DNA of 64,000 bases, taken from assembly GCA_964247745.1 (NCBI GenBank), contig CAXTVT010000003.1, positions 23,835-87,834 on the forward strand. The letters run 5' to 3'. A model generated the notes under the pieces. It was not told where the DNA came from. It did no database searches and worked only from the letters and a program-made list of their open reading frames with translations. A program made the translations under genes and the position numbers. Shown here piece by piece: positions 1 to 64,000 of this stretch. The stretch is from an uncultured Beijerinckiaceae bacterium. GTDB lineage: Bacteria > Pseudomonadota > Alphaproteobacteria > Rhizobiales > Beijerinckiaceae. Each line of letters opens with the position of its first letter. Position 1 is the first letter of the stretch.

Positions 1-120
1 CTTCACGACGGGGGCGAAGGAGAGGGTGACCTCGTCGGAACCCTGCGGCACTTGCTTGAGCTCGGCGCAGGCCGGCGCGGCGACCAGCGCAAAGGCCAGA
101 GCGACGGGAAGAACTCTCAT
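1..120 (-). CDS. Do/DegQ (HtrA) family periplasmic serine protease, N-terminal part (runs off window)
   Basis: Manual translation of the minus strand from ATG at 120: MRVLPVALAFALVAAPACAELKQVPQGSDEVTLSFAPVVK, a signal peptide followed by the 'SFAPVVK' motif typical of HtrA/DegQ N-termini; GGAG RBS upstream. Not in the ORF track because it is truncated. Confidence 0.7.
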   Translation of the reverse strand, partial: MRVLPVALAFALVAAPACAELKQVPQGSDEVTLSFAPVVK

Positions 121-315
121 AGGATGCTCCATGCGGTCTCGCCGACGACACGCCAGCGGGCCGGGTCTGGCGTTCGCCGCAATACACGCGCTCCCCAGAA
201 GCCGCCAGCGCGGCTTGCTCGCAGCGCATCCGCCATATAGGTATATTAACCGAAGCCCCGCCTGACGTCCACTCTTTTTCCGAGATCGGATCACGAACAC
301 GACCCTGTTCCGTGC

Positions 316-432
316 CCTGACATTTCGGCCCGTGACAAAAACAAGGGTCGATGTCGTGGTACCACGACAAAAAACCGTGCCAAATGATGCGTACCGCGAC
401 ACTGCATGATTTCGCGCGGCCGATTGGCGACA
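316..432. repeat. Non-coding palindromic element (copy A) with GACA recurring at 334/366/398/429 and a perfect 18-bp palindrome
   Basis: TGTCGTGGTACCACGACA (352-369) is a perfect palindrome; 353-402 aligns ungapped at 36/50 with the reverse complement of 50920-50969. Confidence 0.6.
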
Positions 433-603
433 TCGCGAAACGATGAGGCCCGGCGATGCTCGTGATGCGGATTTCCGGCGCCAAATTGTCTCAGGCGGGC
501 GAGACGCCGTCCGCGCGGGCACTGGATCGATCGTGCGAGCTCAACCGTTCGCCGCAGGCCGTTTTCCTCTCGCCTAGAAAAGCAAGAGCAAGTCTCGCCT
601 CTT

Positions 604-3933
<3,330 letters not shown>

Positions 3934-3969
3934 GATGCGTCCCGGCGTTCGCCTGGGCGACCGCGCGTG

Positions 3970-3990
3970 AAAAAGGGCCGCAGGCGGCCC
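3970..3990 (-). terminator. Intrinsic-terminator-like hairpin in the carB leader
   Basis: Minus strand GGGCCG-CCTG-CGGCCC-TTTTT, ending 37 nt upstream of the carB ATG. Confidence 0.55.
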
Positions 3991-4010
3991 CGGGTTCGAT
4001 GGCGAGCGCC

Positions 4011-4039
4011 TTTGTGACGATGCCGGACGCCTCTGGCAA
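4011..4039 (-). promoter_or_regulatory. Putative sigma70 promoter for carB
   Basis: Minus strand TTGCCA-N17-CACAAA, upstream of the leader hairpin. Confidence 0.35.
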
Positions 4040-4240
4040 GGCTCGGGCTCAAGTCGCCGTGCCTCGCCTCGAGATCGCGCCCAAAGCTACGCTCTCGACA
4101 CGGAGGTCGTCATCGCTCGCGGCCGGACAACGCGGATATCCTGCGACGAAGGTCGCATTCGCCGCTCGATACGCCACAATCGGCGCCTATATCTAGCTTG
4201 CGGTCCTCGTATGACCGCATGTTTCGAGATCGGACGTTTG

Positions 4241-4444
4241 ATGGCTACTGGTACGGTTAAATGGTTCAACGGCGAGAAGGGCTACGGCTTCATCGAGCCC
4301 GAGCACGGCGGGAAGGACGTGTTCGTTCACATCTCCGCGGTGGAGCAGGCCGGCATGCGCGGCCTCGCCGAAGGGCAGAAGATTTCCTATGACGTGAAGC
4401 CGGATCGCGGCAAGGAATCCGCGGTCAATCTGGCGGCCGTCTGA
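4241..4444 (+). CDS. cspA: Cold-shock protein (CspA family)
   Basis: [18 protein letters not shown]...DVFVHISAV carries the RNP1/RNP2 motifs; 67 aa from ATG 4241. Confidence 0.97.
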
Positions 4445-4459
4445 CGTCTTCCAGTTTCG

Positions 4460-4490
4460 AACGGGCGGCGGTTTTCCGTCGCCCGTTTCT
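4460..4490 (+). terminator. Rho-independent terminator after cspA
   Basis: AACGGGCGGCGG-TTTT-CCGTCGCCCGTT-TCT hairpin directly after the stop codon. Confidence 0.65.
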
Positions 4491-4714
4491 CGTAAAGTGG
4501 CCGCGGCGCGCGTCCGGCCAGCCTTGGCGACCGTCGCTCTTGCGTCGCGTCGACGATTACACCAACATGACGGTATCGGTCTTCGGCATCCGCGATGAAG
4601 CGCGATGTCCGGATCGATACGCCCATTCGCCCGGTTGCCGTCTGCCGACGGTGAGCGGGTTTCCTGTTTCGCACGATTGGCACGCGCCGAGCCCGAACGG
4701 CCCGACCGGAAGAG

Positions 4715-5203
4715 ATGACCATGGCTCAGTTGGACAAGATCCCGATGACGCCGGCGGGGCACACCAAGCTCGAAGAGGAGCTGAAGCACCGTCAGCAGAC
4801 CGAGCGCCCGCGGATCGTCGAGGCGATCGCCGAGGCGCGGGCTCATGGCGACCTCAGCGAGAATGCGGAATATCATTCCGCCAAGGAGGCGCAGAGCCAT
4901 AACGAGGGGCGGATCGCCGAACTCGAAGACAAGCTCGCGCGCTCCGAAGTGATCGACGTCTCCAAGCTCTCGGGCTCGACCGTGATGTTCGGCGCGACGG
5001 TGACGATCGTCGACGAGGATACGGACGAGAAAAAGGTGTACCAGATCGTCGGCGAGAGCGAGGCCGACGTGAAGGTCGGCAAGGTGTCGATCACGTCGCC
5101 GACCGCACGTGCCCTGATCGGCAAGAAGAAGGGCGACACCGTCGAGGTCAACACGCCGGGCGGTGGCAAGAGCTACGAGATCCTCAAGGTGGCGTTCTCG
5201 TAG
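4715..5203 (+). CDS. greA: Transcription elongation factor GreA
   Basis: IPMTPAG...[19 protein letters not shown]...[13 protein letters not shown]; start may be 4721. Confidence 0.98.
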
Positions 5204-5213
5204 CCCTCGCGGG

Positions 5214-5957
5214 TCAGGCGAACAGCATCCAGATCGCCATCGCCACCATCATCACGTTCTCGGTCAGCGACACGAACCCGAGCGGCACGTTGGAGCCGCC
5301 GCCGACGCAGGCGCATTTCAGTTCGCGCTTCTCGACATAGACCGCGTAGAACACCGACACCGCGCCAACGCTGCCGATGAACAGGGCGACGGGAATCGCG
5401 ATCCAGCGTAGCGCGCCGGAGATCATCAGCACGCCGGCCAGCGCCTCGGCGAACGCATAGATGTAGGCGTAGGGCACCCAGCGCTTGGCGAGCAGGTCGT
5501 AGCCGAGGAACATGGAGGAGAACGTCTCCACGTTCTGAAGCTTCTGGATGGCGAGCACGCACATCGAGAACGCGATGAACCATTCCCCGGCGCGGATCGT
5601 GAACGGCGTGCCGTAGGCTGCCTCGCTGGCAGCCAGCGCCATGAGCGCGGTCATCGCGAAGATCGCGACCACAGGCTTGTAGGTCGTCGCCTTGGGGTCC
5701 ACGACCGCCTTGCCGAGGTGGCGGCGGAGATCGTCGTAGCCGCCAATGCGGCGATCGTCGATGAAGATCTGCGGCGTGGTCTTGACGCCCTGCTCCGCCT
5801 TGAAGGATTCGGTCGCATCGCGCGTTCGCAGCGGATGATCGTCCAGCGCGAAGCCCTGACGCTTCAGCAGCGCCTTGGCCTTCAGGCCGAACGGGCACGT
5901 GTGCCCGTCCATGTCCATGCGATACAGGGCGGCTCGGCTTGCGGCGGCGGCGGTCAT
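5214..5957 (-). CDS. Glutaredoxin-like plus MauE/DoxX family redox-associated membrane protein
   Basis: N-terminal HTCPFGLKA / TTPQIFI / IGGYDDL glutaredoxin-like segment, then TM helices and ELKCACVGG...PLGFVSLTEN. Start set at MTAAAAS (5957). Confidence 0.8.
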   Translation of the reverse strand: MTAAAASRAALYRMDMDGHTCPFGLKAKALLKRQGFALDDHPLRTRDATESFKAEQGVKTTPQIFIDDRRIGGYDDLRRHLGKAVVDPKATTYKPVVAIFAMTALMALAASEAAYGTPFTIRAGEWFIAFSMCVLAIQKLQNVETFSSMFLGYDLLAKRWVPYAYIYAFAEALAGVLMISGALRWIAIPVALFIGSVGAVSVFYAVYVEKRELKCACVGGGSNVPLGFVSLTENVMMVAMAIWMLFA

Positions 5958-6038
5958 GGCATCCTCGGGCGTGAAACGCGTTGCCACGACGTGGGGATGC
6001 CGAGCGCCGGCCGCCACGTGTCGACGGCGCCGACGGCC

Positions 6039-6227
6039 CTACATCTTCTTCATGTGATGGGGCGTCTTGTGGCGCTTTGCCTTGCTCTTGCCCGTGTCGA
6101 TCTTGCTTGGCGCGTCCTGCATCGGCACGGACTTGCCGTCCGGCGAGTTGGGCTGCATCTGCTCCTGCGCAAAAGCGGTACCGCCGACGGTGGCGACGAA
6201 AAGGATGGCGATGATCGCGACGCGCAC
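6039..6227 (-). CDS. Small secreted hypothetical protein (62 aa)
   Basis: Signal peptide MRVAIIAILFVATVGGTAFA, basic C-terminus, GGGAG RBS upstream of a GTG start. Confidence 0.6.
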   Translation of the reverse strand: MRVAIIAILFVATVGGTAFAQEQMQPNSPDGKSVPMQDAPSKIDTGKSKAKRHKTPHHMKKM

Positions 6228-6254
6228 AGGCTGATCTCCCTTTAAAGCAACACA

Positions 6255-6280
6255 AACATCGGGCTGCTCGGCGGCGTTCC
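6255..6280 (-). promoter_or_regulatory. EcfG/sigmaT (general stress response)-like promoter
   Basis: Minus strand GGAAC-N17-TGTT, ~28 nt upstream of the 62-aa ORF; matches the alphaproteobacterial EcfG consensus GGAAC-N16/17-(C)GTT. Confidence 0.55.
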
Positions 6281-6308
6281 GCTCCAGCCTCGCGTCGAAC
6301 GGGAGAGG

Positions 6309-7376
6309 TTACGGGCGGCGCGCCTCGAAGACGGGCGGCCAATCCTCCGGCAGGGCGCCGGGGCAGGCGTCCAACGCGGCCGCCGTCAGCAGAGCGAAAA
6401 TCTCGCCGGTCCAGACCCAGGTCCGCGAGGCGCCGCAATCGCCGAGCCCGCGCCCCTTGTCGAGGCTGGTCAGCGTCAGCGTCTTCGGGTCGAACTCATA
6501 ATTGACGACCACATTCTCGGCTTCGGCATCGCCCTGACGGGGCGGCTCCTCGAGCATGGCGGGCCGCGGCTGCTCGCCCTTGGCATCGGTGGTGAAGAGC
6601 GCCACCGAGACGTTGTCGGGACTTTCGACGCAAGGCACCGCGACAAGCCGGCGATCGGAGCCGAGCGACCAGGCGGCGGTCTCGCTGTGAGCCTCGACGA
6701 CCTCGGGGTCGCACGCCGGCTTGGCCATGTCGAGCAGCGCGCGGCTCGGCGTCGGGCTAGCGACGGCAGCGGCGAGGATGCCGGCCGGCTGCACAAGCGG
6801 GACCGGGACGGGGGTTCGAGGCACGAACGGCGCCGCGCCGCGCGCGACGAGAGCGCTCGCCGTTCCCACGCGCCCCTGGCGCTCGTCGACGAAACGCAGC
6901 GCGGCATTCAATCCCTTCGAGGGCAGCCGTCCCTTCAGCGTGCCGGCGGCGTAGTCGAGGGTGTCGGCGGTCGCGAACCTCGTCAGGAAACCGGCATCCG
7001 GGATGTCACCGGCGAGCGCCGCACCGTCGGGATCGTCCTTGGTCGCAGCAACGGACAAGGCGTCGCTCGTCTTGGGGGCCTTGCCGGTGACCGTCAGTTG
7101 GAACGCGCGCGGCGCACCGGCGATCGGATCGGAGGCGGCGAGGACCACCTTGATCTTGGGCGACGGGTCGGACGCACCCAGCGCGACACGCACGTAGAAC
7201 AGGCCGTCGCCGTCGTCGCTGCTGCCGATGGCGACGCAGTTCAGCAGGTTGTCGCAGGTCGCGGTCCAGCCCTCGAAGGTCTTGCTGACGGAAGGCGCGG
7301 CTTTCGGGGTTGCCGCTTGGCACGGCATGGCGATCGACACGACGAAGGCGAGCGCGACGCTCGAAGCAATGCGCAT
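6309..7376 (-). CDS. Secreted protein, DUF1176-like
   Basis: Signal peptide; FEGWTATCDNLLNCVA, ALRFVDERQGRVGT and C-terminal KGRGLGDCG...WVWTG motifs resemble DUF1176. Confidence 0.75.
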   Translation of the reverse strand: MRIASSVALAFVVSIAMPCQAATPKAAPSVSKTFEGWTATCDNLLNCVAIGSSDDGDGLFYVRVALGASDPSPKIKVVLAASDPIAGAPRAFQLTVTGKAPKTSDALSVAATKDDPDGAALAGDIPDAGFLTRFATADTLDYAAGTLKGRLPSKGLNAALRFVDERQGRVGTASALVARGAAPFVPRTPVPVPLVQPAGILAAAVASPTPSRALLDMAKPACDPEVVEAHSETAAWSLGSDRRLVAVPCVESPDNVSVALFTTDAKGEQPRPAMLEEPPRQGDAEAENVVVNYEFDPKTLTLTSLDKGRGLGDCGASRTWVWTGEIFALLTAAALDACPGALPEDWPPVFEARRP

Positions 7377-7383
7377 CTGGACC

Positions 7384-7917
7384 TCACTGGAGCGGGTAGA
7401 TCGCCTCGGTCACGTATGGGCCGCCGCCGACCGAGTCGCGGGACGAGAACAGGGCGAAGCGATCGCAATGGAACTCGCGCGCGGCCAGCCAGCCGCGCAA
7501 CGCGAGAAAGTCCGCCACGGCGCGCGACGGCGTGTTCTTGAGACGGGCGAGCGTAACGTGCGGCACGAACTTGCGTGTCTCAGCCGGCAGGCCGATGCGT
7601 CGCATCAAGCGCTCGTGCTCGGCCTGGAGCTCGACCAGCGGGGCCGCGGGGCGTGCCGTCGCGACCAGCGCGCGGGGCTTAGACCCGCCGAACGCGTCGA
7701 GGGCGGCGAGCGTCATCGCGAAAGCCGGACGCCGGACCAGGGAGAGTGCGTCGTGGACGTCGTTTGCCACGACGCGGTCGACGTCACCGATGAATCGGAG
7801 CGTGACGTGGTAGTTCGCGGCGTCGATCCAGCGGGCGCCGGCGAGGCCGCCGCGGATCCTGTCGAGCTCGGCGGCAAGCCGGTCCGGCAATTCGAGGCCC
7901 GTGAAGAGGCGAGGCAT
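7384..7917 (-). CDS. thpR: RNA 2',3'-cyclic phosphodiesterase (2H family)
   Basis: MPRLFTGLE start and two HxT motifs (YHVTLRF, FVPHVTLAR). Confidence 0.92.
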   Translation of the reverse strand: MPRLFTGLELPDRLAAELDRIRGGLAGARWIDAANYHVTLRFIGDVDRVVANDVHDALSLVRRPAFAMTLAALDAFGGSKPRALVATARPAAPLVELQAEHERLMRRIGLPAETRKFVPHVTLARLKNTPSRAVADFLALRGWLAAREFHCDRFALFSSRDSVGGGPYVTEAIYPLQ

Positions 7918-7984
7918 GGGTTCCGCCGGGATACGGCGATGCCCGGACCGTCGCCGGGCATCGGGTGGAAGCGACCGGGTGCGG

Positions 7985-8908
7985 CTACTTGCCCGGCGCG
8001 TCGCCGCCGGCCGGCGCTTCGTTCGCGGCTGGCGGTGCGGCGGCCGTGCGCTCGATCTTGGCGCCGTTGCGCAGTTGCAGGATCAGGTCGCTCTGCGCCT
8101 TCTGCACGGCGTAGCGCACGATCTGCTCCTTCACCTGATCGAACGGCGGGAACGACTTGGTGCGGTGTCCCTCGACCTGGATGACGTGCCAGCCGAACTG
8201 CGTCTTCACGGGATCGGAGATCTGGCCGTCCTGCAGCTTGAAGGCGGCGTCGGCGAACGCCGGCACCATGCGCTCCTTGGTGAACCAGCCGAGGTCGCCG
8301 CCCTCGGATCCCGGATCCTTCGACATCTCCTTGGCGACCTTCGCGAAATCCTCGCCGGCCTTGAGCCGCTTCAGAACGGTCTGGGCGTCGGCCTCGGTCG
8401 CCACCAGCACGTGGCGGGCGTGAATCTCGGGCTCCGGCTTCTGGGCCGCCGCCGCCTGATCGTAGATCTTGTGGAGAGTGGCGTCGTCGGTCACGGATTT
8501 GGCGATGCCGGTCAGCATCGATTCCATCAGCACCTTGTCCTTGGCGTATTCCATCTTCGCGGCGAAATCGGGCGTCTTCTCCGCACCGTCCGCCTTGGCC
8601 TTCTGCGCCACCAAGGTCGAGTCGACGAGGTAGTCGAGAACGTAGGAATCGCGCGCCCTGCCCTTGAGCTGCTGTTGAAGCTGCGGCCCGAGGTCCTCGG
8701 CGGCAAGCGTGACGTCGAGCTGCGTGATCTTCTGCCCGTTGACGGTGGCGAGCACGGTCTGGGGCGGCGGCGGCGGAACGTCTGGCGCGGCGGTCGTGGG
8801 CATCGCCGGCATCGGCGATGCCGCGGGGGTCTGGGCGAAGGCCGACGGCGCCGCGAGGGCGACTGCGGCGGCGATGACGCTCGCGCGCGTTCCCTTGGCT
8901 AACTTCAT
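7985..8908 (-). CDS. Parvulin-type peptidylprolyl isomerase (PpiC/SurA-like), secreted
   Basis: Signal peptide; IHARHVLV, DFAKVAKEMSKDPGS, GGDLGWF, PVKTQFGWHVI. Confidence 0.93.
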   Translation of the reverse strand: MKLAKGTRASVIAAAVALAAPSAFAQTPAASPMPAMPTTAAPDVPPPPPQTVLATVNGQKITQLDVTLAAEDLGPQLQQQLKGRARDSYVLDYLVDSTLVAQKAKADGAEKTPDFAAKMEYAKDKVLMESMLTGIAKSVTDDATLHKIYDQAAAAQKPEPEIHARHVLVATEADAQTVLKRLKAGEDFAKVAKEMSKDPGSEGGDLGWFTKERMVPAFADAAFKLQDGQISDPVKTQFGWHVIQVEGHRTKSFPPFDQVKEQIVRYAVQKAQSDLILQLRNGAKIERTAAAPPAANEAPAGGDAPGK

Positions 8909-9066
8909 GGCGCGTCCTCCACTCGAACCGGTTTTTGTCGCGGGAGCCCTGCTAGGCCAATGCGGCTTTTATGTGCTGTACGACGATAGCGGAAGGCGCG
9001 CCGGCCCGATCGCGATCGGTCCCGAATGCGGTCGTCGGCGGCCGGCTTCTTGCCTGTGGATGGCCT

Positions 9067-9092
9067 GCAACGATCGCACGCGCCGACACGTT
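9067..9092 (+). promoter_or_regulatory. EcfG-like promoter upstream of otsA
   Basis: GCAAC-N17-CGTT (one mismatch to GGAAC), 38 nt upstream of ATG 9131. Confidence 0.5.
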
Positions 9093-9130
9093 GAAGGCGC
9101 AACAGCGACGATAAGGTGGCATCGGGGTCG

Positions 9131-10642
9131 ATGACGGAAATCGGGATCTTGAAGACCGCTGCGCAGAACGAGGGAGCCCGGGCCGTCGGCCGTCTCGTGG
9201 TCGTGTCGAACAGGGTGCCGGTTCCCACGGCCGCCGGTTCACCGCCTCCGGGCGGCCTCGCCGTCGCGCTGAGCGGCGCTCTCGAGAACCAGGGCGGTCT
9301 CTGGTTCGGCTGGTCGGGCAAGGCGGCCACGCAGGCCGAGCCGGAGCTCCACACTCAGACGGTCGGCAACGTCGATTATGCGGTGGTCGACCTCTCGCAG
9401 CGCGACATCGACGAATATTACTACGGTTTCGCCAACCGCGTGCTCTGGCCGGTCTGCCACTATAGGCTCGATCTCGCGGATCTCTCGCGGCGCGACGTCA
9501 ACGCCTATTTCCGCGTCAACGAACAGTTCGCCCGGCGCCTCGCGCGTCTGTTGCGCCCGGACGACATCATCTGGGTGCAGGACTATCATTTCATCCCGAT
9601 GGCCTCGTACCTGCGCGACCTCGGCTTCACCAACAAGATCGGCTTCTTCTACCACATCCCCTTTCCGCCCTCGGACATCGCCGCGGCCATTCCGGCCTAC
9701 GAGCGTATCCTGCGCAGCTTCGCCGCGTACAATCTCATCGGCTTCCAGACGCCGGTCGACGCGGAGAACTTCCGCAACTGCATCATTCGCGCGAAAGCCG
9801 GGACCTCGAGCGAGGATGGTTGGCTCAGCGCCTACGGCCGCAAGTTCAAGGTCGGATCGTTCCCGATCTCGATCGAGACGGCGACGTTCGCGCAGGAAGC
9901 CCGCGTCGCCGAGAAGAACGTCGTGGTCAAGCGCACCCTGCAGAGCCTCGAGGGCCACCCGCTGGTCATCGGCGTCGACCGTCTCGACTATTCGAAGGGC
10001 ATTCGCGAGCGCATCGATGCGTTCGCCACCTTCGTCGAGAAGTCGGCCGCCGCGATGAAGGCGCGTGTGACCCTGCTCCAGATCACCCCGAAGTCGCGCT
10101 CCGAGGTGCCGGAATATGCCGAGATGCAACGCGAGGTCGCCGAGCACGTCGGCCACGTCAACGGCCGCCTCGGCGATGTCGACTGGACGCCGGTGCGCTA
10201 CGTGAACAAGGCGATGAGCCGGTCGGCACTCGCCGGGCTCTACCGCATTGCCCGCGTCGGCCTCGTGACGCCGTTGCGCGACGGCATGAACCTTGTCGCG
10301 AAGGAATATGTCGCCGCACAAAATCCCGAGGATCCGGGCGTGCTGGTGCTGTCGCGTTTCGCCGGTGCGGTGCACGAGTTGGACACCGCGTTGATCGTCA
10401 ATCCCTACAACAACGAGGAGACGGCCTCCGCCCTCCAGCGCGCATTCGAGATGCCGTTGCGCGAACGAAAGGAACGTTGGCGCGCGATGATGAACGTCGT
10501 CGAAGCCAACGATGTCGAGCACTGGTGCGCGGTGTTCCTGGCCCAGCTGGCCGGCGAAACCGCGGGTGTGCTTCCGCGCGCCACGGACGACGTGTGGAGT
10601 CGGGACGGGTCGAAGCTCGCAACGGCGGCTGCCGGGCACTGA
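9131..10642 (+). CDS. otsA: Alpha,alpha-trehalose-phosphate synthase (UDP-forming)
   Basis: [52 protein letters not shown] motifs. Confidence 0.96.
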
Positions 10643-10650
10643 CGTCGGCC

Positions 10651-12753
10651 GTGCCTCGCCTGCACGAAGGCGATCCGCAGCCCCTTGGCGCGACCTGGGA
10701 CGGCGGCGGCGTGAATTTTGCGCTGTTTTCGGCGCACGCGACACGCGTGGAGCTGTGCTTCTACGATGCCAAGGGGCGCAGCGAGACGGAGCGCTTCACC
10801 CTTCCGTGCTGCACCAACCAGGTCTGGCACGGCTACGTCCGGCACGCGCGACCCGGCCAGCTGTACGGCTACCGCGTCCACGGCCCCTACGATCCGGGCT
10901 CGGGGCATCGGTTCAACCATCACAAGTTGCTGCTCGACCCTTACGCCCGCCAGGTCGCGGGGCGGGTCCGCTGGCACGACGCGCTGTTCGGCTTCAAGGC
11001 CGGCAGCCCACGCGGCGACAACACGCCCGATCGGCGCGACACCGCGCCGATGATGCCGAAGGCCGTGGTCGAGGACCCGGCCTGGAGCTGGGGGAACGAC
11101 GAGCCGCCCGACGTGCCCTGGCGCGACACCATCGTCTACGAGGCGCACGTCAAGGGCTTCACCGAGCTCCATCCCGAGCTGCCGTCCCACGTGCGCGGCA
11201 CCTATTCAGCCTTGGGCCATCCCGCGGTCGTCGAGCATCTCGTCAAGCTCGGCGTCACCAGCGTCGAGCTGCTGCCGATCCACGCCTTCGTCGACGATCG
11301 CTTCCTCGTCGAGAAGTCGCTTCGCAACTACTGGGGTTACCAGTCGCTGGGCTATTTCGCGCCGGAACCGCGCTACCTCGGGCCCGACGGCGCGGCGGGC
11401 CTGCGCGCGGCGATCAAGACGCTGCATTCCGCCGGCCTCGAGGTGCTGCTCGATGTCGTCTACAATCACACTTGCGAGGGCAACGACACCGGACCGACGC
11501 TGTCGTTTCGCGGAATCGACAACCGGTCCTACTACAAGCTCGTGCCCGGTGACCCGCGGCACTATTGGGATTGCACGGGATGCGGCAACACGCTCGACGT
11601 CTCGCATCCCCGCGTGCTGCAACTGGTGCTCGACAGCCTCCGGCATTGGGTCCAGAGCTACCACGTCGACGGCTTCCGCTTCGATCTGGCCTCTGCGCTG
11701 GCGCGCTCGCCGCTCGACTGGTCGGACAAGGCCGGCTTCCTCCAGGCGATCGGCCAGGATCCGGTGCTGTCGCGGGTCAAGCTCATCGCCGAGCCTTGGG
11801 ACCTCGGCTCGGGCGGATACCGCGTCGGCGGGTTTCCGACCGGCTGGGGTGACTGGAACGACAAGTACCGCGACACCGTCCGCGCCTTCTGGCGCGGCGA
11901 CAACGGGCAGATCCCCAACCTCGCCAGGAGCCTGACGGGCTCGAGCGACCTCTTCAATCATTCCGGGCGCAAGCCCTGGGCGTCCGTGCAGTTCATCGCC
12001 TCGCACGACGGCTTCACCACCGCCGACGTCGTCAGCTACGCCAACCGCCACAACCTGCCCAACGGCGAGGACAACAAGGACGGTCACGAGCCGAACTATT
12101 CGGCGAATTACGGGGTCGAGGGTCCAAGCAAGGACGCGGCGATCGTCGCTTTGCGCAACCGCCAGAAGCGCAATTTGCTCGCCACCGCACTGCTCTCGTT
12201 CGGCACGCCGATGTTCCTGATGGGCGACGAGTTCTCACGCAGCCAGAATGGTAACAACAACGCCTACTGCCAGGACAACGAAACCAGCTGGATGCGCTGG
12301 CGTGACGCAACCGATCCGCACCTGCTGGATTACGTCGCCAACCTGATCGCCCTGCGCAAGCGTCACGACGTCTTCCGGCGCCTCGAGTTCTTCACCGGCC
12401 GGATCGATCCGGGCTCCGCCGATGGAATTCTCAAGGACGCCTACTGGCTCGCCGCCGACGGTCGGGAGATGTGGGGTGAGGATTGGGGAAAGGTCGAGCG
12501 CCGCGTGCTCGGCATGCAGATCGGCAACCACGGTTCGCAGGAAGAGCGGCTACTGATCCTCCTCAACGCCTCCGATGAGCCGGTGGGGTTCAAGCTCGCG
12601 GCGGAGTTTCCCTGTCATGCGTTTGGCCCGGTCTTCGAGTCCACGGCCGCCGATGGGTTGAGCACCCGGCGATCGGCACGTCTCTCGCCGGGCGGCGCCA
12701 TCGATCTCGAGGCACGGTCGCTCACCGTGCTGAAGCACTGTTTCGAGGAATGA
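10651..12753 (+). CDS. glgX: Glycogen debranching enzyme
   Basis: GTG start at 10651 (PRLHEGDPQPLGATWDGGGVNFALFS); NYWGY, DGFRFDLA, AEPWD, SHDGFT GH13 motifs. The upstream part of the track ORF 9820-12753 is spurious. Confidence 0.95.
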   Translation: MPRLHEGDPQPLGATWDGGGVNFALFSAHATRVELCFYDAKGRSETERFTLPCCTNQVWHGYVRHARPGQLYGYRVHGPYDPGSGHRFNHHKLLLDPYARQVAGRVRWHDALFGFKAGSPRGDNTPDRRDTAPMMPKAVVEDPAWSWGNDEPPDVPWRDTIVYEAHVKGFTELHPELPSHVRGTYSALGHPAVVEHLVKLGVTSVELLPIHAFVDDRFLVEKSLRNYWGYQSLGYFAPEPRYLGPDGAAGLRAAIKTLHSAGLEVLLDVVYNHTCEGNDTGPTLSFRGIDNRSYYKLVPGDPRHYWDCTGCGNTLDVSHPRVLQLVLDSLRHWVQSYHVDGFRFDLASALARSPLDWSDKAGFLQAIGQDPVLSRVKLIAEPWDLGSGGYRVGGFPTGWGDWNDKYRDTVRAFWRGDNGQIPNLARSLTGSSDLFNHSGRKPWASVQFIASHDGFTTADVVSYANRHNLPNGEDNKDGHEPNYSANYGVEGPSKDAAIVALRNRQKRNLLATALLSFGTPMFLMGDEFSRSQNGNNNAYCQDNETSWMRWRDATDPHLLDYVANLIALRKRHDVFRRLEFFTGRIDPGSADGILKDAYWLAADGREMWGEDWGKVERRVLGMQIGNHGSQEERLLILLNASDEPVGFKLAAEFPCHAFGPVFESTAADGLSTRRSARLSPGGAIDLEARSLTVLKHCFEE

Positions 12754-14558
12754 TGCGCTCCAAACATTCGATGCCGTTCGGCGCCGACGCCGGGCAAGAA
12801 GGCGTACGCTTCGCCCTCTGGGCGCCTTCGGCCGAGAGCTGCGCTCTCGCGATCGGTGGCCGCAAGATGGCCATGGAGGCCGCGGGACAGGGATGGTTCA
12901 AGGCCAATGTCGCCGATGCGACGGCGGGTGAGCGTTACGGCTACGCGATCGACGGCGCCGACGATCTCGTGCCCGATCCGGTCTCCCGCTTCCAGGATGA
13001 CGACCTCGACCGCCGCTCGACGATCATCGATCCCTGCGCCTACCAGTGGCACGACGATGCCTGGAAGGGCCGCAGCTGGAACGAGGTGGTGCTCTGCGAG
13101 GTGCACCTCGGCGCGGCGACCCCGGAGGGCACCTACGCCGGGCTTGAGGCGAAGCTGCAGCATTTCGTCGACACCGGCATCACCGCGATCGAGCTGATGC
13201 CGATCGCCGAGACATCGGGGCGGCGCACCTGGGGCTACGACGGCGTGCTGCCGTTCTCGCCCAATAACGCCTACGGGACGCCCGACGAGCTCAAGCATCT
13301 GGTCGACACGGCCCACGGGCTCGGGCTGATGGTGTTCCTCGACGTGGTCTACAACCACTTCGGGCCGACGGGAAATTTCCTGCACGCCTACGCCAGGAGC
13401 TTCTTCACCGAGCGCCACGAGACGCCCTGGGGCGCCGGCATCAATTACGACGGCAAGAGCGAGGCGAGCGACGTGGTGCGCGAGTTCTTCGTGCAGAACG
13501 CGCTCTACTGGCTCGACGAGTACCATATCGACGGCCTGCGGTTCGACGCGGTGCACGCGATCCTCGACGACAGCCCCAAGCACTTCCTCGACGAGATGGC
13601 CGAGCGCATCCGCGAGACGTTTTCCGACCGCCACGTGCATCTCGTCCTCGAGAACGAGGCCAACGAGGCGCATCGCCTCGTGCGCGACGGCGATGGCTCG
13701 GCGGTGTCCTACGATGCGCAATGGGACGACGATATCCATCATTGCTGGCACGTTCTGCTGACCGGCGAGCACGAAGGCTATTACGGCGATTTCGGCGGCG
13801 ATACGGTGGGCCGGCTCGGGCGCTGCCTCGCGGAAGGCTTCGCCTACCAGGGCGATGCTTCGGAGAACCTCGGACGCAAGCGCGGCGAGAAGAGCAAGGG
13901 GCTGCCGCCGCAGGCCTTCGTCGCCTTCCTGCAGAACCACGACCAGATCGGCAACCGTGCGCTCGGCGAGCGCCTGACCGAACTGGCGGATGCGGACAAG
14001 CTGCGGCTGGCGCGTGCGGTGCTGCTGCTGTCGCCGCAGATCCCGATGCTGTTCATGGGCGACGAATGGGGTGCGAAGACCCGTTTCCAGTTCTTCGTCA
14101 ATTTCGAGCATGAGCCCGACCTCGAGGAGGCGATCCGAAAGGGCCGTGCCAAGGAATTCGAGAAGTTCGAATCGTTCGGATCCGAGGTTCCCGACCCCAC
14201 CGCGGCGGAGACCTTCGAGTGCTCACGCCTCGACTGGAGCGAGGTCGCGCAGGCGGGCTTCAAGGCCATTCTCGACGAGACCCGCGCGCTGCTGGCACTG
14301 CGACAGCGCGATATCGTGCCCTTGATGGCGAGCGCCTTCATCGACGCGACATACGAGCGTCACGGCAGTGGCGGTCTCGAGGTGGCATGGCGCTTCGAAG
14401 CCGGCATCCTCCGCATGGTCGCGAATTTCGCAGACACTGCCCAGTCGTTCGACGCGGCGCCGGACGAAACGGAGATCTGGCGCAGCCACGGCCTGGCGGC
14501 CGATGCGTCGAGCCTCGGTCCGTGGCAGGCGCGCCTGACCAGAAACGACGCGCCATGA
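12750..14558 (+). CDS. treZ: Malto-oligosyltrehalose trehalohydrolase
   Basis: FALWAP, WGYDGV, DGLRFDAVHAI, QNHDQIGNR motifs; ATGA overlap with glgX. Confidence 0.95.
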   Translation: MMRSKHSMPFGADAGQEGVRFALWAPSAESCALAIGGRKMAMEAAGQGWFKANVADATAGERYGYAIDGADDLVPDPVSRFQDDDLDRRSTIIDPCAYQWHDDAWKGRSWNEVVLCEVHLGAATPEGTYAGLEAKLQHFVDTGITAIELMPIAETSGRRTWGYDGVLPFSPNNAYGTPDELKHLVDTAHGLGLMVFLDVVYNHFGPTGNFLHAYARSFFTERHETPWGAGINYDGKSEASDVVREFFVQNALYWLDEYHIDGLRFDAVHAILDDSPKHFLDEMAERIRETFSDRHVHLVLENEANEAHRLVRDGDGSAVSYDAQWDDDIHHCWHVLLTGEHEGYYGDFGGDTVGRLGRCLAEGFAYQGDASENLGRKRGEKSKGLPPQAFVAFLQNHDQIGNRALGERLTELADADKLRLARAVLLLSPQIPMLFMGDEWGAKTRFQFFVNFEHEPDLEEAIRKGRAKEFEKFESFGSEVPDPTAAETFECSRLDWSEVAQAGFKAILDETRALLALRQRDIVPLMASAFIDATYERHGSGGLEVAWRFEAGILRMVANFADTAQSFDAAPDETEIWRSHGLAADASSLGPWQARLTRNDAP

Positions 14559-17500
14559 GCGACGACCTTCTCTATGACCTCGCCGCGCGGGCTGGCCTCG
14601 AGCGGGGCTTCCGGGATGCCCGCGGCTTGCGAGTCGAGACCCCCACGCACGCCATCGCCGTCGTTATGGAACGGCTCGGCTACGCGGTCTCCGACGAGTC
14701 GAGCCGCAAGCGGACGCGCGACGAGCTGCAGAAGGACGCGGATCGCCTGGTCAAGGCGACCGTGCCCATCGAGGCGGACTCGAGGGCGCTTATCGCCGTG
14801 CGTTGCGATGGGCCCGTCTCGTTCCGCATCGAGCTGGAGGATGGCTCGGTGCGCGACGGCGGGGGCGGTGTCGAGCACGGCCGACTGACCCTTGAAGCGC
14901 TCCCCGAGGGCTACCACCGGCTCCATCTCGAGGCCGACGGCCGGCGCGAGAGCGCGACACTCGTCTGCGCTCCGCCGCGCTGTTTTCTTCCGGCCGCGCT
15001 CCACGGCGATGCTCGTGGCTACGGCATCACCGCCCAGGTCTACGGGCTGCGCTCGGCCGGCAATTTCGGCATCGGCGACCTCGGCGACATCGCCGAATTG
15101 GGGGAGGGCGCCGGCCAGTTCGGCGCGGCGTTCCTCGGGCTGTCGCCGTTGCACGCGCTGTTCCCGACCGACCGCGACAAGATTTCGCCCTACTCCCCCT
15201 CGTCGCGGCTGTTCATCGATCCGATCTTCATCGACCTGAATCAGCTGCCGGATTTCGCCGGCAGCGAAGCCGCACGCTTCCTCGCCGAGCCGGCCAACGC
15301 CAAGGAGCTCGATCGCCTCCGCGACACGGACCTCGTCGACCACGCCGGCGCCTGGACGTTGAAGCGCGCCGCGCTGGGGCGCTACTGGTCCCGCGTCGCC
15401 AACGGCACCGATCCAGCCTTCGCTGCCTTTCGCGCCGAGATGGGCGAACCGCTCGAGCTGCATGCCACCTTCGAGGCCCTTTCCGAGCATTTCTCCGCCG
15501 AGGGCAAGGCCTGGGTGGGCGCTTGGCCGGACGCTTACAGGGAAGCGAGCGGCGAGGCCGTGCGGCAATGGCGCGACGCCAACCCGATGAAGGTCGCGTT
15601 CCACGCCTGGCTGCAGTGGGTGGCCGACAGCCAGCTCGCCGGCGCGCAGGAGCGAGCGCTGGCCTCCGGCATGGCGGTCGGGCTCTATCGCGATCTGGCG
15701 GTCGGCTGCGACAAGGCCGGTGGCGAGCTTTGGGCGCGGCCGGACTGGTTCGTTCCCGACGTCGCCGTCGGCGCGCCGCCGGACCTGCTCGGCCCCAACG
15801 GGCAGAACTGGGGTTTGCCGCCATTCAACCCGCGGACGCTCGAGGAGCAGCAGCTTCTCGCCTTCCGGACCCTGGTGCGCCTCAACATGCGCCACGCCGG
15901 GGCCATCCGCATCGATCACGCCTTCCAGATCCAGCGCCTCTACGTCGTGCCGGACGGTCTGGACGGGACCGAGGGCGTCTACATGAACTACCCGTTCGAG
16001 GCGATGCTCGCGGTGCTGCGCATCGAGAGCCATCGCGCCCGCGCACTGGTCATCGCCGAGGACCTCGGCACGGCGCCGGAAGGTTTCTCCGACGCGATCA
16101 TGGGCTCGGACATCCTGAGCTACCGCATCATGTCGTTCGAACGCGAGGGCGCGGTCTTCAAGGCGCCGTCGGCCTATCCCCGCAAGGCGCTGGCCGCCGT
16201 CGCCACGCACGACCTGCCGACGTTCGCCGGATGGTGGAAGGGCCTCGATACGGAGCTACGCGAGACGTTCGAGATCTACACGCCGCAGCAAGCCGCCAAG
16301 GAGCGCGGGGATCGCGTCGTCGATCTCGTCGAGTTCGCCAAAGCGCTGCACCGCGCCGGCATCGACAAGTCCGACGCCGTCCCGGTCGATCCGCCGTTCG
16401 AGGCGGCCATCCGGTTCGTCGCCAAGACACCTTCGATGCTGGTCGCGCTCCAGCTTGAGGACGTGCTGGCCGAAACCGACCAAGCCAACCTGCCCGGCCC
16501 CGACCTGGGGCACCCCAACTGGAGACGTAAGCTGCGCCGCACGATCGACGGCATCCTCGCGCCCGGTGGGCCTCTGGCGCGCGCAGGCGCCGCCATCCTC
16601 GACGAGGGACGCGTCACGGGAGGCACCGCGCCGCGGGTCACCTGGCCTGTCCCCACATCCACTTACCGGCTGCAGTTCCACAAGGACTTCACCTTCGCCG
16701 ATGCGCAGAAGGCGCTGCCGTTCATCAGGAGATTGGGCGTCAGCCACGTCTATTGCTCGCCGATCCTGATGGCGCGTCCCGGTTCGACCCACGGCTACGA
16801 CACGGTCGATCCCACGAAGATCAATCCCGAGCTGGGCGGCCTCGAGGCCTTCGAGCGCTTCGCCGGCGCGGTGAGGGACGAGGGGATGGGGCTGCTCCTC
16901 GACATCGTCCCCAACCACATGGGTGTCGGCGGGTCCGACAATCCGTGGTGGCTGTCGGTGCTCGAATGGGGCGACCTCTCGCCCTATGCCGACACGTTCG
17001 ACATCGACTGGGAGCGCCTGGGCGCCCACGGCAAGCTGGTGGCGCCCAACCTCGGCGCTCAATATGGCGAGACGCTGGAAAAGGGTGACCTCAAGCTCGG
17101 GTTCGACGGCGACACCGGCGCCTTTGCCGTCACGTTCTTCGAGCACACGTTCCCGGTCTGCCCGCTGACCTACCCCGACATCCTCGACCGCGCCGTCGCG
17201 GTCGACGCGTCGGAGGGTGGCGAGGGCATCGACGGCCTGCTGCGCGTCGCCGAGGAGCTGCGCGCGCTCGCATCCGAGCCCGAACATCGCCGAGGCGACG
17301 TCGTCGCCACCTGCGAGAAGCTCAAGCATCGGCTTGCCGTCCTGGCGAAACGCGGCACGGTCGCCGCAACGCTGGAGCAGGCCGTGGCCGTCTTCAACGG
17401 TACGCCGGGCGTCCCCGAAAGCTTCGGCGCGATGCACCGCCTGCTGGAGCGGCAGAGCTATCGGCTGTCCTACTGGCGAGTCGCGGCGAGCGACGTGAAC

Positions 17501-19396
17501 TATCGGCGTTTCTTCGATATCGACAGCCTCGCCGGCGTGCGGATCGAGAATCCGGCCGTTTTCGAGCGCACCCACGCGCTCATCTTCGACCTGGTGCATC
17601 GCGGCCTGATCCAGGGCCTGCGCATCGACCATATCGACGGCCTCGCCGATCCGAAGGCCTACGCGAGCGCCCTGCAACGCGCGATCGGCCCGAACTTCTA
17701 CGTCGTCGCCGAGAAGATCCTGGAGCCGGGCGAGGCGCTGCGGCCCTGGGCGCTGTCGGGCACCACCGGCTACGAGATGCTGAACTTCATCGACGGCGTC
17801 TTCGTCGACGGTAGCCAGGAGCGCAGCTTCGATCGGCTGTATCGCGAGACCACCGGTTTTGCCGGCACCTACGAGGACGCTCTGCTCGCCGCGAAGCGAC
17901 AGGTGCTGCTGGAAAGCTTCTCGTCGGAGCTGGAAAGCCTGGTCTCCGACATGAAGCGCATCGCCGACGCCAACAGGCTGACGCGCGACTACAGCGTCAA
18001 CGCGATCCGCGTCGCGCTCGGCGATTGCGTCTGCGCCTTCCCGGTCTATCGCACCTACATCACGCCGCGGACGCTGGAGAGCCAGGACCGCAGGTTGCTC
18101 GACGGGGTCCTGGCGCATGCCAAGTCCATCACCGCGTTGCCGGAGCGCAGCGTGCACGACTTCATCGGTTCGGTCCTCCTCGGCACGCTTCCGATGGGCC
18201 GACCGGGCCGCGCCTCGGCCGCGCTCATCGAGCGTTTCCGCACGCGCTTCCAGCAGCTCACCGGTCCGGTCATGGCCAAGAGCCTGGAGGACACGCTGTT
18301 CTATCGCTACGCGCGCTTCCTCGCGCTGAACGAGGTCGGTGGCGAACCGAGCCGCTTCGGCGTGCCGCTGGCGGAATTCCACGCCAACAATGCGGAGCGG
18401 GCCGAGACCTGGCCCGTGGCACTGACGACGTCCTCGACGCACGACACCAAGCGCGGCGAGGATGCGCGCGCCCGTCTCCTGGCGATGTCCGAGGCGCCCG
18501 ACCTTTGGGCGCAGGCGCTGGCTGTGTGGAAGGCCGAGGTCGGGACCATCGAGGCACCCGACACCAACGACCAGTACATGTTCCTGCAGGCGCTGATCGG
18601 CGTCTGGCCGATCGAGCTGCTGGAGACAGACGATGCGGCGATCCTCTCCGATTTGCGCGAGCGCTTCGACGCCTATGTGTCGAAGGCGCTGCGTGAGGCC
18701 AAGCGACACTCCAAGTGGATCGAGCCCAACGAGGAATACGAGAAGGCCACCACCGACCTGATCGGTGGCCTTCTCGTGGAGGGCTCGCGCTTCGTCGCGC
18801 GGCTACGGCCCATTTTGCAGGAGATCGCCCGGCGCGGCATGCTGGTCTCGCTCGCCCGCACCATCCTGAAGTGCACGGTACCCGGCGTGCCGGACTTCTA
18901 CCAGGGCACCGGGCTGTTCGACTTCTCGCTGGTCGATCCCGACAACCGCCGGCCGGTCGATTACGCGCAGCGCGCCTCCATTCTCAAGGATGGCGAGTCG
19001 CTGGAAGACCTCCTGCGACATTGGCAGGACGGCGCGATCAAGCTGCGGCTCGCTTCCGATCTGCTGCGTGACCGTCGCGAGCACGCGCCATTCTACGCCG
19101 ACGCCGATTACGCGGCCTTGCCGGTCAGCGGTGCCAAAGCGGAGAAGCTGGTCGCGTTCGTCCGCCGCGGCCAAAGCCATCGGCTCGCGGTGGTCGTGCC
19201 GCGGCTCGCCGGCGCGGGCACGACGACGGCGGCATCACCCGTCGGCAAAGATTTCTGGGGCGAGACCACGATCGAGCTTCCTCCCGGCGAGTGGCACGAC
19301 CTCTTCGAGGGGCGCGCTGTCGTCTCGAACGGCCACGTCGAGGCCGGCGCGCTGCTCGATCGCCTCCCCTTCGCGGTTCTGAGGATGCCGGGATGA
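14555..19396 (+). CDS. treY: Fused 4-alpha-glucanotransferase (MalQ, N-terminal) / malto-oligosyltrehalose synthase (TreY, C-terminal)
   Basis: Single frame of 1613 aa from ATG 14555. MalQ motifs SPYSPSSR, RIDH, IAEDLG, THDLPT, NLPG...HPNWRR; TreY motifs TYRLQF, GSTHGYD, DIVPNHM, YRRFFDI, LRIDHIDGL, STHDTKRGED, PGVPDFYQG. Confidence 0.93.
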   Translation: MSDDLLYDLAARAGLERGFRDARGLRVETPTHAIAVVMERLGYAVSDESSRKRTRDELQKDADRLVKATVPIEADSRALIAVRCDGPVSFRIELEDGSVRDGGGGVEHGRLTLEALPEGYHRLHLEADGRRESATLVCAPPRCFLPAALHGDARGYGITAQVYGLRSAGNFGIGDLGDIAELGEGAGQFGAAFLGLSPLHALFPTDRDKISPYSPSSRLFIDPIFIDLNQLPDFAGSEAARFLAEPANAKELDRLRDTDLVDHAGAWTLKRAALGRYWSRVANGTDPAFAAFRAEMGEPLELHATFEALSEHFSAEGKAWVGAWPDAYREASGEAVRQWRDANPMKVAFHAWLQWVADSQLAGAQERALASGMAVGLYRDLAVGCDKAGGELWARPDWFVPDVAVGAPPDLLGPNGQNWGLPPFNPRTLEEQQLLAFRTLVRLNMRHAGAIRIDHAFQIQRLYVVPDGLDGTEGVYMNYPFEAMLAVLRIESHRARALVIAEDLGTAPEGFSDAIMGSDILSYRIMSFEREGAVFKAPSAYPRKALAAVATHDLPTFAGWWKGLDTELRETFEIYTPQQAAKERGDRVVDLVEFAKALHRAGIDKSDAVPVDPPFEAAIRFVAKTPSMLVALQLEDVLAETDQANLPGPDLGHPNWRRKLRRTIDGILAPGGPLARAGAAILDEGRVTGGTAPRVTWPVPTSTYRLQFHKDFTFADAQKALPFIRRLGVSHVYCSPILMARPGSTHGYDTVDPTKINPELGGLEAFERFAGAVRDEGMGLLLDIVPNHMGVGGSDNPWWLSVLEWGDLSPYADTFDIDWERLGAHGKLVAPNLGAQYGETLEKGDLKLGFDGDTGAFAVTFFEHTFPVCPLTYPDILDRAVAVDASEGGEGIDGLLRVAEELRALASEPEHRRGDVVATCEKLKHRLAVLAKRGTVAATLEQAVAVFNGTPGVPESFGAMHRLLERQSYRLSYWRVAASDVNYRRFFDIDSLAGVRIENPAVFERTHALIFDLVHRGLIQGLRIDHIDGLADPKAYASALQRAIGPNFYVVAEKILEPGEALRPWALSGTTGYEMLNFIDGVFVDGSQERSFDRLYRETTGFAGTYEDALLAAKRQVLLESFSSELESLVSDMKRIADANRLTRDYSVNAIRVALGDCVCAFPVYRTYITPRTLESQDRRLLDGVLAHAKSITALPERSVHDFIGSVLLGTLPMGRPGRASAALIERFRTRFQQLTGPVMAKSLEDTLFYRYARFLALNEVGGEPSRFGVPLAEFHANNAERAETWPVALTTSSTHDTKRGEDARARLLAMSEAPDLWAQALAVWKAEVGTIEAPDTNDQYMFLQALIGVWPIELLETDDAAILSDLRERFDAYVSKALREAKRHSKWIEPNEEYEKATTDLIGGLLVEGSRFVARLRPILQEIARRGMLVSLARTILKCTVPGVPDFYQGTGLFDFSLVDPDNRRPVDYAQRASILKDGESLEDLLRHWQDGAIKLRLASDLLRDRREHAPFYADADYAALPVSGAKAEKLVAFVRRGQSHRLAVVVPRLAGAGTTTAASPVGKDFWGETTIELPPGEWHDLFEGRAVVSNGHVEAGALLDRLPFAVLRMPG

Positions 19397-21473
19397 GCGA
19401 CAAGGACAAGAAGGCGACCAAGAAACACAAGCACGGAGACGATCACATGACCGTCGAGACCAAGACCAGAGCGCTGGCCACCGGCGCCATGGCGGATATC
19501 GAGCGCAAGCCGGCCAAGGTCGGAGCCGGGCGCGTCGTCATCGAGGACGTCACGCCCGAACTCGACGGCGGCCGCCATCCGGTCAAGGTCGTCGTCGGGG
19601 ATCTCGTCACCGTCGACGCCACCGTCTTCACCGACGGTCACGAGAAGATCGCCTGCGACGTGCTGTGGCGGCCGATCGACCAGATCGACTGGAACCGCGT
19701 CCCGATGACCTTCCTCGGCAACGACAGGTACGCGGCAAGCTTCGTGCCCTCGCGCAACATCCGCCATCTCTACACCGTGGAAGGCTGGCGGGACCCGTTC
19801 GCCTCCTTGCTCGACGGCATCGTCAAGAAGCGCGCCGCCGGCCAGGAACTGTCCGTCGAGGGCAGCGAGGCCGTGACGCTGGTGGGAGAGGCTGATCCCA
19901 AAGGCGCGCAGAAGCGCCAGCACAAGACGCTCGTCACCAGGCTCGAGAGGTGCAGCGACGGTTCGCCGGAGCAGCTCGACCTCATCGCCGAAGGCGACAC
20001 GCGGACGCTGATGGCCAAGGCCGGCCCGCGCCACCAGACCTCGCGCTACGATCGCGAACTGACGCTGGTCGTCGATCGCAAGGCGGCGATCTTCTCGGCG
20101 TGGTACGAGCTGTTCCCGCGCTCGATCACCGACGATTCCAAGCGCCACGGCACCTTCCGCGACGTGATCGACCACCTGCCCTACGTGCAGTCGATGGGGT
20201 TCGACGTGCTGTACTTTCCGCCGATCAGCCCGATCGGCCAGAAGAACCGCAAGGGCAAGAACAACACGCTGACGCCGACCGAGGACGACGTCGGCTCGGT
20301 CTATGGCATCGGCTCGCCCGACGGCGGACACGATGCCATCCATCCCGAGCTGGGTGCGATCGAGGATTTCCGCGCGCTCGTCACCGCGGCCAAGGACCAT
20401 GGCCTCGAGATCGCGCTCGATTTCGCCATCCAGTGTTCGCAGGACCATCCCTGGATCAAGGAGCATCCGGAATGGTTCGTGTGGCGGCCCGACGGCACGA
20501 TCCAATACGCCGAAAACCCGCCCAAGAAGTACCAGGACATCGTCAACGTCGACTTCTACCGCCCCGGCGCGCTGCCCGATCTGTGGGAGGAACTGCGCGA
20601 CAACATGCTGTTCTGGGTGCGCGAGGGCGTCCGCATCCTGCGCATCGACAACCCGCACACCAAGCCGATCCCGTTCTGGCGTTGGGTCATCGCCGAGATC
20701 AACACCAAATATCCCGACGTGATCTTCCTCGCGGAAGCCTTCACGCGGCCGCCGATGATGAAGCAGCTCGCCAAGGTCGGCTACCAGCAGTCCTACACCT
20801 ACTTCACGTGGCGCAACGAGAAGTGGGAGATCGAGCAATACATGACCGAGCTCTCCGGCGCGATGGGCGAGTACTACCGGCCCAATTTCTTCGTCAACAC
20901 GCCGGACATCAACCCGGTCTTTCTTCAGGAGAGCGGACGCGCCGGGCACCTCGTGCGCGCCACCCTGGCTGCCACGCTGTCGAGCAACTGGGGGGTCTAT
21001 TCCGGCTTCGAGCTATGCGAGGCTCGTCCCCTGCCCGGACGCGAGGAATATCTCGACTCGGAGAAGTACGAGATCCGCGTGTGGGACTACGATCGCCCCG
21101 GTAACATACGGGACTACATCCGCCGCCTCAACGAGATCCGCCGCGCCCATCCCGCGCTGCACGATTTCCGCAACTATCTCCGGCTCGCCGCCACCAACGA
21201 CAACATCATCGCCTATGCGAAGTTTTCGCGGGACAAGAGCGACTGCATCCTCGTCCTCGTGAACCTCGATCCGCACAATCGCCAGGATTGTGCGTATGAG
21301 GTGCCGCTGTGGGAGTGGGGGCTCGGCGACGATGCCTCGGTCGACGTCGAGGACCTGCTCGGCGGCTATCGATTCACTCTCTACGGCAAGACCCATCAGA
21401 TCGCGCTCGACCCGTTCGAGCGCTCCGCCGTGATCTGGCGCCTCGCGCCACCGGCGGATTGGAAAGGCGGACG

Positions 21474-21477
<4 letters not shown>
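19393..21477 (+). CDS. glgE: Alpha-1,4-glucan:maltose-1-phosphate maltosyltransferase
   Basis: AWYELFPRS, YAENPPKKYQDI, RIDNPHTKP, FLAEAFTRP, FVNTPDI; ATGA overlap at 19393. Confidence 0.96.
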
Positions 21478-24727
<3,250 letters not shown>

Positions 24728-24731
<4 letters not shown>

Positions 24732-26959
24732 CGGCTCACCACGACACGACGCACGAGGCCCCGCCGGTCGGCGAAGCCGTCGACCGCGGCGCCGTGGAGG
24801 CCATCGTGTCCGCCGCTCACGGCGATCCGTTCGCCATCCTCGGCCCGCACGAGGTCGCGCCCGGCGTGTGGGACATCCGCGCCTTCATCCCCTGGGGCGA
24901 CGAGGTCGAGCTTCTCGCCTACCATTCGGACGATGTGATCGCGCCGTTCCAGAGCGTGCATCCCGCCGGCTTGCGCGTCGCCCGCATCGAGGCACCGGAG
25001 CGCCCGGGCTACCGCATCAAGATCACGAAGGACGGCTTCGGCCACGTGCTCCACGATCCCTACGCGCTCGGCTCCGCTTTGGCCGACTACGACATCGCCG
25101 CGATCACGCACTCCAACGACACGGTGTTCTACTACATCTTCGGCGCGCACCCGATCCGGCACGGCAACGTCCAAGGCATGCGCTTCGTCGTGTGGGCGCC
25201 GAGCGCCCGCAACGTCAGCGTCACCGGCGACTTCAACGACTGGGACGGGCGACGCCACCCCATGCGGGCGCATTCCGATGTCGGCGTGTGGGAGATCTTC
25301 ATCCCCGGCGTCGGCGTCGGCGCGCGATACAAGTTCCAGATCAAAGGGCCGAACGGCGAGACCGTGCCGGCGAAAGCCGATCCGGTCGCCTTCCAGGCCG
25401 AGCATCCGCCGCAGACCGCCTCGGTCGCGCACGGCCTGCCACGCTACGATTGGCAGGACGGCGATTGGATGACCAAGCGCGGGGCCGTCGACGACCGCGC
25501 CAAGCCGATCTCCATCTACGAGTGCCATCTCGGTTCGTGGCGGCGCATGCCCGGTGAGGGAAACCGGCGGCTCACCTATCGCGAGTTGGCTGATACGCTG
25601 GTTCCCTACTGCAAGGACATGAGCTTCACGCACATCGAGATGCTGCCGATCACGGAATTCCCGTTCGACGGCTCCTGGGGCTATCAGCCGGTGTCGATGT
25701 TCGCGCCGACCAGCCGCTTCGGTACCCCGGAGGATTTCTCCTATTTCGTCGACAAGACGCACGAGGCCGGGCTCGGCCTGATCCTCGACTGGGTGCCGGC
25801 GCATTTCCCCAACGACGCGCACGGCCTCGCCAGCTTCGACGGCACGCATCTCTACGAGCATGCCGACCCCCGCCAGGGCTTCCACCAGGATTGGGGCACC
25901 TACATCTACAATTGCGGGCGCCGCGAGGTGCAGGCGTTCCTGATCGCCAACGCGCGCTTCTGGCTCGACCAATATCATCTGGACGGCCTGCGCGTGGACG
26001 CGGTGGCGTCGATGCTCTACCTCGACTATTCGCGCAAGGCCAACGAGTGGGTGCCCAACCAGTACGGCGGCAACGAGAACCTCGAAGCCATCGCGTTCCT
26101 GCGCAAGATGAACGAGGTGGCCTACCAGGCGGCTCCGGGCGTCATGACCATCGCCGAGGAATCGACGTCATGGCCGGGCGTCTCGCAGCCGACCTACAAC
26201 GGCGGCCTCGGTTTCGGCTTCAAGTGGAACATGGGCTGGATGCACGACACGCTGCATTACATCCAGGAGGATCCGGTCAATCGTTCGTATCATCACAGCC
26301 AGATGACCTTCGGGCTGCTCTACGCCTTCTCGGAGAACTTCATCCTGCCGATCAGCCACGACGAGGTCGTGCACGGCAAGGGGTCGTTGCTCGATCGCAT
26401 GCCGGGCGACGAGTGGCAGCGTTTCGCCAACCTGCGGGCGTATCTCGGCTGGATGTTCGCTCATCCCGGCAAGAAGCTCCTCTTCATGGGCTGCGAATTC
26501 GCCCAAGCCAAGGAGTGGAACCACGATGCCTCGCTCGACTGGCACCTGCTCGAGCAGCCCAACCACAAAGGCATCCAGAGCCTCGTGCGCGACCTCAACC
26601 ATAAATATTGCGCGACGCCCGCGCTGCACGAGCGCGATTGCGAGGCGGAAGGCTTCAAGTGGCTGATCGGCGGCGACACAGAGAACAGCGTGTTCGCCTT
26701 CGCCCGCTTCGGGGCGCACGGCGACCTCGCCGTGGCGATCTCGAACTTCACGCCGGTCCCGCGCACGAACTACCGGGTCGGCGTGCCGAAGGCCGGCTTC
26801 TTCAAGGAATCGGTCAACACCGATGCCGCGATCTACGGCGGCAGCAATCTCGGCAACATGGGCGGCGTCCATAGCGAGGAGATCGGCGTGCACGGGGAAA
26901 CCCAGTCGGTCGTGCTGACCCTGCCGCCGCTGTCGACCCTCATCCTCACATACGAGTAG
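24728..26959 (+). CDS. glgB: 1,4-alpha-glucan branching enzyme
   Basis: HGDPFAILGPH, FVVWAPSA, SWGYQP, DGLRVDAVASMLYLDYSR, AEESTSWPG, SHDEVVHGK; ATGA overlap at 24728. Confidence 0.97.
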
Positions 26960-26960
26960 G

Positions 26961-27221
26961 TCAGGCGGCGCGGTCGAGCCGTCGCTTCGCGGCCTCGACC
27001 GCGACCTGGGCCGCGCGCCCGACGAGGTGGGTCTCGTCGTGCGTCCTCAGCCATTCGAGGAGGCAGGCGACCGCGTCGTCCTCGTCCTGCGCAGCGAAGG
27101 AGAGGCCGATCACCGACCCGTCGGGTTCGCGCCTCTCGACGATCCAGCATTGCCGCCGCGAGGAAAACCACATGTCGATGGTGTGGACACCCTCGATGCC
27201 TTCGATGCCGACGATCTCCAC
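26961..27221 (-). CDS. Hypothetical protein (86 aa)
   Basis: GTG start at 27221 with a GGAGA RBS; MEIVGIEGIEGVHTIDMWFSSRRQCWIVERREPDGSVIG...; fills the gap between glgB and the tRNA. Confidence 0.5.
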   Translation of the reverse strand: MEIVGIEGIEGVHTIDMWFSSRRQCWIVERREPDGSVIGLSFAAQDEDDAVACLLEWLRTHDETHLVGRAAQVAVEAAKRRLDRAA

Positions 27222-27413
27222 GGCGTTCTCCGTCCCTTCGCGCGCCCTTGCGGCGCTCGCTTGGCACTGACCGTTCCCTCGGCGACGCTCTCGGGCAAGG
27301 CTTCGGCCGCTCTCGACGGGCTTTGCGCTGTGATTATCACAGGTGATTTCACGGACGCGGGCACGCGGCTCCTGCTGGACCGCGCGGACGACGCATGGCA
27401 TGACGTCGCCCAC

Positions 27414-27500
27414 GCGGGCGTGGTGGAATTGGTAGACGCGCCGGACTCAAAATCCGGTTCTGGTGACAGAGTGTCGGTTCGATTCCGACCGCCCGCACCA
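27414..27500 (+). tRNA. tRNA-Leu (anticodon CAA)
   Basis: GCGGGCG/CGCCCGC acceptor stem, D-loop TGGTAGAC, anticodon arm CCGGA-CTCAAAA-TCCGG, long variable arm, T-loop GTTCGATTC, encoded CCA. Confidence 0.97.
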
Positions 27501-27545
27501 TCCGGCATCCGGTGGATCGCCGCATTCGTCGCCTAGACAAGCCGG

Positions 27546-28544
27546 ATGTCGAAGAACCGCTATCACGGCGGCGCGACGTCGGATCATTTCGACGGCACGC
27601 GCTTCTTCAACCCGGGTCATCCGAACACGGACAAGGGCTGGCGTGATCTCCTGCGCTGGCGGTTCTCGCGGCGCGGCGAACGCTGGCCGGTCGCGGCCGA
27701 AGGCCGGCAGGTCGTGCCCGACGCGCGCGTCGAGGGACTGCGCATCACGATGGTGGGCCATGCCAGCCTGCTGATCCAGATGGCCGGCCGCAACCTTCTG
27801 GTCGATCCTGTCTGGTCCCAGCGCGCCAGTCCGGTGAGTTGGGCCGGGCCGCGCCGGGTCGACGCCCCCGGGATCGCCTTCGAAGCCCTGCCGCCGATCG
27901 ACGCCGTGCTGCTGACCCACAATCACTACGACCACATGGATTTCGCGACGCTGCGGCGGCTCTGGGCGCGCGACCGTCCCCACCTCGTCGCGCCGCTCGG
28001 CAACGATGCGATCGTCGCGCGCGCGGGCGCCGGGATCGTGACCGCGACGCACGACTGGGGCGACACCGTCGATCTCGGCGGCGGCATCGCCGCGCGTCTC
28101 ACCCCCGCGCACCATTGGTCCGCCCGCTCGCTCCGCGACCGGCGCATGGCGCTCTGGTGCGGGTACGCGATCCTGTCGCCCGCAGGCGTCGTCTACCTCT
28201 CCGGCGACACCGGCTATGGCGACGGCGCGATCTTTCGCGAGGTGGGACGGCTCGTCCCCGCCATCGACGTCGCCGTCCTGCCGATCGGCGCCTACGAACC
28301 ACGCTGGTTCATGCAGACCCAGCACGTCGATCCCGGCGAAGCCGTGCGGATCATGCTCGATTGCGGGGCGCGCCAAGGGCTCGGCGTGCACTGGGGCACG
28401 TTTCCCCTCGCCGACGAAGGGCGGTCGGCGCCCAGGACCGCGCTCGCGAAGGCGCTCAGCGAACGCGGCATCGCGGCGGATCGCTTCCTGGCGCTGGCGC
28501 CGGGCGACACCTGGTCAGGACCCGGCGGCACGACGCGACCGTGA
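27546..28544 (+). CDS. MBL-fold metallo-hydrolase (RomA/NAPE-PLD-like)
   Basis: SDHFDGTRFFNP, GHASLLIQ, THNHYDHMD, PAHHWSAR, SGDTGY, PIGAYEPRWFM, VHWGTF. Confidence 0.9.
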   Translation: MSKNRYHGGATSDHFDGTRFFNPGHPNTDKGWRDLLRWRFSRRGERWPVAAEGRQVVPDARVEGLRITMVGHASLLIQMAGRNLLVDPVWSQRASPVSWAGPRRVDAPGIAFEALPPIDAVLLTHNHYDHMDFATLRRLWARDRPHLVAPLGNDAIVARAGAGIVTATHDWGDTVDLGGGIAARLTPAHHWSARSLRDRRMALWCGYAILSPAGVVYLSGDTGYGDGAIFREVGRLVPAIDVAVLPIGAYEPRWFMQTQHVDPGEAVRIMLDCGARQGLGVHWGTFPLADEGRSAPRTALAKALSERGIAADRFLALAPGDTWSGPGGTTRP

Positions 28545-28562
28545 TGCCGGCCGTGGCCGGCC

Positions 28563-29645
28563 TCAGGCCGTGAGCCCACCGATCAGGCTCGGGATGTCCA
28601 AGGGGCGAAAGCCGTAATGTTCGAGCCAGCGCACGTCGCTCTCGAAGAAGGCGCGGAGGTCCGGCATTCCGTATTTCAGCATGGCGATGCGATCGATGCC
28701 GATGCCCCAGGCGAAGCCCTGGTACACCTGGGGATCGATCCCGCAATTGGTCAGCACGTTGGGATGCACCATCCCGCAGCCCAGGATCTCCAGCCAGTCG
28801 TCGCCCTCGCCGAAGCGGATCTCGCCATCGCCGCGGCGGCACTGGATGTCGACCTCCATCGAGGGCTCGGTGAACGGGAAGAAGCTCGGACGAAAGCGCA
28901 TCTTCACCTCGTCGACCTCGAAGAAGGCGCGCAGGAACTCCTGCAGCACCCATTTGAGATGGCCGAGATTCGCGGTGCGATCGATGACCAGACCCTCGAC
29001 CTGATGGAACATCGGCGTGTGGGTCTGGTCCGAGTCGCAGCGGTAGGTGCGACCGGGGCAGATCACACGGATCGGCGGCTGCCGCCCGAGCATGGTGCGC
29101 ACCTGCACCGGGCTGGTGTGGGTGCGCAGCAGCCTGCGCGTGCCGTCCGAGGCGGCGGGGAAGAAAAAGGTGTCGTGCATGTCGCGCGCCGGATGGTCGG
29201 GCGGGAAGTTCAGCTTGGTGAAGTTGAAATCGTCCGTCTCGATGTCCGGTCCCTCGGCGATCGAGAAGCCCATGTCGGCGAAGATCACCGAGAGCTCGTC
29301 CATCACTTGGCTGATCGGGTGGATGCGCCCGGTCTCAAGCGGGCCGGATCGCACCGGCAGCGTGACGTCGATGGTCTCGGCGGCGAGCCGCGCCTCCAGC
29401 GCCGCCGCCTTCAGGACCTCGCGGCGCGCGTCGAACGCGCTGACGACCTTGTCCTTGAGCACGTTGATCTCGGCGCCGCGGGCGCGGCGCTCGTCCGGGG
29501 CCATCTTGCCCAGGGTGGAGAGCAGCGCCGAGATCGCGCCTTTCTTGCCGAGCGCGGCGACGCGTGCCGACTCCAGCGCCGCCTCGTCGGCCGCAGCGGC
29601 GATGGAGGACAGCGTGTCGTGTTCGAGGTTGGCGAGATCGGTCAT
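28563..29645 (-). CDS. pheS: Phenylalanine--tRNA ligase alpha subunit
   Basis: [52 protein letters not shown]. Confidence 0.98.
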
Positions 29646-29655
29646 CGGCAGCCGC

Positions 29656-30555
29656 CTACCACAGCACGTTGTCGATCGGCTGGATTTTCTCCGGTGCCGG
29701 CTCGCCCATCATCTGCAGCAGATCGATCTCGACGGTGCGGCACATCGCGGTCATCGGCACGTCGTAGATCGAGTTGGCGAAGGGATCCATCAGGTCGAGC
29801 CCGATCTCGACGGCCATCAGGAACATCAGCCCGACGAGCGCCGAGCCGACCGGCGTGTAGATGCCGAGATCCTGCACCACGGCGAAGGGCAGGATGATGC
29901 AGAAGATCTTGGCGAAGAACGAAGGAAAGAAGCGGTATTGCGAGGGCAGCGGCGTGTTCTTGATGCGCTCCATCCCGCCTTGCGCGTTGGCGATGTCGAC
30001 CAGCGTCGCATCGATGCGCACGCGGGCGTAGGGGTCGAGCATGCCGAGACGATGCGCCTCGGTGGCCAAGCGCCCGACGTCGGTCAGGATCGCGTTCGGC
30101 TTGTTGACCATCGCTCCGAGCGCGGCCGCCCATTCCGGCGCCAGATAGCGTGTCGCTTCCGGAGGCATCGGCTGGCCGCGCAGCGACGCCCGAAGCACGT
30201 TGACGTAGGCGATCTGGGCGCGCGCCATCTCGCGGCCGAGCCCGAGCCGGGCGTTCGGCACGGTCTCGTCGCAGAAGGTCAGCGCCTGGCGCGCGACATT
30301 GCGCGAGGCGTTGATCATCAGGCCCCAGAGGCCGCGCGCCTCCCACCAGCGGCCGTAGGCGGCATTCACCGACACGCCGACGAAAAGCGCCAGGGCCGAG
30401 CCGAACAGCGAAAACTGGAGTTCGATCGGCCGCACGTGCGGCGTCACCTTGAAGTAGAGGATCGTGACGACGACGTCCCAGAGAAACAGGAAGAACAACG
30501 GGATCGCGATCTCGCGAAATGCGTGACCGATGCGCGGGACTTTCGAGACGATCAT
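29656..30555 (-). CDS. Bestrophin family ion channel (YneE-like)
   Basis: [26 protein letters not shown] and DPF motifs with TM helices. Confidence 0.88.
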
Positions 30556-30732
30556 TGCGGCTCAGGATCTCATGGCGGGATATTCCACCTAGACAGGCAG
30601 AGCGCCCGGAATGCGGTGGCTTGTTTGCATAACATTGCCAGCGACGCCTCGCTGGCACGGCCGGACCTTTCGGCGCGGCACGAGCCCACGTTGTACGTAG
30701 GCAACAGCGAAGCGCTCATGTAGAAGCGGAGA

Positions 30733-30758
30733 GGAACCGCGTCTCGCGACCACACGTT
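30733..30758 (+). promoter_or_regulatory. EcfG/sigmaT consensus promoter
   Basis: Exact GGAAC-N17-CGTT, ~45 nt upstream of the secreted-protein gene. Confidence 0.6.
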
Positions 30759-30802
30759 TCACGGTTCCAAAACCAAGCTCCAGCCGACCGAAACGGCACT
30801 TG

Positions 30803-31306
30803 AGGATGTTTTCGATGATTGGTCATGGTTTCCTGCTTCGGGCCGTTTTCGCCGGTGCATCGCTCGCGCTGATCGCCACCGCGTCACCGTCCTACGCCGC
30901 CGGTCCCTTCTCGTCTTTCGAGGGCAACTGGACCGGAACCGGCACTGTCTCCGCCGACAACGGAGCCAAGGAGCGGCTCCGCTGCCGGGCCCATTACGAT
31001 GTCGGCGGCGGTGGCAACAGCATGGTGCAAAACCTGACCTGCGCCAGCGACAGCTACAAGTTCAACGTCGTGAGCACGGTGGCGGCCGAGGGCAACGAGA
31101 TTTCCGGCGATTGGGAGGAGACCTCCCGCGGGGCCAAGGGCCACATTTCCGGCAAGGTGACGCCGACACAGATTTCCGCCTTCGTCAAGGGTTTGGGCTT
31201 TACCGCGAGCATCGGCATCGCCGCCCGCGGCGGTCGCCAGTCGGTGACGCTCAACCCGACCGGCACCGACATCAAGAACGTGTCGGTGACGATGTCCAAG
31301 TCCTGA
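30803..31306 (+). CDS. Secreted hypothetical protein (probable beta-barrel fold)
   Basis: Signal peptide ending in ASPSYA; FEGNWTGTGTV...ERLRC...LTCAS...GDWEE; start uncertain (30800-30815). Confidence 0.75.
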   Translation, partial: RMFSMIGHGFLLRAVFAGASLALIATASPSYAAGPFSSFEGNWTGTGTVSADNGAKERLRCRAHYDVGGGGNSMVQNLTCASDSYKFNVVSTVAAEGNEISGDWEETSRGAKGHISGKVTPTQISAFVKGLGFTASIGIAARGGRQSVTLNPTGTDIKNVSVTMSKS

Positions 31307-31324
31307 GGTCAGTCAGGATCTTGT

Positions 31325-31353
31325 AAAAAGCCGGGCTCCGAGCCCGGCTTTTT
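31325..31353. terminator. Bidirectional intrinsic terminator between the hypothetical gene and dnaA
   Basis: AAAAAG-CCGGGCT-CCG-AGCCCGG-CTTTTT between convergent genes. Confidence 0.8.
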
Positions 31354-31369
31354 CTTGCCGGCGGGGCGC

Positions 31370-32890
31370 TCAGTCGAGGAGCATGCGCTTCAAGAGTTCG
31401 ACCTCGTCGGACAGCGAGCGATCGCTGCCGGTCAGCCCCTCGATCTTGCGCACCGCGTGCAGCACCGTCGTGTGGTCGCGCCCGCCGAAGCGGCGGCCGA
31501 TCTCGGGCAGGCTGCGCAGCGTCAACACCTTGGACAGGTACATCGCGATCTGCCGCGGGCGCACGACGTTGGCCGTGCGGCGCGAAGACAGGATGTCCGC
31601 CCGACTGACGTTGTAGTGCGTCGCGACCAGCTTCTGGATATCTTCGATCTTGACACGCTTGGGCTCGCGCATCCGCACGAGGTCGCGGATGGCGACCTCG
31701 GCGGTCTCGACGGTCAGCGCCGTCTGGGTGAGCGAGGCATGCGCCATCAACCGGTTCACGGCGCCGTCGAGATCGCGCCCGTTGGTCTGGATCACAGAGG
31801 CGACGTAGGCGATCACCGCCGGCGGCACGTCGAAACCCGGCACGTTCGTCCTGACCGCCGCCACGCGCGACTCCAGCATGCGAACGCGCAACGCCTCGTC
31901 GAGGGCGCCGATTTCCACGCACAGGCCGCCCGAGAGCCTGGAGCGCACACGCTCCTCCAGGCTCTCGAGGTCCGCCGGCGGCCTGTCCGCAGCGATGATG
32001 ATCTGCTTGCGCGCATCGATCAGCGCGTTGATCGTGTGGCAGAATTCCTGCTGGATCGACTTGCCCTGCAAGAACTGCACGTCGTCGATGATCAGGACGT
32101 CGATACCGCGCAGCCGCTCCTTGAAGGCGAGCGACGTCTGCGCCTTGAGCGCCAGCACGAAGCCGTACATGAACTTCTCGGCGGTGAGGTAGATCACCCG
32201 GCGACGCTGCGTCGTCACCGCATGGGCCACGGCCTGGAGGAGGTGGGTCTTGCCGAGACCGACGCAGGCGTGAATGTAAAGCGGATTGTAGATCAGGCCT
32301 TCCTCGGGGGCGGCAGTCGCGATCCGCTGGGCGGCGGCGTGCGCGAGCTGGTTCGATCGCCCGATATGGAAGGTCTCGAAGCTCATGCGCTTGTCGAGCG
32401 GGGAGCCCGTGAGGGCATCGCCGTCCGAGGAGTCTCGCGTCGCGGCAGTCGGCCGTACCGTCTCGGCGGACGGAAAGAAGGGCGTGCGCGCCGCGGCCGG
32501 CACGTCGTCGTGGCGCTCCACCGGCTCGCCGAGCGTTCCCTCGAAGGCCTGGGGCCGCTGCGGCATCAGCCGCGACGAGGAGCGGACCGCGATCGACAGG
32601 CCGAGGATCTCAGGCACTTCCGACGAAAGGACCTTGAGGATCCGCTCCTGGTAGTGGGACTGAATCCAGCTCTTCAGGAACTTGGTGGGCACGCTGAGCA
32701 GCGCGGTGCCGTCGGCGATCCCGTCGAGCTCCAGGCGCCCGAACCAGGAGGTGAACACCTCCTCGCCGAGCTCCGCACGCAGCCGGCGGGCGATCCGGCC
32801 CCAAAGTTCTCCGGACTTCTCGCTGGCTTGCATCGGCAGGCTCGACTCTCGGTGCGAAAAAGAGCGCACGTCGGCCATCGGCTTCGACAT
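31370..32890 (-). CDS. dnaA: Chromosomal replication initiator protein DnaA
   Basis: [17 protein letters not shown] (Walker A region), [36 protein letters not shown]; start may be 32890, 32878 or 32833. Confidence 0.98.
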
Positions 32891-33621
32891 GGGACGAACT
32901 CACGACTGGAGGAGGCTTGGAGACGGAGGCGAAGGGCGCGACGAGGACGACCTAGGTCACACCCCGATCGACGAAACCCGATCGATTGGCGACACGCTCG
33001 ACCGGCTCGCTGCGACCGAACACCCGCTCGAGCAACGGTACAAATCGCGATCGCCAACTCATTCTCAACCCTCCGCAACCGGCCCGTGCATCGTCGCACG
33101 AACCTTCCGTCACGATGATGTCGACAAGGCTAAGCGCCTTGCCTCTGCATCGCGTTACACGCCTTGGCCTCAACAAAACGCAAAGACGTTCCGCCACCTT
33201 CGCGGCGGATGCGCGTCCTGCATTTCGAGAGGGCGAACGGGGAAGACGCTTGCTTGGCCTCGACGGCGTCCCCGGCCATGTCGTGACCGTAGCACAGGCT
33301 TTAAGACCGGCAAGGCCCCGTTTTATCGAACCGTCAAAGAAGCTTCATGGAAGTAGGGCCGAACGACGCCGACGCGAAGCACCTTGCTTCGATTAAGCGG
33401 TTGATTCGGCATCGGACCTTTGCAGCGGGTTCGCCGCGGATCCGGACATGTTACGGCCAAGCAACATTTCGCGTCTTCGCGCGAAGAACGCGGCCGTTGC
33501 CGTTTTGCCCCATTAACCGTTCGAAGGGCGCTCGTGGCTTAGCTCGCAAGAGCCTGTTTCACCTGCGATTTAAAAGACCGGTCAGCGCTACCGCGATCAC
33601 GCGCCGGTGATCCCTCGGGGC

Positions 33622-33650
33622 AATAAAAAACCCGGCCTGGGGCCGGGTTT
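33622..33650 (-). terminator. Intrinsic terminator of rpsT
   Basis: Minus strand CCCGGCC-CCA-GGCCGGG-TTTTTTATT downstream of rpsT. Confidence 0.75.
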
Positions 33651-33673
33651 CGATTTGCGCGATGTCGTGAAAG

Positions 33674-33940
33674 CTAACTCGCCAGCGCGCGTACCCGCTT
33701 CGACAGACGCGACACCGTCCGCGACGCGGTGTTCTTGTGAACGATGCCCTTCTGCGCGGCGCGCATCAGCAGAGGAGCCGCCGTGTCGAAAGCCGCCGCC
33801 GCCGCAGTCGCATCGCCGGTCGCGATCGCTTCTTCGACCTTGCGGAGGTAGGTCCGCATCTGCGAGCGGCGCGACTTGTTGACGGCGGTTCGCCGCGCGA
33901 TCTGACGGACGGCCTTCTTGGCCGACGATGTATTCGCCAT
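33674..33940 (-). CDS. rpsT: 30S ribosomal protein S20
   Basis: [30 protein letters not shown]...HKNTASR. Confidence 0.98.
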
Positions 33941-34017
33941 GATGGTCCACGAATTCGAGTGAGGCGCGAGCGAAGAGGCTCAACGCCTGATGGCCGGAGA
34001 ACCGGCCGTGGCCCTTC

Positions 34018-34046
34018 GTATAGAAAGGAGCGAGGAGGCGCGTCAA
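34018..34046 (-). promoter_or_regulatory. sigma70 promoter of rpsT
   Basis: Minus strand TTGACG-N17-CTATAC, close to the alphaproteobacterial housekeeping consensus. Confidence 0.7.
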
Positions 34047-34107
34047 GCCTTTCGAGGCCCGGCGCGCGGCTTGCCGTGCCGGAGGCAGCTGCCTATGGTC
34101 CGCCAGC

Positions 34108-34971
34108 ATGACGAGATTGCGCCTCCACACCCCCGAGGACGTCGAGGACGCGGGCGGTGGCTACGATGCCCTCGGCGAACGGCTTCCCACGGCGCGCCGT
34201 CGACGCTTCAAGGAAATCCCGATCCGTGTCGTGCTGCCGAATCTGGTCACGCTGGCGGCGCTGAGCATGGGGCTCACCTCGATCCGTTTCGCGATCGAGG
34301 GCAAGTTCGAGACGGCGGTGCTGGCGGTCATCGTCGCGGCGATCCTCGATGGGCTCGATGGCCGGTTGGCCCGGGCGCTGCGCGGAACAAGCCGCTTCGG
34401 CGCGGAGCTCGACTCCCTGGCGGACTTCGTCGACTTCGGTGTCGCGCCGGCCCTGATCCTCTACTTTTCCTCCCTGCACCGCATCCCGAGCTTCGGCTGG
34501 TTCGCCGCGCTGGTGTTCGTCATCGCGGCGGCCCTGCGTCTCGCCCGGTTCAACACCATGCTGGAAGATCCGGATCGACCGGCCTGGCACGCCAACTTCT
34601 TCACCGGCATGCCGGCGCCCGCCGGCGCCATCGTCGGTCTGCTGCCGCTCTACGTGCAGCTGTCGTCGTTCGTCGCGCCGGGCACGCGCCTGCCGGTCGG
34701 CCTCGACATCGGCTACGTGATCCTGGTCGCCTTCCTGATGGCGAGCCGCATCCCGTTCTTTTCCGGCAAGACGATCGGCCGCATTCCGCGCGAGCGTTTC
34801 ATGGCGATCCTCTTCGCCGTCGCCGCGACCCTGCTGCTTCTGGCGACGTTCCCGATGGAGATGATGATCCTCCTCGCCGTCGCCTATCTCGCCACCACGC
34901 CTTTCGCGATCCGGCGCTGGCGCCGCTACGATCGAGGAGCGGCGACGCGTCTCGTGGACGACCCCGCCTAG
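34108..34971 (+). CDS. pssA: CDP-diacylglycerol--serine O-phosphatidyltransferase (CDP-alcohol phosphatidyltransferase family)
   Basis: PNLVTL, ILDGLDGRLAR...SRFGAELDSLADFVDFGVAP, LRLARFN, FFTGMPAP. Confidence 0.85.
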   Translation: MTRLRLHTPEDVEDAGGGYDALGERLPTARRRRFKEIPIRVVLPNLVTLAALSMGLTSIRFAIEGKFETAVLAVIVAAILDGLDGRLARALRGTSRFGAELDSLADFVDFGVAPALILYFSSLHRIPSFGWFAALVFVIAAALRLARFNTMLEDPDRPAWHANFFTGMPAPAGAIVGLLPLYVQLSSFVAPGTRLPVGLDIGYVILVAFLMASRIPFFSGKTIGRIPRERFMAILFAVAATLLLLATFPMEMMILLAVAYLATTPFAIRRWRRYDRGAATRLVDDPA

Positions 34972-35570
34972 TCGCGACCGTTGGCGACGCCCCACTGGCG
35001 CAACTCGCGAGACGTCAGGACGTGGATGCTCGTGGACGGCGTACGCTCGGCGGACGAGATCATCGAGGGATCGACGCCCATGCGGGCGGTATAGCCCTTC
35101 AGCGTCGAGGCGGCGGCACGATGCTCGGCGCGCTCGTAGGCGCCGGTGAGGTCCTCGGTCGCGGCCTGCATGCGATGGATGCCGACCCGGCTGCGGCCCG
35201 GCACGACGCGGCGGCCGGCGCCGACCAGCGCGTAGACGCAGGCGGAATAGCAGGCGCCCGGCACGGCGACCCCCTCCTCGGTCACGCCGGCGACCACCGC
35301 CGTGATCCCACGACTCCGGAACAGCGAGCCGAGCTGAACCGCGGCACCGACGTTGCCTCCGGGCGAGTTGAGGTAGACCTGGGTTCCCGGCGCCATCGGC
35401 ACCGCGGCGAATTCGGCCGGCGTGTCGAGCGTGATCTGACCGACGGCGACGATCCCGGGGCGGCCATCCACATAGGTCGGCTGGAAGGTCATGGCCGCGG
35501 CGCCGCCGGCCGCCACGGACGACAGCAGCAGCGTCACCGCAAGGCGCCTGAGGGATCGTGCGATCATCAT
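34968..35570 (-). CDS. Secreted hypothetical protein, ClpP/crotonase-like periplasmic family
   Basis: Signal peptide; YLNSPGGNV, CYSACVYALVG, SRVGIH motifs. Confidence 0.7.
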   Translation of the reverse strand: MMIARSLRRLAVTLLLSSVAAGGAAAMTFQPTYVDGRPGIVAVGQITLDTPAEFAAVPMAPGTQVYLNSPGGNVGAAVQLGSLFRSRGITAVVAGVTEEGVAVPGACYSACVYALVGAGRRVVPGRSRVGIHRMQAATEDLTGAYERAEHRAAASTLKGYTARMGVDPSMISSAERTPSTSIHVLTSRELRQWGVANGRD

Positions 35571-35683
35571 CGAGCCTCCGCATGTTCGAGCAGGAAGCTA
35601 CAAGGATTGGCGCAGGGCGATAGGGGCCAAAGGTCTGAGGCCGCCGATGATGGGTCTGGGCGGTTTCGGCCCGGGTGCCGGGT

Positions 35684-37018
35684 TCAGGGCCTGGCGTCAT
35701 CATCCGTGAACCGCGCGATCGCCGCCGCCAGCGGCAGCGTGTCCCGCGAACCCGTCCGGCGCGACTTCAGCTCGACCTTGCCTTCCGCGAGGCTCTTGGG
35801 ACCGACGATCACCTGGTGCGGCAAGCCGATGAGGTCGAGCCTCGCGAACTTGCCGCCCGGTCGGTCGTCGATGTCGTCGTAGAGCACCTCGACGCCGGCC
35901 TTGGTCAGCGCGTCGTAGATCGTCTTGCAGGCGGCGTCGGTCGCGGCATCGCCGACCTTGAGATTGGCGAGCCCCACCGCGAACGGGGCCACGGCGTCGG
36001 GCCAGACGATGCCGGCGTCGTCGTGCGAGGCCTCGATGATCGCGCCGACCAGCCGCGAGACGCCGACGCCGTAGGAGCCGCATTGCGCCGGGCGGTCGGT
36101 GCCGTCGGCGCCGGTGATCATCGCCTTCATCGGGCGAGTGTACTTGTCGCCGAAGAAGAACACCTGGCCGACCTCGATGCCGCGCGTGGCGACGCGACGC
36201 TCGGCCGGAGTCTCGGCCTCGAAGCGAGCCTGGTCGTGCACGTCCTCGGTGGCGGCGTAGAGCGTGGTCCATTGCGCGACGATCGGCGAGAGATCGCCCT
36301 CGTAGTCGAGGTCGGGCGGCGGGATCGGCAGCCCGAGCACGTCCTTGTCGACGAAGACGCCCGATTCGCCGGTGTCGGCGAGCACGATGAACTCGTGGGA
36401 CAGGTCGCCGCCGATCGGGCCGGTCTCGGCGCGCATCGGAATGCCGGTCAGCCCCAAGCGCGCGAAGATGCGGAGGTAGGCGACGAACATGCGGTTGTAC
36501 GAGCGCCGGCCGGCGGCCTCGTCGACGTCGAAGGAATAGGCGTCCTTCATAAGGAACTCGCGGCCGCGCATCACGCCGAAGCGCGGACGCTGCTCGTCGC
36601 GGAACTTCCATTGGAAATGGTAGAGGTTCTTCGGCAGCTCGCGGTAGGACTTCACGCCGGATCGAACGATCGCGGTGATCATCTCCTCGTTGGTCGGGCC
36701 ATAGAGCATCTCGCGCTTGTGCCGATCCTGGATGCGCAGCATCTCGGGACCGTAGGCGTCGTAGCGGCCGGATTCGCGCCAGAGGTCGGCGAGCTGCAGC
36801 GTCGGCATCAGCATCTCGACGGCACCGGCGCGATCGAGCTCCTCGCGCACGATCTGCTCGATCTTGGTCAGGACGCGAAAGCCGAGCGGCAGCCAGGAGT
36901 AGATGCCGGCCGCCTCCTGCCGGATCATGCCGGCGCGCAGCATCAGCCGGTGCGACAGGATCTCGGCCTCCTTCGGATTGTCGCGAAGGATCGGCATGAA
37001 GAACTTGGAAAGGCGCAT
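35684..37018 (-). CDS. proS: Proline--tRNA ligase (short alphaproteobacterial type)
   Basis: [15 protein letters not shown]...[48 protein letters not shown]. Confidence 0.98.
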
Positions 37019-37077
37019 CGCGGGCTCGTCGGAACGGTGGCGCTTCGTAGCCGAAGGCGCGCCCGGCCGCCACCGGG

Positions 37078-37767
37078 TTACAGCGCGCGGCGCTCGCGCA
37101 GGCGCTGCCAGAAGAAGGCGATCTGCTCGAACGGCGTCGCCCACCACGCCAGCACGACGACGTAGACGCAGAGGTCAGCGAGGAAGTCGACGCGGGGGTC
37201 GGCCGCGGCGGGATAGAGGCTGCGCACGGTCTGCCCGCCCAGCGCCAACTGCCATGCCACGAACACCATGTAGACCAGCACCGCGAAGGCGCCGAGCTTG
37301 TTGGCGATCGCCACGCAGAAATCCATGAAGCGGCCGAGCCGGACGACGACGGGTTCGACGATCCTGACGGGTCCGACGATGCGATGCATGGCCGATGCCG
37401 CCGACACCATCGCCCAACGCGGCGACGGCGGCGACGTCGGCGACATCGGCGTCAGCCGACGCGGAAGGCGTCGCGCCACCTTCTCGAAATGTGCCGTGAT
37501 ATGGTCGGTCGGGATGTCCCAGCCCTGCGCCAGGATCAGCAGCAGCGCCACCCACAGCGTCTCGCGCAGATCGGGATCCGGTGCGCCGGGAAAGATCTGG
37601 TGCAGGCTCTGGCCGAGCGCGAGTTCGCGGAAGTAGAGCCAGCCCAGCGCGAGCAGCGCACAGAAACCCGCGACCTTGCGTGCGGTGCCGATGCCGAGAT
37701 CGAGCAGCGCGAGGGACAGGCCGCCGGCACTGGTGAGCGGCCGACCCAGGCGGTCGGCGCGAAACAT
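37078..37767 (-). CDS. Hypothetical membrane protein with internal duplication
   Basis: Hydrophobic helices with two similar halves ([18 protein letters not shown] vs [19 protein letters not shown]); TGATG overlap with the RDD gene. Confidence 0.6.
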
Positions 37768-38222
37768 CAATCCGGGCGGCGCACGACGATCAGCCCGGCC
37801 ACGACGTCGTGGAGGCAGCGCTTGTCGGGCATCACCAGCGAGGCGAGGAACACCGGCGGGAACAGCCAGGAGAGATAGAGCAGGACGCCGTGCACCGCGG
37901 CGGCGATGAAGCTCGGCGGCGTGCCGTCGACGGCGCGGGCCTGCAGGTCGAACAGGCGCATGCCGGGCGTCGCCATATGGCGGCCGGAGAAGGACTGGCC
38001 GTTGTAGAAGAAGGCGACGAAGGGCCAGAGCGACGGCAGGACGACGAGCGAAAGCCCGAACGTCGCCACGAAGAGCACGATCGAGAGCAGGCCGGCCACG
38101 AACGACACCAGCACGAAGTCGACGGAGAAGGCCGCGATGCGGCGCGACCGCACGCCGGCGTAGGCCGCGGCGGGCAGGGACGGGGCGGCGAAGGGGAACA
38201 GGCTGCTGTTGAGTTCCGTCAT
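37767..38222 (-). CDS. RDD family membrane protein
   Basis: GVRSRRIAAFSVD (RDD), ATPGMRLFDL, KRCLHDVVAG. Confidence 0.88.
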   Translation of the reverse strand: MTELNSSLFPFAAPSLPAAAYAGVRSRRIAAFSVDFVLVSFVAGLLSIVLFVATFGLSLVVLPSLWPFVAFFYNGQSFSGRHMATPGMRLFDLQARAVDGTPPSFIAAAVHGVLLYLSWLFPPVFLASLVMPDKRCLHDVVAGLIVVRRPD

Positions 38223-38299
38223 GGCGATGGACCGGATGAGGACCGGCGCGGATCGCCGATCGTCAGATGATATGGCCCGCGACCGAGGCCCCACAAGCG

Positions 38300-38878
38300 T
38301 CACATGCGGGGATTGAAGGATGCGGTGCGCAAGACCGGACGCCCGATCAGGGCGGTCGACGTCGTCAGCGTCGCACCGTAGCTGTCCTTGAGGTAGCCCA
38401 GCGCGGCCTCGTGGTCGACGTTCTCCATGGCGCAGACCGCATCGGTCGGCACCATGATGTCGTAGCCGGCCATGAAGGCGCCGTAAGCGGTGTGGCGGAC
38501 GCAGCAATGGGTGTGTTGTCCGGCGAGGACCACGTCCTCCACCTCGAAGTCGAACAGCGTGTCCTCGAGATCGGTGCCGTCGAAGGCGCCGTAGAAGCGC
38601 TTCGGGATCACGATCTCGCGCTCGATGCCCATCGGGGCGAGCTGGTCGATCACGGCGGCACCATGCGTGCCGGCCATCGCGTGGCGACCCCACACCCCGA
38701 TCTCGCGGTCGTCGGCGCGGTGCGCGTCGTTGGCGTAGACGACGACCCAATCCTCGTTGGCGCGAGCGTGGTCGATGAGGCGACGAATCGACGGCACGAT
38801 CGCCATGGCCCGTGCTTCGTTGGCCAGGGTGCCGGTCACGAAGTCGTTGAGCATGTCGACGACGATGAGGGCTCTCAT
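38300..38878 (-). CDS. Cysteine hydrolase / isochorismatase family protein
   Basis: ALIVVDMLNDF, IPKRFYGAF, HTHCCVRHTA (catalytic Asp-Lys-Cys triad). Confidence 0.9.
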   Translation of the reverse strand: MRALIVVDMLNDFVTGTLANEARAMAIVPSIRRLIDHARANEDWVVVYANDAHRADDREIGVWGRHAMAGTHGAAVIDQLAPMGIEREIVIPKRFYGAFDGTDLEDTLFDFEVEDVVLAGQHTHCCVRHTAYGAFMAGYDIMVPTDAVCAMENVDHEAALGYLKDSYGATLTTSTALIGRPVLRTASFNPRM

Positions 38879-39063
38879 GAACGGGGTCTCCTCGGCCGAG
38901 CGGCGGATGGGCCTAGTCCTAAGTGCGCCTTCGCGGGCGGCGGCACAAGGCCGCGAGGGGGTCCAACGGGAGACCATCCACGCCTTGCGAGCACCGGTTC
39001 GGCGTGCCACACGCGCCCCCCAGAGCGATCCCGCGTTCGAAAAGCATGACTGGAGTCCGTCCG

Positions 39064-39738
39064 ATGTCTCGACCCCTCGCCAGCCTGATCGCGGGCGCCG
39101 CATTCGCCTTTCCGATCGCCGCCTACGCGGCAGGACCGCTCGACGCCTACCTCCCCAAGAGTGGCACCATCTCGGGGCACGCGATGAGCTTCTCGGTGGC
39201 GCCCGAGGACCAGGCGATCTCGCGGCAGTATCGCCACGCCGTCCAGGACAACATGGACTGGTTCAAGAAGGCGGTCACCTCCAACAAGCCCGGCCAGCCC
39301 CTGCCCTACGACCGGCACATGGGCGTCACGGAGGCGCAATACGAGCACCTGCTCCACATGAAGTCCGACGCCAGGGCCGGTGCGGCGGTCAAGGTGGAGG
39401 TGAAGCGTGCCGCCGACGGCGGCGTGAGCCTCGTACCCGACGGCGAGGCCGCCGAGGTGCTGAAGGGCATCAGCTTTCCGCCAGACGAGAAAAGCGCGGT
39501 GACGCCGGTCGGCACGTTGTCGATCCTGAACGACATCCACCAGAGGGACGCCGCGGCGCCGATCGGCGTCTGGAACGGTGTCGAATGGGCGGAGGTCGCC
39601 GCCACGGATGCCAAGCCCTCGGCGAAGATCGCCTTCGGCAAGCGCGAAGCGGACGGGTCGGGTGTCATGTACTATCAAGTATCTCCCTACGGCGAATACA
39701 AGGAACTATCGATCGTCGTGTTCTACGCGCTGGACTGA
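39064..39738 (+). CDS. Secreted hypothetical protein
   Basis: TGGAG RBS; signal peptide MSRPLASLIAGAAFAFPIAAYA; coding-like codon usage. Confidence 0.7.
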   Translation: MSRPLASLIAGAAFAFPIAAYAAGPLDAYLPKSGTISGHAMSFSVAPEDQAISRQYRHAVQDNMDWFKKAVTSNKPGQPLPYDRHMGVTEAQYEHLLHMKSDARAGAAVKVEVKRAADGGVSLVPDGEAAEVLKGISFPPDEKSAVTPVGTLSILNDIHQRDAAAPIGVWNGVEWAEVAATDAKPSAKIAFGKREADGSGVMYYQVSPYGEYKELSIVVFYALD

Positions 39739-39767
39739 CCCTGACGTAACGTAAAGCTTCAGTCCGC

Positions 39768-39787
39768 ACTCGGCCGATCGGCCGAGT
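39768..39787. repeat. Perfect 20-bp palindrome (possible terminator or operator)
   Basis: ACTCGGCCGATCGGCCGAGT between the hypothetical gene and the MCP gene. Confidence 0.45.
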
Positions 39788-39870
39788 TGTCGCTGCCTTA
39801 ACTTCTGTCTGCTTCGGTCGGATCATGGACGAGCATGATTGCGGGCCGGTGTGAGATGCGGGAGGGCGTG

Positions 39871-41538
39871 ATGGCATGGGTCGTCGATCGCACGATCGCT
39901 ACGAAGCTGTTGGCGTGCTTCGGCTTGATCATCGCGGTCGGCCTCTGCGGTGGGTGGCTCACGTTCCAAAGCCTGATCCACATCGAGGCGTCGGATCGCA
40001 GCGCGATCCGCAGCCACGAGGTTCTGGGGACGACCAGAACCGTCTGGATCGGCATCCTGAAGCAGGAGAGCGACGTCCGCGCGTTTTTGCTCACCGGCGA
40101 CCGAAGCTTCCTCGACAGGGCGCAGGCCTCCGACAAGGAGCTGAAGGTCACGCTGACGCGGATCAAGATGCTGACCGCGGCCAACCGTGAGCAGCAGGCG
40201 CGCTTCGCCGAACTCGCCGCGTCGATCGGGGTGTGGCAGCACGAGGTCTTCGATGGACTCGCCGCCGGCGCGAAGACGGTGTCGATCAGCGCGGCCTTCG
40301 GCGCCGATGGCCCGTTGAACGTCATCTTGAAGCATCTCGGCACCATCGCCTCCGAGGAAGAGAAGATTCTCGACCAGCGCGACGAGAGCCGCTCCGAGGC
40401 GTTCGCGGCGGCCTACCGCACCGGCCTCCTCCAGCCCGTCGTCGAGATGACCCTCGCCGCGCTTCTCGCCTATGCGCTGCATCGCCTGCTCGCCCGCCCC
40501 ATCCGGCGGCTCACCGAGGCCACGCGGCGGCTCGCAGACGGCGACACGTCGATCGCCATTCCCAACACGCATTGGAAGGAGGAGATCGGGGCGATCAGCC
40601 GCGCGCTCGCCGGGTTCCAGAAGGCGCTGGCCGACACCGCGCAGATGCGCGGCGAGCAGCAGGTGATGCGCGAGCGCGCCGCCGACGAACGCGCCGGCCT
40701 GATGTTCTCGATGGCCGATCGTTTCGAGGAGGTCGTCGGGCGGATCGTCACGGACGTCTCGTCCTCCGCAATGGAGATGCAGAGCTCGGCCGAGTCCCTG
40801 CTCGGCTTCGCCGACTGGACGTCGCGCGAGGTGAAGACCGTCGCGGGAACCACCAAGATGGCATCCTCGACGATGCAGACGATCGCCAGCGACACCGATA
40901 GCTTGACCCGAGCCGTGGGCCAGCTGAACGAGCGGATGGCCTATTCGACCGAAGTGGCGCGCCAAGCCGTCGTCGAGGCCGATCGCACCACCGCCTCGAT
41001 CAAGGACCTCGAGGTATCCGCGACCCAGGTCGGGCGCATCGTCGATCTCATCAACGGCATCGCCCGCCAGACGAACCTGCTCGCCTTGAACGCCACGATC
41101 GAGGCCGCTCGCGCCGGCGATGCCGGTCGCGGCTTCGCCGTCGTGGCGAGCGAGGTGAAGGCGCTGGCCGACCAGACGGCCCAGTCGACCGTGGAGATCC
41201 GCGGCCAGATCGAGGCGATTCGCACGGCCGCTTCGGGCGCCGGCGGGGCCATTTCCCAGATCAGTCGCACCATCGCCGAGATGGCGCAGGTCACGCGCGA
41301 GATGACGGATGCGCTCGAGAGCCAGGGCGGCGCCACCCACGACATGATGCTGGGCACCCAAGCCACCGCCGGACTCACCGCCGAGGTCTCGGCGCAGCTC
41401 GACAAGGTCAGCGAGAGCGCGGTGACCACCGGGACGGCCGCGACGCGGCTGCTCGCGTCGGCGCAGAGCCTGGCTCGGCAATCGACCGTCCTCCACGACG
41501 AGGCGCGCAGCTTCGTGACCTCCGTTCGAGCCGGATGA
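39871..41538 (+). CDS. Methyl-accepting chemotaxis protein (CHASE3-like sensor, HAMP, MA domain)
   Basis: Two TM segments; [13 protein letters not shown] (CHASE3-like), [48 protein letters not shown]. Confidence 0.95.
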
Positions 41539-41635
41539 GGTCGCAAATAACCGAACTTTTCGGTACGGATAGCCCTTGTCGGCCGTTTGGCGACGACTAG
41601 ATTCTGAAGCGTCGATGAACGCTCAGGAGGCCGAC

Positions 41636-41842
41636 GTGCCCAAGTCGTTGATGATCGCCCTATCCGCCACCATGCTCGCCGCCTCTCCGCTGTCGGCTGT
41701 CGAGCCGCCCCACGACACCAGTGTAATCGCGTCCGGCCAGCCCGCGAGCCGCGATATGCGCGAGGCGTGGTTTCGCCAGCATGTCGGAGAGATTCTCGCC
41801 GGTCGCCCGACGATGTCGCACGGCACGGACGCGGGCCACTGA
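41636..41842 (+). CDS. Small secreted hypothetical protein (68 aa)
   Basis: Perfect AGGAGG RBS 5 nt before GTG; signal-peptide-like MPKSLMIALSATMLAASPLSA. Confidence 0.55.
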   Translation: MPKSLMIALSATMLAASPLSAVEPPHDTSVIASGQPASRDMREAWFRQHVGEILAGRPTMSHGTDAGH

Positions 41843-41990
41843 TCGCCGCTCGGTGGCGGCTACGTCGCACCGCCCCCAGGTGCCGTGCGACGTCACGGTC
41901 GCCCGACCGGCTGCTCGAGAAATATCAGGGCGGCGAACGTTCGATCTTCCGCGATAAGGCGAGCCGTCCCATCCCAAATCCCGGCGCCGT

Positions 41991-43391
41991 TCAGCGCTGA
42001 GGCGAGCGCCGGTCCTTGTACGGGTTGTCGCTGGTCTTGCGCGAGAGCCGTAGCGGGACGCCGGGGAGCGCGAAGGTCTCGCGCAGGCCGTTCAGCAGGA
42101 AGCGCTCGTAGCTGGTCGGCAGTGCCTCGAGCTGGTTGCCGAAGATCACGAAATAGGGAGGCCGCGCCCGCAGCTGGGTCATGTAGCGGATCTTGATGCG
42201 GCGTCCGGCGACCGCCGGAGGCGGGTGCTGCTCCAGCACGGCGGAGAGCCAGCGGTTGAGCCGCGCGGTGGCTATGCGCTTGTTCCAGGTCTGCTCGGCG
42301 GCCATGACGGCCTCCATCAGGCGCTCGACGCCGTAACCGGTCTCACCGGCCAGCGGCACGACGGGCGCGCCCTTCATCTGCGGCAGCAACCGCGATGCCT
42401 CCTCGCGCAGCCGGTGCAGCTCGCCGGTCTTGTCGGCGACGAGATCCCATTTGTTCAGACCGATGACGATCGCCCGGCCCTCGCGCACGACGAGATCGGC
42501 CAGCGTGAGATCCTGCTTCTCGAAAGGCTTAGTGGCGTCGAGCAGCAGGATCACGACCTCGGCGAACTTGGCCGCGCGCAGCGCGTCGGCGCCGGCGAGC
42601 TTCTCGAGCTTGTCCTCGACCCGGGCGCGGCGGCGGAGCCCGGCGGTGTCGAACATCTTCAGCTGACGGCCGCGCCAGACGAGATCGACGCCGATGGCGT
42701 CGCGCGTCAGCCCGGCCTCCGGGCCGGTCAACAGGCGGTTCTCGCCCAGGATGTGGTTCAGCAACGTCGACTTGCCCGCGTTGGGGCGGCCGACGACGGC
42801 GATGCGCAACGGCTTGCTGGCATCGAGTTCGCTGCCGTCCTCCTCGTCGTCGAACTCTTTGGGCGCCTCGGCCTCTTGCTCCTCCGGCGCGGCGGTCTGC
42901 TCCGGCAGCGCCTCGAGCAGCGACGAGTAGAGCTCGGCCATGCCGTCGCCGTGCTCGGCTGAGAGCGCGACGGGGTCGCCGAGCCCGAGCTGATAGGCCT
43001 CCATCGCGCCGTCGCCTCCGGCGCGGCCCTCGGCCTTGTTGGCGATGAGGATCAGCGGCTTGCCCGCGCGGCGCACCAGCGCGGCGAAGGCGCGGTCGTC
43101 CGGCGTGAGGCCGACGCGGGCGTCGACGACGAAGAAGATCGCGTCGGCGGCGAGGATCGCGGCTTCCGTCTGGGCGCGGGTGCGGCCGGACAGGCTCGCG
43201 GCGTCGCCCTCCTCCAGCCCCGCCGTGTCGACTATGGTGAAGCGCAGGTCGCCAAGCCGCGCCTCGCCCTCGCGCCGGTCGCGGGTGACGCCGGGACGGT
43301 CGTCGACCAGCGCGAGCTTCTTGCCGACGAGGCGGTTGAACAGCGTCGATTTGCCGACGTTCGGCCGGCCGATGATGGCGACGGTGAACAC
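41991..43391 (-). CDS. der: Ribosome biogenesis GTPase Der
   Basis: Tandem GTPase domains [14 protein letters not shown] and [21 protein letters not shown]-like C-terminus. Confidence 0.98.
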
Positions 43392-44171
43392 CTAGCGCGA
43401 CGCGGCGGCGGGCGGTGTCGGCGCGGGTGCCGGCGCCGGCGGTTCCGCCGTGGGCGCCGGCTGCGAGGCGGCGGCCGGTGCGCCCGTGATCGTGGCCGGG
43501 GGCGCGGCCTTGTCGCTGACGCTCGCCGCGCCTGAGCGGGCCAGCTCCAGGAAGGCCTGGGCGCGGTTGCGCAGCGGCGGCGGCGCCGTCCCGTCGATGA
43601 CGATCTCCCCGAGGAAGCGCTGGGCGGCCGGGAGATCGCCGCGCTTCAGCGCGGTCAGGGCCAGCAGCTCGCGCATGCCGGCGTGGAAGGCGAACCCGTC
43701 GAGCGCGAAACGGCCGTACTGGTCCTCGAACTTCTTGGGGTCTTCGCGATCCACCCGCAGCAAGGCGCCGCGGTAGCGGGCGGCGTCGCGCATCGCCTGG
43801 CTGCCGCCCTCGCCCGAGGCGATGGTGTCGAAGCGCTTGGCCGCGCCCTCCGGATCGGCCGGGGCGAGCTCCTCCGCCTCGCGCATGCCCGCGAGCAGCG
43901 GGTACCCTGCGACACCGTCGGCGATCAGCCCCGCATAGCCCGTGCGGGCCGCCGCGGCGGCGCCGTCGGTGGCGTCCTTCTCGGCGGCGGCGAAGCGGCT
44001 GTTGTCGGCCGCCGCCGTCGCGACGCGGCGATCAATCGCGTAGCGCCACAGGCCGGCGCCGGCGACGATGGCGACGACGACCAACGCGATGAGGATCTGG
44101 TAGCGCGACAGGAACCGCATCGTGCGTTCACGACGGTATTCCTCGTCGACTTCACGCATGAAATCGGACAT
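43392..44171 (-). CDS. Tetratricopeptide repeat protein (YfgM-like)
   Basis: MSDFMREVDEEYRRER plus a single TM helix; immediately upstream of der. Confidence 0.85.
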   Translation of the reverse strand: MSDFMREVDEEYRRERTMRFLSRYQILIALVVVAIVAGAGLWRYAIDRRVATAAADNSRFAAAEKDATDGAAAAARTGYAGLIADGVAGYPLLAGMREAEELAPADPEGAAKRFDTIASGEGGSQAMRDAARYRGALLRVDREDPKKFEDQYGRFALDGFAFHAGMRELLALTALKRGDLPAAQRFLGEIVIDGTAPPPLRNRAQAFLELARSGAASVSDKAAPPATITGAPAAASQPAPTAEPPAPAPAPTPPAAASR

Positions 44172-44255
44172 GGGAGCTTCGCTGGAGGTCTTGAAGGATC
44201 GGCGGAGGCGCGCTCTAGCACGAACCTTTCCGAACACCTAAAGCCGGCCGCGCGC

Positions 44256-44711
44256 TCAGAAGCGCTGCGCCGCCCGCGCCGCCTGCCAGGTCAGCGTGAA
44301 ATAGAGCGCGATCAGCGCCACGTCGGAGGCGATCCAGGCGGTCGAGAAGCTGTGCTTGACGCCGAGGGCGACGAGGACCTGCGCCACGGCCGCGAACAGC
44401 CACAGCACGCCGCCCCATGGCGTCGCCAGCCAAAGGCCGACGGCGGCGAGGAAATCGATGACCGCGAAGAACATGACCACCGCCGTCTGGCTCTTGGTCA
44501 TGTGGTCGAAAATCGCGCCGCGCGGCACCATGAACGAGGCCCATTCGCCCAGGCCCTGCAGGATCCACAAGGCCGCGAGCAGCCGCATGAAGATCACCAG
44601 GATCAGGCCCCAGCGCGTCTCGATCTGCTCGCGCGGACTCAGGCCGACGCGGATCGCCGCCTCCGGCTCGTAGGGCACGATCTCGCGCCCGCCCGTCGGC
44701 TGCAGGCTCAT
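44256..44711 (-). CDS. Membrane protein, DUF6163-like
   Basis: FMRLLAALWILQGLGEW...DFLAAVGLWLATPWGGVLW; four TM helices. Confidence 0.75.
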   Translation of the reverse strand: MSLQPTGGREIVPYEPEAAIRVGLSPREQIETRWGLILVIFMRLLAALWILQGLGEWASFMVPRGAIFDHMTKSQTAVVMFFAVIDFLAAVGLWLATPWGGVLWLFAAVAQVLVALGVKHSFSTAWIASDVALIALYFTLTWQAARAAQRF

Positions 44712-45688
44712 GACGCGGCGGCCCCGGCCACCGGGGCGAGGAGCTCGTCCTCCGGGCCGACCGGGACGATTCCGGTCGGATTGATCCAGGGGTGCGAGCG
44801 GTAATAGTGGTTCTTGATGTGGTCGGCGCGGAAGGTCGAGGCCACCGCGTCCACGCTCATCATGTCCTCGAGGTAGGCCGAGAGCGCGGGGTAATCGGCG
44901 ATGCGCTTGAGGTTGCACTTGAAGTGGCCGACGTAGACGAGGTCGAAGCGCAGCAGCGTCGTCACCAGCCGGATGTCGGCCTCGGTCATCGCGTCGCCGG
45001 TCAGGAAGCGCTGCGCCGCCAGGCGATGGTCGAGCAGGTCGAGCGTCTCAAAGAGCGGGTGGACGGCAGCCTCGTAGGCGGCCTGCGTGGTGGCGAAGCC
45101 GGCCTTGTAGACGCCGTTGTTGACCCGGTCGTAGACGAGGTCGTTGACCACGTCGATCTCGTGGCGGAGGTCGCGCGGATAATAGTCCGCTCCGGTGGCG
45201 CCGCAGCCCTCGAAGGCCGCGTTCATCATGCGGATGATCTCGGCGGATTCGTTCGAGACGATGGTGCGCCGCGCCTTGTCCCACAGCACCGGCACGGTGA
45301 CGCGGCCGGTATAGTCCGGCTTCGCCGCGGTGTAGACCTGGTGCAGGAACCGGGCGTGGTGGATCGGATCGGGCACGACGCCGTCGCGCTCGTGGAAGGT
45401 GATCCCGTCCGCCAGCATCAGCCAGTCGGTGATCGACAGCGAGATGACGCTTTCCAGGCCTTTCAGCTTGCGCATGATCAGGCAGCGCGTCGCCCAGGGG
45501 CAGAAGTACGAGGCGTAGAGATGGTAGCGGCCGGCCTCGGCCTTGAAGCCGCCCTCCCCGCTCGGACCGGCCGCGCCGTCGGTCGTCACCCAGTTGCGGA
45601 GCACCGACGCGTCGCGCTCGAAGCGGCCCTCGCGCGCGTCCTGCCCGTAGCCCTTGTCGTGCCAGACGCCTTCGACGAGGAGGCCCAT
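44708..45688 (-). CDS. Glutathionyl-hydroquinone reductase (YqjG-like, GST omega/xi class)
   Basis: MGLLVEGVWHD, GRYHLYASYFCPWA, YTGRVTVPVLWDK, IVSNESAEI, VNNGVYKAGFA. Confidence 0.92.
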   Translation of the reverse strand: MGLLVEGVWHDKGYGQDAREGRFERDASVLRNWVTTDGAAGPSGEGGFKAEAGRYHLYASYFCPWATRCLIMRKLKGLESVISLSITDWLMLADGITFHERDGVVPDPIHHARFLHQVYTAAKPDYTGRVTVPVLWDKARRTIVSNESAEIIRMMNAAFEGCGATGADYYPRDLRHEIDVVNDLVYDRVNNGVYKAGFATTQAAYEAAVHPLFETLDLLDHRLAAQRFLTGDAMTEADIRLVTTLLRFDLVYVGHFKCNLKRIADYPALSAYLEDMMSVDAVASTFRADHIKNHYYRSHPWINPTGIVPVGPEDELLAPVAGAAAS

Positions 45689-45839
45689 GGTTCGAATTTC
45701 CCTGCGCTGTGCCGGCGGTCTATGCGCCAACGGCGACGCGCGGACAACGTCGCGCTTCTCAAGACGAGGCCGAACGCGGTAGGCTGTCGGCGATGATCTA
45801 CGACACGCCCGGGCTCGCGTGAAGGTCGTTGGAGAGCCC

Positions 45840-47054
45840 ATGATCTACCAGGCCTACCAGGCGCAGAAGACCGCCTTCGACCTGATGCGGCCGCTCGCAT
45901 CGCTGATGGCCACCAACCTGCGGCTGCCGTGGCCGAGCCTCGCGCCGCGCACGATGGCGACGGCGGCCGCCAAGCTCGACGTCTTCGCCGCCCTCCGCAT
46001 CGACGAGTCCCGGCCGGCCTTCGCGCTGGAACCGATCGACATCGGCAACCGCCGCGTCGCGGTGGAGGAGGAGGTCGTCGCCGCGACGCCCTTCGCCAGC
46101 CTGCTGCACTTCAAGAAGGACCTGGAGCAGGCGCAGCCGCGCGTGCTCGTCGTCGCACCGATGTCGGGCCATTTCGCGACGCTGCTGCGCGCCACCGTGC
46201 AGACCCTGCTGATCGACCACGACGTCTACATCACCGATTGGCACAACATCCGCGACGTGCCCCGGGCGGCCGGCCCGTTCTCGCTCTCGACCTACGTCGA
46301 GGAGGTGATGGGCATGCTGCGCACGCTCGGCGAGGGCACGCACGTGGTCGCCGTGTGCCAGCCGGTGGTGCCGGCGCTCGCCGCCGCCGCGCTGATGGCC
46401 GAGGACGACGATCCCGCCCAGCCGCGCAGCCTGACCCTGATGGGCGGCCCGGTCGACGCGCGCTGCAACCCGACCGAGGTCAACAAGCTGGCGCTGACTA
46501 AGCCGATCGAATGGTTCGAGGAAAAACTCACCGACGCCGTGCCGGCCGGCTTCAAGGGCGCGGGCCGGCGCGTCTACCCCGGCTTCCTACAGCTCACCGC
46601 CTTCCTCGCGATGAACCCGGAGCGCCACAAGAAGGCCTGGGCCGACATGGGATCGGCGCTCGTCGCCGGCGACGCCGCGGGCTACGCCTTCGGCAAGAAT
46701 TTCTACGACGAATATCTCGCAGTGATGGACCTCTCGGCCGAGTTCTACCTCGAGACGGTGCGCGAGGTGTTCCAGACCTACGCCCTGGCCAAGGGCGAGC
46801 TCGTCATCTCCGGCCGCAAGGTCGATCCCGGCGCGCTGCGCCGCACCGCGCTGCTGACCGTCGAGGGCGAGCGCGACGACATCTGCGGCCTCGGCCAGAC
46901 CATGGCCGCCCACGACCTCTGCCGCAACCTGCGCCCCTACCGCAAGGTGCACCACGTCCAGACCGGCGTCGGCCATTACGGCGTCTTCAGCGGCCGCCGC
47001 TGGCGGACCGAGGTGTACCCGAAGGTGCGCGACGTGATCGCGATGGCGGGGTGA
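45840..47054 (+). CDS. phaZ: Intracellular polyhydroxyalkanoate depolymerase
   Basis: VVAPMSGHFATLLR, DVYITDW, VAVCQP, LMGGPVD, RRVYPGFLQL, TVEGERDDI, GHYGVFSG. Confidence 0.93.
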   Translation: MIYQAYQAQKTAFDLMRPLASLMATNLRLPWPSLAPRTMATAAAKLDVFAALRIDESRPAFALEPIDIGNRRVAVEEEVVAATPFASLLHFKKDLEQAQPRVLVVAPMSGHFATLLRATVQTLLIDHDVYITDWHNIRDVPRAAGPFSLSTYVEEVMGMLRTLGEGTHVVAVCQPVVPALAAAALMAEDDDPAQPRSLTLMGGPVDARCNPTEVNKLALTKPIEWFEEKLTDAVPAGFKGAGRRVYPGFLQLTAFLAMNPERHKKAWADMGSALVAGDAAGYAFGKNFYDEYLAVMDLSAEFYLETVREVFQTYALAKGELVISGRKVDPGALRRTALLTVEGERDDICGLGQTMAAHDLCRNLRPYRKVHHVQTGVGHYGVFSGRRWRTEVYPKVRDVIAMAG

Positions 47055-47063
47055 GGGGGAACC

Positions 47064-50000
47064 TCAAGCAGCGAAGCGGTCGCCGTCTGCGGTGACGCGG
47101 CCGTAGCGCACCAGCGTACCGAGAACCTGGATCACCCGCTGCTCGACGCGCTTGCCGCCGCGGTTGAAGCCGCGCGCGATCTCGGTGGCCGTCATCGGAC
47201 GCCCGGCGGCGCGCAGGGCACGCTCCACGACCAGCGGATGCTCCTGGCGGTTCGACGGGAAGGCGGGCAGACCAACCGCTGCCACGGGCGCCACCACTTC
47301 GGGCAAGTCGAGCTCGCCGGTGGTTTCCTGCGCGGCGGCGACCTGCTTGCCGAAGCGCGGGATCTGGTACTCGGGCCGTAGCCAGCGCACGAGGCCGGCG
47401 GCCTCCTCCCTGGCGCGCTCGGCGTTGAGCGCGACGAGCCGCGCGAGGATCTCGTCGTCGGAGAGGTCGACCGGCCAGCCGTAGGCCTCCGCCGTCAGCC
47501 GGTCGATCTGCTCGTGCAACTCCTTGAGGATGAGCACGAGGCCGCGATCCTTGACGTCCTCGTCCTTCGGCGTCAGCGCCGTGCCAATCTTGAGCTTTTC
47601 GAGGACGTTGTAGATTTCCGTATAACTTAGTTCGTTGTTATTTTCGAGAGCTGTTTTTCGATGATGCTCAAGGGCATAAGCGGCCGATGAAAGGGACGTT
47701 TTATTCTTGTCGGTTGTTTGCGGAAACGGGAGTGGTTCGAAACAAGTCGTATTATTATAAACAGGGTCATTTCCCTTACCCACGCGCCCGCCAATGGCAA
47801 AAGACCACGTCGTATGAAATCGCGAACTCATCACAGCTAAAAGCCAAAACTGATCCGATGCTACGACTCTGATTTTTTGATCCGGTATTATCTCATTTTT
47901 TACGAAAGTAAACCATCGATGTTTAGCAGTTTCAGCTGTTGCGATGAAAAAAGGTATGTCCTTGATCGCCTCCCTTAAACCAGGCCGCGGCTCGCCGAAG
48001 ATCCACCAATTCTTTCGATGATTATCGCGGATAACCTGGTCTCGAAGAGGTTTAACCTTCTCTAGAACATGCTGGTATGCGTGAGGATAATTCTGTCGTG
48101 ATTGCTCGGCCGTAAGCCCGAAAAAGTCTATGATGGGTTTGCTATTTCGATTGTAGGCAAGCGCACGACCACCCAGATAAGGTTTTATTATACTGTCTTG
48201 TTTTTGATCAAGGATCTTAATTCGCTCTGCCACGCCTTCACTTAATACGAATTCGAGAGACACAGGTATGACACCCATGAAAGATAACTTTTTATTCTGC
48301 AAAAGAGGCTTAGCGCTCGCTAGAGAGGCGCCGATTGAAAGCATAGAATTGATTGGACCGATTTTCGCGGGACCGAGGGTATCGCTATCGGCAAATCCAC
48401 CTTTTCTATTTAAGACCTGTTGCAGAGAACCGGAGAAGACACCCTTTCGAGCGACCGTCATCGCAATTCTGATGGAGGCAGACTGATCGCCGATCACCCA
48501 TGGATGGTCGGGTATAGCAAAAATTATTGAGACACTTTTTTTAGCGCCGAGATAAGATTGGACAACCGCCCTATTAAAAATCATTACAATCGAGTTGGTG
48601 GAAACCAACCCAAATCTGCGTATGCGCCCTTCGGCAAGTAGTTTGGCAGATTCACTCCACCAATACATTACGAAATCAGCATTTTCGGCAACATCTGTTC
48701 GGACTTTACGAAGGGCGCTACTGTATTCTGTGCCAAGCCTATCGTTCATGCGTTTGTTGCCGATAAACGGCGGATTGCCGACGATGAACTCCGCTTCTGG
48801 CCACACCGGTAGTCGCGCCCGCGGGTACGTCGCAATTTTTTTACTATCCCGCTCGACAAACGTCGGCACCGGATATCCATCCCACGTCAGCACTGCGTCG
48901 TACCCGCCGCGCAGCCCAAAGTTGATGTTTTTAAAATCCTTCAAAATCGGCTCGCTCGGGTGCCCCGTCCGGGTGAGATAATGCTGCTGCAGATAGCCGA
49001 TCCAGATCACCAGTTCGGCGATGGCGGCGGCGCGCGGGTTGATCTCCAGGCCGAGGAAGCGGTGCGGGTCGACCTCCTCCAGCCCCAACGTCTCCAGCCC
49101 GAGCTTGGCCAGCACCTCCAGCACCTCGCCTTCCAGACGCTTCATCAGCTCAAGCGACACGTAGAGGAAGTTGCCGGTGCCGCAGGCCGGGTCGAGCACG
49201 CGGGTGGCGCAGAGCTGGGCGTGGAAAGCGCGGGCGGCGGCGATGGCCTTGGCATTGTCACCTTCGTCCTTAGCCTGCTCGACCCTGGTCAGCGCCGCCT
49301 GCCAGTCGGCGCGCAGCGGCTCCATGATCGTGACGTCGACGAGGCGCTGCACGTAGGCGCGTGGCGTGTAATGCGCGCCGAGCTTGCGCCGCTCGGCCTT
49401 GTCCAGCGCCTGCTCCAACAGTGTGCCGAAGATCGCCGGGTCGACCTCCTTCCAGTCGTAGCGGGAGGCGGCGAGCAGCTCGCCGATCTCCTCCTTGCCC
49501 AGCTCGAAGACGGTCGTGGTCTTGAAAAGGCCGCCGTTGAATTTGCGCACGCGCGCCTCGACGACGTGACTGAAGTCCTCGCCCTCGTCCATGTGCTTCC
49601 AGAGCGCCTTCAGGCGATGTCCGAAATGCGTGGGGTCGGCGACGCTCTTCTCCAGCAGCTTGGAGAAGCTCGCCTCCGGCAACAGGCCGATATCCTCGGC
49701 GAACATCGTGAAGAGGCAGCGCATCAGGAAATGCGCGACGTCCTCGGCATTGGCGCCCTTGGCCTCAAGCGCCTTGCTGACCGCGGCGAGGCGCTTGGCG
49801 ATCTCGCGCGTGACGCGCGCCGCGTTCCTGGTGGGATCGAGCGAGAGCGGGTCCGTCCAGACGGTCTTGAGCCGCCCGCGCAGCTTTGGCTTGCGTAGGT
49901 CGTCGAGGTAGATGCGGAAGCCGTTGCGGTCGGGGAAATGCGTGTAGTCGCGGCCCGTGCCGGAGAAGTCTGCGTAGAGTTCGAGACAATGGCCGACGTC

Positions 50001-50456
50001 GCAGACGATCAGGAAGGGCGGCGCCGGCTGGCTCTTATCGAGCAGGAAGACGTAGCGCTCGCCCTGCTGGCGGGCGGAACGCATCATCGCGTCCCACTTG
50101 GCGCCGGTGCCGCGCTTGCCAAGCTTCTCCGGTTCGTCGAGCGGCAGACTCGTTTGTGATCCGCCTTGCTTCAGCAGGTCGTTGCGGGCGCCGGCGAGAC
50201 GGGATTGCTTGGCTTCGAGAATGAAGCAGCCCTTCTTGTAGAGGTCGATACGCTTGGGGGCGTGGATGTCGGCGCTGTCGCGCGGGCGCACGGCGCGCTC
50301 GAAGACGTAGTCGTTGTAGAGGTGGGTGGCGCCGGCAGGCTGCGGCCGCGCGACCTCGAGCACGTCGCACAGCTCGGTCAGGAACAGCTGGTAGTTCGCT
50401 CGCTCGGCGCCGCCTTCGAGGTTGGTCCACCGGCTGAGGAAATCGTCGATCGTCAA
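47064..50456 (-). CDS. MmeI-like Type IIL restriction-modification enzyme (PD-ExK nuclease + N6-adenine DNA methyltransferase + TRD)
   Basis: Probable TTG start at 50456; ERANYQLFLTELC, RIDLYKKGCFILEAK (PD-ExK-like), IFGTLLE, GAHYTP, LDPACGTGNFL (motif I), GNPPF (motif IV). Confidence 0.88.
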   Translation of the reverse strand: MTIDDFLSRWTNLEGGAERANYQLFLTELCDVLEVARPQPAGATHLYNDYVFERAVRPRDSADIHAPKRIDLYKKGCFILEAKQSRLAGARNDLLKQGGSQTSLPLDEPEKLGKRGTGAKWDAMMRSARQQGERYVFLLDKSQPAPPFLIVCDVGHCLELYADFSGTGRDYTHFPDRNGFRIYLDDLRKPKLRGRLKTVWTDPLSLDPTRNAARVTREIAKRLAAVSKALEAKGANAEDVAHFLMRCLFTMFAEDIGLLPEASFSKLLEKSVADPTHFGHRLKALWKHMDEGEDFSHVVEARVRKFNGGLFKTTTVFELGKEEIGELLAASRYDWKEVDPAIFGTLLEQALDKAERRKLGAHYTPRAYVQRLVDVTIMEPLRADWQAALTRVEQAKDEGDNAKAIAAARAFHAQLCATRVLDPACGTGNFLYVSLELMKRLEGEVLEVLAKLGLETLGLEEVDPHRFLGLEINPRAAAIAELVIWIGYLQQHYLTRTGHPSEPILKDFKNINFGLRGGYDAVLTWDGYPVPTFVERDSKKIATYPRARLPVWPEAEFIVGNPPFIGNKRMNDRLGTEYSSALRKVRTDVAENADFVMYWWSESAKLLAEGRIRRFGLVSTNSIVMIFNRAVVQSYLGAKKSVSIIFAIPDHPWVIGDQSASIRIAMTVARKGVFSGSLQQVLNRKGGFADSDTLGPAKIGPINSMLSIGASLASAKPLLQNKKLSFMGVIPVSLEFVLSEGVAERIKILDQKQDSIIKPYLGGRALAYNRNSKPIIDFFGLTAEQSRQNYPHAYQHVLEKVKPLRDQVIRDNHRKNWWIFGEPRPGLREAIKDIPFFIATAETAKHRWFTFVKNEIIPDQKIRVVASDQFWLLAVMSSRFHTTWSFAIGGRVGKGNDPVYNNTTCFEPLPFPQTTDKNKTSLSSAAYALEHHRKTALENNNELSYTEIYNVLEKLKIGTALTPKDEDVKDRGLVLILKELHEQIDRLTAEAYGWPVDLSDDEILARLVALNAERAREEAAGLVRWLRPEYQIPRFGKQVAAAQETTGELDLPEVVAPVAAVGLPAFPSNRQEHPLVVERALRAAGRPMTATEIARGFNRGGKRVEQRVIQVLGTLVRYGRVTADGDRFAA

Positions 50457-50572
50457 ATCAATCCCGTGGCGTGATGTTCGATCGCAAGATGCCTGCGCCG
50501 ACGCGTGCGTCAAGCGGGGGATATCCTCACGCAGCACTCGCAGCGGTTGAACGACCCTGCCATCCTGTGTCG

Positions 50573-50839
50573 ATGAACTCCTATCAGCCCGACCTCTTCG
50601 CCACCGCCGAGCCGGCGCAGCCCTTCGTGGGCCGGGGCGATCCCGATCGGGTGCGGGCGCGGCTAACGCGCATTATGGCCGAGGCGCGGGCGGCGCAGAC
50701 GGTGCCGTGGAGCCGCAACGACGAGGGGATGTACGAGATCATCGTCCCGCAAATGACGAAGTGGCTGCCGGCCGACGAGGCGGCGCGCTGGTGCGCGGAC
50801 TTCACCGCCGAGCTGGCGCGGCTGCGGCGTGGTGCCTGA
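50573..50839 (+). CDS. Small hypothetical protein (88 aa) divergent from the R-M gene
   Basis: MNSYQPDLFATAEP...PDRVRARLTRIMAEARAAQTVPW...VPQMTKWLPADEAARWCADFTAELARL; helical, coding-like. Confidence 0.65.
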   Translation: MNSYQPDLFATAEPAQPFVGRGDPDRVRARLTRIMAEARAAQTVPWSRNDEGMYEIIVPQMTKWLPADEAARWCADFTAELARLRRGA

Positions 50840-50852
50840 AACGGCGTGACGG

Positions 50853-50995
50853 GGGCCATGTCGGCGAACGACCCCCCGGATTCGGGCCATGTCGCGGAAC
50901 GCGGCAATGACAGGGTTCTGTGTCGCGGTACCCTGACATTGGACCGCGATTTTGTCAGGGTACCGCGACTTTGGCGGGGTGAAATGTCAGGTCTC
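50853..50995. repeat. Non-coding tandem array of five ~31-32-bp units with a 17-bp inverted repeat (copy B)
   Basis: TGTC at 50859, 50890, 50921, 50953, 50985; units 1 and 2 share GGGCCATGTCG(GC/CG)GAACG; perfect IR GTCGCGGTACCCTGACA (50922-50938) / TGTCAGGGTACCGCGAC (50953-50969). Confidence 0.65.
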
Positions 50996-51148
50996 GCGCC
51001 ATCGCTCATTGCAGGTATCGCAGCCGAAACAAAGACTTGTCTTCGGCTTCCGTACCGCATAGTGTGCCGGCACGCAATCGCCGCGTTTACATCGCGCGCG
51101 GCTTCTGCCACCTGACAGCCCTCGCCAACCGGAGAGTCCGACCCGCCC

Positions 51149-52280
51149 ATGCGCGCCGAAGCCGAAGCGCTCGCCGAGACCATCAAGCAGTCCGTAGGGC
51201 TGCTGAGGAGGCATCTTTGACGTCGAGGCTTCGACGCGCCGCCTCGCCGAGCTGAACGCCAAGGTCGAGGACCCCAAGCTCTGGGACGATGCCGACGCCG
51301 CGCAGAAGCTGATGCGCGAGCGCACCGATCTCGAGGAGCGGCTGGGCTCGCTGGCCGGGCTCGACGGTTCGCTGGAGGATGCCGTCACGCTGGTGCAGCT
51401 CGGCGAGGACGAGGCGGATGCCGACACCGAGAAGGAGGGCCTCGCCGCCCTGAAGGCCGTGCTGGCCGAGGCCGAGCGGCGCCAGGTCGAGGCGCTGCTG
51501 TCGGGCGAGGTCGACGGCAACGACACCTACATCGAGGTGCATTCCGGCGCCGGTGGCACCGAGAGCTGCGACTGGGCGCGCATGCTGTTTCGGATGTATG
51601 CGCGCTGGGCGGAGCGCCACAAGTTCAAGGTCGAGATCGTCGAGGAAACGTCGGGCGACGAGGCCGGCATCAAGTCGGCGACGCTGCTGGTCAAGGGCCA
51701 CAACGCCCACGGCTGGTCCAAGGTGGAGAGCGGCGTGCACCGGCTGGTGCGCATCTCGCCGTACGATTCGGCGGCGCGGCGCCACACCAGCTTCGCCTCG
51801 GTCTGGGTCTACCCGGTGATCGACGACAAGGTAGACATCGACGTCAAGGAGAGCGACTGCCGGATCGACACCTACCGCTCGTCGGGCGCCGGCGGGCAGC
51901 ACGTCAACACCACCGATTCGGCGGTGCGCATCACCCACATTCCCTCGGGGATCGTGGTGGCCTGCCAGAACGAGCGCTCGCAGCACAAGAACCGCGCGAC
52001 GGCCTGGAACATGCTGCGCGCGCGGCTCTACGAGGCCGAGATGGCGCGGCGGGAGGCCGAGGCCAGCGTCACCGAAGCCTCCAAGGGCGAGATCGGCTGG
52101 GGCCACCAGATCCGCTCCTACGTGCTGCAGCCCTACCAGCTGGTGAAGGACCTGCGCACCGGCCACACGTCGGGCACGCCCGACGATGTGCTGGACGGCG
52201 AGCTCGACGACTTCATGGAGGCGGCGCTGGCCCAGCGCGTCTACGGTGGCGGGCCCGACGCCGTCGACGACGTCGACTAG
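51149..52280 (+). CDS. prfB: Peptide chain release factor 2, with programmed +1 frameshift
   Basis: ATG 51149 MRAEAEALAETIKQSVGLLRRHL, then CTT-TGA-C (51215-51221) preceded by AGGAGG; the +1 frame continues DVEASTRRLAEL...; SPY and GAGGQ motifs present. Confidence 0.97.
51206..51221 (+). promoter_or_regulatory. prfB programmed ribosomal frameshift signal
   Basis: Internal Shine-Dalgarno AGGAGG (51206-51211) followed by slippery CTTTGAC. Confidence 0.95.
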
Positions 52281-52289
52281 GGCGTGGCG

Positions 52290-53180
52290 ATGACCGAGGC
52301 GCTCCCGTCCGACCCGCCGCGCCCCGCCCGCCGCCGCCGGGAACCGGCCTTCAACGTGCCCGCCGTCATCGTCGTCGTCTGCGGGGTGCTGCTCGGCATC
52401 CACGGCCTGCGCGCGCTGATCAGCAACGAGGCCGACAACGGCCTCGTCGCCCAGCTCGCCTTCATCCCCGCGCGCATCACGCTGGCGCTGTTTCCGAAAT
52501 CCGTGGCGCTGGTCGACAGCTACCAGGCCATCGTCGCGCAGAACCCGATCTTCGCCCAGCAGATCGGCTTCCTGTTGGGCGACGGCCAGCTGAAGCCTTG
52601 GACGCTGCTCACCTACGCGCTGCTCCACGCCAGCTGGGCCCATGTCGGCTTCAACTGCATCTGGCTCGTGGCCTTCGGCTCGGCCGTGGCGCGGCGCTTC
52701 TCGACCCCGAGCTTCCTGCTCATGCTCTGCGCCGCCGCGATCGCCGGCGCGCTGGCGCAATGGCTCGCCAACTACGCCAGCTTCGGGCTGGTGATCGGGG
52801 CCTCCGGCGCCGTCTCGGGCGCGATGGGCGCGGCGGTGCGCTTCGTGTTCCGCCCCAACGAGGAGCCGCGGCAGATCTTCGATCGGCGCGGCCTCGACGC
52901 CGCCTACCGCCTGCCGGCGCTGAGCCTGCGCGACACGCTCGCCAACCGCACCGCGCTGGTCTTCATCGTGTTCTGGTTCGCCACCGACCTGCTGTTCGGG
53001 CTGTTTCCGGCGCTCAGCGGCATCAGCGACCAGCCCGTCGCCTGGCAGGCCCACATCGGCGGCTTCCTCGTCGGCATCCTGGCCTTCCCGCTGTTCGACA
53101 GGCGGCAGCCGGCGCCGACGCCGCCCGTCGAGCGCGAGGACAGTGCCGACCTCGGGGCCGCCCTGCCCCCGGACGCCTGA
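52290..53180 (+). CDS. Rhomboid family intramembrane serine protease
   Basis: TYALLHASWAHVGFNCIWL, IGASGAVSG (catalytic Ser), AWQAHIGGF (catalytic His). Confidence 0.93.
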   Translation: MTEALPSDPPRPARRRREPAFNVPAVIVVVCGVLLGIHGLRALISNEADNGLVAQLAFIPARITLALFPKSVALVDSYQAIVAQNPIFAQQIGFLLGDGQLKPWTLLTYALLHASWAHVGFNCIWLVAFGSAVARRFSTPSFLLMLCAAAIAGALAQWLANYASFGLVIGASGAVSGAMGAAVRFVFRPNEEPRQIFDRRGLDAAYRLPALSLRDTLANRTALVFIVFWFATDLLFGLFPALSGISDQPVAWQAHIGGFLVGILAFPLFDRRQPAPTPPVEREDSADLGAALPPDA

Positions 53181-53209
53181 ACGGCACGCGCCGTGCTCGC
53201 GTTGCCTCC

Positions 53210-54193
53210 ATGATCCTGTGCGAGGTCGTCGGCGCGACCAAGACCTTTCCCGGCGGCATCCGCGCGCTCGACCACGTGTCGCTGGCGATCGAGACGGGCG
53301 AGTTCTTCACCCTGCTCGGACCCTCGGGCTGCGGCAAGACCACGGTGCTGCGCCTGCTCGCCGGTTTCGAGCATCCCGACGCCGGCGATGTCCGGCTCGA
53401 CGGTCGCTCGGTCTTGGACGAGCCGCCGAACCGCCGCCCGGTCAACATCCTGTTCCAGTCCTACGCGCTGTTCCCGCACATGAGCGTCGCCGCCAATGTC
53501 GGCTTCGGCCTGGAGAGCCGCGGCCTGCGCGGCGCCGCGGTGCGCGACCGCGTCGCCGCCATGCTGGCCCTGGTGCGGCTCGAGGCGATGGCCGCGCGGC
53601 GACCGGCGCAGCTCTCCGGCGGGCAGCAGCAGCGCGTGGCGCTGGCCCGCGCGCTGGCGCCCGCGCCCCGCCTGGTGCTGCTGGACGAGCCGCTCTCCGC
53701 GCTGGACCCGAAGCTGCGGCGCGAGATGCAGGGCGAATTGAAGCGCATCCAGCGCGAGACCGGCGTCGCCTTCCTGCTGGTCACGCACGATCAGGAGGAG
53801 GCGCTCTCGATGTCGGACCGGGTCGCGGTGATGGAGAGCGGCCGCATTCGCCAAGTCGGCACGCCCGCCGAGATCCACGCCAAGCCGAGCTGCCGGTTCG
53901 TCGCGGATTTCATGGGGGCCAACGTGCTGCCGGGCGCGCGGGCCGGCTTGAACGCCGCCTTCGCCGCGATCCGGCCCGAGCGGGTCGAACTGGTGCGGAG
54001 CCCGGAAGAGGGCGCCCTGCCCGGCGTCGTCGAGACGCTGACGTTCCTCGGCGTCCGCACCGCCTGCACCGTGGCGCTGGAAGGCGGTGGCCACCTCGTC
54101 GCCGAGCGCGACGACCTGCCGGACGGCCTCGCGCCGGGCGAGCCCGTGGCCTGCCGGTTGCCGCGCGGCGCCCTCGTGCCGCTCGAGGATTGA
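53210..54193 (+). CDS. ABC transporter ATP-binding protein (PotA-like, spermidine/putrescine type)
   Basis: ATG 53210 MILCEVVGATKTF; GPSGCGKTT, FQSYALFPHM, LSGGQQQRVALARA, LLDEPLSALD. Confidence 0.92.
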   Translation: MILCEVVGATKTFPGGIRALDHVSLAIETGEFFTLLGPSGCGKTTVLRLLAGFEHPDAGDVRLDGRSVLDEPPNRRPVNILFQSYALFPHMSVAANVGFGLESRGLRGAAVRDRVAAMLALVRLEAMAARRPAQLSGGQQQRVALARALAPAPRLVLLDEPLSALDPKLRREMQGELKRIQRETGVAFLLVTHDQEEALSMSDRVAVMESGRIRQVGTPAEIHAKPSCRFVADFMGANVLPGARAGLNAAFAAIRPERVELVRSPEEGALPGVVETLTFLGVRTACTVALEGGGHLVAERDDLPDGLAPGEPVACRLPRGALVPLED

Positions 54194-54194
54194 G

Positions 54195-55067
54195 ATGGGT
54201 CGCCGCTCCGCCTGGCTCGCCGCCCCGGCCCTCCTGACCATCATCGCCCTGATGCTGCTGCCGATGCTGATCGCACTCGGCTATTCGCTGATGACGCCGT
54301 CGCCCTACGGCGGCGTCACCGCTCCGGCGACGCTCGCCTCCTACGTCCGGCTGGCCTGGGACCGCGATCTCGACGATCGCCTCGCGCTCGACCCGACCTA
54401 CGCCTGGATCCTGGCGCGCTCGCTGGCGCAGGCGGCGGCGGCGACCCTGATCTGCGTGGCCGCCGGCCTGCCGCTCGCGTGGTGGATGGCGACGCGGCCA
54501 CCGCGCGCCCGGCGCTGGCTGCTCCTCGCGGTCACCGTGCCGTTCTGGACCAACCTGCTGATCCGCACCTATTGCTGGGTGCTGATCCTGCGCGACAACG
54601 GGCTGCTCAACCAGGCGCTGCAAGGCCTGGGTCTGACGAAGGCGCCGGTGACCTTCCTCTATTCCGACGGCGCGGTGCTGCTCGGCCTCGTCTACGCCAA
54701 CCTGCCGTTCATGGTGCTGCCGATCTACGCCGCGCTGGAGAAGGTCGATCCGCGCCTGATCGAGGCGGCGCACGATCTCTATGCCGGTCGCCGCCGCATT
54801 CTTTTTCGCGTGGTCTGGCCGCTCGCCAGGCCGGGGGTCGCCGCCGGTACGCTTCTGGTGTTCGTGCCGGCGCTCGGCTCGTTCCTGGCGCCGGACATCC
54901 TCGGCGGCAATCGCAGGCTGATGCTGGGGCCGCTGATCCAGCAGCAGTTCTCGAGCGCCCGCGATTGGGCGTTCGGCTCCGCGCTTTCCATCGTGCTGAT
55001 GGCGCTGGTGTTGGTCGCGCTCGCGATCGGTGTGCGACGGCGCTCGAGCCTCGAGCTCGATCGATGA
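54195..55067 (+). CDS. ABC transporter permease (PotB-like)
   Basis: PFWTNLLIRTYCW, LPFMVLPIY, LIEAAHDLYA (EAA loop). Confidence 0.9.
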   Translation: MGRRSAWLAAPALLTIIALMLLPMLIALGYSLMTPSPYGGVTAPATLASYVRLAWDRDLDDRLALDPTYAWILARSLAQAAAATLICVAAGLPLAWWMATRPPRARRWLLLAVTVPFWTNLLIRTYCWVLILRDNGLLNQALQGLGLTKAPVTFLYSDGAVLLGLVYANLPFMVLPIYAALEKVDPRLIEAAHDLYAGRRRILFRVVWPLARPGVAAGTLLVFVPALGSFLAPDILGGNRRLMLGPLIQQQFSSARDWAFGSALSIVLMALVLVALAIGVRRRSSLELDR

Positions 55068-55870
55068 GGCGCGGCTTCGACTGGCGGCGGATGCCGGCGA
55101 TGCGCCTCGCCGGCGTGGTCACGCTCGCCTTCCTCTACCTGCCGCTGCTGATGCTCGTCGTCCTCAGCTTCAACGCCAACCGCGTCGCGCTGGTCTGGGG
55201 CGGGTTCAGCCCGCGCTGGTTCGCCGTGGCGCTCGGCAACGAGGACCTGCGGCGCACGGCGCTGAACAGCCTCGTCGTGGCCGGCGCCGCGACGCTGGTG
55301 TCGACCATGCTGGCGCTGCCCGCGGCGCTGGCGCTGGAGCGCGGCGGCCCGATCCGCGGCCGTGCCGCCGGCGAGGCGCTGATCGCCCTGCCGCTGGTCG
55401 CGCCGGAGATCGTCACCGCGGTGGCGACGCTGGTGCTGTTCGAGGCGATCGGCCTGCACGCCGGGCTCGTCGACGTCGTGCTCGCCCATGTCGTGTTCTG
55501 CATCCCGTTCGCCCTGCTGCCGATCCGGGCGCGGCTGCGCGGGATCGGACCGGATCTCGAGGATGCGGCCCGCGATCTCTACGCCGGGCCGTGGCGCACG
55601 TTCCGACGAGTGACGCTGCCGCTGCTGGTGCCGGCGATCGTCGCCGGGGCGACGCTGGCCTTCGTCGTCTCGCTCGACGACTTCCTGATCACCCTGATGG
55701 TGGCGCCGGCCGGTGCAACGACGCTCCCGGTCTACCTCTACGGCATGCTGCGGCTCGGCGTGACGCCGGAGGCGAACGCCGCGGCGACGCTGCTGCTTCT
55801 GGTCTCGGTCGCCGCCGTGGCGATCGGACAGGGGTTCGCCTCGATCGGGCGACCACCCGACGGGCCGTGA
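55064..55870 (+). CDS. ABC transporter permease (PotC-like)
   Basis: FLYLPLLMLVVLSFN, PLVAPEIV, LEDAARDL, SLDDF, TTLPVYLY; ATGA overlap. Confidence 0.9.
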   Translation: MRRGFDWRRMPAMRLAGVVTLAFLYLPLLMLVVLSFNANRVALVWGGFSPRWFAVALGNEDLRRTALNSLVVAGAATLVSTMLALPAALALERGGPIRGRAAGEALIALPLVAPEIVTAVATLVLFEAIGLHAGLVDVVLAHVVFCIPFALLPIRARLRGIGPDLEDAARDLYAGPWRTFRRVTLPLLVPAIVAGATLAFVVSLDDFLITLMVAPAGATTLPVYLYGMLRLGVTPEANAAATLLLLVSVAAVAIGQGFASIGRPPDGP

Positions 55871-55922
55871 CGGGTTCTTCGAAGCTCTCGCGGACGACAC
55901 GCCTTGGTGCTACCTTCGCATC

Positions 55923-56489
55923 ATGAACGTCCTCGTGACTCCCGGTGGACACCGCGCCTTCACGATCGCCGACATGGAGCGGATGGTCACGGCCGGCATT
56001 CTCGACCCGGACGAGCGGATCGAGCTGATCGCAGGAGAGCTGGTCCCGATGTCGGCGAAGGGATCTCGCCATGAGAGCATCAAGGCGGCCATCACCCTTC
56101 GCTGGGGGCGGGGCTATCCAGAGGGATACGGCTTCGTGCCGGAAACCGGTCTGAGGCTCGACCCCCTCAATTATATCGAACCGGATTTCATTGTCTTCTC
56201 CCGAGCGAAACGCCTCGCCGAGACGCGAGGACCGGACGTCCTCCTCGCCATCGAGGTCGCGGATTATTCGCTGGACTACGATCTCCGTCGCAAGCCGCTG
56301 GTCCATGCCGCCTTCGGCGTTCGCGAACTCTGGGTGATCGACGCTGCCCGCCGAAGGGTTCATCGCCATACCGACGTGGCGTCGGACGGCTATACCGACA
56401 TCACGACTTGCGACGCGTATGAACGACTCGTACCGCGCCACGCGCCGGATGCGTTCGCCTTCGCGCTCGACGATCTGGACGATCTATAG
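55923..56489 (+). CDS. Uma2 family (DUF820) putative endonuclease
   Basis: ERIELIAGELVPM, IEPDF, LAIEVADYSLDYD...KPLVHA...GVRELWVID. Confidence 0.88.
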   Translation: MNVLVTPGGHRAFTIADMERMVTAGILDPDERIELIAGELVPMSAKGSRHESIKAAITLRWGRGYPEGYGFVPETGLRLDPLNYIEPDFIVFSRAKRLAETRGPDVLLAIEVADYSLDYDLRRKPLVHAAFGVRELWVIDAARRRVHRHTDVASDGYTDITTCDAYERLVPRHAPDAFAFALDDLDDL

Positions 56490-56493
56490 CTCT

Positions 56494-57429
56494 CTACGCC
56501 CCCATCAGCGTCTCGACGTGCGCGGCCACCGATTTCGACAGGCCCTCCAGGTCGTAGCCTCCCTCAAGGATCGAGACGAGCCGGCCGCCGGCGTGACGGC
56601 GGGCCAGGTTCATCAGCTGCTCGGTCACCCAGACGTAATCGTCCTCGACCAGCTCGACCGAACCGAGCGGGTCGCGCCAGTGCGCGTCGAAACCGGCGGA
56701 GACGATCACGAGGTCCGGCGCGAAGCGGTCGACCCGACCGAGGATCGTGCCCATCGCCTCGCGGAAGACGTCACCGGCGTCGCCGGCGCGTAGCGGCGCA
56801 TTGACGATCTGGTCGTGGTCGCCACGCTCGCCCACCGCGCCGGTACCGGGGAACAGCGGCATCTGATGCGTCGAGCCGTACATCACGGTCGGATCGCTCC
56901 AGAAGATCGCCTGCGTCCCGTTGCCGTGATGCACGTCGAAATCGACGATGGCCACGCGCGCCGCGCTATGGATCGCCTGAGCGTGACGCGCGGCGATGGC
57001 GGCGAAATTGAACATGCAGAAGCCCATCGGCGTCTGCACCTCGGCATGATGGCCGGGCGGCCGCACCGAGAGGAAGGCGTTGGGATGGCGGCGCGTCATG
57101 ACCGCGTCGACCGCGGCGGTGGCGCCGCCGGCGGCGTGCATCAGCGTCGACCAGGTCTTCGGGCTGAGCACGGTGTCGCCGTGATCGATGGCGACCTTGT
57201 CCTCGCCCTCCTGGGGGACGGCCGCCTCGACGGCGGCGACGTAGCCGGCGGGGTGGACGCGCGTCACAGCGGCTGCCGCTCCCCACGGCGCGTCCTCCCG
57301 GGTCAGGGCATCGAACCGTGGGTCTTCGAGCTCGGCGTCGATGGCGCGGATCCGATCCGCTCGCTCGGGATGATGCGGCCCGGTGTCGTGGTCGAGACTC
57401 GAGGAATGGCGAAGGAGAAGCGTGCTCAA
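56494..57429 (-). CDS. Histone deacetylase family protein (Zn-dependent amidohydrolase)
   Basis: TTG start at 57429; [46 protein letters not shown]. Confidence 0.92.
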
Positions 57430-57611
57430 AGGTTCTGTCTCGCGCGACGACGCAGCGTTAGCCCGAGAAGGGCGCGCGGGCGAGAAGGTTTCGCATCGCC
57501 CCGCCGTCGAGCACGTGGCGTTTACCAAACGTCAGGCGAACCCGACCCGGGCAAGGGTTTGGCAAGGCGGTCCCGGCTAGCGTCTCGCCGTTGCACCGTG
57601 ACGGGAGGCGC

Positions 57612-57836
57612 GTGATGATTGATGGCGAAGTCGACGATGCCGGACAGACGTCCTATGCCGACGCGCTGAACGCCAAGCGCCTCAGCAAACGCATCGCGGC
57701 GGTCACCAACCGCGTGCCGAAACCGGTGCCCGTCCCGAGGGCCGACGGCACCGTGCTCCTGCGCGGCCGCCGCCGCGCCGACCGCCTGAAGACTGCAGCC
57801 GACCGACGCGGCGGCGAGCGACGGACGCAAGCGTGA
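57612..57836 (+). CDS. Possible small basic hypothetical protein
   Basis: GGGAGG RBS before GTGATG; 74 aa in an otherwise empty gap; no recognisable motif. Confidence 0.3.
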   Translation: MMIDGEVDDAGQTSYADALNAKRLSKRIAAVTNRVPKPVPVPRADGTVLLRGRRRADRLKTAADRRGGERRTQA

Positions 57837-57891
57837 GGCGAAGACACGCGACGACGGCGATCGTCGACGCAGGTCGTCGGAACCTGCCCGT

Positions 57892-58398
57892 TCAATCCGT
57901 CATCATCAACGCCCAGTAGGTCTTGAAGCGCGTATCGGGCGCGTCGGCGGCGGCGATGCCCATGCGGCGCATATGGCCGTCGAGCAGGTTGGCATTGTGG
58001 CCGGGCGAGCGCTGCCATCCGACCAGCGCGGCATCGGCGGTGGCGTAGCCGGCGGAGACGTTCTCGACGGCGTAGCCCTTGGCGTGGTGCGAGGCGTTCA
58101 GCCGATGGTCGAGCGAGCCGACGAGCTCGTGGCTGAGATGGTTGGCGCGCGCCATGGCGTTGGCCTGCGATTGCGCCAGCGCCATCAGCGCCGGGTCGAT
58201 GGTCACGGGCGACAGGTCGTGGGCGCGGCGGTAGGCCGAGATCCGCGCCTGCAACTCGGACGGATCGAGCCGCACCACCACGCTCTGATGCAGCTCGGCG
58301 ATCGCCGGCGGTTCGCTGGTCTCGGAGGCGAGGCAGCCGGCCAGCGCCAAGCCCGCGGCACCGAGCGCCGCGACACGCAAGATGATGAAGGCCTGCAC
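57892..58398 (-). CDS. CAP (SCP) domain lipoprotein
   Basis: GTG start at 58398, lipobox LAGC; ISAYRRAHDL, ENVSAG, WQRSPGHNANLL, MGIA. Confidence 0.88.
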   Translation of the reverse strand: MQAFIILRVAALGAAGLALAGCLASETSEPPAIAELHQSVVVRLDPSELQARISAYRRAHDLSPVTIDPALMALAQSQANAMARANHLSHELVGSLDHRLNASHHAKGYAVENVSAGYATADAALVGWQRSPGHNANLLDGHMRRMGIAAADAPDTRFKTYWALMMTD

Positions 58399-58403
58399 TC
58401 GGA

Positions 58404-60839
58404 TCAGCCCACCTTGCGCGCGCGCGCCGGCTCGATCTCCGCCGGGCGCGCCGCCTTGAGCAGTTGCTCGAGCCTGTCGAGATCGACGATCTTGATCGTC
58501 GTCGGATCCGGCGCGGGACCATCGAAGAAGTGGAACTGCCGGAACTGACGGCAGATCTCGAAATAGAGGTCGCTCTTGGTGCGCGCCATGCTTTCCACGT
58601 CGGAGACGTAGCAGAACAGGTCGAAGGTCATCGCCGCGCCGGTGAGGCTGGTGAAGCGCACCTGCGGCGAGGGCAACGACACCACGTCCTCGTTGTCGCG
58701 GGTGATGTCGAGCAGCACCTCGCGCACCTTTTCGGGATCGGCGCTGGCGTGCACCGTCAGCTCGATCGTGAGCCGCCCGACCCGGTCGGTCCGCATCAGG
58801 TTCTTGACCACGCCCGAGACGAGGTTGGAGTTCGGCACGATCACGGCGGCGCGATCGAAGGTCTCGATCTCGGTAGACCGCACGTTGATCTTGCGCACGT
58901 AGCCCTGGTCGGAGCCGACCACGACCCAGTCGCCGACCCGCACGGCGCGTTCCCAGAGCAGGATCAGGCCTGAGACGAAGTTGTTGACGATCGATTGCAG
59001 GCCGAAACCGATGCCGACCGACAAGGCGCCGGCGACGATGGCGAGCTTCTGGAAGTCGACGCCGAGGTTGGCGGCCGCGATCGCCACCGCGATGATGAAG
59101 CCGATGTAGCCGAGGCTGGTCTTGATCGAGTTGCGCAGGCCGGAATCGAGACGCGTCGTCGGCAGGTAGCGATCCTCGAGCCAGTTCTGGATCGCGCGCG
59201 TGGCCGCCAGGACCAGCAGGAACGTCACGATCGCCACCACGATGCCCGCGATGGAGATCGTGACGTCGCCGACCTTGAAGCCGAAGAACAGCGCGCCGAG
59301 GTTGCCGGCGAGATCGCTCGACTGCATGCCCCAGGGCGCGATCACGACGATCGCCGCGACCACGAAGAGCGCGAGCCGGGCGAAGCCGGAGATGAGCACC
59401 GGCAGCTGCTCCAGCGTCTCGCGCCGCAGGCCCACCGTGTAGATCAGGTTGCGCCCGAGCCGCGAGGTCGGCTGGAATCCGGCGGCGCTGCTCTCGTCGA
59501 CGAGACGCACCAGCAGGAAGAGGATCGTGCCGACCGCGGCGACCAGCGTCAGCTGCTCGTCGAGGAAGGACGCGAAGGGGATGAAGCCGACGAGGACCGC
59601 GACCGTCATGGTGACGATGAGCGCCCACAGCAGGCCGCGCACGATGCCGAACAGTCCGTTGTGCTGGGTCGGCGCGGCACCGGCCTCGGCCTCGGGATCG
59701 TCGCGCAGGTCGAACAGCGCGAGCACGAGGGCGCCGGCGACCAGCAGCGCGCCGATGCCGCGCGCGACGACCGAGAATTCGAGCGAGGCGTAGATGATCC
59801 CGTTGACCGCCTCGATGATCTTGGCGCCGGACACGATCGCCGCCACGCCGACCACGATGCGCGTCAGCTTCTCGACGGTGTCGTCGTCGAGCGACACCAT
59901 CCGCCATTTGCGCCGGCCCGGCGCCAACAGCGCCCGCGAGAGTCCGACGGCGAGCGCCAGCCGGATCACGCCCCATTGCATGGCGTCGAACAGCGGCGCC
60001 AGCCTCGGTTCCGGCGCGACGGCGAAGCTGAACACGTAGACGACGCCGTACATGATCCCGATGGCGAGGCCGGACACGCTGATCGCGGTCCACCAGGCGA
60101 CCAGGATCTTCCGCCAGCGGCCCGGCTTCTCGATATGGCTCTCCTTTGCCATGACGCGGCGTGCGGCGAGGGTCAGCGGCCAATAGAGGATCACGACGCC
60201 GAGGATGACCGCCCAGAAGGCGACGAGGCGCCCCCCGGTCAGGTTCTCGTTGAACGTGTCGAGCCAGTTGTGGAAGACGCGGCCGGCGTCGGAGATGTTC
60301 CCGGGCGTCTCGCGCGCGACGGTGAACCACAGCGGCGGACTGAGGATGCTGGTGGAGCGCTGGAACAACGACGTCGTGAACAGCGCGCGCTGCCGTTTGG
60401 CGGAATAATTGGAGAGCTGCTGCGCCTTGATCAGCAGCAGCTTGGCCGATTTGAAGAGGCCGTCGTTGGTCTGGAAGGCCTTCTCCAGCTCGGTGCGCTG
60501 TTTCGCGATGTCGGCGCTCTCGCCTTTCTCCGGCTTGGCACCCAGCTCGTCGAGACGCGCCTTCATGGCCGCGACGCGCGGCGAGAGCCGATCGACCAGG
60601 GTCTGGGCCTCGCTGGTCAGCGGACCCAGCTCGGTCGAGATCTCCACGAGCTGAGCCTGCGACGGGCGCTGGACGTCGACCTTCTTCTCCGTCGCCGCGA
60701 TCCGCTCCGAGAGCTTCTGGACCTCCGCGTCGAGGTGCCCCTGGGTCTCCGTCCCCTGCGCCGATTGCGCGTGAATCATCCCGGACGGCACGACCGCGAG
60801 CGCCAGCAGAACGAGGCAAAGACGGAGGAGGCGGATCAT
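58404..60839 (-). CDS. Large MscS-family mechanosensitive channel (DUF3772-type N-terminus)
   Basis: Signal peptide, coiled-coil region, many TM helices; GALSVGIGFGLQSIVNNFVSGLILL, VGDWV, IVPNS. Confidence 0.92.
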   Translation of the reverse strand: MIRLLRLCLVLLALAVVPSGMIHAQSAQGTETQGHLDAEVQKLSERIAATEKKVDVQRPSQAQLVEISTELGPLTSEAQTLVDRLSPRVAAMKARLDELGAKPEKGESADIAKQRTELEKAFQTNDGLFKSAKLLLIKAQQLSNYSAKRQRALFTTSLFQRSTSILSPPLWFTVARETPGNISDAGRVFHNWLDTFNENLTGGRLVAFWAVILGVVILYWPLTLAARRVMAKESHIEKPGRWRKILVAWWTAISVSGLAIGIMYGVVYVFSFAVAPEPRLAPLFDAMQWGVIRLALAVGLSRALLAPGRRKWRMVSLDDDTVEKLTRIVVGVAAIVSGAKIIEAVNGIIYASLEFSVVARGIGALLVAGALVLALFDLRDDPEAEAGAAPTQHNGLFGIVRGLLWALIVTMTVAVLVGFIPFASFLDEQLTLVAAVGTILFLLVRLVDESSAAGFQPTSRLGRNLIYTVGLRRETLEQLPVLISGFARLALFVVAAIVVIAPWGMQSSDLAGNLGALFFGFKVGDVTISIAGIVVAIVTFLLVLAATRAIQNWLEDRYLPTTRLDSGLRNSIKTSLGYIGFIIAVAIAAANLGVDFQKLAIVAGALSVGIGFGLQSIVNNFVSGLILLWERAVRVGDWVVVGSDQGYVRKINVRSTEIETFDRAAVIVPNSNLVSGVVKNLMRTDRVGRLTIELTVHASADPEKVREVLLDITRDNEDVVSLPSPQVRFTSLTGAAMTFDLFCYVSDVESMARTKSDLYFEICRQFRQFHFFDGPAPDPTTIKIVDLDRLEQLLKAARPAEIEPARARKVG

Positions 60840-60927
60840 CAGGCTCGCGAAGACGGTGTCGGGAGATCGGCAAGAGGCCGTTGAAATCCGGTTTTGTTGC
60901 GGCGCCGCATCGCGATGCCATCCGGAC

Positions 60928-61920
60928 ATGGACGCCGACGCGCCGAGCCACTACGTGACGCTTACCCTGCCCCGGCGGGTGCCCCGTCCGGAGATCCCCT
61001 TGATCGATCGCTCGCACACCACCGGATTCGCGCTCAACACGCTGGATCGCATGGCCAACCAGCGGGAGGACGAGGGTTTCATCGCCGGGCTGCGCGACCA
61101 TCCCGCGACCCGCTATGTCGTGCTTTCGGGCGAGATCCCGGCGCTCAAGGCCGAGGAGGCCGGCAACGATGCGCTGTTCACCTTCGCCGAAGCCAAGGCG
61201 CTCGGCAACGCCACCCACACCGTCTTCCTCGGCTGCCACGGCGATCGCGCGATCTTCGCCAAGCTGATCGAGGCCGCGAGCCACGACAATTCGCAGGAGC
61301 GCGGTGCGCTGTCGTTCATCGACCTGCGCACCATCGCCAACCAAGGGCTCGTCACGCCCGACATCGTCGGCGCGTTGAGCCAGGCCAAGAGCCTGTTGTA
61401 CTGGCACAAGCACAACGCGTTCTGCGCCAATTGCGGCCAACCGACCCGCGCCTCAATCGGCGGCTCGCGGCGCGAATGCGACAATTGCGGGCGCCACCAC
61501 TTCCCGCGGCTCGAACCCGTCGTCATCATGCTGGTCACCGACGGCGACCGCTGCCTTCTCGGCCGGCAGATGCGCTTCCCGCCAGGCATGTATTCCTGCC
61601 TCGCGGGCTTCGCCGAGATCGGCGAGACGCTGGAGGATGCGGTGCGGCGCGAGGTGATGGAGGAGGCGGGCCTGAAGGTCGGCCGCGTCGACTATTTCGC
61701 CTCGCAGCCCTGGCCGTTTCCGTCCTCGCTGATGATCGGCTGCACCGCCGAGGCGCTCTCGACCGACATCACGATGGATGCCGTCGAGCTCGAGGACGCG
61801 CGCTGGTTTCGCCGCGACGAGGTGCGCCACTTGCTGACGCGCACCCATCCCGAGGGCTTCGTCTGCCCACCGAAGCTCGCCATCGCCAATCTGCTGATGA
61901 GCGACTGGGCGCAGGGATGA
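60928..61920 (+). CDS. nudC: NAD(+) diphosphatase (NADH pyrophosphatase)
   Basis: Zn ribbon FCANCG...[15 protein letters not shown], Nudix box [26 protein letters not shown]; alternative TTG start at 61000 with GGAG RBS. Confidence 0.95.
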
Positions 61921-62600
61921 GCGGCGCGCTCGTCCTCTTCTCCGGCGGACAGGATTCGACCACCTGCCTCGCCTGGGCTCTGGAACGCTACCTACGCGTC
62001 GAGACGGTCGGCTTCGACTACGGCCAGCGTCACCGCGTCGAGCTCGACGGACGACCGCGCCTGCGGACGGCTCTGGCGGAGCATTGGGGCGACCGGCTCG
62101 GGCCCGACCACACGATCGATATGACGGCTTTGGCCGGCATCGGCGAGACCGCGATGACGCGCGACATCGCGATCGAGACCGACGCCAAGGGTCTGCCCAA
62201 CACCTTCGTGCCCGGGCGCAACCTGCTCTTCCTGACCTATGCCGGCGCGCTCGCCCATCGCCGCGGGCTCGACACTCTCGTCGCCGGCATGTGCGAGACC
62301 GACTTCTCGGGCTATCCCGATTGCCGCGACGACACGATCAAGGCGATGCAGGTGGCGTTGAACCTCGGCATGGACGCGCGCTTCCGGATCGAGACGCCGC
62401 TGATGTGGCTCGACAAGGCGGACACCTGGCGGCTCGCCGAACGCCTCGGCGGCGACGATCTCGTCGAGCTGGTCGTCGAGGCGACACACACCTGCTATCT
62501 CGGTGAGCGCGGCGCCCGTCACGATTGGGGCTATGGCTGCGGCACCTGCCCGGCCTGTGCGCTGCGCGCCGAAGGCTGGCGGCGTTACAGAGCCGCATGA
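61917..62600 (+). CDS. queC: 7-cyano-7-deazaguanine synthase
   Basis: [39 protein letters not shown]...GCGTCPAC; ATGA overlap with nudC. Confidence 0.96.
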
Positions 62601-62685
62601 ACCGTCGTGAGAGTGAACGCCCGTTCACCGAGACACTGACGAGACCCGGTCCGGTGAGATAGGCGTCACTAGGATCCCGTCGGCT

Positions 62686-62967
62686 TCAGTGAAGCGGCTC
62701 GGCGTGCGTGTGGAACGCGCGAAGACGGTGGAATACGGTCGTGTCGTAATTGCCCGGAAGCGCGAGTTCGCCGGTCAGCCAGGAGAACACGTCGCGATCC
62801 GGGGCTTCCATGAGAAGCTCGAGCTGGTCGATCTCCGCCTCCGGCAGGGCACCCAATTCGCTGTCGGCGAAGCGCCCCATCAAAAGGTCCATCTCTCGAG
62901 TGCCGCGATGCCAAGCGCGAAACCTCAAGCGTCGGCGCCGCGTGTCGAGATCGGCTTCGTCAGTCAT
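62686..62967 (-). CDS. sdhE: Succinate dehydrogenase assembly factor 2 (SdhE/Sdh5)
   Basis: RRLRFRAWHRGTREMDLLMGRF...PDRDVFSW. Confidence 0.93.
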   Translation of the reverse strand: MTDEADLDTRRRRLRFRAWHRGTREMDLLMGRFADSELGALPEAEIDQLELLMEAPDRDVFSWLTGELALPGNYDTTVFHRLRAFHTHAEPLH

Positions 62968-63019
62968 CGATGTCCCGAATTGGCGACGCGAACCTGGTCG
63001 CGCCGCTCCGTCCTCGCAT

Positions 63020-63733
63020 TCAGTTCGTCGCGGCGACCATCGTCGCGTCCGCCTTGTAGGCGGTCGGAAACAGCTTCTTCAGTCCCTCGACCTTGGGGAT
63101 GTCGTTGGCAGCGATATAGGGGTTGTGCGGATGCAGCGTCAGGTAGTTCTGATGATAGCCTTCCGCCGGGTAGAAGCTTTTATAATCCGACACCTTGGTC
63201 ACGATCGGCCGCGAAAAAGCGTGATCCTTGCCGAGCTGCGCGATGTAGTCCTTGGCGATCTTGGCCTGCTCGGCGTTGGTTGCGAACAGGTCGGATCGAT
63301 ATTGCGTGCCCTCGTCCGGGCCCTGGGCATTGAGCGTCGTCGGGTCGGTCACGACCGAGAAGTAGATCTGCAGCAATCGGCCGTAGCTCACTTCCTTGGG
63401 GTCGTAGCTGACCTTCACCGACTCGGCATGTCCGGTGTCGCCACCACTGACGGTCTCGTAGTTCGCCGTGTTCTTGGCGCCGCCGGCGTAGCCGCTGACG
63501 GCCGCCGTCACGCCCTTGACGTGCTGGAAGACGCCTTGGACGCCCCAGAAGCACCCGCCGGCGAATACGGCGGTCTCGGTCTTACCGCCGGATGAAGCCG
63601 GCTGATCGACCTTCGGCGCGGGCATCGCTCTCATGTCCTCGGCGGACGCGTACGGCGGCAGGATGGTCGCGCCGGCGCCGATCGCGAGACCGGCCGCAGC
63701 CAAGGCGAAGAGGGGCATTCGGAAATTTGTCAT
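63020..63733 (-). CDS. msrA: Peptide-methionine (S)-S-oxide reductase MsrA, with signal peptide
   Basis: AGGCFWGV, SGYAGG, TGHAESV, QGPDEGTQYRS, FYPAEGYHQNY. Confidence 0.97.
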   Translation of the reverse strand: MTNFRMPLFALAAAGLAIGAGATILPPYASAEDMRAMPAPKVDQPASSGGKTETAVFAGGCFWGVQGVFQHVKGVTAAVSGYAGGAKNTANYETVSGGDTGHAESVKVSYDPKEVSYGRLLQIYFSVVTDPTTLNAQGPDEGTQYRSDLFATNAEQAKIAKDYIAQLGKDHAFSRPIVTKVSDYKSFYPAEGYHQNYLTLHPHNPYIAANDIPKVEGLKKLFPTAYKADATMVAATN

Positions 63734-63758
63734 CGCTTGTCTCCTTAGGCAGCGTGGG

Positions 63759-64000
63759 TCAGGCAGCGCTGGCGCCGGACTCGAAGGTCATCGCCGCACC
63801 GTTCATGCAATAGCGCAGCCCCGTCGGCCTCGGACCGTCGTCGAAGACATGGCCGAGATGGCCTCCGCAATTGGCGCAATGCACCTCCGTACGCACAAAC
63901 CCGAGCGTCGAATCGCGACTTTCGCCGACGGCGCCCCTGATCGGCTCGTAGAAGCTCGGCCAGCCGGTGCCGCTATCGAATTTCGTCTCCGAGCGGAACG
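63759..64000 (-). CDS. msrB: Peptide-methionine (R)-S-oxide reductase MsrB, C-terminal part (runs off window)
   Basis: Manual translation: [11 protein letters not shown]...[32 protein letters not shown]; stop at 63759-63761. Confidence 0.95.

Follow-up and report, generated by a model that had tools for sequence, protein, structure and literature searches.

MmeI of Methylophilus methylotrophus (PDB 5HR4; Callahan et al. 2016, PMC4833311) is the prototype Type IIL restriction-modification (RM) enzyme, a single chain made up of nuclease, spacer, gamma-class m6A methylase, target-recognition domain (TRD) and C-terminal bundle. Natural exchange of the TRD in such enzymes was proposed by Morgan and Luyten (2009; PMC2731914) for IPF4888 and IPF5080 of Microcystis aeruginosa PCC7806, whose scaffolds are near-identical and whose TRD regions share ~55% identity, a pattern read as TRDs acquired by recombination. 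Comparable processes have been described in other systems. In Helicobacter pylori, the TRDs of Type I, IIG and III enzymes undergo "domain movement" (Furuta et al. 2011, PMC3077401; 2014, PMC3983042), and variable regions recombine in the hsdS genes of Type I systems (Fuller-Pace et al. 1984; Gubler et al. 1992; both as cited in PMC2731914).

The gene described here lies in a 64,000-nucleotide stretch of DNA, the window, and shares the five-part single-chain plan of MmeI, although it is longer (1157 aa compared with 919 aa), with an extended N-terminus and ~180 extra C-terminal residues. It is very probably a recombinant of two allele lineages, in which a GC-rich scaffold carries an AT-rich type-B cassette. 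The logic is that of the Microcystis pair, in that a single TRD sets both activities, but the exchanged block is larger (382 codons, from motif IV to the C-terminal bundle, with a GC3 contrast of 0.45), its breakpoints are mapped to two motifs, and the exchange is between lineages rather than between paralogs in one genome. In H. pylori, too, recognition domains move by recombination at conserved flanks and thereby diversify the methylome; those enzymes, however, belong to another family, their host is naturally competent and low in GC, and the sections of the two papers used here report no compositional contrast. Crossovers in conserved regions around variable recognition modules likewise give rise to new specificities in hsdS, as the 2009 paper relates, but there the recognition protein is a separate subunit with two half-site TRDs, whereas the present protein has one asymmetric TRD in the same chain as its catalytic domains. 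The mechanism is already known, having been proposed in 2009, and a single locus of this kind is ordinary, but this one is a very clean natural example.

Architecture of the RM gene and its surroundings

The gene occupies one open frame (Table 1), and the TTG at 50456 is its probable start because homologs align from residue ~28. All four Pfam models of the family score past their cutoffs: MmeI_N (residues 32-259, E=1.6e-23), which places the nuclease in the same polypeptide as the methylase; MmeI_hel (265-338, E=5.7e-18), the helical spacer between the two, aligned to MmeI 164-300; MmeI_Mtase (E=4.7e-28), with the gamma-class N6-adenine signature of motif I N-terminal to motif IV; and MmeI_TRD (762-940, 41.6 bits, cutoff 27), an MmeI-type TRD with a helical region C-terminal to it. 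The protein also matches the PADLOC model PDLC03627 (REase_MTase_IIG) over its full length (E=0), and phmmer aligns residues 245-515 and 584-960 to MmeI 164-430 and 477-844, a remote relationship (E=8e-34). The spacing of D98, E108 and K110 equals that of D70...E80-x-K82 in MmeI (PMC4833311). This triad, DPACG and the NPPF of methylase motif IV (codons 588-591) are invariant across 105 homologs and are all present here, and the cassette itself retains 80 of the 92 columns conserved in the family. On these sequence features we assign the gene to the MmeI family (Type IIL) as a single-chain enzyme with intact motifs, the family that a first-pass annotation of this DNA had named; Pfam, PADLOC and the alignment to 5HR4 concur.

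The gene is solitary, without a separate methyltransferase gene; its neighbours are phaZ, which is convergent with it and ends 9 nt from its stop codon, a small ORF and prfB. The neighbouring genes scanned yielded no transposase or integrase domain, in keeping with the first-pass view that no mobile element was involved.

Table 1. Coordinates of the RM gene, its parts and its neighbours in the window
Feature	Position	Strand	Basis or remark
MmeI-family Type IIL/IIG RM gene	47064..50537	-	One open frame; maximal ORF 1157 codons
N-terminal scaffold, codons 28-593: nuclease, spacer, methylase motifs through motif IV	48759..50456	-	GC-rich
PD-(D/E)XK nuclease motif D98...E108-A-K110	50208..50246	-	Columns 100% conserved, 105 homologs
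Methylase motif I DPACGTGNFL, codons 449-458	49164..49193	-	Aligned to MmeI motif I
Intermediate-GC3 zone, codons 531-593, GC3 0.68	48759..48947	-	Three-change-point fit
5' junction NPPFIG, codons 588-593, methylase motif IV	48759..48776	-	Codon alignment
AT-rich cassette, codons 594-975 (~1.15 kb, 382 codons)	47613..48758	-	Composition and homology breakpoints
3' junction YNVLEKLK, codons 976-983	47589..47612	-	24 nt identical to L018
C-terminal scaffold, codons 976-1157	47064..47612	-	GC-rich; 85-86% aa identity to L018
Hyper-divergent patch, codons 1032-1088, C-terminal linker	47274..47442	-	20 differences/169 nt vs L019 (12%)
phaZ, intracellular PHB depolymerase	45819..47054	+	Pfam PHB_depo_C, E=2.4e-87
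Small ORF, <=122 codons, divergent from RM gene	50471..50839	+	tblastn conservation
prfB, peptide chain release factor 2	51207..52280	+	Pfam PCRF and RF-1; high-GC3 frame

A mosaic gene with breakpoints in two conserved motifs

Base composition changes sharply within the reading frame. In 200-nt windows GC falls from 0.68-0.74 to 0.42-0.52 between ~47550 and 48750, while the frame stays open from 47064 to 50537; the abrupt drop reported in the first-pass annotation is real, and its five hand counts (45, 43, 23, 21 and 23 of 60) were reproduced exactly. The cassette has a GC of 0.452 and a GC3 of 0.43, compared with a GC of 0.65 in the N-terminal scaffold and 0.70 in the C-terminal scaffold, both with a GC3 of ~0.9. 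Genome-wide GC is 0.679, the standard deviation of 1-kb windows being 0.037, and 36 of 14047 windows fall below 0.48. Whole-gene AT-rich defence islands (GC3 0.45-0.50) occur elsewhere in the same genome.

A two-change-point GC3 model bounds the low block at codons 553 and 974 (supported ranges 530-564 and 972-980), with a GC3 of 0.45 in the block and 0.88 outside it (log-likelihood gain 125.9, p ~3e-54), and a third change point splits off an intermediate zone at codons 531-598 (GC3 0.68) from a core with a GC3 of 0.43. The change had been described as stepwise, which holds for the 3' edge, sharp within codons 972-980, but not for the 5' side, which is graded. Amino-acid composition was rejected as the cause of the low GC3, since the codon usage of the gene's own flanks predicts 0.88 where 0.41 is observed. 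When the AT-rich block was scanned for internal promoters and terminators, one promoter-like and one terminator-like match turned up in 4.4 kb, no more than in shuffled sequence.

The homology breakpoints fall at the GC3 switches, in NPPFIG and LYNVLEKLK. Amino-acid identity to the homolog L018 is 0.88 in the N segment, 0.40 in the middle and 0.85 in the C segment; in other family pairs with an N identity of at least 0.8, the middle identity is always at least 0.61. In the codon alignment the gene resembles L018 and L014 through G593 and then becomes type-B-like (NKRM...), and the top DNA matches of codons 585-596 are type-B carriers (91-94%). At the other end, the codons before the junction are AT-rich and unrelated to L018, and those after it are GC-rich and L018-like. 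Of the two junction motifs proposed at first, YNVLEKLK stands on the 3' side, but EPILKDFKNI on the 5' side was rejected: codons 529-587 are still L018-like (80% nt), the nearest relative switches within codons 585-596, and the junction is NPPFIG, ~190 nt inside the edge first drawn at 48950. NPPF, previously counted within the AT-rich block, lies instead at the junction, in scaffold-like codons. The block does cover the whole TRD, as claimed; the cassette comprises the methylase after motif IV, the TRD and the start of the C-terminal bundle (~MmeI residues 487-858). The intermediate-GC3 zone is part of the scaffold and not imported, to judge from its nearest DNA, which is that of L018 (80% nt), and from the same GC3 sag in L018.

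The trees are incongruent in the corresponding way. The N-segment tree groups the gene with L018, L014, P0123 and P0126 in a 5-row clade (support 100), and the C-segment tree recovers the same clade (98), whereas the middle segment falls in a different, 16-row clade (96) with P0004, P0014, P0016, L020 and L022. An AU test disfavours the 5-row clade on the middle segment (delta lnL 123, p 0.044), the group having been chosen after the pairwise identities were seen. Across the family, pairwise identities in the N segment correlate with those in the C segment at 0.80 and with those in the TRD at 0.27. The comparison of the three parts for nearest relatives that had been suggested at the outset thus puts N and C with L018 and the middle with another allele lineage, and segment identities, breakpoints and trees agree on a block of separate ancestry in a host-like scaffold.

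A different history, with no exchange at all, would have the middle evolve fast in place under diversifying selection and local AT-biased substitution. Sequence within the family does vary most in the TRD (median pairwise identity 0.56), and the GC3 dip is family-wide, but we consider this account very unlikely. Each edge is sharp to the codon and falls where the nearest relative changes, and the middle groups with one specific other clade. Moreover, the block takes in codons 600-715, the stretch that the family conserves best: identity there has a median of 0.69, and the GC3 dip a median of 0.00 and a maximum of 0.23. In the gene described here these codons are only 45-57% identical to any homolog and show a dip of 0.45.

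An assembly or binning chimera of two organisms was weighed too, the genome being a 162-contig draft, and was rejected as wholly implausible. L019, which was assembled independently from a different sample and strain and is 98.0% identical (nt) over 9 kb, carries the same gene, junctions and phaZ-prfB locus and is colinear through both junctions. The reading frame is uninterrupted and its motifs are preserved. The same architecture is also seen in G007 and ten other loci: G007, from the same genus and 75% identical in the N-terminal part, has its own type-B AT-rich cassette starting from the same NPPFIG/NKRM junction. Three other family pairs (L023/L025, L055/L063 and L040/L053) show the same type of swap with GC-rich flanks.

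We therefore favor recombination between the two allele lineages. A scaffold from a GC-rich alphaproteobacterial lineage would have provided the nuclease, the spacer, the SAM-binding methylase half to motif IV and the C-terminal part from LYNVLEKLK, and codons 594-975 would have been exchanged for a deeply divergent AT-rich type-B cassette, probably in a double crossover or a gene conversion for which the two conserved motifs served as anchors. Parsimony suggests that the middle on this scaffold passed from type A to type B, as the other sampled full-length members of its clade (L018, L014, P0123 and P0126) have a type-A middle; this argument is weakened because G007 also has a type-B cassette. 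Because a single TRD directs both methylation and cleavage in the MmeI family, the swap should change the recognition sequence, and self-protection would stay coupled to cutting. Type IIL enzymes of this family typically have an asymmetric site, methylate a single strand and cleave ~20/18 nt away. With both breakpoints mapped to the codon, in methylase motif IV and in a conserved helix of the C-terminal bundle, the natural swap unit is larger than the TRD alone, which offers guidance for engineering chimeric MmeI-type enzymes.

Movement of the hybrid gene and possible sources of its cassette

Comparison with L019 indicates how the gene has moved. Over 47443-50586 the window differs from L019 at 7 sites in ~3140 nt, 4 of them in the cassette, whereas divergence outside the gene body is 2.3% in phaZ, 3.9% in prfB and 6-8% in the upstream spacer. 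Overall divergence between the two strains is 0.2% for the hybrid gene and 2-6% for the flanking genes, so the last transfer moved the finished hybrid, which was recently shared among strains, by movement or a sweep, in one block of 3.1 kb or more. The hyper-divergent patch in the C-terminal linker marks a further recombination tract.

The small divergent ORF has counterparts upstream of RM homologs, detected by tblastn in L018 (73%), G007 (60%), L082 (49%) and L019 (98%), and it matches a called 106-aa gene in L018; Pfam gave no significant match on the small upstream ORFs. Where the scaffold is closest, this ORF travels together with the RM gene. RM homologs in the relatives searched occupy different loci, and phaZ is not next to prfB in any that carries the two on assembled contigs. 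Orthologs at the phaZ-prfB locus, to which the first-pass annotation had looked for alternative cassettes, were accordingly not present in relatives.

These observations bear on whether a gene already in place was converted here. The hybrid may have formed elsewhere and arrived, or been re-imported, as a complete gene, with no resident gene converted at this locus; our judgement on this is evenly divided. The positions of the same-genus homologs, the separation of phaZ from prfB in the relatives searched, the 7 differences in the gene body beside flanks at 2.3-8%, and the small ORF that accompanies the gene in L018 and G007 all speak for arrival as a unit, but a local sweep of an allele that arose in the strain's own lineage would also account for them. 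The description of the scaffold as "resident" is not borne out, given that homologs in relatives are at other loci and that it was the finished hybrid that moved last.

No donor of the cassette was found among ~15 billion proteins, plasmids or phages. The top cassette match was 55-56% in a region-restricted search of 5.8 billion proteins and 45% when the cassette by itself was run with HMMER against 1.84 billion cluster representatives; tblastn with the cassette reached at best 43.5% in plasmids and found no match in phages. The closest cassettes are 49-59% identical at the amino-acid level, with saturated synonymous sites, and that of the same-genus G007 is 52-59% identical. With no donor and such distances, the recombination cannot be called recent, as had been proposed. 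The closest cassettes whose DNA was examined are all AT-rich themselves, and all are in GC-rich hosts.

AT-rich recognition domains across the family

Although the exchange of the cassette accounts for the mosaic, its low GC may have another meaning than foreign origin. Among 69 homologs, GC3 drops by a mean of ~0.19 over codons 715-935, the TRD, with the middle lower in 66 of the 69 genes, a difference for which amino-acid composition does not account. Among the papers ranked first in a literature search, none was found to report a TRD-specific GC dip; a Thermus-family paper notes low GC for the whole gene only. Every type-B carrier read as DNA (L020, L022, L101-L104, L112-L115 and G007; GC outside the gene 0.62-0.73 where measured) shows a clear GC3 dip except L022. 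It is conceivable, if rather doubtful, that AT-richness is a maintained property of cassettes circulating among GC-rich alphaproteobacterial MmeI-family genes, with the mosaic still true. Consistent with this idea, the dip is confined to TRD codons, type-B carriers sit in GC-rich contexts, and ~15 billion proteins hold no nearer low-GC source.

Substitution patterns also bear on the question. In the clade of L112, L113, L114, L020 and L022, where cassette and scaffold co-diverge, polarised synonymous changes give the cassette an equilibrium GC3 of 0.67 (CI 0.51-0.78), close to its present 0.71-0.73, and the flank an equilibrium of 0.87-0.88 (CI 0.80-0.92). These values come from few changes, from trios that share members, and from polarisation by parsimony, which has a bias towards S>W. 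A Sphingomonas type-A trio shows the same pattern. AT-to-GC synonymous changes in these related cassettes thus give no clear sign of amelioration, within the limits of the method. These polarised counts hint that low TRD GC3 is maintained rather than fading. We tentatively entertain, as the less probable reading, that MmeI-subfamily cassettes hold a lower GC3 long-term in GC-rich hosts, a local steady state and no transient mark of import; weak GC-biased gene conversion at over-divergent alleles, AT-rich short-patch input, or selection on DNA or RNA may be the cause. A stationary TRD composition, if confirmed, would bear on the debate over whether AT-rich accessory DNA in GC-rich bacteria stems from foreign sources or from reduced GC-biased gene conversion. 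If the steady state is true, these genes would offer a natural experiment, inside single genes, on what determines bacterial GC content, with freely recombining scaffolds staying GC-rich and an over-divergent or AT-pool-reseeded segment staying AT-rich.

Several considerations weigh against a maintained composition. The substitutions counted may themselves be recombination imports, and the L055/L063 trio shows partial amelioration. The GC3 dip deepens with the discordance between a TRD and its scaffold (Spearman 0.41, p 0.0025), the trend that fading after import would produce. Finally, the GC3 of 0.43 in the cassette described here resembles that of the AT-rich defence islands of its own genome, which fits a common foreign pool.

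A mosaic MmeI-family gene

The RM gene of the window lies in a single open frame whose likely start codon is TTG at 50456, given that homolog alignments begin at about residue 28. All four Pfam MmeI domains score above their cutoffs (N domain, residues 32-259; helical spacer, 265-338; methylase, 434-681; target-recognition domain (TRD), 762-940), the PADLOC model REase_MTase_IIG (PDLC03627) matches the protein over its full length, and phmmer aligns residues 245-515 and 584-960 with MmeI (5HR4) residues 164-430 and 477-844. The protein retains the D98/E108/K110 triad of the nuclease along with motifs I (DPACGTGNFL, 449-458) and IV (NPPF, 588-591), all of them invariant among 105 homologs. The gene is solitary: prfB flanks it on one side and, on the other, a convergent phaZ lies 9 nt away. 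Domains, motifs and solitary organization together agree with every sequence-level criterion of the MmeI/Type IIL family.

The first-pass annotation described an in-frame AT-rich block in this GC-rich gene, and the block is real: its five 60-nt hand counts were reproduced exactly, and a GC3 change-point fit places a low block at codons 553-974, far beyond chance (log-likelihood gain 125.9, p ~3e-54). Measured in 200-nt windows, GC between ~47550 and ~48750 is 0.42-0.52, down from 0.68-0.74. From flank to middle, GC3 drops from ~0.9 to ~0.43 and GC1 from ~0.68 to ~0.5, with GC2 almost flat, which is the signature of coding DNA that evolved under lower GC. Amino-acid composition is ruled out as the source, since it predicts a GC3 of 0.88 versus the observed 0.41. 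In the 3.65-Mb genome (GC 0.679; SD of 1-kb windows 0.037), only 36 of 14047 windows fall below a GC of 0.48. The 3' edge of the block is tight (codons 972-980); on the 5' side, codons 531-598 form a zone of intermediate GC3 (0.68).

The segments of the protein also differ in ancestry. In region-restricted searches of 5.8 billion proteins, residues 30-530 matched the closest scaffold homolog, P0122 (locus L018), at 88%, with hundreds of others near 70%, whereas residues 600-975 reached at most 55%, the strain's own copy aside. Amino acid identity to L018 is 0.88 in the N segment, 0.40 in the middle and 0.85 in the C segment; among the 2415 pairs of 70 family genes, all other pairs with N identity of at least 0.8 have a middle identity of at least 0.61. 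The N and C trees are concordant, pairing the query with L018 (support 100) in a five-row clade with L014, P0123 and P0126 (100/98). The middle tree puts the query, with a long branch, into another clade of 16 rows alongside P0004, P0014, P0016, P0007, L020 and L022 (96); when the five-row clade is imposed there, the log-likelihood falls by 123 (AU p=0.044).

Codon alignment and segment-wise blastn together set the cassette bounds. The query follows L018 and L014, which carry a type A middle, up to GNPPFIG (codon 593) and then takes the pattern (NKRM...) of type B, the L020/L022/P0004 kind; third positions become AT-rich at the same point. The 5' junction had been placed at EPILKDFKNI, which is incorrect: L018 remains the nearest match for codons 529-587 (80%), and codons 585-596 are closest to type B carriers (91-94%). 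The proposed 3' junction at YNVLEKLK was right, as the unrelated AT-rich sequence ends at codon 975, these 24 nt are identical to L018, and codons 976-1031 are GC-rich and again closest to L018 (88%). On MmeI, the cassette corresponds to about residues 487-858; it covers the methylase beyond motif IV and both subdomains of the TRD, and runs into the first part of the C-terminal bundle. Because it retains 80 of the 92 columns conserved at 90% or more in the family, with mostly conservative losses, the hybrid looks functional. Taken together, the sequence data indicate that the gene encodes an intact member of the MmeI family in which recombination at two conserved motifs exchanged the cassette for recognition plus catalysis, and we infer that this exchange altered specificity.

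Features of the RM locus and AT-rich islands of the same genome (L019, an independent assembly of a second strain)
Feature	Position	Strand	Remarks
RM gene	47064-50537	minus	single open frame, 1157 codons
AT-rich cassette	codons 594-975; 47613-48758	minus	GC 0.452
Small ORF	50471-50839	plus	≤122 codons; divergent from RM gene, directly upstream
phaZ			2.3% divergence from L019
prfB			3.9% divergence from L019
Upstream spacer	50538-51206		6.4% divergence from L019
Gene body	47443-50586		7 differences from L019 in ~3140 nt (0.2%)
Patch in RM C-terminal linker	47274-47442		20 differences from L019 in 169 nt (12%)
Adjoining stretch	47009-47273		zero differences from L019
Islands of 1-3 kb	C43:11000-14200; C7:61300-64500; C2:6750-8300; C17:47600-49100		GC 0.44-0.50 in 68% GC genome
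Further such islands	C72:6900-7900; C9:35200-38200; C66:3600-4600		

Comparison with a second strain

In an independent metagenome assembly (L019; ENA ERZ25070720), the order rhomboid-prfB-RM-phaZ is colinear across 9 kb, with 98.0% identity. The match spans both junctions, which rules out an assembly artefact. Divergence between the two strains is very uneven (see table), marking the RM locus as a mosaic of recombination on a fine scale. The completed hybrid, with its GC-rich N part and AT-rich middle, was shared by the strains recently as one tract, and the linker patch is a short import from a divergent allele, with nearly identical stretches on either side.

Two further differences were seen. 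Between the RM unit and prfB, the spacer (50587-51100) differs by ~8%, against 98% identity overall, and has a 3-nt indel at 50827-50829. At the equivalent of 49935, a CCCC run in L019 is short by one C, which divides the gene in two, leaving 243 aa with the nuclease and 886 aa with the methylase and TRD; this is either a long-read homopolymer error or a genuine inactivation of restriction.

Cassette exchange across the family

TRD exchange between MmeI homologs has been proposed from a pair of Microcystis genes with 98.5% identity outside the TRD and 55% within it (Morgan and Luyten 2009, PMC2731914). The family contains further clear swaps: L023/L025 (flanks 91-98% identical in nucleotides, codons 721-960 at 42-75%), L055/L063, and L040/L053, whose block begins near codon 541. 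Cassette exchange with variable boundaries is thus routine in the family, and the correlation of pairwise identities is 0.80 for the N with the C segment but drops to 0.27 for the N segment with the TRD.

Middle GC3 is below that of the flanks in 66 of 69 alphaproteobacterial homologs fetched together with their DNA (median difference 0.12), the query being the most extreme (0.47). The mean depression of ~0.19 is limited to codons 715-935, the TRD; over codons 600-715 the family dip has a median of 0.00 and a maximum of 0.23, compared with 0.45 in the query. Dips are deeper in TRDs more discordant with their scaffold (Spearman 0.41, p=0.0025, for pairs that are not independent). The mosaic gene is a very clean case of a known type of exchange, and its sole potentially new aspect is the AT-richness of the cassette, which is family-wide and may be stationary. 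A distant MmeI-like paralog family in the same genus (L012/L015, G008:C30; 29% identity to the query) has GC3 running from 0.94-0.98 to 0.34-0.46 and back to 0.90-0.94.

Source and composition of the cassette

The first-pass reading, a foreign half recently recombined into a resident scaffold, holds in substance, although 'recent', 'resident' and a low-GC donor are unproven. A full HMMER search of 1.84 billion cluster representatives, with only the cassette as query, found no close donor, peaking at 45% identity; plasmid matches peaked at 43.5%, and phages gave none. The nearest cassettes (49-59%) belong to L020 (Brevundimonas sp. G8), L022, L101-L104, L112-L115 and the same-genus genome G007. 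In each case the host or gene context is GC-rich (outside the gene, GC is 0.62-0.73 where measured), and every carrier but L022 has a clear AT-rich middle. The G007 homolog (L013, G007:C11, ~5486-8856) has its own type B cassette (GC3 0.44), with a 3' boundary ~20 codons farther downstream than the query's and a frameshift a few codons past NPPFIGNKRM, at its 5' edge, that leaves 607-aa and 563-aa ORFs. Third positions at conserved residues are saturated between G007 and the query (identity 0.24-0.40), so that, with no close cassette, recency cannot be claimed.

That the gene is resident is likewise doubtful, because in relatives the RM homologs occupy other loci and phaZ does not lie next to prfB. 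Their adjacency (45819-52280) occurs only in this lineage; in relatives with both genes on assembled contigs, they are far apart or on separate replicons, placing the RM unit at a synteny breakpoint. The small ORF upstream, which had no match in a Pfam scan, is kept just upstream of the RM homolog at L018 (73%), G007 (60%) and L082 (49%) and may be a regulator or partner travelling with the RM gene.

We polarised third-position changes at conserved residues in a clade whose cassette and scaffold co-diverge (L112/L113/L114, with L020 and L022). Cassette changes (W>S 16-32 vs S>W 16-42) give an equilibrium GC3 of 0.67-0.68 (CI ~0.51-0.78), equal to the present 0.71-0.73; the flanks give 0.87-0.88 (CI 0.80-0.92) versus 0.91-0.94 at present. 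Much the same is seen in a Sphingomonas type A trio; a gene lacking a dip shows no difference, and in one Rhodopseudomonas pair there is a hint of partial amelioration. Low cassette GC3 may thus be maintained, a hint rather than a demonstration in a test limited by the bias of parsimony, by overlap among the trios, by small counts and by changes that recombination may have imported. Counting against maintenance, other AT-rich islands in this genome match the cassette in composition (see table), which fits a common foreign pool. In a Pfam scan of the C43, C7, C2, C17 and C72 islands, several held defence-typical domains: a Hachiman-type HamA gene next to a weak DEAD-helicase match, an HNH protein, a weak radical-SAM match, and HD-domain proteins that immediately follow thrS and an ABC transporter.
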